A stretch of 41,357 nucleotides of DNA from Patescibacteria group bacterium. GTDB lineage: Bacteria > Patescibacteriota > Minisyncoccia > 2-02-FULL-40-12. Position numbers and translations under genes: made by a program. The stretch's first letter is position 1. Every line of letters starts with the position of its first letter. Positions 1 to 41,357 of this stretch are shown here, one piece after another. A model generated the notes under the pieces. That model worked only from the letters and a program-made list of their open reading frames with translations. It had not been told where the DNA came from and made no database searches. The stretch covers positions 1 through 41,357 of the forward strand of contig JBBTQD010000008.1 of the NCBI GenBank assembly GCA_038065855.1. The letters run 5' to 3'.

Positions 1-364
1 CCAACGGCTCATCTTTCTGAAAACTGAATCCCCTTTCGCTTTCGGATAAATGCCAACTTGACACTCCTAAATCAAACAAAATTCCATCAACCCCTAAAAA
101 ATCATTTTTTTCGGCTATCTCTTTTAAATTCCGGTAATTATCGTTTATTAAAATTATTTCTCTGATGCCGCTGAACTTTTCTCCGGCTTTATTAAATAAT
201 TCCGTATCCAGCTCTATGCCCAATATTTTTCCTTTCGGTTTAATCTTTTCTAAAATCGCCAAACTGTGTCCTCCGCCGTTAAAAGTGGCATCAATAATTT
301 TATCTCCGGGTTTTGGACCTAGATGCTCAATTGCTTCTTTTAAAAGAACCGGCTGATGGGTCAT
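1..364 (-). CDS. rsmH: 16S rRNA m4C1402 methyltransferase RsmH (MraW), 5' part; runs off the window edge
   Basis: Not in the ORF track. My translation from ATG at 364 gives MTHQPVLLKEAIEHLGPKPGDKIIDATFNGGGHS, with the RsmH HxPVL and DxTxxxGGHS motifs. ATGA overlap with the mraZ stop; canonical mraZ-rsmH order. Confidence 0.95.
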   Translation of the reverse strand, partial: MTHQPVLLKEAIEHLGPKPGDKIIDATFNGGGHSLAILEKIKPKGKILGIELDTELFNKAGEKFSGIREIILINDNYRNLKEIAEKNDFLGVDGILFDLGVSSWHLSESERGFSFQKDEPL

Positions 365-795
365 ATCAATCCAAGCTCTCCCAGTTTCTCGGCAATCGCA
401 TCCGTATTTTTTTCAATTTCTTTTTTATATCCTTCCCATTTTTCCTGATCCCAAATTTCCAAACGGTTCAAAATTCCGGCCACGACGATTTTCTTTTTCA
501 GCTCAGCGTAATTCTTCAGATAATCCGGAATCAGGATCCGGCCTAAATTATCAAACTCAACTTCAACCGCGCCGGCCAGCATCAATCGGGCAAAGCTTCT
601 AGTATTGGCCTGGCCCATTGAAAGTTGCCCCAACTTTTCTGAAAATTTCTCCCATTCCTGAAACGGATATAAAAACAAGCAATTATCCAAACCGCGGGTC
701 AAAACCGCTTTCTCGCCAAGTTCTTTTCTGAACCTCGAAGGTATGGCCAAACGCTTTTTATTATCTATGGAATGAGTAAATTCCCCTATAAACAT
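361..795 (-). CDS. mraZ: Division/cell-wall cluster transcriptional regulator MraZ
   Basis: 144 aa, MFIGEFTHSIDNKKRLAIP...DNLGRILIP; two SpoVT/AbrB-type repeats; directly upstream of rsmH. Confidence 0.97.
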   Translation of the reverse strand: MFIGEFTHSIDNKKRLAIPSRFRKELGEKAVLTRGLDNCLFLYPFQEWEKFSEKLGQLSMGQANTRSFARLMLAGAVEVEFDNLGRILIPDYLKNYAELKKKIVVAGILNRLEIWDQEKWEGYKKEIEKNTDAIAEKLGELGLI

Positions 796-800
796 GGTTT

Positions 801-876
801 TTAGTTATCCCCAGATTTTATTAGTTATCCACAATATTATCCACTTCTATCCACTTCACTATCATTATATTCCACA
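801..876 (-). promoter_or_regulatory. mraZ upstream repeats: MraZ-box-like GTGG repeats overlapping DnaA-box-like 9-mers
   Basis: CCAC (GTGG on minus) at 829, 841 and 851; TTATCCACA at 825-833, TTATCCCCA at 805-813, TTATCCACT at 837-845; TTAGTTATCC repeated at 801 and 821. Confidence 0.7.
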
Positions 877-1020
877 TAAACACATAAAAACAATAGTATT
901 TGCTTCTAAAATCAAAAAATCGGCCTTTTAAGCCAAAAAATTAATTCTTCATTAAAAACAAACTACAAATTATTCACAAGTTAATAACTTTTATAGGCAT
1001 TAAAGAATTATATGCACTAA

Positions 1021-1055
1021 AGAAAAAGGGTTCGCCACCTTTTAATAGCAAACCC
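1021..1055 (-). terminator. Putative intrinsic terminator
   Basis: Minus strand reads GGGTTTGC-N12-GCGAACCC (8 bp stem with one G-U pair) followed by TTTTTCTTT. Confidence 0.55.
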
Positions 1056-1213
1056 AGAAAACCCATTCTATCAATACTGGTGATCAGGTCGCGTAGCTTC
1101 TTCATTCTCATAACAAGCTAATCCCGCATCAACTTAGCGAAAATACCAAAAAAAATCAATCCAAAACGAAAAAAGAAACTCGCAGAACTTTTTTCAAATT
1201 CTATAGATGATTA

Positions 1214-1242
1214 TTGACGGCCAGATATTAAAGACTTATATA
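1214..1242 (+). promoter_or_regulatory. Putative sigma70 promoter of the glycan operon (near-leaderless)
   Basis: TTGACG-17 bp-TATATA, ending 7 nt before ATG 1250. Confidence 0.45.
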
Positions 1243-1249
1243 TTTACAA

Positions 1250-2281
1250 ATGACAAAAAATGGCCACCTTTTAATAATCCTTATTTTTTCTCTATTTTTA
1301 GCTATTAAGGCCTCCTTTATATTGGCCGCTGAAAATCGGCCAAATTTTGACATAACCCTTATATTAGACCATTCATACAGTATGTTCCAATATAAAGACG
1401 GCCGGATGCATGAAGCGAAAATAGCAGCTATTAATTTTATTGACCGCCTTGATCCTGCTTATAGCAGAGTCGCCCTTATCCGTTTTTCTGATAATTCTGA
1501 AATAAATAAACAGCTAGGGACTCCTTTTGTTGAAATTAAAAACAAGATAGATAGCTATCATTTGGATTACTTTAGCCAATTCACTAATTTACAAAGGGCC
1601 ATTGAAAAAGCTAAAGAAGAATTAACTTCAGTCAGAGCCCGGCCAAATGCCAAAAAACTGGCCATTCTTTTATCTGACGGAAATATAAACCGGCCAAAGC
1701 TTAATGGTAGAGAAAATATAAGTTATGCCCACACTCAAACTTTGCAAGAAGCTGATATTGCTAAAGAAAAAGGTGTTGTAATCCACACTATTGCAGTTGG
1801 GGGCGATAAAGCTGATCGAGAACTGCTTGTAGCTATAGCTAACCGGACAGGAGGAAATAACTACATCGCCACCTCGCCTATTGATCTTATTCCTATTTAT
1901 GAACATATCGCCAATAATCTGACAAATTCTTCAAGAGGCGGAGGGGGTTCAGTTTATATTATAAAAAATTCATCTTCTCCTACTCCAGTGCCAATTCCAG
2001 TTTCAATTGATAAATCCGGGGCTAAAAATGTCAATAAAAAAAATAATTATTATGAAATGAGTAATCGGGCTATCGGCGCCATTAATGAAGTTGGCCAAGA
2101 AAAAGACATTGATAAAATCAATCAGGATCAACTAGAAGATAAAAATGATTCGCAAAAAGCTTTACTTATTGAAACCTATTTATTTAATTACTTAGGGAAT
2201 TCAACCGCCATGATTATTGCGGCCCTAATCGCAGTTCATATCATCTGGTTTTTTGGCATTAATAGAAAAAAATCTCTTTGA
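1250..2281 (+). CDS. Exported von Willebrand factor A (VWA) domain protein with C-terminal membrane anchor
   Basis: N-terminal signal-like hydrophobic stretch, MIDAS motif DHSYS, ILLSDG, G/S/P linker, C-terminal hydrophobic helix followed by RKK. Confidence 0.85.
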   Translation: MTKNGHLLIILIFSLFLAIKASFILAAENRPNFDITLILDHSYSMFQYKDGRMHEAKIAAINFIDRLDPAYSRVALIRFSDNSEINKQLGTPFVEIKNKIDSYHLDYFSQFTNLQRAIEKAKEELTSVRARPNAKKLAILLSDGNINRPKLNGRENISYAHTQTLQEADIAKEKGVVIHTIAVGGDKADRELLVAIANRTGGNNYIATSPIDLIPIYEHIANNLTNSSRGGGGSVYIIKNSSSPTPVPIPVSIDKSGAKNVNKKNNYYEMSNRAIGAINEVGQEKDIDKINQDQLEDKNDSQKALLIETYLFNYLGNSTAMIIAALIAVHIIWFFGINRKKSL

Positions 2282-3237
2282 AAATGAAAAAAGACAAACC
2301 TAAAATTTCTATAGTTATCCCGGTAAAAGATGAGGCGGATAGCTTGCCGATTCTTTATGAAAAAATTGCCAGAGTATTGATCGGAAAACTTCAGGATTCT
2401 GAAATTATTTTTGTAAACGACGGCAGCACCGATAACAGCCAGACGATCATTGAAAAACTCCATTCCCAAGATTCCAGAATTAAAGTATTAGAACTGCGCC
2501 GCAACTTTGGCCAAACAGCGGCCATGTCGGCCGGTTTTGACATAGCTCAAGGCAAAATAATAATCACCATGGATGCCGATTTACAAAACGAGCCAGCCGA
2601 CATCCCCAATTTGCTTAAAAAAATAGATGAGGGTTATGATATTGTCTCCGGCTGGAGAAAAAAACGAAAGGATAAATTTATTACCAGACGGATTCCTTCA
2701 ATAGCTGCAAATTTCATTATTTCTAAATTAACCGGAGTCCATCTCCACGACTACGGCTGCACCTTAAAAGCTTATAAAAAAGAGGCTCTTAATGGAATCA
2801 GGCTTTATGGCGATATGCATCGCTTTATTCCTGTATTCTCCGGCATTCAGGGTTTTAAAGTAGCAGAGCTTCCAGTCTCCCACAATCCGCGCAAATTTGG
2901 AAAATCAAACTACGGGATATCAAGAATTTTAAAAGTAATAATTGACCTCATTACTATTCGATTTTTTATAAAATTTCTGACTAAACCAATGCGTTTTTTT
3001 GGCATCATCGGAATATTTTTTGGGGCTATAGGAGTCATAATCGGCCTATACCTAACCTATTTAAAATCATTTTTAGGCCTGGATATCGGCGGCCGGCCCC
3101 TCCTTCTCCTTACTATTTCTATGATAATTGCCGGAATCCAGATAACCTCATTAGGAATTATTGGAGAAATAATTTCGAGAATTTATTTTGAGTCTCAAAA
3201 TAAAAAAACTTATACTGTCAAAAAAATTATTAAATAG
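2278..3237 (+). CDS. GT2 polyprenol-phosphate glycosyltransferase (ArnC/GtrB/DPM1-like)
   Basis: VNDGSTD, RNFGQTAA, MDADLQ, VSGWR and HRFIP motifs; two C-terminal TM helices. Start may be 2284. Confidence 0.92.
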   Translation: MKMKKDKPKISIVIPVKDEADSLPILYEKIARVLIGKLQDSEIIFVNDGSTDNSQTIIEKLHSQDSRIKVLELRRNFGQTAAMSAGFDIAQGKIIITMDADLQNEPADIPNLLKKIDEGYDIVSGWRKKRKDKFITRRIPSIAANFIISKLTGVHLHDYGCTLKAYKKEALNGIRLYGDMHRFIPVFSGIQGFKVAELPVSHNPRKFGKSNYGISRILKVIIDLITIRFFIKFLTKPMRFFGIIGIFFGAIGVIIGLYLTYLKSFLGLDIGGRPLLLLTISMIIAGIQITSLGIIGEIISRIYFESQNKKTYTVKKIIK

Positions 3238-3252
3238 CCGAATTGCCGCAGT

Positions 3253-4227
3253 ATGAAAAATTTAAGGATTAATAAAAATCTGGTAGCCATTATTGTCACT
3301 CTTGCATTTTCAATCTGGTTGATCAAAAGTTTGGATAGAAACACTGTCATTAAACTTTTAGACAACATATCGCCGCTTTGGATCGGGATTGGTTCTTTTT
3401 TTTACATCGTAGTCTACTTTGTCAAAGTGGCCCGCTGGAAAGCTCTTTTACCGATGTCCTCAGGCTCATTTAAGGATATGCTAGGGATTACCGGGATCCA
3501 TAATCTGGCTGTCAGAATATTTCCAAACCCGGCTGGCGAACTGGTTTTTCTACGGCAGGCAAAACAAATAAATATCGCTTATTCTGATTCTTTAGCCGCT
3601 TTGACAATCAATCGAGCCCTTGATTTTGTTTTTGTAGGATTTTTCTTTCTTTTTGGAGTAACCCCATTTTTTTTAAATCCGACTAAAGCGATTTTTTTCT
3701 TTTTATCTGTCAGTATTTTTTTTATCGCTGGCGGCATTGGTTTAATTATTTTCCTTTCTTCGGCCCCGAACGCTGCCAAAAAAACAGTAAAAATATTTTT
3801 CAGTTTATTTCTGCCGACTAAATTTGAAAAAAAAATTGAACAAAAAACAGATCAATTCTTGAATGCCTTTGCTCATTTGAAAAATCGAAAAATTTATTTT
3901 AAAGCCGTGTTTTTTTCGTTTGTTCTGTGGTTAAGTATGTTTGGAGCCTATTTTTTCTTTCTTAAAGGCTTTGGAATTAATTTAAAGCTTAACGCTGTCT
4001 TTGCCGGAGGAGCAGTCCAGATTTTTGCCAACACCATTCCTAATATCGGCGGTTTTGGGATAATGGAAGCAGGCTGGGTGGCAGGATTAAATTTAGCTGA
4101 AATAGAAAATCAAACAGCTATTGCCGGCGCTCTAGCAGTTGATTTAATGACTTTAGTGGGTACGATAATTTTTGGATTGATTGCTTTTTTAATTCAAAAA
4201 GGAAAGCTTTTAATAAAAAACAATTGA
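3253..4227 (+). CDS. Flippase-like membrane protein (lysylphosphatidylglycerol synthase TM / UPF0104 family)
   Basis: Multi-TM; RW, PxxAGE, RxxD and PxxGGFGxxEAG motifs typical of the family. Confidence 0.8.
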   Translation: MKNLRINKNLVAIIVTLAFSIWLIKSLDRNTVIKLLDNISPLWIGIGSFFYIVVYFVKVARWKALLPMSSGSFKDMLGITGIHNLAVRIFPNPAGELVFLRQAKQINIAYSDSLAALTINRALDFVFVGFFFLFGVTPFFLNPTKAIFFFLSVSIFFIAGGIGLIIFLSSAPNAAKKTVKIFFSLFLPTKFEKKIEQKTDQFLNAFAHLKNRKIYFKAVFFSFVLWLSMFGAYFFFLKGFGINLKLNAVFAGGAVQIFANTIPNIGGFGIMEAGWVAGLNLAEIENQTAIAGALAVDLMTLVGTIIFGLIAFLIQKGKLLIKNN

Positions 4228-4259
4228 ACTATTATATATTTAAGTTAAATTTTAAATAA

Positions 4260-5468
4260 ATGGAGGCGATTATATCCAAATTAACAGCTTTAATAACGAT
4301 TTTGGCGAGTTTTTTTGTTTCTTCCGTGAATACGGTTCAGCTGGACCGGCCTCTCTTTGCTGAAATCTATCCAGAGGCAATGGTTGAAAACTTATGGATC
4401 GTCTATCGGGACAAAGTTCAAAAAGACGGCAGAACCCTGGACCGCGATCAAAACTATATCACCACCTCTGAAGGCCAATCTTATGCTCTTTTACAGGCTG
4501 TCTGGATGGATGACAAAAAAACTTTTGATCATGTGCTTAAATGGACAAATGAAAATTTAAGAAAAAGGGACGATCAATTATTCGCCTGGCTATGGGGCCA
4601 GGATCAGGATAAAGACGGAAATTGGGGTGTTTTGGAAAAAGAAGGAGGTATAAATAGTGCTTCGGATGCTGACCAGGATATTGCTTTAGCTCTTATTTTT
4701 GCTTACAAGCGCTGGAATCAAAACCATTATCTGAAACAGGCAAAAAAAATTTTGAATGACATCTGGGAAAAAGAAATTGTAATTTTGTACGATAAACCCT
4801 ACTTGGTTGCCGGAAATTGGGCTAAAGAAAATGATTCCTACACAATCAATCCTTCTTATTTTATGTTTTATGCTTACCCGATATTTGCCGAAGTTGACCC
4901 AGCTCATAACTGGCGGCTTCTTAAAAACACTTCATATGAAGTTCTTACAGAGGCTACTCAAAGCTCTCTTGATAAAAAAAATAGCGGAAATTTGCCGCCA
5001 GACTGGATAAGCATTAATCCAAAAACATTAAAAATCAATCCATCCGAATATAAAGAGAAAAAAACAGATTTTTCTTATGATGCTTTTCGGGTTTTGTGGC
5101 GGGTAGCCCTTGATTGGGAATGGCACAAAGACGAAAAAGCAATAACATATCTTAAATCAATTAAAACTCTTAAAGAAGAATGGCAAAAACACAAATCTTT
5201 ATACGATTCTTATTATCACGATGGCCAACCGGTAAGGACCTATGAAAACTCAAGTATCTACGCCGGCACTTATCCATATTTCAGCTTAATTCATCCTGAA
5301 ATTGCTGAAAAACTATACAGAGATAAACTGGCCCGTCTTTATGATTCAAGTACTGAAAATTTCAGTAAACCGTTGGGATATTACGCCCAAAACTGGGTCT
5401 GGTTTGGTTTTGCTTTTCATGCAAAAAAACTTCCCAATCTATATCTTATTGACAATGATAATTTATGA
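4260..5468 (+). CDS. Secreted glycoside hydrolase family 8 endoglucanase (BcsZ-like)
   Basis: Signal peptide; TSEGQSY, SASDADQDIA, NPSY, LPPDW and YDAFRV GH8 motifs. Confidence 0.9.
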   Translation: MEAIISKLTALITILASFFVSSVNTVQLDRPLFAEIYPEAMVENLWIVYRDKVQKDGRTLDRDQNYITTSEGQSYALLQAVWMDDKKTFDHVLKWTNENLRKRDDQLFAWLWGQDQDKDGNWGVLEKEGGINSASDADQDIALALIFAYKRWNQNHYLKQAKKILNDIWEKEIVILYDKPYLVAGNWAKENDSYTINPSYFMFYAYPIFAEVDPAHNWRLLKNTSYEVLTEATQSSLDKKNSGNLPPDWISINPKTLKINPSEYKEKKTDFSYDAFRVLWRVALDWEWHKDEKAITYLKSIKTLKEEWQKHKSLYDSYYHDGQPVRTYENSSIYAGTYPYFSLIHPEIAEKLYRDKLARLYDSSTENFSKPLGYYAQNWVWFGFAFHAKKLPNLYLIDNDNL

Positions 5469-7072
5469 ATTCCGACAAAAATCAGGAAATAATTCTTCCG
5501 GCTGAACAAGTTCCGCGCCTTTTTATAATTTTTGCTCTTGGCGTCAGTCTTTTTTACGGCCTGTGGTGGCTTGATTTCAGCAATATGGAATCTAAGATGC
5601 TCTACGGCCTCCTTTTTATTGGGGAAATTTATCATATCTGGCAAGCCATGGGCTATATGTATACAGTCTGGGATCAAAAAAAATATCTAAGCAAAACCTG
5701 CCCTCATGATTTTGCCCCTCCGGTAGATGTTTTTATAACTGTGTGTGGCGAACCAGTTGGAGTAGTTGAAAAAACTCTTGCTGGCGCAATATCTATGGAT
5801 TATCCAAACTATCAAGTTTATATACTAAACGACGGCCTTGTCGCCAAAAAAAATAACTGGCGCGAGATTGAAGAATTAGCAAAAAAATACAGAGCCAATA
5901 TTATCACCAGATCAATACCGGGAGGTGCAAAAGCAGGAAATATTAATAATGGATTAAAACAAACTAAGGCCCCCTTTTTTGCTATCTTTGACGCTGATCA
6001 CGCGCCTAAAAAAGATTTTTTAAAAAAAACTATGGGATATCTATCTGACCCTCAAATGGCTCTTGTCCAAACGCCTCAATACTATAAAAATAAAGACGAA
6101 AATCTTCTAACTCATTCAGCCTGGGAACAGCAAGAACTTTTTTTTGGTCCAATTTGTCAGGGTAAAAATAAAGATAATGCGACTTTTTGGTGCGGAACAA
6201 ACGCAATAATAAAAAGGGCGGCCATAGAAAAAATCGGGGGCATTCCAGAAGATTCAGTAACTGAAGATTTTTTAGTTTCTCTTTTCCTCCATCAAAAGGG
6301 ATATAAATCCGTATATATACCAGAAATTCTTTCTGAAGGACTAGCTCCCCAGGATTTAAAATCATATGTAAGTCAGCAATACAGATGGGCCCGGGGTTGT
6401 CTTGATCTGCTTTTTCGGCATAACCCTTTTTTCAAAAAAAACTTAAGTTGGGCTCAAAAAATCCATTATCTTTATTCAAGCAGCTATTATTTAAACGGCT
6501 TAATCATAGCAGTTAATGCTTTTATTCCAATTTATGCTCTATTATCAGGAGTATCTCCAGTTAAAGAAGACGTAAATAATTTCATGATTTATTTTTTTCC
6601 ATTTATATTTACGACAATTTATCTTTTAATGAAATCTACCCAATTTAAAATCACATTCAATGCAATTCAAATGTCGATGAGCTCATTTTTTGTTTTTATA
6701 GCCGCGGCGCTGGCAGCAATATTCAATATTAAAACTAAATTCGAAGTCACATCAAAAATAGAACAAGTCGGAAATTACCTGATTTATGCTCTGCCTCATA
6801 TAAGTTATATATTAATCTCGATTTTTGCTATTTATTTTGGAATTAAAAAACAAGGGATAACGCCATCAGTTGTTACCAATACTTCTTGGGTCGTTTTCAA
6901 TATTGTTTTTTTCTTCGGGTTTATTAGAGTGGCCTATCCCTGGCAATCAAACTGGACTTATTTAAAATCAGCAATTAAGAATTCAGCTGTTCAAATTATT
7001 AATTTTTATAAAAAAAGGGGGTCAATCCCATATCAGATTAACTTATTGTCGGAAAAACAAAATCATAAATAA
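5465..7072 (+). CDS. Processive GT2 glycan synthase, cellulose synthase (BcsA)-like, with no PilZ domain
   Basis: AKAGN, FDADH, QTPQ, CGT, TED and QQYRW (QxxRW) motifs. The protein ends ~40 aa after the last TM helix with no RxxxR PilZ motif. Confidence 0.9.
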   Translation: MNSDKNQEIILPAEQVPRLFIIFALGVSLFYGLWWLDFSNMESKMLYGLLFIGEIYHIWQAMGYMYTVWDQKKYLSKTCPHDFAPPVDVFITVCGEPVGVVEKTLAGAISMDYPNYQVYILNDGLVAKKNNWREIEELAKKYRANIITRSIPGGAKAGNINNGLKQTKAPFFAIFDADHAPKKDFLKKTMGYLSDPQMALVQTPQYYKNKDENLLTHSAWEQQELFFGPICQGKNKDNATFWCGTNAIIKRAAIEKIGGIPEDSVTEDFLVSLFLHQKGYKSVYIPEILSEGLAPQDLKSYVSQQYRWARGCLDLLFRHNPFFKKNLSWAQKIHYLYSSSYYLNGLIIAVNAFIPIYALLSGVSPVKEDVNNFMIYFFPFIFTTIYLLMKSTQFKITFNAIQMSMSSFFVFIAAALAAIFNIKTKFEVTSKIEQVGNYLIYALPHISYILISIFAIYFGIKKQGITPSVVTNTSWVVFNIVFFFGFIRVAYPWQSNWTYLKSAIKNSAVQIINFYKKRGSIPYQINLLSEKQNHK

Positions 7073-8721
7073 TGAATAAAAAATGCCTGGAAAAATATAA
7101 ATATTATTTTATCCTGGCCGGCCTGATTGGACTTGGAATATTTCTGCGTCTTTGGGAAATCGGAACCGAAAGCCTGCGCCTGGACGAGGCTCAAAGCATT
7201 TGGCAGGCGTCTCACACAACAGAATTCATCCGTTTTTATACCCTAAAAAATGTTCATCTGCCTCTTCATAACACATTTCTTCATTTCTGGATTGCCTTGT
7301 TCGGGGGAAAAGCGATAGCCGGCCGCATTTCTTCCGCTATATTTGGAATTTTATCTCTGCCGGCTCTTTACCTTCTTAGCCGCGAGTTCCTAAAAAGAAA
7401 ATGGGCTTTGACGGCAACTGGCATCGGAGCAATCTCGCCTTTCTGGATTTGGTACAGTCGGGAGATAAGAATGTATACTTTATTAACTTTGATTACCGTT
7501 TTTTCTTACTATTTCTTTGTAAGAATAATTAGAACAAATCAGCTTAAAAATTATATATTTTATACAATTACAAATATTATTGGCATATACACCCACTATT
7601 TTTTCTTTCTTGTCCTCTTAGTTCAGGCTGTCTTTTTCCTAAGCACCTGGAAAGTTAAATGGAACAATAAATTAACCATTCCTAAAAAAAGGGTGCTTTA
7701 TAACTTTACGGCCGTAGTAATAGTTCTAATAATCGCTTTCTCGCCCTGGTTTTATGCATTTATCAATTCACACGGCTCCGGGACCCTTGCCCCTGAATTA
7801 ATAAAGCCAAGCAGTTTTAATATTTTCCTTAGTTTTTTTGAATTCACTTTCGGGTACCAGCCCGAAAATATAACTACGGCAATGATTGCTTTGTGGCCAT
7901 TGGTTACTCTAATGGGTTTTGTATTTTTAGAAAAAAGAAGACCAATCAAGCCAAGTATTTTTTTAATGGTTACCGGAATTCTTCTGCCGGTCATTTTTAC
8001 ATTTTCAGTTAGTATTCTTTATAAACCAATATATCTTACCCGCTATCTTATAATAATCACTCCTTTTTATTATATTTTTATTGCCTGGGTTTTATCGCAG
8101 TCAAAAGGACTATTCCAAAAAATTTTTATATCAATTTTTGGGATCAGTCTTATCGCCGCTTTCATTAACCAAAACACAAGTCCCGATATTACGATAAAGG
8201 AAAATTATCGCGAAGCAATCAATTATATTTCTGGGGAAACATCTCATCGTGATATTGTTGTTTTGGCGCCGCCTTATATGATTTATCCTTTCCAGTATTA
8301 CTATCACGGACCAGCCCAAATAACTTCAATCCCTATATGGAATAAAAGAAAAGGGGCAATTCCGGAAATTACTCCTGAAAAACTGATTCAAGATATTGAA
8401 ATTATTAAAGGTAACCGGCAAAGAATTTTTCTTTTTATCGCCGATGACTTAAAGGGAGGGCTGGAAGCAAAGAATTTTCTTGACAATAAATTTACTAAAC
8501 TTGAAAAAAAACAATTTTCTAAAACTCTTTGGCTTAATGTTTATCAAACCGAATATAAACAAAAAGTATATGCCATAAAAGACGGAGATACCCTTTCTTC
8601 TGTTGCCTATGAATTTTACCAAAATGAGTCTTTCTATAAAATAATTGCCCAGGCAAATAATTTAACTAATCCGGATTTTATAGAAATTGGACAATCTTTA
8701 AAAATACCCAGCTTCCCGTAA
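7072..8721 (+). CDS. GT-C fold membrane glycosyltransferase (GT39/ArnT-like) fused to a C-terminal LysM domain
   Basis: LRLDEAQS, HLPL, SREIRMY and YTHY motifs with many TMs; C-terminus YAIKDGDTLSSVA...IAQANNLTNPDFIEIGQSLKIP is a LysM. Confidence 0.88.
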   Translation: MNKKCLEKYKYYFILAGLIGLGIFLRLWEIGTESLRLDEAQSIWQASHTTEFIRFYTLKNVHLPLHNTFLHFWIALFGGKAIAGRISSAIFGILSLPALYLLSREFLKRKWALTATGIGAISPFWIWYSREIRMYTLLTLITVFSYYFFVRIIRTNQLKNYIFYTITNIIGIYTHYFFFLVLLVQAVFFLSTWKVKWNNKLTIPKKRVLYNFTAVVIVLIIAFSPWFYAFINSHGSGTLAPELIKPSSFNIFLSFFEFTFGYQPENITTAMIALWPLVTLMGFVFLEKRRPIKPSIFLMVTGILLPVIFTFSVSILYKPIYLTRYLIIITPFYYIFIAWVLSQSKGLFQKIFISIFGISLIAAFINQNTSPDITIKENYREAINYISGETSHRDIVVLAPPYMIYPFQYYYHGPAQITSIPIWNKRKGAIPEITPEKLIQDIEIIKGNRQRIFLFIADDLKGGLEAKNFLDNKFTKLEKKQFSKTLWLNVYQTEYKQKVYAIKDGDTLSSVAYEFYQNESFYKIIAQANNLTNPDFIEIGQSLKIPSFP

Positions 8722-8735
8722 CTCGAACATAAAAA

Positions 8736-10130
8736 CTAATGTTTCACAAAAAGAGTAAGCGAGGCGGTGTCTATAAAACTGCCGTCCAGATCACGGGCAA
8801 TAAAAACGACTGAATATGGGCCATCGCCGTTCTGGGTCCATGAATCAAACTGGACGACCGCCTGTTTAAAATAGGGATCCGCATTTTTCATTGATATCCC
8901 TCCTTCCCCGTTAACACTGTAGGCGGCGAAGTACGTTTCCGGATTTTTATTCTCAATATAAATCTTCAATTTTTTTTCTCCGGATATCTTTGAATTATCA
9001 ACCGGACTGAAAATGATAATTTGTTCTTTTGAATCAGGCGGCGCGCTAGGCACAGGGACCGGTGTGATTGCAGGATTTGGAGTTATATATGGAATTTTAG
9101 GCGGCTCGATTACTCCGCCAAAAAAATGCCTGATAATTTCTTCCGCCGGTTTATCTTGAGGCGTAAAATCTTTATCAAATATACCTCCTCGATTCGGGTC
9201 CGGCCACCAATCCCAGAAATGAACTCCGCCAAAATAATCTCTCTGCCTCCAAAACTCAAAAAATGCCCAGTAAAGATCAGCCTGTTCTTGAAGATCAATA
9301 CGGTTGCTGTAATTGCCTTCAGGTTTTATGGCTGCGCCATCAATGCTTTTATAACCGATTTCAGTAATAATAATGGGCTTATTGAACTTAAGAAGAGCAG
9401 GAATAACATATTTCTTCTCAATGGCGGCCCAACTTGCCTTAAGAGATTCAATTGAAGGATTAGTATTATTGGCCAAAGGCAAGTAGGCTGAAAGCCCGAC
9501 ATAATCAAGGGAGTCCCAAAAAGGAATAAAGTTTAATTCTTCATAACCGCCTCCGAAAACTGCGCTATAGGTAAGTTTGCCTGAATAGCGGCGCCGGATC
9601 TCACTAATAACATCCCTCCAATAATGTTCATTCGCCCGATTTGAACTAAGTTTAAAAAGTTCTGACCCGATGGCAAATTGTTCAACCTTATGGGCTTGGC
9701 TAATTTTTGCATAAAGAAGAAGCATCGCCTTATAATTTATAAAAAAGAGAGTTTTGTTCAAAGGATCTATGTTAGCCCGCCAGCGGCTGTAATCTTTTAA
9801 ATCTAAATGGGGCTTGAGCATTACTTTCATGCCAAGTTCATGGGCTTTATCAATAGTATAGATAAGAAGATCGTCAGAAGGCGTATTTGTTTTGCGATCC
9901 ACATTTGATGAACTTATTGAATCAGTTACCCAGCCTGGAGTAATGGTAAGATAGTTAGCCCCGGTTTGCCTAATTTCAGCAAGCTCGGCATCAATATCCG
10001 CTTTTGGCTGGGAACGAAGACGTAAAGTTATTCCTTTCTGCCATGATTCAATCCCGGCATAAGAAAAATAAGGCAGTAGAAAAACAGCCGCGAGCAAAAA
10101 AGATAAAATTTTCTTTGAAGTATAAGACAT
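8736..10130 (-). CDS. Secreted GH113-like (clan GH-A) glycoside hydrolase with Pro-rich linker and Ig-like C-terminal domain
   Basis: Start moved to MSYTSKK because the track ORF runs into the tRNA. Signal peptide; VMLKPH, IGSEL, DYVGLSAY, ITEIGY and FTPQDKPAE motifs. Confidence 0.8.
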   Translation of the reverse strand: MSYTSKKILSFLLAAVFLLPYFSYAGIESWQKGITLRLRSQPKADIDAELAEIRQTGANYLTITPGWVTDSISSSNVDRKTNTPSDDLLIYTIDKAHELGMKVMLKPHLDLKDYSRWRANIDPLNKTLFFINYKAMLLLYAKISQAHKVEQFAIGSELFKLSSNRANEHYWRDVISEIRRRYSGKLTYSAVFGGGYEELNFIPFWDSLDYVGLSAYLPLANNTNPSIESLKASWAAIEKKYVIPALLKFNKPIIITEIGYKSIDGAAIKPEGNYSNRIDLQEQADLYWAFFEFWRQRDYFGGVHFWDWWPDPNRGGIFDKDFTPQDKPAEEIIRHFFGGVIEPPKIPYITPNPAITPVPVPSAPPDSKEQIIIFSPVDNSKISGEKKLKIYIENKNPETYFAAYSVNGEGGISMKNADPYFKQAVVQFDSWTQNGDGPYSVVFIARDLDGSFIDTASLTLFVKH

Positions 10131-10140
10131 TACAATGAAA

Positions 10141-10213
10141 TGGGCGCGTCTGGACTCGAACCAGAGACCTCGCGAATGTGAATCGCGCGTTCTAACCACT
10201 GAACTACGCGCCC
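10141..10213 (-). tRNA. tRNA-Val(CAC)
   Basis: GGGCGCG acceptor stem, anticodon arm CGCGA-TTCACAT-TCGCG, T-loop GTTCGAGTC; CCA not encoded. Confidence 0.95.
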
Positions 10214-10256
10214 AGAAATTTAATTAAATTATGGAAACTGCGAGGGTATAACCGAG

Positions 10257-10727
10257 TTATAATCCGATTCTATCAATTAAAATCTCATGTGGGCCTTCAA
10301 GCATCAGCCGGACAAACCGGTCAAACATGGCCCGACGGTAACTAAACTCTTCCCTATCCATTATAGCATAAATAATTTGAGTCCCTATTTCCGCTTCAAG
10401 AGATTTTAGAAAAGTCTTGAATTTTCTACGGTCTACGTCATCGCCGACAATCAAAAGATCAGCCACGTTTTCTTTGTTCAAAAAGACTCCGGAAACCAAA
10501 GCCAGTTTCACCCGACCCAAGCCCGCAATCCTTTTTTCCATCCGGCCCAAAGAAGCTGGCGGCGGAGTCAGCATCAAATTTTTCAGTTCGCCGGAAAATT
10601 CGAATTTTGGATCAAATCCGTAATAAACTTTTCCTCCGCCCGAACTTATAAATTTTTTCTTAATCCTTCTTTTGATTCTTTTTTTAATTTTTGATTTCCT
10701 TTTTGACTTCCTTATTTTTTTAACCAT
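10257..10727 (-). CDS. Lys-rich N-terminus plus nucleotidyltransferase-like domain (probable C-terminal half of a wHTH-NTase protein)
   Basis: LSGxF-like VSGVF...ADLLIVGD motif of a degenerate minimal nucleotidyltransferase fold; begins 2 nt after the upstream wHTH ORF. Confidence 0.6.
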   Translation of the reverse strand: MVKKIRKSKRKSKIKKRIKRRIKKKFISSGGGKVYYGFDPKFEFSGELKNLMLTPPPASLGRMEKRIAGLGRVKLALVSGVFLNKENVADLLIVGDDVDRRKFKTFLKSLEAEIGTQIIYAIMDREEFSYRRAMFDRFVRLMLEGPHEILIDRIGL

Positions 10728-10729
10728 AA

Positions 10730-10933
10730 TTATTTTAACGGCTTATTCCTTTTTTGGATAAAACCGATTTTCAACAAACGAACCAGCTCTTTTTTAACAA
10801 TCGTCTTCCTCTCCTGAACCCTTTGGGCTATGCTTGGCAAATCAAAATATCCCGCTTCGTTCCTGAAAAAAAATTTAAGTATCTTCACTCTGGCCTTGGA
10901 ACCGAATAATTCTTCGAAAATTTGATTTGTCAT
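10730..10933 (-). CDS. Small winged-helix DNA-binding protein
   Basis: MTNQIFEELFGSKARVKILKFF...VKKELVRLLKIGFI, ArsR-like wHTH pattern; start reassigned to ATG 10933. Confidence 0.7.
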   Translation of the reverse strand: MTNQIFEELFGSKARVKILKFFFRNEAGYFDLPSIAQRVQERKTIVKKELVRLLKIGFIQKRNKPLK

Positions 10934-10995
10934 ATTAACACTTGCTGAATTCCTATTACCCGGCATACTATAATAACATAGCCGCAAAATCAACT

Positions 10996-12903
10996 ATGGA
11001 AATTAAAGAACTAACTCCCAAGTCAAAAGAAATAATAACCCGGCCAAAAACCGAAGGCATTTTCTGCGACGCTTTTTCCTACGAAATCAGTGGCTTTCCG
11101 AAAAACGGGGAAGGGAAAAAATATTTTTACATGGTGAGCCAGGTCCAAGCCGGCGATTCATCTCTGGATTACATCCCCAATCTAATCGCCACTTTTATAA
11201 AAAGAGAACTTGAAGAAAATCCTAGCCAGGAGCAGCTTTTCGAAAAATCGCTCAAAAAAACGAATGAACTGATTGAAGGCCTTCTTAAAAAAAACAGTGG
11301 CCTCAAGCTTGATTTCGGAGTCGCTTTTATAGACAAAGAGAAGATGGCCATTTCAAAAATAGGAAAAGCTAAAATGTTAGCTTATCGAACCAAGACCAAC
11401 GATGTTTTCGATGTTTTTGAAAACGCAACCCAAGGGATTAAATCGCAGGCTAGCAACAAAAGATTTTCAAATATAGTTTCCGGAGAAATCAAAAAAGACG
11501 ACAGATTCTTTTTTTTCATTCCCAATTCAGGACTTAATTTCAAACAAAAGCTGATCAACGCCACTCTAGCCAAAAACGTTGAAGGGACTTTTTTAGAAAA
11601 TATCCATAAAATAGCTGTTCCGCCCCTTAACTTATCCGGCATATATTTTGAAATAAAAGAAGAATTGAAAAAAGTAGCCAAAGAAGCTGGCATAAAAGAG
11701 GTCAAGTCGGAATTTGTCGAAAAAGAACAAAAAGAGGTTCCGATTGTGGCCACCGAGGTTGCAAAAATTTCAAGAAGCGATACTCTTAAAAGAACCACTG
11801 ATAAATTCAGAGAAATGATTATGGGCAGCAGCTCCAACAACTTAGACGACAGAAAGTGGAAACTAATCAAGCCAAAAGGCATAAGTGACTATTTAATTGC
11901 CATTTTTATCGGCGTCGCTTTAGTCACCGGTTTAGTTTTCCTGACTAAAGGCAACTCAAAATTAAAAGAGGATTTAGCTTCAGTAAACGAAAAGTTAAAA
12001 GTGAGCGAATCAAGACTCCTTTTGAAGCAGAATTACGAAGCCAGAAAGTTTTTGGGTGAAGCGATTGCGGAGCTTAACGCTCTTGAAGAAAGCGAAAAAA
12101 AAGAAAAAACCAGGCTGGCTGCCATAAGTCTGATGAACAGAATAGAAAAAGTAGATGAATCAATAAAACCAGCAATGACGACAGATCTCGCCCAATATTT
12201 GAATGTCAATTCAAGTGATTTAAAAAGTATTCTGGCCGGCGGTGGGAGAATTTTCGTCAGCGACTTGGCTAAAATCTACGAAGTTAAAAAAAACGAACTG
12301 AAGCTCTTAGAAGAACCGGGGAGCATAATTTTAAGCTGGGCGAAGGAAAATAAAATAATAACTTACGGCGGAAGCGTAAAAATTTTTGACCTTAAAGAAA
12401 ATGAAATCAGAGAACTTAAAAAGAAATTCAACTTTGAACCGGTTGAATTTAAAAACTACGAGGACAACCTTTATTTCCTCGGTTCCAAAAATATCTACAA
12501 AATAACCAACGCCCTCTTAAAGCCGAAAGAAGAATTTGAATGGTTAAGACCAAATGAAATTGTCAAAATATCTGGTAATTTTGTATCTTTTGACTTAGAT
12601 ACAAGTGTCTACGCTCTTACCGACGACAAAAAATTAGCGGTGATGTTCAAAGGAGAAGTAGTAAAAATCATAGACCTGGATTTTGACGTCCGGCCCGGGG
12701 CAAAACTGATAAACCTGGGTGGGAAAGAATTTCTGACGGTGGATAAAAAACTAAAGCTGGTCCGAATAATCAACGACGCCGGCGAACTGAAAATGAGCTA
12801 TGATTTGTCGCCAGCTGAAACAATCAAAGACGCTTTCTTCGACAAAGAATCCCGAACTCTTTATCTCCTCTCTCAGACCAAGATTTGGAGTTTAAAAATC
12901 TAA
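10996..12903 (+). CDS. Hypothetical bitopic membrane protein (possible degenerate PP2C-like N-domain, TM, beta-rich C-domain)
   Basis: Long ORF from ATG 10996 with one central TM (YLIAIFIGVALVTGLVFL) and a beta-strand-rich C-terminus. The domain guesses are inference. Confidence 0.6.
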   Translation: MEIKELTPKSKEIITRPKTEGIFCDAFSYEISGFPKNGEGKKYFYMVSQVQAGDSSLDYIPNLIATFIKRELEENPSQEQLFEKSLKKTNELIEGLLKKNSGLKLDFGVAFIDKEKMAISKIGKAKMLAYRTKTNDVFDVFENATQGIKSQASNKRFSNIVSGEIKKDDRFFFFIPNSGLNFKQKLINATLAKNVEGTFLENIHKIAVPPLNLSGIYFEIKEELKKVAKEAGIKEVKSEFVEKEQKEVPIVATEVAKISRSDTLKRTTDKFREMIMGSSSNNLDDRKWKLIKPKGISDYLIAIFIGVALVTGLVFLTKGNSKLKEDLASVNEKLKVSESRLLLKQNYEARKFLGEAIAELNALEESEKKEKTRLAAISLMNRIEKVDESIKPAMTTDLAQYLNVNSSDLKSILAGGGRIFVSDLAKIYEVKKNELKLLEEPGSIILSWAKENKIITYGGSVKIFDLKENEIRELKKKFNFEPVEFKNYEDNLYFLGSKNIYKITNALLKPKEEFEWLRPNEIVKISGNFVSFDLDTSVYALTDDKKLAVMFKGEVVKIIDLDFDVRPGAKLINLGGKEFLTVDKKLKLVRIINDAGELKMSYDLSPAETIKDAFFDKESRTLYLLSQTKIWSLKI

Positions 12904-12909
12904 TAAATA

Positions 12910-13290
12910 CTATTTCAACTCCGCTTTGCCGCCTGCCCCTTCCACTTTCTTCTTTAATTCTTCAGCTTCCTCTTTTTTCACTCCTTCTTTTAGTATCGCC
13001 GGCAGATTATCAACCATATCTTTGGCTTCTTTAAGCCCTTTGCCGGTTGCGTCTTTAACCACTTTAATTACCTGAATTTTGTTTGCTCCGGCCTCAGTCA
13101 AAACCACGTCAAAGATTGATTTTTCTTCTTCAGCTTCCCCCTGAACCGCGCCTTGCGGCGCTACCATCGCTAAAGCTTGAGCCGCCGATACGCCAAACTT
13201 TTCTTCAAGCGCTTTGACGAAACGAGAAAGTTCCAAAACTGACATCGATTCAATCTTTTTTAAAATTTCATCAAAATTTTCTTCTGTCAT
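12910..13290 (-). CDS. rplL: 50S ribosomal protein L7/L12
   Basis: [18 protein letters not shown] and GLKEAKD motifs. Confidence 0.98.
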
Positions 13291-13294
13291 ATTT

Positions 13295-13801
13295 TTACTT
13301 TTTAATTTGGGTTAATATATTGGCCAAACCGAAAAGCGGAAAACGAACCGCGCTGTAAAGCCTATAAAGCAATATCTCGCGGGACGGCAGATTGGCCAAC
13401 TCGACCAATAAATCTCTAGAAATAATTTTCTTATCTTCTTGATTCAATCCCGAATAAAAAATCAAAGCCTCATTTTCTTTTGATAATTTATACAAAATCT
13501 TTATCGGTTCGACTAAATCGCCATAGCCGATTAAAACCGCTGCCGAACCTTCTAGTTCCTTTGCTTTCATTCCACCGTTTAATGAAAATTTTTCCAAAGC
13601 CAAATCTAAAAGCGTTTTTTTAAAAACCACATACTCGGCGCCTACTTCTTTCAAGCTTTTCTTCAATTTCTCCATTGCCAGAAAATTGAGGCCTTTTTTG
13701 CCTCTTTGGCTAAAAGAAGTAAAAATCAAAAACTTAGCCCGTTTGATTTTCTCGGCTATTTTATCAACAATTTCTTTTTTCTGTTCCCTGCTCTTTGCCA
13801 T
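13295..13801 (-). CDS. rplJ: 50S ribosomal protein L10
   Basis: KKTLLDLAL and LANLPSRE motifs; directly upstream of rplL. Confidence 0.95.
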
Positions 13802-13811
13802 TTTAGAAATT

Positions 13812-13880
13812 AAAAACAGCTTAAAAGCCGCTTTTTGCCTCGGCGAGACTTACATTACTCCGGCTCGCTTTCTACGGCTT
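13812..13880 (-). promoter_or_regulatory. Ribosomal protein L10 leader (autoregulatory RNA)
   Basis: Minus strand GCCGTAGAAAGCGAG...CTCGCCGAGGC resembles the CCGUAGA...GCCGAGG core of the L10 leader, followed by an AAAAAGCGGC/GCTGTTTTT hairpin just before rplJ. Confidence 0.8.
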
Positions 13881-13881
13881 T

Positions 13882-13947
13882 ACCCCTCACTTGGATTGGA
13901 TGCATGCTTTACAGCACAAAATGCTAAATCAAATCCAAGTGAGGAGT
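13882..13947. repeat. Miniature palindromic element with ACCCC.../...GGAGT ends
   Basis: Perfect 13 bp inverted repeat CCTCACTTGGATT / AATCCAAGTGAGG, flanked by TT on both sides. Confidence 0.7.
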
Positions 13948-14961
13948 TTATCTATAGATTACTCTATTCAAATTATGCTCGTCAAGAGTCTCTGAAAAAA
14001 TAGTCCGGCCGTCTAGAGCCGACAAGTAATACCAATACCCACTTTCTATCGGATTTAAAGCCGCATCAATGGCTCTTAATCCTGGGTTTGAAATGGGGCC
14101 GGGCGGCAAACCTTTATTTAAATAAGTATTATAAAGAGAATCAATTTTTTTATCGGCGTTTGAAAGCTGGCGGCAGCCCGACGAATCACTTTCGCTTTCA
14201 GCCATAAAAACGCATTTTATATAAACCAAAGCGGCGTCAACCTGAAGAGACACCTCTGATTCAAAGCGCTTCCACAAGATTCCAGAAACAAGCCTCATGT
14301 CTTCATCGGTTTTGACTTCTCGTTCCAGCATCGAAGCCATAATTAAAATATTCCTTAATTCTTCCGGATGCCTGCCAGCGTATTTTAAAATAACCTTTTT
14401 TCTAAAATTCAAAAGCATTTTCTCCACGGCTGAATCAACCGACCCTCTTTCAAATTTATAGGTGTCAGGGAAAAGATATCCTTCTAAATCCACTCCCTTC
14501 TTTTTGGGCAAAAATTCATAAGCGCCGCCGGAGTTGTTAAAATTCTTGGCTAATTTCAAAAAATCGCCAGAATCTTTAATGACACCGAGCTCACTAAGAG
14601 CCTCGGCGATTTCTTTGACTGTCCAGCCCTCAAAAACTTTGACTTCCAAATCAGCGCCCAGATTGAATTTTTCAAAAATTTCATTGACCGAATATTTGGG
14701 ACCAAGAATATAAAGACCCGGTTTTACGCTCGTCTCCAATCCGTTGAAAAACAAATAAGATCGGGTAATAAATTTATTCCTCACCAAACCGGCCTCGGCA
14801 AGTTTCTTTACAACCGAATTAAGGCTCTCCCCTTTCTCTATCTGAAATTCAATTTTTCCGGCTAAGACTCTCTCAATGTAAATTTCATCGATCAGATAAA
14901 AAAGCAGGCCCAGAAAAATTAAAAATGCAGTGATTATAAAATAGCCGGATACTTTTTTCAT
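13948..14961 (-). CDS. mltG: Endolytic transglycosylase MltG (YceG)
   Basis: N-terminal TM; LEGYLFPDTY, ASMLEREV and YNTY...GLPPGPISNPG motifs. Confidence 0.96.
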   Translation of the reverse strand: MKKVSGYFIITAFLIFLGLLFYLIDEIYIERVLAGKIEFQIEKGESLNSVVKKLAEAGLVRNKFITRSYLFFNGLETSVKPGLYILGPKYSVNEIFEKFNLGADLEVKVFEGWTVKEIAEALSELGVIKDSGDFLKLAKNFNNSGGAYEFLPKKKGVDLEGYLFPDTYKFERGSVDSAVEKMLLNFRKKVILKYAGRHPEELRNILIMASMLEREVKTDEDMRLVSGILWKRFESEVSLQVDAALVYIKCVFMAESESDSSGCRQLSNADKKIDSLYNTYLNKGLPPGPISNPGLRAIDAALNPIESGYWYYLSALDGRTIFSETLDEHNLNRVIYR

Positions 14962-14972
14962 CTAAATGTATT

Positions 14973-15226
14973 GAAAGCAACTCGGTATATCGTTTTCTTC
15001 TCTCAAGACTCGCAGACAAATAATCCTTCAGCGGATACCGTTCCGTAAATAAGAATTTATCTCCACTAAAATTTGGCGACAAATAAGGAACCCTCCACCC
15101 TATTTGTGATTCGCCAAATTTTCACCCGCTTCGGTTATTTGCTGCGCCCCGTAGTGAGAGCTTCGCTCTCTACTACGGGGTATCTGCTCCCTTGTAGTTC
15201 AGAAAACGATATACCTCGTAGCTTTC
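14973..15226 (+). other. Long structured hairpin element, copy A (unknown family)
   Basis: GGTATATCGTTTTCT (14984) pairs perfectly with AGAAAACGATATACC (15201-15215); apical stem AAAATTTGGCGA/TCGCCAAATTTT with a TGAT bulge. Confidence 0.7.
15146..15181. repeat. Miniature palindrome GCCCCGTAGT...ACTACGGGGT nested in hairpin copy A
   Basis: CCCCGTAGT-GAGAG-CTTCG-CTCTC-T-ACTACGGGG. Confidence 0.75.
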
Positions 15227-15239
15227 CTTTATTTTAATC

Positions 15240-15474
15240 TACACAAAAAGAAAATCGTGAGGGTATATCAATTTCTGAATCGGGTAGTCGTCTTAGGAAA
15301 TGGCCGCTACCTTTATGAAGAATGGCCGAATCACACAATCTATGGCGGAGGTACCCTGATTGTGTCGGCCATTCGAATAAAGTGGCGCGCCATTTCCAAG
15401 AAGGGCTCCCAAACGAAGAAATTGATATACCCGATTCAGATTTTCTTTTTGTGTACACTTAAGGGTAGCTTTCC
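15240..15474 (-). other. Long structured hairpin element, copy B (inverted homolog of copy A)
   Basis: 17 bp stem TACACAAAAAGAAAATC and 16 bp stem GGGTATATCAATTTCT pair perfectly with 15417-15455; apical stem GAATGGCCGA/TCGGCCATTC with a TGAT bulge on the minus strand. Confidence 0.7.
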
Positions 15475-15495
15475 ATTTTTATATTTCATTTTTAA

Positions 15496-17838
15496 TTATT
15501 GGTTCCGGCTCTTTTCTTCAAGAGGCTTAACGCCGGTTATTTTTTGAGGCGGAATCAAACGTTTTCCTGCTTTTAACTGGTTAATTTTAGCTATAAGGAT
15601 GGCATTATCCGGATTCAATTTTTCTACTTTATAAAGCTGGCTTAAGGCAGAATCAAGCTCGCCTCTTTCTTCATAAAGCAGAGCCAGATACCAGCGGGCG
15701 TTTGAAAAATCCGGGAAAATCGCAATTGCCCTCTCTAATTCGTTAAAGGATTTAGTTTTCTGACTGTCGCGGTAATAAAGAAGGCCAAGCTGAAAAATCA
15801 GATTCGCATCAGAGGGGTTAGCCTGCTTTATCAATTCAAGCTGCCCGATTGCGTCCTTGACTCTTCCCTGTCTTTCATAGACCACACCAAGATTATAAAT
15901 CGCCAAAACATAATTCGGTTTAAGCTGGACCGCTCTCTGGTAATTCTCTTCGGCCAGTTTCAAGCCAGCGGAAACTTGATTCTGGAGATCAGCCCGGTCC
16001 AATTGTCTTAAAAAATCGGCGGCGGCAAAATTGATATTTCCTATTTTCAAATACGGCTCCGGATCTTTTGGCGAAAGTTTCAAGTATTCTTCATACATCC
16101 TCTTCGCCCACTTGTCCGAGTCATCCATCACATTAATCAGATTTTCGAAAACCACAGCCCGGGTTAGCCAGTTTTGCGAGTCGCGGCCGTGCCTCCGGGT
16201 CAAATCTTCCATCAAATTGACCGCCGCGGCCGAAAAATTATTAATCCGACTGACGGCAATTTCCCGGTCAGCTTCGTTTTTAACATTGCGTAAATCAGCT
16301 ATTTCCTGATTAACTCTGACCACTATAAAATTTGCTGTTTCCCTTAAATGCATGTCTTCGTTCCGATTCAGGTTGACGGCGCTAGTCAGAAGCCTGGTCT
16401 GTTTTTCAACATCGCTTTCGCTTAATGCTTTGACAAATTGGATATTGGCCGCATAGCGAATGCCCATAAAATAAAAACTTGTCAAAACTAAAAACAGAAC
16501 GCCGACAAAAGAAACGGAGGCAAAAACAGAAAGACGAGGAGATTTTTCCAAATTAACTTCCAGTTCATCGCTGCTTTTAGACGCCGCCAGAACCATAACG
16601 CCCAACAAAAGCCAAAATGAAAAACCGATGATCAAATTAAATGGATATAAAACCCAGGCAGCAACCAAAACGGCAAATATCGGCAGGAGTTTATGATTCT
16701 TTACCCCCTCTTTAAATCCCGCGGAAAGAAGAAGCAAAAAAGCGGCGAAACCGACCAGGCCGAGTGAGATCGCCGAATTAAACGCCTCGGAGGCGGATTC
16801 TGAAAATTTAACATTCCAAAAAGTGGTGTTATTGATCGACTGAGGCTTGTGAAAATCATAGGCTAATTGGAAATTTTCAGGACCGACCCCGAAAAGTGGA
16901 TCATCGGCTAAAACTTTCTTAGCTATGTCAAAAGAAGCCCGGAAAGAAGGCGAAACCTCAACTGGAGGCTTAATTCCCAAAACGCCAGCTAGATTAAAAT
17001 TAAAAAACATAAAAACTGCCGCCAGCATGATTATGGAGGCCGGCCAGAAATAATTAGACATCCGCCAATCCGAGACTGAATTTGATACCAGGATAAAAAT
17101 CAGTCCGGAAATGGCTATAAACCAGATAACCCACCAGTTCAAAAATAAAAGCGTAAAAAACGCCAAAGATAAAGCTGGCAACATAAAATAGCCAAAAAAC
17201 CCTTTCTGAAATACTACTTTTGACAAACAAAGAATCAAAAGCGCCGCCGCCATTATCCCGAACGAATTAAATGTTCCAACGGTATTGAAAAATTTCGCCG
17301 AAATGCCGAAAGTCTTGAAAACCGGAATTCCGAAAATCTGCAAAATCCCTAAAATCAGAACTACAAAAAGAGACAAGCCGAATATGTTTAATAATTTCTG
17401 GGCATCTTCTTTGCTTGAATTTCCTGAAAAACCGAAGATATTCACAACCAGGAAGAAAAAAATGGCTAAGCCGGCGGTAGTAATGAAACTTTGGTAAAAT
17501 CCGGCGCCGAACCCGCCAAACACGCTCTGATATTTGAAATCCGAGAACAAAGAAACCAAAAGAACGGCCGCCAGAAACACCAAAACGGCGTAATTTAAAA
17601 AGCTTTTTCTGATAACCAAACGGCCGGTCCTTATTGTTTGAATAAGATACAGAATCAAACCGATGCCCGAAAGAACGAAAACCAGAAGCTGTTTGTTGAA
17701 TTCAAGAACCCCGCTGGTCCAAGGCAGGAAAAAAAGAGGAGTTGAAAACACTAAAACATAAACCAGCCACCGAGCGTATCTAAAAAGATTTGTATTGCCC
17801 AAAAAAAAACTTTTTGCTGATAGAAAATTAATATTCAC
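15496..17838 (-). CDS. O-antigen ligase (Wzy_C)-like polytopic membrane protein with C-terminal TPR repeats
   Basis: About 12 TMs; NTVGTFN, PLFGVGPENF and GLVG motifs; TPRs (AIYNLGVVY, NARWYLALLY). GTG start. Confidence 0.8.
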   Translation of the reverse strand: MNINFLSAKSFFLGNTNLFRYARWLVYVLVFSTPLFFLPWTSGVLEFNKQLLVFVLSGIGLILYLIQTIRTGRLVIRKSFLNYAVLVFLAAVLLVSLFSDFKYQSVFGGFGAGFYQSFITTAGLAIFFFLVVNIFGFSGNSSKEDAQKLLNIFGLSLFVVLILGILQIFGIPVFKTFGISAKFFNTVGTFNSFGIMAAALLILCLSKVVFQKGFFGYFMLPALSLAFFTLLFLNWWVIWFIAISGLIFILVSNSVSDWRMSNYFWPASIIMLAAVFMFFNFNLAGVLGIKPPVEVSPSFRASFDIAKKVLADDPLFGVGPENFQLAYDFHKPQSINNTTFWNVKFSESASEAFNSAISLGLVGFAAFLLLLSAGFKEGVKNHKLLPIFAVLVAAWVLYPFNLIIGFSFWLLLGVMVLAASKSSDELEVNLEKSPRLSVFASVSFVGVLFLVLTSFYFMGIRYAANIQFVKALSESDVEKQTRLLTSAVNLNRNEDMHLRETANFIVVRVNQEIADLRNVKNEADREIAVSRINNFSAAAVNLMEDLTRRHGRDSQNWLTRAVVFENLINVMDDSDKWAKRMYEEYLKLSPKDPEPYLKIGNINFAAADFLRQLDRADLQNQVSAGLKLAEENYQRAVQLKPNYVLAIYNLGVVYERQGRVKDAIGQLELIKQANPSDANLIFQLGLLYYRDSQKTKSFNELERAIAIFPDFSNARWYLALLYEERGELDSALSQLYKVEKLNPDNAILIAKINQLKAGKRLIPPQKITGVKPLEEKSRNQ

Positions 17839-17953
17839 CCCGTTAGAAGCAGTAACAGTAACACATAGGTCTAACCGATGCGTTTTTGTATATGCTTATT
17901 ATAACAATAACACTTTTAACCTTTGAACCCGTTAGGACTGCTTCTAACGGGGT
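17837..17953. mobile_element. MITE-like element, 117 bp, with 17 bp perfect terminal inverted repeats and a 2 bp target duplication
   Basis: ACCCCGTTAGAAGCAGT (17837-17853) and ACTGCTTCTAACGGGGT (17937-17953), with TC on both flanks. Confidence 0.8.
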
Positions 17954-17997
17954 TCATTTTTATTATCGCGGGACGTTCAGCATCCCAATTGCTACGC

Positions 17998-18606
17998 TTA
18001 GCGTAGCGGCACAAATATAAATCCGCGGTATTCTTCTTGTTTAAATCTTTTTTTCGATGTCTTATCCAATACTACCAGATTTTCGCCGACAGAAGCAACT
18101 ATCCGGCCGCCAACCTTCAATTGATTTTTCCAACTCTTCGGCGTTTCGTCTCCGGAAGCAGACGAAATTATTCTGTCAAAAGGCGCATACTCCTTCAAGC
18201 CAGCCTTTCCGTCGCCAACAAACAAACCGACATTCCTGAAATTATACCTTCTTAAATTAAATTCAGCCAGCCCTTTAAGTTCGGGGATATATTCAATGGA
18301 AAAAACCTTGCCTCTCTTCCCTGCTATCTCAGCTAGTAATGCGGTCATATAACCAGAGCCGGTTCCGATTTCGAGAACCCTATTGTCCGGCTGGGGTTGA
18401 AGCTTTTCAAGCATTATCGCTACTGTAGTTGGCTGACTAATAGTCGCACCATAACCGATTGAAAGCGGCTGGTCCTCGTAAACTCTGTCCTTGTCTTGGA
18501 TCAAAACAAAATCCTTCCGGTCAATGGCCTTAAAAGCCTTAATAATTCTGGGGGTGATCAAAGTTTTATCGGAAATCAGTTTTTCTATGAGTTGCTGACT
18601 GGTCAC
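17998..18606 (-). CDS. pcm: Protein-L-isoaspartate O-methyltransferase
   Basis: TISQP, VLEIGTGSGY, APFDRI and QLKVGGR motifs. Start is probably GTG 18606, since the longer track ORF runs through tRNA-Trp. Confidence 0.92.
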   Translation of the reverse strand: MTSQQLIEKLISDKTLITPRIIKAFKAIDRKDFVLIQDKDRVYEDQPLSIGYGATISQPTTVAIMLEKLQPQPDNRVLEIGTGSGYMTALLAEIAGKRGKVFSIEYIPELKGLAEFNLRRYNFRNVGLFVGDGKAGLKEYAPFDRIISSASGDETPKSWKNQLKVGGRIVASVGENLVVLDKTSKKRFKQEEYRGFIFVPLR

Positions 18607-18608
18607 TG

Positions 18609-18679
18609 CGGGAGCGCTCCGACTCGAACGGAGATTAGCGGTTTTGGAGACCGCAGTCCTGCCATTGAACGACGCTCCC
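18609..18679 (-). tRNA. tRNA-Trp(CCA)
   Basis: GGGAGCG acceptor stem, GCGGT-CTCCAAA-ACCGC anticodon arm, GTTCGAGTC T-loop; CCA not encoded. Confidence 0.95.
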
Positions 18680-18683
18680 AATC

Positions 18684-18854
18684 CTACTTTCTAGTTTCTT
18701 TATGGGTTGTATGTTTTCTACACCATTTGCAGAATTTTTTCAATTCTAACTTCTTCTCCGCTGATTTCGGGTCTTTGCCTTTGCTTTTATAGGTGTAGTA
18801 GTTGATTCTTTCACAACCACCGCACTTCATTTTGATTAATCTTTCTTGGGGCAT
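18684..18854 (-). CDS. rpmG: 50S ribosomal protein L33 (Zn-binding C+ type)
   Basis: Below the track cutoff. My translation: MPQERLIKMKCGGCERINYYTYKSKGKDPKSAEKKLELKKFCKWCRKHTTHKETRK; located next to tRNA-Trp. Confidence 0.95.
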   Translation of the reverse strand: MPQERLIKMKCGGCERINYYTYKSKGKDPKSAEKKLELKKFCKWCRKHTTHKETRK

Positions 18855-18870
18855 GAATTGGCACTACTAA

Positions 18871-18942
18871 AGCCAGCGGTGGGAATTGAACCCACGACCT
18901 ACTCCCTACCATGGAGTTGCTCTGCCTCTGAGCTACGCTGGC
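18871..18942 (-). tRNA. tRNA-Thr(GGT)
   Basis: GCCAGCG acceptor stem, ACTCC-ATGGTAG-GGAGT anticodon arm, GTTCAATTC T-loop. Confidence 0.95.
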
Positions 18943-18968
18943 AATCATATTGTCTAATATTTTTAAAA

Positions 18969-19421
18969 CATATGAATCTATACAACCAAGTTAGAACCTA
19001 TTTATAGTGAGCTTGTCGCCCATTCGATTCAACTCAGGGCGACCCTGAACGAAGTTGAACGGGTCGAAACTATTTATGGTGAACTTGTTGAATCTATTTA
19101 TAGTGAGCTTGTCGAATCTACTTTAGCAAAAAATCTGACGATTGAGAAGTGGCCGCGCCTGCGGCGCGGCTCTCTGGGACGGGAAGCGGCTCCGCTGTTC
19201 CTCGTTAGAAGAATTAGCAAAACAGAAAAATTATCTGTTCATTCTTTCAGAAAAATCAGGCGCGCAAAATCTTAATCATTAAGAGATAATTTTTCTGTTT
19301 TGGTTGGCCACCGCTTTGCGGCGGCTTGGCGGAGCCGCTGGGTGGGATTGCCGTCCTGCGGGCGGAATTAGTCCGTGTCTCGCTGGAAATGAGTTCGAGC
19401 GGAGTTGTATAAAAGCATATG
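18969..19421. mobile_element. Non-coding element bounded by 35 bp imperfect inverted repeats, abutting the tRNA-Tyr 3' end
   Basis: CATATG-N4-TATACAAC-N7-GAAC-N2-ATTT at 18969-19003 and inverted at 19387-19421 (25/35 identical); internal long hairpin and tandem repeats. Confidence 0.5.
18998..19117. repeat. Tandem ~24 bp REP-like repeats (CTATTTATrGTGArCTTGTyGAA); the first copy is interrupted by a composite palindrome
   Basis: Copies start at 18998, 19070 and 19094; CGCCC...GGGCG and CGACCC...GGGTCG palindromes lie inside the first copy. Confidence 0.75.
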
Positions 19422-19503
19422 GGTGCGGAGGGACTCGAACCCCCGAAGTCCTAACGGACGCGTGGTCTACAGCCACGAGCAATTGCCACTATGCGACGCA
19501 CCC
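19420..19503 (-). tRNA. tRNA-Tyr(GTA)
   Basis: GGGTGCG acceptor stem, CGTGG-CTGTAGA-CCACG anticodon arm, long variable arm GTCC-GTTA-GGAC, T-loop GTTCGAGTC. Confidence 0.95.
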
Positions 19504-19504
19504 A

Positions 19505-20281
19505 TTAATTACTAATAAATTCTTTAAACCGGTTAGATTTTCTTGGATTATTAGATCCAATTTCTCGATAAAATTTAATTAATTCCATTTTTCTAGTCAA
19601 ATACATATTATACAGACTTATTCGAGAAGGTGAAAATCCTAATTGTTTTAATGCCCTCCTTGTATCTTTTAAAAGTTTTAAAGAATGATTACAAAAAGAA
19701 ATCTGATTCCCCCATCTCAATTTATAAACTGAACCGTCAGTATCGAAAAATCCTTTAATAAATCCTCTCATATAATCCATATCATAGAAAATCCATTTCG
19801 GAATTCCTACTTGGTCTTTGACTTTATTATTTACTAATCCCATCTTTTTTAAAAAACCAATTAACTCAACATAACCAATGTAAAGAATAAGATAACCTTC
19901 TTTGGTGTTATAAGATTTTAATTCCTCGCCAAATAATTTTTTAAAAAGCGATTTAATGTATTTGGTATAATCCAATTCTTTACTGCCTAAATTAACGATC
20001 ACTTGAGTTTTAGATATATGACCATCGCCGCACATTATACCAATAAATTCGGCTAATTCTTTACTATATCTAATATTTTTTAAAGTTCTTTTATTTGTAT
20101 AGTTCGGTTTTAAATACGGAACCGTTTTTATTCCTAATCTATTTAATCTATTATAGACAGTTTGGTAAGCAATACCTAATTTTTCAGCTATCTGAAAAAT
20201 TGTTAAATTTTTATCAATATAAAGCTCTTTTAATAAATGGTGTTGGCAATCTTCCTCTTCTTTTGTCCACTTTCGAGGCAT
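19505..20281 (-). CDS. Free-standing HTH plus double-motif LAGLIDADG endonuclease-like protein
   Basis: HTH LTIFQIAEKLGIAYQTVYNRL; LAGLIDADG helices LAEFIGIMCGDGHI and FIKGFFDTDGSV; visibly AT-rich. Confidence 0.9.
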   Translation of the reverse strand: MPRKWTKEEEDCQHHLLKELYIDKNLTIFQIAEKLGIAYQTVYNRLNRLGIKTVPYLKPNYTNKRTLKNIRYSKELAEFIGIMCGDGHISKTQVIVNLGSKELDYTKYIKSLFKKLFGEELKSYNTKEGYLILYIGYVELIGFLKKMGLVNNKVKDQVGIPKWIFYDMDYMRGFIKGFFDTDGSVYKLRWGNQISFCNHSLKLLKDTRRALKQLGFSPSRISLYNMYLTRKMELIKFYREIGSNNPRKSNRFKEFISN

Positions 20282-20316
20282 AATTTATTATATCAATAAA
20301 TTATCCCCTCTGGCAA
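20280..20316 (-). promoter_or_regulatory. Leaderless sigma70 promoter with an overlapping palindromic operator
   Basis: TTGCCA-18 bp-TATAAT with an extended TG, 5 nt before ATG 20281; perfect inverted repeat ATAATTTATT-N5-AATAAATTAT at 20280-20304. Confidence 0.65.
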
Positions 20317-20321
20317 TACCA

Positions 20322-20870
20322 TCAGTGGATTATCTTTTCAAGCGCTTCTTTTGCTTCTCCATCATTCGGATCAAGCTCTAAGACCACATCGAAAACCTCT
20401 CTTGCGTCGCTTAACATTTCATTTTTAAGATAAAACGCGCCGAGCATTTTATACAAATTCTTGTCTTTCGGATTTCTGGCTATCTCCGCAATAAGACTAT
20501 TCTCTTTCGCCTTAAAGTTAGATACATTCGCTTTAGGTTCGTCTGAAAAAAAGGTTTCCTTAAATTCCGGCCTAACCGTCTTTTTCTGTCTTTTTTCTAA
20601 AAGCTTATTAACAAAGTTATCGGTTTTTAAAGACAAAATCCTTACTCTTCTCAAAAATTTTTCGTAATCGGCAAGAGCGTTCTTTTTAAACCCCTGAAAA
20701 TCAATCTTACCCCAAATGTTAAAAAATTCCGGCAGGATTAAATGCCAAAAATCTTTTTTAACCTCGGAAAAGTTTTTGCTGCTTTTAATTTCTTTAATTT
20801 TTGACCGGACAATATAGCTGATTCCGGCGACGCTTCCGGCAATTAAAATCAAGGGGATGATTAAAAACAT
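20322..20870 (-). CDS. Membrane-anchored protein with a C-terminal TPR
   Basis: N-terminal TM from MFLIIPLILIAG; C-terminal LYKMLGAFY...AREVFDVVLELDPND TPR. Start reassigned to avoid overlap with tsf. Confidence 0.75.
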   Translation of the reverse strand: MFLIIPLILIAGSVAGISYIVRSKIKEIKSSKNFSEVKKDFWHLILPEFFNIWGKIDFQGFKKNALADYEKFLRRVRILSLKTDNFVNKLLEKRQKKTVRPEFKETFFSDEPKANVSNFKAKENSLIAEIARNPKDKNLYKMLGAFYLKNEMLSDAREVFDVVLELDPNDGEAKEALEKIIH

Positions 20871-20874
20871 ATTT

Positions 20875-21318
20875 TTAAACGTTGAAACGGGAAAATTCAC
20901 CTACTTTTATATTCTCTCCCAATTTAGCAATATGCTTATTTATAAGTTCTCTAATCGTCGAATTCTGGTCTTTGATGAAGGGTTGTTCCAAAAGCTCACC
21001 GGCGCCTTTCGGATTCATTGAAGCAATCTGCATAGCCAAATCATGGGCCAGTTCCAGAAAATCTAAACTTTTCGCGACAAAATCAGTTTCGCAATGTAAA
21101 ACAATAATCGCTCCCACTTTTTTATTCGCGTGGATATAGCTTTCAACCACGCCTTCTTTAGCTAAGCGGGAAGATTTTTTTTCGGCGATTTCATGACCCC
21201 GAGAACCTAAAATTTCCAAAGCCCTTTTCTCGTCTCCGCCGGCTTCTTCCAAAGCCCGTCTTATATCCACCACCGAAAGACCGGTTTGGTCTCTTAATTT
21301 TTTGATGCCTTCAATCAT
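20875..21318 (-). CDS. tsf: Elongation factor Ts (short form)
   Basis: IKKLRDQTG, CETDFVA and KLGENI motifs; downstream of rpsB. Confidence 0.95.
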   Translation of the reverse strand: MIEGIKKLRDQTGLSVVDIRRALEEAGGDEKRALEILGSRGHEIAEKKSSRLAKEGVVESYIHANKKVGAIIVLHCETDFVAKSLDFLELAHDLAMQIASMNPKGAGELLEQPFIKDQNSTIRELINKHIAKLGENIKVGEFSRFNV

Positions 21319-21322
21319 CGTT

Positions 21323-22015
21323 TTAAATAAGCGCTTTCTTTATTGTCTCCAAAATAAGATCCACCGACTGCTTGGCGTTGTCATTGGCCGGAATGGGATA
21401 GTCAACTGAAGTCGGATCGCTTTCGGTGTTTAAAATCGCGACTACCTTTATGCCCATCCTTTTGGCTTCGCGAAGAGGCAAATCGCCCTGCCTCAATGAA
21501 CTTAAAAAAACGACATCAGGCAGTTTAACCAGCCTCTCAAGTCCCCCGAACTTCTCCCTTAAAAGACGGAGCTCTTTTTCCATATCGTGCTTTTCTTTTT
21601 TAGTGAGTTTTTCCATAAATACAGGATCAGCCAATTTTTCCTTCATCTCTTTGTAGTATTTTATCCTTTCCTGCATAGTCTTAAAATTGGTCAGCGTCCC
21701 GCCGAGCCACCTTTCTTTAATACAAGGCATAGAAAGTAAATCGGCGATTTCCACTATTTTTTCCTCTGAATGCTTGGTCAGGCTAGACCATAGAATCGAA
21801 CCGCCGTTTTCCTTGGTTTTTTGCAAAAATTCAATCGCTTTTTTAAGCTCCTCTTCGGTCTTGAAAATATTAATCAAATGGATTGCGTCTTTCAAAGCGT
21901 AAATAAAAGGCTCCATCTTCGGGTGCCGAACAGTTTTTTTCCGACCGTAATGGACTCCGGCCAGGAGCATATCTTCGTAGGAAGGCATAATTTTGGAATA
22001 GTCAATTTCAGCCAT
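21323..22015 (-). CDS. rpsB: 30S ribosomal protein S2
   Basis: AGVHYG, RWLGGTLTN and PIPANDNA motifs. Confidence 0.97.
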   Translation of the reverse strand: MAEIDYSKIMPSYEDMLLAGVHYGRKKTVRHPKMEPFIYALKDAIHLINIFKTEEELKKAIEFLQKTKENGGSILWSSLTKHSEEKIVEIADLLSMPCIKERWLGGTLTNFKTMQERIKYYKEMKEKLADPVFMEKLTKKEKHDMEKELRLLREKFGGLERLVKLPDVVFLSSLRQGDLPLREAKRMGIKVVAILNTESDPTSVDYPIPANDNAKQSVDLILETIKKALI

Positions 22016-22053
22016 AGTTGAAAATTCTAACTTATTTTGTTAGATTAGTAAAG

Positions 22054-22275
22054 ATGCGTAAAGAAATCCACCCTCAATACTACGAACATGCTAAAGTCAG
22101 ATGCGCCTGCGGCAACCAATTTATTGTCGGGGCGACAATCCCGGAAATTAAAGTTGAAATCTGCTCAAACTGCCATCCTTTTTACACCGGCAAGGGCAGA
22201 GTAGTTGATACCAAAGGTCGGGTTGAGAGATTTAAGAAACGGCTTGAGAAAACCAAGAAAAAAAAGAAAGAATGA
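22054..22275 (+). CDS. rpmE: 50S ribosomal protein L31 (C+ type)
   Basis: MRKEIHPQY...CACG...[10 protein letters not shown]; start at ATG 22054. Confidence 0.97.
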
Positions 22276-23006
22276 GTGATGAATTAATAATGGAAATCAG
22301 GGCCGGTACTGGCGGCGAAGAAGCCGCGCTTTTTGCTTTTGACCTCTTCAATATGTACAAAAAATACGCTCTAAACCAGGGATGGCGTTTTAATGTTCTG
22401 GACGCCAGCCAATCGGATTTAAGGGGCTTCAGGCAAATAACTTTTGAAATCAACGGGCTGGAAGCGCTGAAGAAGATGGCTAGAGAGGCCGGAGTCCACC
22501 GGGTCCAAAGAATCCCCAAAACCGAAAAATCCGGCCGGGTCCACACTTCCACGGCCACCGTGGCCGTGCTTCCGAAAGCAAAAGAAACCGATATCCGGAT
22601 CAATCCGGCTGATTTAGAAATAAGCTTTTTCCGTTCAGGCGGACCGGGCGGGCAGAATGTAAATAAAGTTGAAACAGCAGTCCGGATAGTGCATAAGCCT
22701 TCAGGCCTTGTGGTTTCATCTCAAGAAGAACGATCCCAGCAAAGAAACCGCAAAAAAGTCATGGAAGTTTTAAGAGCTAAATTGTGGCAGGCCGAACAAG
22801 AAAAAAAAACCGGCGAAATAACTGAAAAGCGGAGAAGACAGATCGGTTCGGCCGATCGGTCCGAAAAAATAAGGACCTATAATTTTCCTCAAGGCAGAAT
22901 CACCGACCACCGGATTAAAAAGAGCTGGGGCAATCTGGAGGCGGTGATGGACGGGAATTTAGATAGAATTATTGAGTCTCTTTCACTTCGCCCTCCAAAG
23001 CTTTAA
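22272..23006 (+). CDS. prfA: Peptide chain release factor 1 lacking the N-terminal helical domain
   Basis: [24 protein letters not shown] (PxT), GGQ and RTYNFPQ motifs; only 244 aa. Confidence 0.9.
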
Positions 23007-23625
23007 CGTCGGAGGCCTCTTTCTTAATCACTTCAACCTCTTCAACCGAAGGCGGTGCTTCTTCAACCACTTCTTCTCGAGGCGCCTGAATCAAGGCTAC
23101 GACGTCTTCCGGATTAGCTTCAATTTTTACTTTGCTGGATACTAAAATATCTTTAACTAAAATATGGTCTCCAAAATTCTGGAGCCTGGAAAGATCAATT
23201 TGAAGCTCGTGGGGCAAGTCTTGAGGCAAGGCCTCAACTTCAAGCTCGCTGATTGTTTTAATCAAAACTCCGCCGGCTTTCACCGCTTCTGACTCGCCGA
23301 CTGAAACCAAAGGAATTTTCGCTTTTATTCTCTCTTTAAGATTGACTTTGTAAAAATCGGCGTGGATTATTTTATCGGTCACTGGATTTTTCTGAATATC
23401 CTTTATCACCGTCAGCTCTTCCTTATCCCCTATCTTTAAATTTATCAAAGTCGATTCACCGGCTTTTTTAAAAGCATTTTCAAAATCAGTGTATTTAATC
23501 TGAATCGGCGATGCCTCAAAATTGTGGCCGTAGACCACCGACGGCAAAAATCCCTCTTTCCTCAAAGAATTCAACGCCTTCCCGACTGATTCTCTAATCT
23601 TAGCTTCGAGTTCTATTTTTTCCAT
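22969..23625 (-). CDS. rplY: 50S ribosomal protein L25 / Ctc
   Basis: LRKEGFLPSVVYG and IHADFY motifs, acidic tail. Confidence 0.96.
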   Translation of the reverse strand: MEKIELEAKIRESVGKALNSLRKEGFLPSVVYGHNFEASPIQIKYTDFENAFKKAGESTLINLKIGDKEELTVIKDIQKNPVTDKIIHADFYKVNLKERIKAKIPLVSVGESEAVKAGGVLIKTISELEVEALPQDLPHELQIDLSRLQNFGDHILVKDILVSSKVKIEANPEDVVALIQAPREEVVEEAPPSVEEVEVIKKEASDVKALEGEVKETQ

Positions 23626-23650
23626 TGGCTTTATTTAATTATCATAAATT

Positions 23651-25120
23651 TTACTCGGAATCAAGAGCTTCCTTTTCAATCTTCGGCTTCTGCTTCTCCA
23701 GCCACTCTTTTACCATCAGCGTTGCCCGGACGTCATCCTCATTGTATTTAATCAGCTTCTCCAGAAAATCCTTCTTGCCCGTTTCCAACCACTGATCATA
23801 CCAAGCCACCGCCTCTCCTCCGCCGGCACCTTCTTCCGACCATTGATACCCGATAAATCCAGCCACATCCTTTAAGCTGTAAAAATAAATAGGCAGGACA
23901 ACCGAACTGGTAGCGATATTATACAAATCTAAACTGTTCTCTCTGAATTTTCTCATCAAATCCGCCGGCGCCCCGTATCTTTTTTCGAGCCGCTGAAGCA
24001 CGTGCTTTTCATAATAGCTGTAATGATAAATGACAAAATTCTCTAATTTTGACAAAAATTCCAGAAAATCCTCCCACATTTTTTTTTCATTTTCCTTTCC
24101 TTTAGCCAAAAAATATTCAAAATCAGCGGTTTTTCGATTTTGTTTTTTTACCAAAAAACCGAATAAAAAATCGGTCCCGCGGGTTGGATCAGACTCAACA
24201 TCAAAGTAAATTTCGTTTTTAACTTCCGGAAAATTATAGCGCTGAATCATCAGGGGCTTGCCGGAAACCAAAACTTCGGCTTGATTGCGAACTCGAATTA
24301 ATTTGTCGTAATTCCAGCCTTCAAGACCTTCTTGAAGACTACTCAAGTCTTTCTCGGCCAGCTGGCCCACGGTCTTTATTCCCAGTTCGTAAAAATCCCT
24401 CTGGTCGCGCTGGCTAATGCCATGGATTAAAGAAATATCCTCGCAACCCTTGGTTTCCTCTTCGCAAATGGCAAACCAAGGGCTCCTTTTGCATCCGCCC
24501 TTGATGAAAGGCGGCGGTTTTTCGCCTTCCAGAATTTTTTCAATTTCTTTGAGAGTTAATTGAAACTTATCCATAAACGGTTCAATCAGAAAAGACCTTG
24601 CTTCTCCATCGGCGTTCAAAATATAAGCGTCCTGCGGCCTAGCTCCCTGGACTTTTTCTAAAATCAAACTGGCGAAAACCAGAGGAAACTTATATTCGTC
24701 TTTCAGCTCCGGATCATTGCGGATGTCATAAGCAATATAATACCAGTCGCCAAAATTACTTTTAACCGAAGAATCAACCGCTTTTAATTCCGCAATGGGC
24801 CGGCGCTCAATAAAATCCGGTTCGCCAACCCAGTGGCCGTCCATCAAAACCGGTTTATAAATATTCTTGCCCTGTTTCATTAATTCCACCGTAGCTAAAA
24901 AAGCCTCGTCCAGATCGTTATAAAGCTCCGGCTTTATTTCCACGAATTCTTTGGTCGGTAAAACGCCCTGCGGCTCGCGGATTTTGCCCGAATAAAGCAT
25001 TTCCAAAACCGGCGGCACGTGCTTATGTTTTTTCTGATCTTCGTAAATATCGTACCAAATCCAATGCGGGCAGAGAAAAAATTTATAGAAATGCTCGGAT
25101 TTTAGAAGTTGTTTAGCCAT
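23651..25120 (-). CDS. TM0106-family RecB-like nuclease with a C-terminal RNase H-like domain
   Basis: GEPDFIE nuclease motif, HhH-like GIKTV, YFDVES, YSLK and YNEDDV motifs. Confidence 0.85.
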   Translation of the reverse strand: MAKQLLKSEHFYKFFLCPHWIWYDIYEDQKKHKHVPPVLEMLYSGKIREPQGVLPTKEFVEIKPELYNDLDEAFLATVELMKQGKNIYKPVLMDGHWVGEPDFIERRPIAELKAVDSSVKSNFGDWYYIAYDIRNDPELKDEYKFPLVFASLILEKVQGARPQDAYILNADGEARSFLIEPFMDKFQLTLKEIEKILEGEKPPPFIKGGCKRSPWFAICEEETKGCEDISLIHGISQRDQRDFYELGIKTVGQLAEKDLSSLQEGLEGWNYDKLIRVRNQAEVLVSGKPLMIQRYNFPEVKNEIYFDVESDPTRGTDFLFGFLVKKQNRKTADFEYFLAKGKENEKKMWEDFLEFLSKLENFVIYHYSYYEKHVLQRLEKRYGAPADLMRKFRENSLDLYNIATSSVVLPIYFYSLKDVAGFIGYQWSEEGAGGGEAVAWYDQWLETGKKDFLEKLIKYNEDDVRATLMVKEWLEKQKPKIEKEALDSE

Positions 25121-26321
25121 AGATTTTTTTCAAAAACGCCTTAGTTACGTAAACGGCGGAAAAGATGCTGAAGATTGTACCGATGGCTAATGTTAAAGCA
25201 AAGCCTTTAATCAATGAGGTTGTAAAAATATACAAAATAACTGCCGCAATCAAAGTTGTAACCTGCGAGTCGCGGATTGAAGACCAGGCCCGTTCAAAAC
25301 CAATATTAATTGCTGAAGCCCGGCTTTTGCCTTCTTTTACTTCTTCTTTAATTCTAGAAAAAATCAAAATATTTCCGTCAACTGCCATGCCAAGCGACAA
25401 AATAAAACCGGCTATTCCGGCTAAAGTCAGAGTCACCGGCAGTATTTTAAAAATCGTTAAAACCGAAACCGTGTAGAACAAAAGGGCAAAAAGAGCCACC
25501 AGGCCGTAGCCGCGGTAAAAAACCAGCATAAACAAGGCTAAAGCGATCAAGCCGTAAAATCCGGCTTTCAGGCTTTGTTCCAATGACGATTTGCCCAAAC
25601 TCGGCCCTACTACCTGTTGCGAGGTAAGTTTAATCGGCACAGGCAGGGCGCCGGCAGAAAGGCGGCCCGCCAGCTCCCGAGCTTCGTTAATGGTGAATTG
25701 GCCTGAAATAACCGCTTGACCATTGGTAATTTCATCCTGGACCGTAGGAATAGAAATCGGTTGGCCGTCCAAAAAAATAGCCAGCGGCTTCTTCAAATTT
25801 CTTTTTGAAATTTCTAAAAGTAGCTTTGACCCTTCATCGTTGAATTCCAAGCTCACCATCGGCAAATTTGTGTTCGGGTCAAAAGCCAGCTTCGCTCGTT
25901 TCAGTTGTTTTCCGTTCAAACCAGTGGAAACGAAATTTTCATTCACTAACTCCATAAATTCCAAAAACGGCGTCTCCCCTATCAGCTTAATCGCTTCACC
26001 GACATCCTTAACCTGAGGCAGTTCAACAATCAATCTGTCATTTCCGCTTACCTGGACATTCGGTTCGGCTACACCATATAAATTAACCCGCCTTTCAATA
26101 ACGTCACGGACCCCAACCATTGAATCGCCTTGCTCTTTTTCCGGAATATTCGTTAAGTCAGCCTGATAAACCAAATGGGCTCCGCCGAGTAAATCCAGTC
26201 CCAACCGGAACGGTCTTTCCGGAAATTTAAAATTTAAACTGCCCAACCATCTATTCAGCAGTTGTGGATAAATAAAAAAAGACAAAAAGACAAAAATAAT
26301 TATTAAAATAATGATTTTCAT
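25113..26321 (-). CDS. secD: Protein translocase subunit SecD
   Basis: LGLDLLGG, AGALP, VGPSLG, GMAVDGNI and IKGFA motifs. Confidence 0.95.
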   Translation of the reverse strand: MKIIILIIIFVFLSFFIYPQLLNRWLGSLNFKFPERPFRLGLDLLGGAHLVYQADLTNIPEKEQGDSMVGVRDVIERRVNLYGVAEPNVQVSGNDRLIVELPQVKDVGEAIKLIGETPFLEFMELVNENFVSTGLNGKQLKRAKLAFDPNTNLPMVSLEFNDEGSKLLLEISKRNLKKPLAIFLDGQPISIPTVQDEITNGQAVISGQFTINEARELAGRLSAGALPVPIKLTSQQVVGPSLGKSSLEQSLKAGFYGLIALALFMLVFYRGYGLVALFALLFYTVSVLTIFKILPVTLTLAGIAGFILSLGMAVDGNILIFSRIKEEVKEGKSRASAINIGFERAWSSIRDSQVTTLIAAVILYIFTTSLIKGFALTLAIGTIFSIFSAVYVTKAFLKKIYG

Positions 26322-27196
26322 AAGTTCAGGAAAAATTTTACTTTTTCTTCCACTACTTTCTGCATCTTCTTAACCGCTTCTTCTAAAAACTTATAAGGCG
26401 TTGTTTCACTCGGCGCTTCTTTTAATTTTTCTTCAATCCCTTGCCGATAAGCAATCCGAACTTCTGTATTTATATGGATATTGACGATTCCATTTTCGAT
26501 TGCTTTCTTGAAATCTTCACCGGCCAACCCCGAACCGCCGTGCAAAACTAGAAAAGTTTCCGGAACAGCCTCGTTTATTTTTTTAAGCAAGCTAAAATCG
26601 AGTTTCTCTTCCTGTTTTGAAACGATACCGTGGATATTGCCGAAAACAACGGCCAGTCGGTCAACACCGGTTTTATCCACAAACTCTTTAGCTTGTTCCG
26701 GCTTAGTAAAATCTTCCGGCTTTATTTCAACCGCTTCCTGTAATTTTGACTCGCCTCGAAGATAACCTAATTCTCCTTCAACTGTGATTTCCGGATTAAC
26801 TGACTTAGCATAATCAACCACGCCGTGGGTCGTCTTGATGTTTTCTTCAAAGGGCATTATTGAACCATCGATCAATACCGTGTCATAGCCGGCGCCAATC
26901 ACTTCTTGGCAGGATTCAAAGCTCCTATGGTGGTCGGCGTTCAAAAATATCGGGATATTGGTTTCTTTTTTCCATGAGTCAACCAAGGCCCGGGCTTGGC
27001 CGTAGCCCAAAAATTTCGCCTCTCCTTCCGAGGTTCCGGCCATCAGAGCGTATTGGTCGTAAGGCAAATTATAAAAATCCAGAACTTTCTTAAACCCCAA
27101 AACAATCGCCTCAAGCTGCTCCGCCGAGGCAAAATTAAAATGCGGAATGGCAAATTTCCTGTCTTTGGCAATTTTCAGATAGTCGTTGAGATTCAC
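26318..27196 (-). CDS. fba: Class II fructose-bisphosphate aldolase
   Basis: NADH, EGELG, GNIHG, LVLHGGSG and INTE motifs. Confidence 0.93.
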   Translation of the reverse strand: MNLNDYLKIAKDRKFAIPHFNFASAEQLEAIVLGFKKVLDFYNLPYDQYALMAGTSEGEAKFLGYGQARALVDSWKKETNIPIFLNADHHRSFESCQEVIGAGYDTVLIDGSIMPFEENIKTTHGVVDYAKSVNPEITVEGELGYLRGESKLQEAVEIKPEDFTKPEQAKEFVDKTGVDRLAVVFGNIHGIVSKQEEKLDFSLLKKINEAVPETFLVLHGGSGLAGEDFKKAIENGIVNIHINTEVRIAYRQGIEEKLKEAPSETTPYKFLEEAVKKMQKVVEEKVKFFLNL

Positions 27197-28416
27197 TACA
27201 ATTCAATATATCCCTTGATGATGTTTTGTTCAATCAGTTTGTTCATTTTGTCGCGCCCGAAATATTCTATGAATATCTTGTTCCACAGCGCCTCTTGTTG
27301 GTGATATAAATATTTCGTCTCGCCTTTTTTCACCAAAGTCATCACCAAATCAACTAAATCAAAACTGACCAATTCATCACCGTCCTCCTTCGCCAAGGCT
27401 TCGGAGGACCTTCGGAAAAATCCTCCGACAAAATCAAGCTTCTTCCAAAATTCAAAATCCGGCCCAAGCTTAGCCAAACTCTCCTGGGCTTTATACCAAT
27501 GCTCCGCCTCCGGATTTACATGGGGTAAAAATAAGCGCGGATCATTCAGATTATCTTTGGCCAAGTATCTTTGAATTATCAGCCAATTTATTTTTGATAT
27601 TTGATATTTAATATTTGATATTTCTATCACATCCCCCCGTAAAAGCGATTTCATTTTTTCAACAAAATCCGGTTCTTTAGAAAATTGTCTGAATAATTTT
27701 GAATAAAACGGCACCTCGTTGAGATAATGCAAAAGCAGAGTAAAAACTCTTAAAACTTCTCCGGGCGTGTCAATCTTCAATGGAATCACAAAAATAATGC
27801 CTAATTCTTTAAGATGGCTGACGTTGTGGTACTTTTTCTCTAAAAAAGATTCGGCCACCCCCAACCATTTTTCTTCCAAAACTTTTAACTGAATCGGTCG
27901 CTCTTCAAAATCTTCCGGTTTTAAAACATCATAGGCCTCGTCAAAAAACTTATGCATCCATCCGGTGCTTTGAGTAAAACGCAGAGCCGAAAAAACCGAT
28001 TCAAAAGACTCTTTATCAACAAGCTCACGGACGTTTTTATAGCCAAAAAAATCCAAAAGATTCCGCGGCGGATATTTCTCCAAAAGCTCAACCGCTTTTT
28101 CTTTTTTTATAAAAAAACCGGCCCTATTCTCAACTAAATTCAGCGCTTTTTCACAAAACCCCTGCCATTCAGGCGGCAGTTTTTTCTCCAAATCAGCCAA
28201 TCTAGTCTCAAGGGCTTGATGAATTTCTTGAGCGGAATTTTCTTTGGATAATCCTAATTCAGCCAGAATCTCGCCAACCAGCCGATCGTTTTCTTCAATT
28301 ATCTTTTGAACTACTCCTTTCTGACCAGTTATTCGAGACATTTTACTCTTCAAATCCAAAAGGGCCCTGGGCTTAATGCGAAGTATTTTCGCTAATTTAT
28401 TAAATGAATCTTGCAT
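27196..28416 (-). CDS. Hypothetical protein translationally coupled to fba
   Basis: 406 aa ORF whose stop overlaps the fba ATG; no family recognised. Confidence 0.75.
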   Translation of the reverse strand: MQDSFNKLAKILRIKPRALLDLKSKMSRITGQKGVVQKIIEENDRLVGEILAELGLSKENSAQEIHQALETRLADLEKKLPPEWQGFCEKALNLVENRAGFFIKKEKAVELLEKYPPRNLLDFFGYKNVRELVDKESFESVFSALRFTQSTGWMHKFFDEAYDVLKPEDFEERPIQLKVLEEKWLGVAESFLEKKYHNVSHLKELGIIFVIPLKIDTPGEVLRVFTLLLHYLNEVPFYSKLFRQFSKEPDFVEKMKSLLRGDVIEISNIKYQISKINWLIIQRYLAKDNLNDPRLFLPHVNPEAEHWYKAQESLAKLGPDFEFWKKLDFVGGFFRRSSEALAKEDGDELVSFDLVDLVMTLVKKGETKYLYHQQEALWNKIFIEYFGRDKMNKLIEQNIIKGYIEL

Positions 28417-28514
28417 TAATTAAGTGTAAAACAAAAATTTAAAAATAAAAAATAGCGAAGAATATTTCATCCTCGCCCCGTGGAGTAATGAAGTGTTATT
28501 TATTTTATTAGAAA

Positions 28515-29501
28515 TTATTTAATTTCAACTTCCACCAAAGGCCACGGACCCCAGTCATCCTTTTTGAGTATCCCAGCCTTGGGCCCAAATTGGGCCACAA
28601 CCGAAGAGGCGTTGGCTGTGGCGAATTGAATTGATTTTACTATATCGCTGCTAGACAAAATATATTGCGACACGAACCCCGAGACAAAAGCGTCGCCGGC
28701 GCCGGTACGCTCAACCCGCGGCGAATTCGGCGTCCCGGCTTTATAAACCGATTTCTTGTCCGAAACCAGAACCCCTTCCGGACCAAGCGTCAAAACTACA
28801 ATCCCCTTCACTAATTTACCTAATTCTCTTAAAATTTCTTCATTGGTCATCGGAGTTTGGGATTTTAATAAAAATTCCCCCTCCTCCTTATTAACACTAA
28901 AAATATCCACTTCAGCTAAATATGGCTTCAGTTTTTCCAAGCCGTGGCTCAATTCTTTTCCGCCCGGGTTAAAAGCGATTTTAAAATTCCGCGCCGTGAT
29001 ATACTCAAAAACTCTCTCAAACAAATTCCAGCTCCCGCCCAAACTATCCAGAAAAAACCATTTGGCTTTCAGTTTTTTCCATTTGATTTCATCGGAATTA
29101 AAATATTGGCCCTCACCTTTATAGCTCAAAATAGTACGCTCGGCATTCGGGTGGACCAGAATAACCGAATAGGCAGTGAGATCATCTTTGTGAACGCTGA
29201 AAAAAGGCTTTACTTTTTCGCGGTTTAACTCTTTAATTATTTCTTTGCCGTTGAAATCGTCGCCGACCACGCCGACACAACCCGCTTTCAGCCCCTGCCT
29301 TGAAAAAGTAACTGCGGCATTGGTCCCTCCCCCGCCAGTGGTAAAAACCACTTCTTTTACCTCTATCTTCGCGCCAAGAGGAAAACATTGCTCCACGCCG
29401 GTTGGAGAATCTGTGTGTTTGCGGATTTCAAAACCTTCGCTTTTTAAATAAACGTCTCGAGTGGCTGAGCCAATTGTGATTACGTCCAAAATATTAAACA
29501 T
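28515..29501 (-). CDS. PfkB-family carbohydrate kinase
   Basis: GGGGTNAA and ERTGAGDAF PfkB signatures. Confidence 0.93.
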   Translation of the reverse strand: MFNILDVITIGSATRDVYLKSEGFEIRKHTDSPTGVEQCFPLGAKIEVKEVVFTTGGGGTNAAVTFSRQGLKAGCVGVVGDDFNGKEIIKELNREKVKPFFSVHKDDLTAYSVILVHPNAERTILSYKGEGQYFNSDEIKWKKLKAKWFFLDSLGGSWNLFERVFEYITARNFKIAFNPGGKELSHGLEKLKPYLAEVDIFSVNKEEGEFLLKSQTPMTNEEILRELGKLVKGIVVLTLGPEGVLVSDKKSVYKAGTPNSPRVERTGAGDAFVSGFVSQYILSSSDIVKSIQFATANASSVVAQFGPKAGILKKDDWGPWPLVEVEIK

Positions 29502-30123
29502 TTAATTCTTTAATTGCTTCGCCTATATCTTTGCCTTCAGAAAAAATATGGCTTCCCAAAATTGCCAAATCAGCTCCTGCTTTAATAACCGCCTCAATTG
29601 TATTTGAATGAATCCCGCCATCAACCTGAATCTTTTTACTCGGGTGTCGGCCGTGGAAGTTTCTAATCTTTTCCAAAACTTCAGGCAGAAACGGCGAACT
29701 ATAGAAACCCGGATCAACGGCCATAAACTGAACTAAATCAATTCTATCAAGATATGGCTCAATTGCCGAATAATCAGTTTCAGGATTCAAAACTAAGCCG
29801 GGTTCTTTGCCGCTCCCTTTAATCTGGTTAATTAATGTCTCCAACTCCTTAGTGCTCTCCCAATGAATTAAATATCTCACCGCCCTGGTCTTCAACCAAC
29901 GGTCAATTACGCTTTCCGGATTTTTAATCATCAAATGAATTTCAAAATTCAACTTGGTGTCTATTTTTTCCATTTCCTCAAAGCCCTCAATGGTTTTATT
30001 TGGCACAAATTCTCCGTCGGCAATATCAAAATGGACTAAATCCGTATATGGCTCAATCTTTCTAACCATAGCTTCGAATTCTTCGTAGGTTTTTGCTAAA
30101 ATTGCCGGAATGATCTTAATCAT
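29494..30123 (-). CDS. rpe: Ribulose-phosphate 3-epimerase
   Basis: HFDIADGEFVPN, IHLM, MAVDPGF and VDGGI motifs. Confidence 0.95.
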   Translation of the reverse strand: MIKIIPAILAKTYEEFEAMVRKIEPYTDLVHFDIADGEFVPNKTIEGFEEMEKIDTKLNFEIHLMIKNPESVIDRWLKTRAVRYLIHWESTKELETLINQIKGSGKEPGLVLNPETDYSAIEPYLDRIDLVQFMAVDPGFYSSPFLPEVLEKIRNFHGRHPSKKIQVDGGIHSNTIEAVIKAGADLAILGSHIFSEGKDIGEAIKELNV

Positions 30124-31088
30124 TTAATCAGGTTCGGCGGCGTTCTTCCTTCCAAAGCCTCAATTATGTTTTTTGCAGCCAAAGCAGCCATTTTACCGCG
30201 GGTTTCCTCCGTCGCCGAGGCAATGTGCGGAGTTAAAATAATATTATTTAATTTCAAAAGTCCCGGCTCAACTTTTGGTTCGTTTTCAAAAACGTCAATC
30301 GCGGCGCCGCGGATCCATCCTTCTTTTAGAGCTTTGGCAAGCGCTTTTTCATTAATTATCGGCCCGCGGGAAGTGTTTATCAGATAAGCCGAGGTTCTCA
30401 TCAACTTTAATCGCCGCTCATCAATCAAATGAAGGGTCCCCCCCGTTAGAGGCACATGCAAAGAGACATAGTCGCAATGCGGTAAGAGGTCGTCAATATT
30501 TTCAAAAAACTGGGCTCCAAATTCCCGTTCAAAATTTTCATCTCTTTTCACATCAGTATATAAAACTTTCATTCCAAAGCCTTTGACCGCGTGATAAGCG
30601 ACCCGGGAACCGATTCTGCCCAAACCGACTATGCCTAAAATCTTTCCAGATAAATCAGAACCAAGTAAAAGCATCGGCCCCCAAGCCCGATAAAGGCCGG
30701 CTCGAGTGAATTTGTCGGCTTCGACAATTCTATGGCTTAAAGCCAGCATCAAAGCAAAAGTATGCTCGGCTACGGTGTCAGTCAAAACGCCGGGCGTATT
30801 GGTCACCATGATGCCGCGCTGTTTGGCCGCTTCCAAATCGACATTGTCAAAACCGACGGCCATATTAGCGATTATTTTCAAAGGCGGCCCGCCGGCGTCC
30901 ATAATCTGGACATCAATTTTCTCGGTTAAAGTTGAAAGCAAGGCGTCGGCGCCTTTAATGCCCACTAAAATTTCTTCTTTTTCCGCCCCCCGCTCTTTAG
31001 CCGCTTCATTAACCAAAACCTCATAGCCCTTATCGCGTAATAATTTTATTCCTGCTTGTGGTATTGGCCGAGTTATGAAAATTTTCAT
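30120..31088 (-). CDS. D-glycerate dehydrogenase / glyoxylate reductase (D-2-hydroxyacid dehydrogenase)
   Basis: GLGRIG, INTSRG, DVFENEP and TPHIASA motifs. Confidence 0.93.
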   Translation of the reverse strand: MKIFITRPIPQAGIKLLRDKGYEVLVNEAAKERGAEKEEILVGIKGADALLSTLTEKIDVQIMDAGGPPLKIIANMAVGFDNVDLEAAKQRGIMVTNTPGVLTDTVAEHTFALMLALSHRIVEADKFTRAGLYRAWGPMLLLGSDLSGKILGIVGLGRIGSRVAYHAVKGFGMKVLYTDVKRDENFEREFGAQFFENIDDLLPHCDYVSLHVPLTGGTLHLIDERRLKLMRTSAYLINTSRGPIINEKALAKALKEGWIRGAAIDVFENEPKVEPGLLKLNNIILTPHIASATEETRGKMAALAAKNIIEALEGRTPPNLIK

Positions 31089-31546
31089 TGGTCTATTTTT
31101 TCAATCCTTCTTATATGCCTTTCTTCTCCGGGAAATGGAGTCTCAAGCCAAAGTTTGATTGCTCTTTTGGCGGTTTCTTCATCCAAAAAAGAAGCGCCTA
31201 AAGACAGGACATTGGCATTGTTATGTTCGCGGGACATTCTAATCATTTCTTCACCCGCTTGCCCTGAGCTTGTCGAAGGGCTGTAAAAAACCGCAGCTCT
31301 CACATCCTTATAGCGATTCGCAACCATTGCCTCGCCCTGTCCCGAACCGCCTAAGATTATCCCTCGACTTCGCTCGGGATCATTTGCTACGGCTTGAGCG
31401 GCCCTCTGAACAAAGTCGGGGTAATCGTCGTCCTGATTATACTTAAAAGCCCCCATATCTTCATATTGATAACCCCATTCTGAAAGCCACTGCTTAATTT
31501 TTTCTTTCAGTTGGAAACCTCGATGATCAGTAGCTAGATAAATCAT
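31085..31546 (-). CDS. rpiB: Ribose-5-phosphate isomerase B
   Basis: TDHRG, DYP, GGSGQGE, HNNAN and RHIRR motifs. Confidence 0.93.
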   Translation of the reverse strand: MIYLATDHRGFQLKEKIKQWLSEWGYQYEDMGAFKYNQDDDYPDFVQRAAQAVANDPERSRGIILGGSGQGEAMVANRYKDVRAAVFYSPSTSSGQAGEEMIRMSREHNNANVLSLGASFLDEETAKRAIKLWLETPFPGEERHIRRIEKIDQ

Positions 31547-32463
31547 TATTTTAATCTATTTAAATAATTAACCGCTTGAAGCAACGCGCAGCAACCTTGT
31601 CCGGCGGCAATGACTATCTGCTTAAACGGCACATCAGTCACGTCGCCGGCGGCAAAAAGCCCGGGAATATTGGTTTCGCAGTTCTTACTGACCGCGATTT
31701 CGCCGAATTTGGTTTTTTCAACTTCTGGCGGAACAATCTGGCTATTCGGCACCATGCCGATATGAATAAAAATGCCATCGACTTTCAATTCTTGTTCTTG
31801 ACCGCTTTGATCTTTATATTTTAACCCACTCACAAAACCATCACCTGAAACTCCAGTGGTTATGGCATTATAAATTATTTCAACATTTTTCTTTTTCAAA
31901 AGATTATCTAATAAAATCTGGTCGCCTTTAAAAAAAGGGTTTTTATTTATCACATAAACTTTTGAAGCAATATCAGCCAACATGATTCCTGACTCCAAGA
32001 CCGAATTCCCGCCGCCGACTGTGGCTACGATTTTACCCGGGAATAATGGCCCATCGCAGACAGTGCAATAACTTAAGCCCTTATTCCTCAACTCTTTCTC
32101 ACCCGGAATATTCAATTCTTTGGGATGGACGCCGGTGGCGACAATAACGGCTTTAGCTGCATATTCTCCGGTTTTAGCCATAACTCTAAAAGAACCGTCA
32201 TCCTGCCGGATTACTTTTTCAACCTCAATTTCCTCCTCCATATCCGCTTTGTAAAATTTAAGATGCTCTTTGAACTGATTAGCCAAAGCGATGCCGTCGG
32301 TCTGGTTTATGCCCGGCCAGTTGCCTATTTCGCCGGAAGTAGCCACCTCGCCGCCGAAATCTTTTGAAATGATTTTAAAATTCAAATTCCGCCGGGCCGC
32401 ATAAATGCCGGCGGTAGTAGCGGCGGCCGAACCGCCAATGATTATTAAATCATACTTCTCCAT
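31546..32463 (-). CDS. trxB: Thioredoxin reductase-like FAD disulfide oxidoreductase
   Basis: CTVCDG active site, GGGNS and FAAGDV motifs. Confidence 0.88.
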   Translation of the reverse strand: MEKYDLIIIGGSAAATTAGIYAARRNLNFKIISKDFGGEVATSGEIGNWPGINQTDGIALANQFKEHLKFYKADMEEEIEVEKVIRQDDGSFRVMAKTGEYAAKAVIVATGVHPKELNIPGEKELRNKGLSYCTVCDGPLFPGKIVATVGGGNSVLESGIMLADIASKVYVINKNPFFKGDQILLDNLLKKKNVEIIYNAITTGVSGDGFVSGLKYKDQSGQEQELKVDGIFIHIGMVPNSQIVPPEVEKTKFGEIAVSKNCETNIPGLFAAGDVTDVPFKQIVIAAGQGCCALLQAVNYLNRLK

Positions 32464-32497
32464 TTGATTATTTTTATCTTATAATAAAAAGTATCCG

Positions 32498-33817
32498 ATG
32501 ACAAAGAAGTATCTCTTGATAATTCTGGCCCTTTCTTTACTGACTCGTTTTATCTTTTTCGGCCATCCGGCTGAAACTGTTTTTGACGAAGTCCATTTCG
32601 GTAAGTTCGTTTCCGGTTACTTCACCGGTCAGTATTTTTTTGACATCCACCCGCCCTTAGGCAAACTTATGATTGCCGGCATGGCTAAAATTTCCGGATT
32701 CCAGCCCGGCTTTTCTTTTGAAAATATAGGCCAGAAATTCCCTGACGATTCTTACAAGTGGTTTCGCTTTCTGCCAAAACTAGCCGGTGCCCTAATTCCG
32801 GTCTTGATTTTCTTAATCGCCCTTGAACTTGGTATCAGCCAAAAATTCGCTTTCCTAGGCGGCCTGCTTTTGGTTTTTGAAAATTCCCTGCTCGTCCAGT
32901 CGCAGTTTATTCTACTTGATTCTTTTCTTCTGCTTTTCGGCTTTTCAGCGATTCTGTTTTTCTTAAAATCCAGAATTCTCAATTTTAAGCGATCGCCCGA
33001 AATTAAGAATAATAGAAAATATTTATTTTTTTCAGGGGTCTTTTCTTCACTGGCCTTTTCCGTCAAATGGACCGGCCTTTCATTCTTAGGCTTGATTTTT
33101 ATTTTCTATTTCTGGAACTGGCTGAAATCAGGCCAGAAATTAAAACAAAGCATAAACGGTTTTATATTCCTGATTTTAATTCCATTCACCATTTACTTCT
33201 CAATTTTTACCGTTCACTTCTCGCTTTTGGATAAACCCGGACCCGGTCTTGCTTTCCACCCGCCGAATTTCCAACAGATGAACATTTTTGAAAAATTCGC
33301 CGGACTTAATCTGGAGCTTTATAGAAGCAACACTCGACTGGGCGCCACTCATCCTTACACAAGCCAGTGGTTCCAGTGGCCTTTTATGAATAAACCCATT
33401 TATTACTGGAATAATTCATTGGACTCCGGCTCCAAAATATACTTTTTAGGCAACCCGCTGATTTATTGGCTTTCAACCATTGCGGTGATTTATTTTATTT
33501 TTTCTTCTTTTAGAAGTTTCCGTGCTCTAAGTTCTACCCGCTACTTTCTGCTTGCCGGATATTTATTAAATCTTCTGCCTTTTATCTTCATTGGCCGAGT
33601 GATGTTTTTATATCATTATTTGGCTTCATTGATTTTCGCGGTTTTGATTTTGGCCTTTATATTAGATAGCTCGAAGCTTAGAAATAAAAAATTAATTTTT
33701 AATACCATTTTAGCCGGTTCAATAATCTTATTCCTCTTCTTCTCGCCCCTGACTTATGGCCTGGCGATTCCGGAATGGTATTATAAATCTATGGTTTGGC
33801 TACCGGAGTGGCGATAA
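32498..33817 (+). CDS. Protein O-mannosyltransferase (GT39/PMT family)
   Basis: VFDEVHFGKF, FFDIHPPLGK, SVKWTG, HPYTS and RVMFLYHY motifs. Confidence 0.9.
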   Translation: MTKKYLLIILALSLLTRFIFFGHPAETVFDEVHFGKFVSGYFTGQYFFDIHPPLGKLMIAGMAKISGFQPGFSFENIGQKFPDDSYKWFRFLPKLAGALIPVLIFLIALELGISQKFAFLGGLLLVFENSLLVQSQFILLDSFLLLFGFSAILFFLKSRILNFKRSPEIKNNRKYLFFSGVFSSLAFSVKWTGLSFLGLIFIFYFWNWLKSGQKLKQSINGFIFLILIPFTIYFSIFTVHFSLLDKPGPGLAFHPPNFQQMNIFEKFAGLNLELYRSNTRLGATHPYTSQWFQWPFMNKPIYYWNNSLDSGSKIYFLGNPLIYWLSTIAVIYFIFSSFRSFRALSSTRYFLLAGYLLNLLPFIFIGRVMFLYHYLASLIFAVLILAFILDSSKLRNKKLIFNTILAGSIILFLFFSPLTYGLAIPEWYYKSMVWLPEWR

Positions 33818-33851
33818 AAAGAAAAAGCCCCGCTGTCCGAAGACGCGAGGC
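33816..33851 (-). terminator. Intrinsic terminator
   Basis: Minus strand GCCTCGC-GTC-TTCG-GAC-A-GCGGGGC followed by TTTTTCTTTTT; cUUCGg tetraloop. Confidence 0.85.
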
Positions 33852-34140
33852 TGGAGAAAAGATTCTGGTGGTTTTTTAAAAAAACTTGTAAAAGTGCTGT
33901 GGTGTCGGGTTTTCGTACCGACTGGCAGGCGCTTTTTCGTCCTGCCTTACGGCCTCTTCTCGGTGCCCCAGAATCCCCCGATACCAGGACAGTCCCAGAA
34001 GAGACGAGGGATATTATTTATAAAATGTTTAAAAAGGTGTTCCTTGGTGGAAACAATAGTAGTCAAACCTTATTTTTTCCTTAATAATCGCTGATTTCTA
34101 CCATTACTGTCCACTAAGCAACCCCCTTTTTTAGCCTGAT
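33816..34140 (-). ncRNA. Candidate structured non-coding RNA (~325 nt, unknown family)
   Basis: Lies between a perfect promoter and a terminator; ~100 nt rod hairpin plus several GC-rich hairpins; no minus-strand ORF in the track. Confidence 0.5.
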
Positions 34141-34146
34141 AAGTCC

Positions 34147-34175
34147 ATTATAGCAAGGCCCTTAATTCTTGTCAA
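34147..34175 (-). promoter_or_regulatory. Perfect consensus sigma70 promoter
   Basis: TTGACA (34175-34170), 17 bp spacer, TATAAT (34152-34147) with an extended TG; overlaps the end of the glutaredoxin gene. Confidence 0.85.
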
Positions 34176-34398
34176 GCGCTTCATCAATCGCTCCCCGATT
34201 GAAACCAACTATAATTTTCTCATCAATCAAAATGACCGGCACGCCCATCTGGCCGCTCGCCTGAATCATCTCCTGAATCCTGTCCGGATGCTCGCTTAAA
34301 TTCACTTCCTCATATTCAATCCCCTTCTCTTTTAAGTACTCTTTCGCTCCCCGGCAGTAAACGCAGGTTGAAGTCGTGTAAATTTTCACTTGTTTCAT
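34162..34398 (-). CDS. Glutaredoxin-like protein (NrdH/YruB type)
   Basis: CVYC, GVPV and VGFN motifs; 78 aa. Confidence 0.93.
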   Translation of the reverse strand: MKQVKIYTTSTCVYCRGAKEYLKEKGIEYEEVNLSEHPDRIQEMIQASGQMGVPVILIDEKIIVGFNRGAIDEALDKN

Positions 34399-34404
34399 TT
34401 TTCT

Positions 34405-37083
34405 TTAATGCTTAACCTGCTCTTTAATCTTAACCTCAAACCCCTTCTCAAAATCAACTTCAATCACGCTCCTCCGCTCCGGCTCTTCTTTCAATAAAAT
34501 CTCGGAAATCCGGTTCTCTATTTCTTTTTGAATAACCCGTTTTAATTCTCGGGCGCCGAAATGCGGGTCAAAGCCCTGCTCGGCTAATTTCTTTACCGCC
34601 GGCGGAGAAATATCAAGGACGTATCCGAGCATCTTTAATTTTTCGGCAAGTTTTTCCAACTGCAAAACCACGATTTTCTGAATCTGCTCTTTCTCAAGCG
34701 ATTTGAAAACAATTATCTCGTCAAGACGGTTCAAAAACTCGGGCCGGAAATAGGTCCGGAGATTATTTGTCAGCATCTCCTTTAAAGCGTCATAAGTCAT
34801 CCGGTCGCCTTGGAGCTTATCAAACTCCCGGTGAATTATATCAGAGCCGACATTAGAAGTGGCAATGATAATCGTATTTGAAAAATCAACCAACCGGCCC
34901 TGGCCGTCGGTCAAACGGCCGTCTTCCAAAACCTGAAGCAGGATATTAAAAACATCAGAATGAGCTTTTTCGATTTCATCGAACAAAATTATCGAATGCG
35001 GCCGCCGACGAACTTGCTCTGTAAGCTGTCCGCCTTCTTCATAACCGACATACCCTGGCGGCGCCCCTACGAGCCGTGAAACATTGTGTTTTTCCATGTA
35101 TTCAGACATATCCAATCGGATCATCGCCTGGTCATCGCCAAACAGCGTAAAAGCCAAAGTCCGGGCAAGTTCAGTCTTGCCGACGCCGGTCGGTCCCAAA
35201 AATAAAAACGAAGCAATAGGCCGGCGGATGTCGCCGAGCCCGGCCCGTCCGCGCCTGATTGCCTGAGCCACTGACTTAACCGCCTCTTCCTGATCAATTA
35301 ACCGTTCGTGGATTCTTTCTTCCATATTAAGCAATTTTTCCTTCTCGGCCCGGGTAAGTTCGGTCAAAGGAATTCCGGTTAACTTTGAAATCACCTCGGC
35401 CACATTTTCAAAACTAACTTCTGGAATAATTTTTGCCTTTTTTGTTTCCCACTCATCCAGTTTTTCGGCTCTTTCTTTTTCCAGCTCAACGATGTCTTTT
35501 TCAATCGCCGAAACTTTTTTGCTTTTGGCGTGCTTGGCCGCATCAAGCTCTTTTTTAAGATTGCGGATTTTTTCTTCCAGTTTTTTCAAATCATCCGGCT
35601 CGGTTAAAAACTGGATTCTGACCCGGGCCGCCGCCTGATCTATTAAATCAATGGCTTTGTCCGGCAGAAAACGTCCGGTGATGTAGCGATGGGAAAATTC
35701 TGCCGCGCCGATAATGGCCTCGTCCGAAATTTTTACCCGATGGTGCGACTCATAGCGGTCTCTTAAACCGTGCAAAATTTCAACTGTTTCACCGACTGAC
35801 GGCTCTGATACGTAAATCGGCTGGAATCTCCGCTCCAAAGCCGCGTCTTTTTCAATGTGTTTTTGATACTCTTTCAAGGTAGTGGCGCCAACCACGTGAA
35901 GCTCGCCTCTGGCCAAGGCCGGCTTAAACATATTAGCCGCATCCATTGCCCCGCCTTCGGCTCTGCCGGCGCCGACAAGCAGATGAAGCTCGTCAATAAA
36001 AATAATCAGTTTATCGGAATTGGTTTTGATTTCTTCCAAAATCCCTTTGAGCCGTTCTTCAAATTGCCCCCGGAATTGGGTGCCAGCCAGAATTCCGGAT
36101 AAATCAAGTTCAACCACCCGTTTGCCCTGCAAAGGTTCAGGAACGTTCCCGGAAACAATCCTCTGGGCCAAACCTTCAATAATCGCCGTTTTTCCCACTC
36201 CCGGTTCGCCGATTAAAACAGGATTATTCTTGGTACGCCTCGCTAATATTTCAATTGTCGTTTCAATTTCCTTATGTCGGCCGATGACCGGATCGAGCTT
36301 CCCAGCTCGAGCTATTTGAGTCAGGTCACGGGAAAACTGATCCAAAGCCGGGGTCTGCATCGTCGGAATAAATCCTTCTTTCGCTCCCCGGCCGACCGTT
36401 TTCGCCGCTGCGTTCTTTATTTTTTCGTAATCAAGCTTCTGCTTCTTCAAAATTCTCGCGCCAAGTCCCTCGCCTTCAGCCATTAAAGCCAAAAACAAAT
36501 GTTCTGGCCCGATATAGCCGTGGCGCAAATTTTGGGCTTCGGGCAGAGCCAAATCCAAAATTCTTTTCATCCGCGGAGAAAATTCCGGCTCTTCATCGGC
36601 TTTGCCGACTTCAATACTTTTTTCCAAAATTGATCTTATTTCCGTTTCCGAAACTTTTAAATTATTTAAAATCTTCTTGATGATGTGGTCGTTTATCAAA
36701 GCCAAAAGCAAATGCTCGGTATCGATCTCGGAGCTACCTGAATTTTTGGCGTACTGGACCGCTTGATTCAAAACTTCTTTTGCTGATTCGGAAATATAAT
36801 CCTGGACGTCCACTCTTTCCTGAACTCTCGGCTCGGCCTCAAAAATATCGCCGAATAAATCACCGAAAAGATCATCGCCGAAGATGCTGCCAAAGCCAAA
36901 AGGGTCGCGGCCGGTTTTCTTTTTTGGAATATTGCCGCGCCTGTCAGAACCTCCACCGCCAAAACCAAAACTCACCCCTTTTTGAGCGCATTCATCGCAA
37001 ACATTCATCACCGAACTTCGGCCGTTGACTACCTTAACAATCCGGCGAGTTGAATTATTTTTCCTGCAGATATCGCAAAGCAT
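34405..37083 (-). CDS. Hsp100/Clp AAA+ ATPase with N-terminal Zn finger (ClpG/ClpK-like)
   Basis: CxxC...CxxC N-terminus, G/F-rich linker, Clp N repeats, two AAA modules (GEPGVGKT, GPTGVGKT), no IGF/LGF loop seen. Confidence 0.9.
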   Translation of the reverse strand: MLCDICRKNNSTRRIVKVVNGRSSVMNVCDECAQKGVSFGFGGGGSDRRGNIPKKKTGRDPFGFGSIFGDDLFGDLFGDIFEAEPRVQERVDVQDYISESAKEVLNQAVQYAKNSGSSEIDTEHLLLALINDHIIKKILNNLKVSETEIRSILEKSIEVGKADEEPEFSPRMKRILDLALPEAQNLRHGYIGPEHLFLALMAEGEGLGARILKKQKLDYEKIKNAAAKTVGRGAKEGFIPTMQTPALDQFSRDLTQIARAGKLDPVIGRHKEIETTIEILARRTKNNPVLIGEPGVGKTAIIEGLAQRIVSGNVPEPLQGKRVVELDLSGILAGTQFRGQFEERLKGILEEIKTNSDKLIIFIDELHLLVGAGRAEGGAMDAANMFKPALARGELHVVGATTLKEYQKHIEKDAALERRFQPIYVSEPSVGETVEILHGLRDRYESHHRVKISDEAIIGAAEFSHRYITGRFLPDKAIDLIDQAAARVRIQFLTEPDDLKKLEEKIRNLKKELDAAKHAKSKKVSAIEKDIVELEKERAEKLDEWETKKAKIIPEVSFENVAEVISKLTGIPLTELTRAEKEKLLNMEERIHERLIDQEEAVKSVAQAIRRGRAGLGDIRRPIASFLFLGPTGVGKTELARTLAFTLFGDDQAMIRLDMSEYMEKHNVSRLVGAPPGYVGYEEGGQLTEQVRRRPHSIILFDEIEKAHSDVFNILLQVLEDGRLTDGQGRLVDFSNTIIIATSNVGSDIIHREFDKLQGDRMTYDALKEMLTNNLRTYFRPEFLNRLDEIIVFKSLEKEQIQKIVVLQLEKLAEKLKMLGYVLDISPPAVKKLAEQGFDPHFGARELKRVIQKEIENRISEILLKEEPERRSVIEVDFEKGFEVKIKEQVKH

Positions 37084-37100
37084 AAGTTAGATAATAAATT

Positions 37101-37766
37101 TTAGAGGATGTCGTGAATGTCGTCAATCCAACGGCAATAATCGCAGTTCCCGTGCTTTTCCGGCAAGGACCCGTTAAGCAAATTGACCGCCCGATAAAAA
37201 AACTCTTTGGCGCTGTCTTTTGAAGTGTCAATTCTTTTGGGAACAACATTAAATTCAATAGTACTATTGCTCTTTACTTTAATCGGAGCGAAAAAAACAA
37301 GATAGCCGATATCTTTGGCCGGATAGCCATTTTCATCCAAAAGCCAGGTGTAGATATTGAGCTGGTTTTGATGAAAAATATGGGAATCTTCTTTGATGTC
37401 GCCTTTGGATTTATAATCAAGCGGGATAAAGTGGTTATCTTCCGAAATTAGGCAGTCGTCGAGAGCGCTGACGATTTTTGCCCCGGCATTTTTATCGTAA
37501 AAAGACAAACCGGTCCGCCAATTCCTCCATTTTTTCAAAAGCTCCTGATTATCCAAAAGCTTCCCTTCAACTAAGCCCTCCAGCTGGGGCGGCAATTGGC
37601 CATTTGCCCTGAATCCGTCAAAATAGTCCTTGATTAAAAGATCCATCTTGGTGTAAAGAGGCATCGGAAGGCCCTGAGGCCGGCGAATCCCCTCTTTCAC
37701 CTGCAAGTAAAAACAGCGCGGGCAATCATTGAATAAAGCCAAACTGGAAGCGGATAAAATAATCAT
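37101..37766 (-). CDS. PD-(D/E)XK nuclease (Cas4/AddB-like, stand-alone)
   Basis: LSASSL...CPRCFY, ALDD, LDYKS, QLNIY and C-terminal CDYC motifs. Confidence 0.85.
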   Translation of the reverse strand: MIILSASSLALFNDCPRCFYLQVKEGIRRPQGLPMPLYTKMDLLIKDYFDGFRANGQLPPQLEGLVEGKLLDNQELLKKWRNWRTGLSFYDKNAGAKIVSALDDCLISEDNHFIPLDYKSKGDIKEDSHIFHQNQLNIYTWLLDENGYPAKDIGYLVFFAPIKVKSNSTIEFNVVPKRIDTSKDSAKEFFYRAVNLLNGSLPEKHGNCDYCRWIDDIHDIL

Positions 37767-37807
37767 ATCAAAATTAAAATATCAAAATTACAGATTAAAA
37801 ATAAAAA

Positions 37808-37918
37808 TTATCTTCTGCCTTTCAAAGTTAAAATACTTGAACCAAAAATCTTAGCAATTTCATCAAGTTCATCCAGAAACCAATTTACTGCTTTAAATTT
37901 TGATTTGTCATTTTGCAT
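37808..37918 (-). pseudogene. Internally deleted four-helix-bundle (23S rRNA IVP-like) gene flanked by heptamer repeats
   Basis: 36 aa MQNDKSKFKAVNWFLDELDEIAKIFGSSILTLKGRR resembles the two termini of four-helix-bundle proteins (recalled, not searched); A-rich 7-mer repeats on both sides. Confidence 0.6.
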
Positions 37919-37938
37919 TTTAATTTTTAATATTTGAT

Positions 37939-38709
37939 TTACTTTTTACTGAGCAGGCTTATTAAAAATATCCCGATGCCGACCAGAATTATCATCGGGC
38001 CTGGCGGCAATTCATAAGCCCGACTAATTATAAGGCCTGACGGCGCGATTATTAAACCAAAAATCGCGCTTAAAGCGACATATTTATTAATGCTCCGGCT
38101 CAAGTTTTTGGCGGCCGTGGCCGAAACTATAATCAAAGCACCCATCAATAGCGTCCCGACCACTTTCACGCCCAAAGCCACGACTGTTGCCACCAGAGTC
38201 AAAAAAAGCAGATTTATTTTTCTTAACTTTACGCCGCTGGCCACGGCCAAATCTTCGGAAATCGTTCCGAGAATCAAGCCTTTGTAAATTTTGGCGCCGA
38301 CGATAAACACCAAAGCCGAAAGTAAAACCGCTAGAGAAACATCAAAGAAATCAATATTCGAGATATCGCCAAAAAGGGCTTCGCCGAGTTCTTCCAAATC
38401 CGGAATCATCATTACCCCGACCGCCAAAGAAGCAACGAAAAGAATCCCGATTAAAGCTTCGGTTGGAAGCCGAGTCCTTTTTTCAAGAAGCCAAATCAGC
38501 CACGAGGCGGCGAATAAAAAAACAAAAGCTAAGAAAAACGGATTTAAGTTGTAAATCAGAGCGATGCCGATCCCGGGCAAAGCAACATGGCTTAAGACGT
38601 CGCCGGCCAAAGCCAGGCGCCGCAAAACCATGATTGAACCCAGATACCCGGCCGCGGCTCCAACCGCGGCCGCCGCAATGAGTGAAAATAATAAATTCTG
38701 GTCAATCAT
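37939..38709 (-). CDS. Zn/Mn ABC transporter permease (ZnuB-like)
   Basis: GDVLSHVALPG, LFGDI, GVKVVG and PPGP motifs. Confidence 0.92.
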   Translation of the reverse strand: MIDQNLLFSLIAAAAVGAAAGYLGSIMVLRRLALAGDVLSHVALPGIGIALIYNLNPFFLAFVFLFAASWLIWLLEKRTRLPTEALIGILFVASLAVGVMMIPDLEELGEALFGDISNIDFFDVSLAVLLSALVFIVGAKIYKGLILGTISEDLAVASGVKLRKINLLFLTLVATVVALGVKVVGTLLMGALIIVSATAAKNLSRSINKYVALSAIFGLIIAPSGLIISRAYELPPGPMIILVGIGIFLISLLSKK

Positions 38710-39395
38710 ATATGTGTATGAGGATAAATTCCGACTTCGGTTCCATAAAGTTTTTTCAGCTCCTCGGCGCTTAAGGCCTTATGGGGCGGGCCGAAGCATA
38801 TTTTTTTCTTATTTAAGCACAAAACATTGCCGGCATATTGATAAACCACATGAATATCGTGGGAAATGAAAATAATGGTCAAGTCGTGCTCATTTTTTAA
38901 CTTACGAAGCAGGTTATAAATTGTCTCCTCTCCGCCGATATCAATGCCGGTGGTCGGTTCGTCAAAAAGAAGAATCTCGGGGTTGCCTAAAAGAGCAAAA
39001 GCAATCAGAACTTTTTGAAGTTCTCCGCCGGATAAAACGCCGAGCGGAACATTTAATAAATGAGCGTGGAGATCGACCCATTTCAAAACCTCGGCCATTT
39101 GTTTCTCGCCTTTTTTATAACTTAAAAACTCTTTGACGCTTAAAGGCAAATCCCGTTCAACAATGAATCTTTGGGGCACATAACCGACTTTGACGTCGTT
39201 TCGCCAGTTTATTTTCCCGGCATAAGGAATCAAGCCCAAAAGCGCCCGGAACAAAACCGTCTTCCCCGCCCCGTTCGGACCAATAACTGCCACGATCCCG
39301 CCTTTATCAATTTCAAAACTTAAATCTTGAATGATTTTATTGCCGTCAAACTCAACATTCAGATTTTCAACTTTTAGGATTGTCTCATCAGCCAT
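38706..39395 (-). CDS. Zn/Mn ABC transporter ATP-binding protein (ZnuC-like)
   Basis: GPNGAGKT, GYVPQ, LSGGE, DEPTTG and SHD motifs; C-terminal HTH residues. Confidence 0.92.
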   Translation of the reverse strand: MADETILKVENLNVEFDGNKIIQDLSFEIDKGGIVAVIGPNGAGKTVLFRALLGLIPYAGKINWRNDVKVGYVPQRFIVERDLPLSVKEFLSYKKGEKQMAEVLKWVDLHAHLLNVPLGVLSGGELQKVLIAFALLGNPEILLFDEPTTGIDIGGEETIYNLLRKLKNEHDLTIIFISHDIHVVYQYAGNVLCLNKKKICFGPPHKALSAEELKKLYGTEVGIYPHTHI

Positions 39396-39418
39396 TTTTA
39401 GAATAATAGCAGATTAAA

Positions 39419-41245
39419 TTAACTTTCGGAATTGGGTAAGTTTTTTGTATTCTTGCACTTCGGGAAATTGGAGCAGGCCAGAAATTTTCCGAATCGGCCC
39501 ATCCGGATAACCATCTTGCCCCCGCATTTCTCGCAGACTTCGTCGGTTCCCTCAACCGTTTTATCGCCCACTTCTTTATATTTTTTTTCAAGATTAGCCG
39601 AAAACGGCCCGTAAAATTTCTTGATCACTTCCACCCACTCTTCTTTGCCTTCGGCGATATCGTCTAATTCCCGCTCCATATTGCTCGTAAATTTAATATC
39701 AACCACATCCGGAAAATGTTCAACCAAAAGATCATTAACCATTCTGCCTATTTCGGTCGGATGAAAAAATCTTATTCGGTCTTTCTGGACATAATTCCGG
39801 TCCTGAATAGTTGAAATAATCGGGGCATAGGTTGAAGGCCGACCGATGCCGTATTTCTCCAAAGTTTTTACCAAAGAAGCCTCGTTGTATCTTGGCGGCG
39901 GTTTGGTAAAATGCTGGTCCGGCTTTAATCCCAAAAGTTTCAATTTCTCGTTTTCTTCTAAATCGGGCAAATCCAATTCGCCGAATTTCATCGGATATAC
40001 CCTAAGAAAACCATCAAACTTCAATGTTTGCCCGTTTGCGCCGAAAGTATATTTATCCGCTAAAATCTCTACGCTCATCGTGTCAAAAACCGCTTCTTTC
40101 ATTTGGGTGGCCAAAAAGCGCCGCCAGATTAAATCATAAAGCTTGAATTGCTGGGGCGTGAGGTGGCTTCTGATACTTTCGGGAGTCCGGGCCGGCTCGG
40201 TCGGCCTAATGGCCTCATGAGCTTCTTGAGCCAAACGGGACTTAGTTTTATATTTTCTCGGGAAACCGGCGTAGTACCCTTCACCGAAAAGACTTATAAT
40301 TGAGTCTTTTACGGCCCAAAGAGCCTGATCGGAAATATTAGTCGAGTCGGTTCGCATATAAGTAATATAACCGTTTTCGTAAAGCTGCTGGGCCAGCATC
40401 ATTGTCTGTTTGGAAGAAAATCTTAATTTTTTGAAAGATTCCTGCTGGAGGGTGCTAGTGATAAAGGGCGATGGCGGATTTTTTTTAGTTTCTTTTCTTT
40501 CAACTTTTGAAACTATGTAATCCGCGCCTTCCAAATCTTTTAAAATTTTGTCGGCTTCGGTTTTTGTTTTTATGCCCGGTTTTGGAACCGCCTCGCCGTT
40601 TATCTTGGTTAATAAAGCCTCAAATTTATTTTGGTCATTTTTGATTTTGAGAAGCGAAGCGAAAATCGTCCAGTACTCTTCCGGCTTAAAACTCTCAATC
40701 TCCTTTTCCCGTTCAACGATTAAACGTAAAGCTACTGACTGGACCCGGCCGGCCGAGAGGCCCCGGGCTATCTTTTTCCATAAAAACGGCGACAATTTAT
40801 AACCGACAAGACGATCCAAGACTCGCCTGGCCTGCTGGGCATTGACTAAATTCATATCTATATCGCGGGGATTTTTTAAGGCTTCTTCAATTGCCTGTTT
40901 GGTAATTTCGTGGAAAACTATTCTTCCAAGTATTTTTTTATTTTTATTCAAACCGAGAGCTTCAACTAAATGCCATGAAATCGCCTCTCCTTCTCTGTCT
41001 CCGTCTGTTGCCATTATGATTTTTTCGGATTTAGGAATAAATTTTTTTAGACCGGCAATGGTTTTTTTGGCTTTTGGCGGAATCACGTATTTCGGCTCAA
41101 AATTATTTTCAACATCCACTCCGAGAACGGTTCTGGGCAGATCCCGGACATGGCCGAAAGAAGACTGAACCGAATATTCGCGGCCTAAGAATTTAGATAT
41201 TGTCCGTGCCTTCGCCGGACTCTCTACTATTATAAGACTAATCAT
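39419..41245 (-). CDS. topA: DNA topoisomerase I
   Basis: IVESPAK, DGDREGE, SAGRVQS, ITYMRTD and GIGRPST motifs; one C-terminal Zn ribbon. Confidence 0.98.
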   Translation of the reverse strand: MISLIIVESPAKARTISKFLGREYSVQSSFGHVRDLPRTVLGVDVENNFEPKYVIPPKAKKTIAGLKKFIPKSEKIIMATDGDREGEAISWHLVEALGLNKNKKILGRIVFHEITKQAIEEALKNPRDIDMNLVNAQQARRVLDRLVGYKLSPFLWKKIARGLSAGRVQSVALRLIVEREKEIESFKPEEYWTIFASLLKIKNDQNKFEALLTKINGEAVPKPGIKTKTEADKILKDLEGADYIVSKVERKETKKNPPSPFITSTLQQESFKKLRFSSKQTMMLAQQLYENGYITYMRTDSTNISDQALWAVKDSIISLFGEGYYAGFPRKYKTKSRLAQEAHEAIRPTEPARTPESIRSHLTPQQFKLYDLIWRRFLATQMKEAVFDTMSVEILADKYTFGANGQTLKFDGFLRVYPMKFGELDLPDLEENEKLKLLGLKPDQHFTKPPPRYNEASLVKTLEKYGIGRPSTYAPIISTIQDRNYVQKDRIRFFHPTEIGRMVNDLLVEHFPDVVDIKFTSNMERELDDIAEGKEEWVEVIKKFYGPFSANLEKKYKEVGDKTVEGTDEVCEKCGGKMVIRMGRFGKFLACSNFPKCKNTKNLPNSES

Positions 41246-41357
41246 TATGTTTCTTCGTCCTCTATTGAAGACAAATATTTTTCTTCTAAAGCATATTGTC
41301 CACTTCCAAGATTCTTGATTATTCCTTTCATCTCCATGGCCGTCAAGGCTGAATTGA
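41245..41357 (-). CDS. dprA: DprA C-terminal winged helix, 3' end of a gene truncated by the window
   Basis: My translation NSALTAMEMKGIIKNLGSGQYALEEKYLSSIEDEET*; TAATG overlap with topA; the dprA-topA order is common. Confidence 0.7.
   Translation of the reverse strand, partial: NSALTAMEMKGIIKNLGSGQYALEEKYLSSIEDEET

Follow-up and report, generated by a model that had tools for sequence, protein, structure and literature searches.

The 534-nt spacer between a gene for a TPR protein and mltG in this patescibacterial genome is the site of two long, imperfect hairpins, and the question is whether these are genes of a structured RNA, folded recombination sites or copies of a mobile repeat. The window analysed, 41,357 nt in length, is contig C8 of genome G000 (514,712 bases, 32 contigs, 97.8% complete). 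The element orientation of the initial annotation is kept, with copy A on the plus and copy B on the minus strand. With a probability of about 0.75, the rods together make up a single composite element, one half each, and this element belongs to a hairpin repeat family that is non-coding, dispersed and of REP/BIME/MITE-like character. For this family, multi-copy status, filled and empty sites, decay, nesting and recent identical copies in a relative were observed. The junction has the following features.

13948..14961, minus strand: mltG (YceG-like; Pfam PF02618, E 4.6e-65), the downstream neighbour, with its start codon inside the flanking direct repeat
14956..14961, minus strand: flanking 6-bp direct repeat ATGAAA, copy 1, which includes the mltG ATG
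14962..15489, no strand assigned: 528-bp block, filled here and empty at the orthologous junction of relatives; frame ambiguous by 6 bp (14956-15483 equally possible)
15227..15232, no strand assigned: short spacer between the rods (sequence)
15484..15489, minus strand: flanking 6-bp direct repeat ATGAAA, copy 2 (sequence, junction alignment, contig joint)
15496..17838, minus strand: TPR-protein gene, 780 aa, membrane/TPR (Pfam TPR families and ORF list), the upstream neighbour

The open reading frames listed on the rods are spurious (74–96 aa), and the rods are non-coding.

Two rods with a common plan

Copy A comprises the following elements.

14973..15226, plus strand: copy A, an A-type rod (fold z -10.65; paralogues on C7, C21 and C22)
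14973..14981, plus strand: left arm GAAAGCAAC of the outer terminal inverted repeat, pairing with GTAGCTTTC at 15218-15226 (inverted-repeat search)
14984..15000, plus strand: basal motif GGTATATCGTTTTCTTC (sequence)
14984..15000, plus strand: the same stretch as basal box GGTATATC-GT-TTTCTTC, with its partner TTCAGAAA-AC-GATATACC at 15198-15215
15068..15122, plus strand: apical hairpin, with stem, CGA-CA motif, C-rich loop and bulge
15068-15079/15111-15122, plus strand: apical stem AAAATTTGGCGA/TCGCCAAATTTT (inverted-repeat search)
15086-15100, plus strand: C-rich loop AGGAACCCTCCACCC, with CCTCC at 15092-15096 (sequence)
15107-15110, plus strand: 4-nt bulge TGAT (sequence)
15141..15179, plus strand: nested perfect mini hairpin of 39 nt (blastn gap; contig joint from 15140 to 15180)
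15198..15215, plus strand: 3' basal box TTCAGAAAACGATATACC (sequence)
15218..15226, plus strand: outer repeat GTAGCTTTC (sequence)

The terminal inverted repeats of A are thus GAAAGCAAC/GTAGCTTTC and GGTATATC/GATATACC. Its basal box is kept in all seven full copies aligned, and the apical hairpin is its most widely conserved part, being retained in distant matches in another family (f4). A GTAG lies within GTAGCTTTC, as the outer repeat reads in A and B, but other copies differ there, as in GTCGCTTTC on C7. The mini hairpin is missing by blastn from the 95%-identical paralogue C7:14503-14717. Taken as 15147-15180, it was considered as a widespread REP and rejected, as a search of 301 genomes of the class, with up to three mismatches allowed, found its pattern in none but G000.

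Copy B comprises the following elements.

15233..15462, minus strand: copy B with an extra outer stem (inverted-repeat search; fold z -12.39)
15261..15432, minus strand: core of copy B, a B-type rod (inverted arms; covariance-model score 177.6 bits; a row of the 35-row alignment A3)
15320..15374, minus strand: apical hairpin, with stem GAATGGCCGA/TCGGCCATTC, loop AGGGTACCTCCGCCATA and bulge TGAT
15431-15415, minus strand: basal motif GGTATATCAATTTCTTC (sequence)
15279-15262, minus strand: 3' basal motif TTCAGAAATTGATATACC (sequence)
15466..15474, minus strand: terminal motif GAAAGCTAC, read 15474-15466 (repeat search)

The extra outer stem of B, in which 15233-15256 pairs with 15439-15462, has no counterpart in A. 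The arms of the apical stem lie at 15320-15329 and 15365-15374 in plus-strand coordinates, and in the minus-strand reading the bulge TGAT precedes TCGG. Neither the sequence nor the repeat search revealed a complementary partner of GAAAGCTAC on the other side of B. Every motif listed in the initial annotation as common to A and B was read at its place.

Comparison of A and B with their own genome by blastn showed at least seven full copies, together with fragments; the matches beyond the junction include the following.

C7:14503-14717: paralogue, 95% identical to A
C21:8782-9025: further copy
C22:14990-15163: further copy
C22:15783-15961: further copy
C27:23048-23171: further copy
C7:33561-33616: partial copy, 3' half
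C7:4102-4151: fragment
C7:52140-52169: fragment

Every full copy in G000 folds as a rod, and the rods are 170–290 nt long across copies. In the plan common to them, the outer repeat is GAAAGC...GCTTTC, the basal box reads GGTATAnC-nn-TTTCTTC ... TTCAGAAA-nn-GnTATACC, and the apical hairpin bears CGA-CA, a bulge of 3–4 nt and a loop rich in C (CCTCCACC). Two interiors occur under this plan, the A-type with CTCAAGACTCGCAGACAAATAA and the B-type with GGGAGCCCTTCTTGGAAATGG, and the homologous helix covaries between the types (AAATAA/TTATTT versus AAATGG/CCATTT). A related family of ~180 nt adjoins a small three-copy gene cassette in two of three cases. No Rfam family was found for the second repeat family (family-2), and Pfam searches of the small two-gene cassette and of the 119-aa ORF beside the C7 copy were negative.

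Folding and covariation of the rods

Folded as RNA, copy A (14965-15235, plus strand) gave -101.2 kcal/mol as compared with -51.8 ± 4.6 kcal/mol for shuffles, and copy B (15225-15485, minus strand) gave -111.4 as compared with -56.1 ± 4.5 kcal/mol; the corresponding z-scores are -10.65 and -12.39, and none of the 200 shuffles per copy was as good for either. Both rod-like folds proposed upstream of mltG in the initial annotation are borne out by this test.

The gathering score of the Rfam 15 covariance models was reached over the window by four tRNAs only, none at the rods. At E up to 10, the rod region gave miRNA-type chance matches only, the best being a plant miRNA at 27.5 bits against a cut-off of 75. 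The earlier failure to recognise a known RNA family is in agreement with these searches.

Covariation was examined in the B-type alignment A3, which contains 35 rows, 33 of them distinct, with one locus entered twice. The RNAalifold consensus has 38 pairs, and 96.4% of the stem cells are standard pairs as compared with 87.1% in shuffles. Changes on both sides occur in 17 of the 38 pairs, in 133 cells as against 38 expected, and several pairs alternate among three types (e.g. GC 13, AU 9, UA 6). None of 500 shuffles reached the values for pairing or for double changes; the sequences are related, so this count is not a probability. When the partner is shifted by 1–3 columns, pairing falls to 35–54%. 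Hence the stems are maintained by compensatory change, in line with the selection on structure that the initial annotation read from the differing but still paired stems of A and B. The unpaired nucleotides are also strongly conserved, and the apical hairpin is kept across two families. The homologues are many, the covariation is strong and no Rfam family corresponds, so that neither of the outcomes that would have spoken against the initial annotation occurred.

These features bear on an alternative in which the rods are multi-copy functional structured RNAs, either cis elements in mRNAs or independent small RNAs, that spread and were then kept by selection. As cis elements, they would control processing, stability or translation via the C-rich apical loop or, on the other strand, a loop containing GGAGG. 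Strong compensatory change in the stems speaks for such RNAs, and the invariant unpaired nucleotides and an apical hairpin conserved even in f4 would fit a functional RNA as well. Copies within operons, such as that between rplO and secY, must moreover be transcribed.

An excess of G-U over A-C cells was seen in the consensus folds of the strand opposite to that of the initial annotation (48 versus 3 for the A-type and 86 versus 9 for the B-type), which would also favour an acting RNA. However, when counted by columns the B-type excess is 14 versus 11. Raw minimum free energy likewise favours the opposite strand in 9/9, 10/10 and 33/33 copies of three sets, but composition-matched shuffles of that strand also fold 7–14 kcal better, and the z-scores are alike on both strands in the 10 copies tested. 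The claim of a preferred acting strand was rejected on these grounds, the strand preference being gone once composition was controlled. A scan of 14800-15650 for promoters and terminators gave one promoter-like and one terminator-like site, not above shuffles, which, like the lack of an Rfam family, argues against such functional RNAs. Of the exposed anti-SD CCUCC loop put forward earlier, the conserved C-rich loop stands, its link to ribosome binding being hypothetical.

Empty sites, turnover and distribution

In the relatives G001, G002, G003 and G006, mltG and the TPR-protein gene are separated by 0 to about 40 nt, as compared with 534 nt here. G001 belongs to the same genus as G000, and its MltG is 89–90% identical at the amino acid level; mltG of G004 is diverged, and the comparison rests on the other four. 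Relative to G001, the block is bounded by ATGAAA on both sides in the minus-strand reading, and the copy that comes second in this reading (14956-14961) supplies the mltG start codon. In three groundwater runs, contigs connect 14955 directly to 15484 and leave out 528 bp; six letters at the joint fit either side (depths of 25.3 in X1, 9.4 in X4 and 5.9 in X6). As these contigs differ nearby too, their source is a co-occurring relative and not the same strain. With four outgroups empty, a gain in the G000 lineage is the parsimonious reading.

The A–B junction is spanned by contigs of independent runs from at least two studies. Chance palindromes or an assembly artefact, for which only the general risk of repeat misassembly in metagenome bins could be cited, have a negligible probability given the z-scores of -10.7 and -12.4 and the occurrence of the element in seven genomes and in contigs of independent runs.

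Comparison of 20-kb stretches of G000 and G001, with the junctions read, showed turnover at further sites. Two genes that overlap in G001 are separated in G000 by an insertion of ~150 nt, which contains the C7 fragment. In the other direction, the G001 copy L008:1412-1695 lies opposite 7 nt in G000, and a G001 fragment lies opposite 5 nt. At two "empty" sites a short piece of the element is left, such as AGAAATTGGCTATACCC in G001 across from C7:14493-15340, and those differences are accordingly losses and not gains. The rplO-secY spacer is 600 nt in G000, with a B-type and a family-2 copy, and 1042 nt in G001, with an A-type copy and more; similarly, the C22 B-type site of G000 holds an A-type rod in G001. 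The different types in the same spacer of congeners at these two sites could reflect replacement by recombination instead of transposition. Reading secY with its two family-2 neighbours as a composite element was rejected, as the flanks are two separate self-folding copies.

In G003, two B copies at different loci are 100% identical from AGAAAGC to GCTTTCT and have different partner rods; no flanking duplication is visible at either. Two A-type copies (L039/L060) are identical as well. Identical copies at different loci indicate that single rods are still being copied in this genome. A clean target duplication was read at one site only, that of the 528-bp block (6-bp ATGAAA); beyond the two loci of G003, which show none, the other sites are too diverged to read. 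That there is one such duplication, that several "empty" sites carry remnants and that no fitting transposase was found all count against the reading as a dispersed mobile repeat.

The arrangement of rods was examined in 268,777 bases of G003, in which nhmmer located 12 B-type copies. Ten of the 12 are followed within ~20–110 nt on the 3' side by an inverted A-like rod, as read by eye from the printed sequences (a regular expression found five), and these partner rods start CAGAGCCGCAGGGTA...TTCTGAAC. The minus strand of the window shows the same arrangement, B followed by inverted A. The identical recent copies in G003 are single rods with different partners. Nesting is also seen: B-type basal boxes enclose a family-2 copy at C21:9137-9361 and at C12:1726-1962, and two basal boxes lie in series at C22:15751-15993.

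The outer face of B is no more than 90 nt from a gene in 9 of the 12 cases in G003. In G000, where the median of 505 spacers is 22 nt by crude ORF calls, the ends of the repeats lie -6 to +21 nt from those of the neighbouring genes, so that the spacers are filled. Four G000 copies directly follow a stop codon and are all co-oriented with that gene, which would favour a function in the transcript. In G003, however, the B copies lie six with and six against neighbouring transcription (n=12). This orientation, the absence of the pair from the junction in 4 of 4 relatives, and the frequency of fragments, nested copies and remnants argue against multi-copy functional RNAs, which consequently seem rather unlikely. 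The "novel ncRNA class" of the initial annotation is not supported as an RNA gene for the same reasons: copies come and go between relatives, are cut short or sit inside one another.

Recombination sites folded from a single strand and used by a site-specific tyrosine recombinase, attC-like or exploiting Xer, would account for the imperfect hairpins with a conserved extrahelical 3–4-nt bulge next to a conserved CGA/TCG step, and the ~180-nt family beside a gene cassette in two of three cases points the same way. Nevertheless, no cassette arrays are formed: the copies stand alone or in doublets, scattered among housekeeping genes (mltG; rplO/secY). The elements are 170–290 nt long, whereas attC sites are 57–141 nt, and a 6-bp flanking duplication, seen at one insertion, is not a product of site-specific recombination. 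Such sites are therefore highly improbable, and the attC-like option raised earlier is not upheld.

To determine the distribution of the repeats, 14960-15480 was compared by BLAST with 41 genomes of the order, of which G000 is one. Matches were found in six of the seven other genomes of the same family (f1), at 7–22 per 0.4–0.7-Mb genome, and no match in G004, also of f1; in other families, 3 of 33 genomes gave partial pieces only, of 30–55 nt. A covariance model from the 35 B-type rows, run on 105 genomes, gave matches in 6/7 genomes of f1, 2/9 of f4, 0/62 of f2 and 0/26 of f3. The f4 matches, carried by G016 and G031, are full length at 33–43 bits and keep the basal stem and the apical hairpin GCCGACAAA ... 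CCUCCA ... UUAUUA-CCGGC. An exact 26-letter B-type pattern occurred at 27 loci in five assemblies among 185,579 species genomes, all five labelled Parcubacteria or Patescibacteria group, two of them Saccharibacteria; it had no match in viral contigs. Judged by these sequence matches, the repeat family appears confined to one Parcubacteria family, with distant relatives in a neighbouring one. In the groundwater runs, the summed contig depth over the rods is ~10–15 times that of the flanks, which indicates that the repeat family is abundant in those communities. The listings and abstracts returned by full-text literature searches contained no description of such repeats in these bacteria.

Mobilisation and comparison with known systems

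No cognate transposase was found among the families searched, which were Y1_Tnp, rve, DDE_Tnp_1, the TnpB zinc-ribbon, IS110 and resolvase. Y1_Tnp (PF01797), rve, DDE_Tnp_1 and the TnpB zinc-ribbon had no match in G000 (97.8% complete), and IS110 had none in the eight genomes of the family. Within f1, Y1_Tnp is present in G001, one of six repeat-bearing relatives, and in the repeat-free G004, and so does not track the repeats. Resolvase genes, present in 28 of 41 genomes, are likewise uncorrelated, since G006 has repeats and no resolvase. A crude scan of G000 and 269 kb of G003 showed no genes bracketed by basal-box half-sites. The sole RT gene (C16:1670-2278) was considered as mobiliser and rejected, as it has a 127-nt repeat pair next to it and resembles part of a diversity-generating retroelement.

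For a dispersed hairpin repeat, the preferred reading, the following course may be proposed. The composite, in which a B-type rod precedes an inverted A-type rod on the same strand, would have entered the very short spacer that separates mltG from the TPR-protein gene as a 528-bp insertion, once this lineage had split from its congener, and would have left the 6-bp target duplication ATGAAA. The self-copying units are probably single rods. These would insert mostly into the spacers between genes and next to or within rods already present, and in this way build up doublets and nested copies. Recognition by a trans-acting protein may be what conserves the rod, including its fixed internal loops, its bulge and the C-rich/G-rich loop at its apex. 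The form recognised would be a folded single strand, presumably ssDNA during mobilisation, in a manner resembling REP/RAYT in its logic, and the putative recognising protein would lie outside the transposase families tested. A copy inside an operon must be transcribed as well, and mRNA processing or stability is probably affected as a side effect. A role of the rods as RNA is possible.

It seems unlikely that the rods are recognition structures of an undescribed mobilisation system, in which strand-specific hairpins, as ssDNA or RNA, would be copied in ultra-small CPR genomes without Y1, DDE, IS110 or TnpB by an unrecognised protein reading the conserved hairpin with CGA-CA, bulge and C-rich loop, and in which rods in operons would be modules of RNA processing or translation control. 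Such a protein would possibly be related to the host or to episymbiosis.

Genomes of the candidate phyla radiation are among the most compact known, yet this lineage tolerates and turns over selfish hairpin blocks of 170–530 bp, even between rplO and secY of the ribosomal-protein operon. For comparisons of groundwater strains that occur together, the family can serve as an indicator of very recent change in the genome, and it supplies natural long rods of RNA or DNA whose covariation is well supported. It also provides a clean case of palindromic repeats spreading without a recognisable transposase, an old question for elements of the ERIC, Correia and RPE types. For annotation, it is a warning that covariation alone is insufficient to call such rods new ncRNA genes.

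The interpretation given in the initial annotation is supported in part. Of its options, a folded-DNA repeat of the REPIN type was the closer, lacking the RAYT link that defines such systems. The REP unit is palindromic, ~20–40 nt long and has a conserved GTAG or CGTC head; in BIMEs (Y/Z REPs) and REPINs (two REPs), diverged subtypes are inverted with a short linker, such inverted doublets being the replicating unit of REPIN systems, which are defined by a single-copy gene for a RAYT, a Y1 HUH transposase, in each genome with the repeats. Like the REP/BIME/REPIN elements of Proteobacteria, the present repeats are extragenic imperfect palindromes with many copies per genome, located in operon spacers and after stop codons, with stems kept by compensatory change; as in BIMEs and REPINs, two diverged subtypes inverted with a short linker form the recurrent unit. 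In contrast to REP and REPIN, the unit here is 170–290 nt, its apical hairpin is conserved and a number of its internal loops are fixed, and the GTAG of the outer repeat is not conserved between copies. RAYT is missing from G000 and from five of six repeat-bearing relatives and is present in the repeat-free G004.

The similarity to integron attC sites is confined to imperfect pairing, with function via a folded strand with extrahelical bases being conceivable; the present elements are much longer, form no cassette arrays, lie between housekeeping genes and show a 6-bp duplication at one insertion. With 6S RNA, SRP RNA and bacterial Y RNA they share the long irregular hairpin and conserved internal loops, but they have no covariance-model match up to E 10, occur in tens of copies per genome with fragments, and are absent from orthologous sites.

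The ERIC/IRU, Neisseria Correia, Bacillus bcr1 and Rickettsia palindromic elements are also non-coding, of 100–300 bp, with terminal inverted repeats and a rod fold. Presence or absence between close relatives and an intergenic location in compact genomes are further features in common with such MITE-like repeats; a short flanking duplication is carried by one insertion, the only site at which one was seen. What differs is the modular build, with a shared basal box around different interiors, rods in rods and regular doublets, and the host, a bacterium of the candidate phyla radiation with a genome of ~0.5 Mb; the likeness is one of description, and no sequence relation is claimed. The terminal inverted repeats, small size, non-coding nature and many copies are those of classical MITEs, but no complete IS that shares these ends and encodes a transposase was found for the families searched. 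Classical MITEs, as non-autonomous derivatives of IS elements, are flanked at each copy by a target-site duplication of fixed length; here 6 bp are duplicated around the 528-bp block, and no duplication flanks the two identical G003 copies. No cognate transposase is known for ERIC or RPE either. In their working, the REP/BIME/REPIN elements and the transposase-less MITE-like repeats (ERIC, Correia, RPE) appear to be the closest. What lies upstream of mltG is a palindromic repeat doublet restricted to one lineage and polymorphic for insertion, and it represents a new family of a known type of selfish repeat.

Second repeat family and two-gene cassette

In addition to the A-type and B-type hairpin rods, the genome to which the window belongs (G000) includes eight copies of a distinct repeat, family 2, of ~180 nt (AAAGCCCGCAGGGTATAG...CTGTACCCGAGAGGCTTT), for which no match was found in Rfam.

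Family-2 copies in G000
C27:21145-21345 (L006:145-345)
C27:22625-22825 (L006:1625-1825)
C7:9706-9896
C12:1744-1919
C21:9159-9315
C22:11438-11613
C31:217-394
C31:3942-4168

The shape of family 2 differs from a plain rod. In the consensus fold of six copies, one strand has 31 G-U versus 1 A-C, and this strand folds better (-65.4 versus -49.4 kcal/mol). Two mutually inverted copies bracket secY, and the counterpart of the C7 copy in the congener G001 is a 24-nt remnant. Within the ribosomal-protein operon, rplO and secY are separated by 600 nt in G000 (C27:22598-23200; L006:1599-2200) and by 1042 nt in G001 (L034), and the repeat types that fill this spacer differ between the two genomes.

Family-2 repeats directly adjoin a cassette of two small genes (~84–99 and ~130 aa) in two of its three occurrences. 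Between the three copies, DNA identity is 68–73%.

Two-gene cassette copies in G000
C31, L030:3196-3832
C22:10657-11368
C29:7573-8248

The cassette proteins had no Pfam match at E 0.01, and the ALIDTGFN motif of the ~130-aa protein is reminiscent of retropepsin-like proteases.

Small hairpins and tRNA genes

Copy A, the A-type rod at window 14973-15226 (plus strand), contains a perfect 39-nt mini hairpin at 15141-15179, CCCCGTAGTGAGAGC-TTC-GCTCTCTACTACGGGG. Among 301 genomes of the class, its pattern (≤3 mismatches) was found in G000 alone; BLAST revealed 50-nt look-alikes of 82–87% identity in G009, from another family. A further small module, GTCTCCAATTCTGATTGGAGAC-GGAATCT and variants, is a recurrent neighbour of main-family copies.

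Small hairpin modules in G000
C21:9066-9115
C27:22930-22990
C7:4059-4100
C22:15725-15750

The 823-nt window 'spacer' 18682-19504 was counted as housing three of the four tRNA genes.

tRNA genes of the window
10141-10213, minus strand
18609-18679, minus strand
18871-18942, minus strand
19420-19503, minus strand

Transposase-like, recombinase and reverse transcriptase genes

Y1 HUH transposase-like genes (frames of 226–245 aa) occur in G001 (C7:18046-18387, L104) and twice in G004 (L105, L106), the sole family member lacking hairpin repeats. Two paralogous large serine recombinase genes of G000 (C10:3139-4620 and C3:1-1425) belong to its largest repeat cluster (22 regions), and their loci are probably integrated mobile DNA.

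The sole reverse transcriptase of G000 (C16:1670-2278, L076; 354-aa frame, PF00078 at 90 bits) is adjoined by an imperfect 127-nt direct repeat pair (C16:550-676 and 949-1075). In its layout, this arrangement matches a diversity-generating retroelement.
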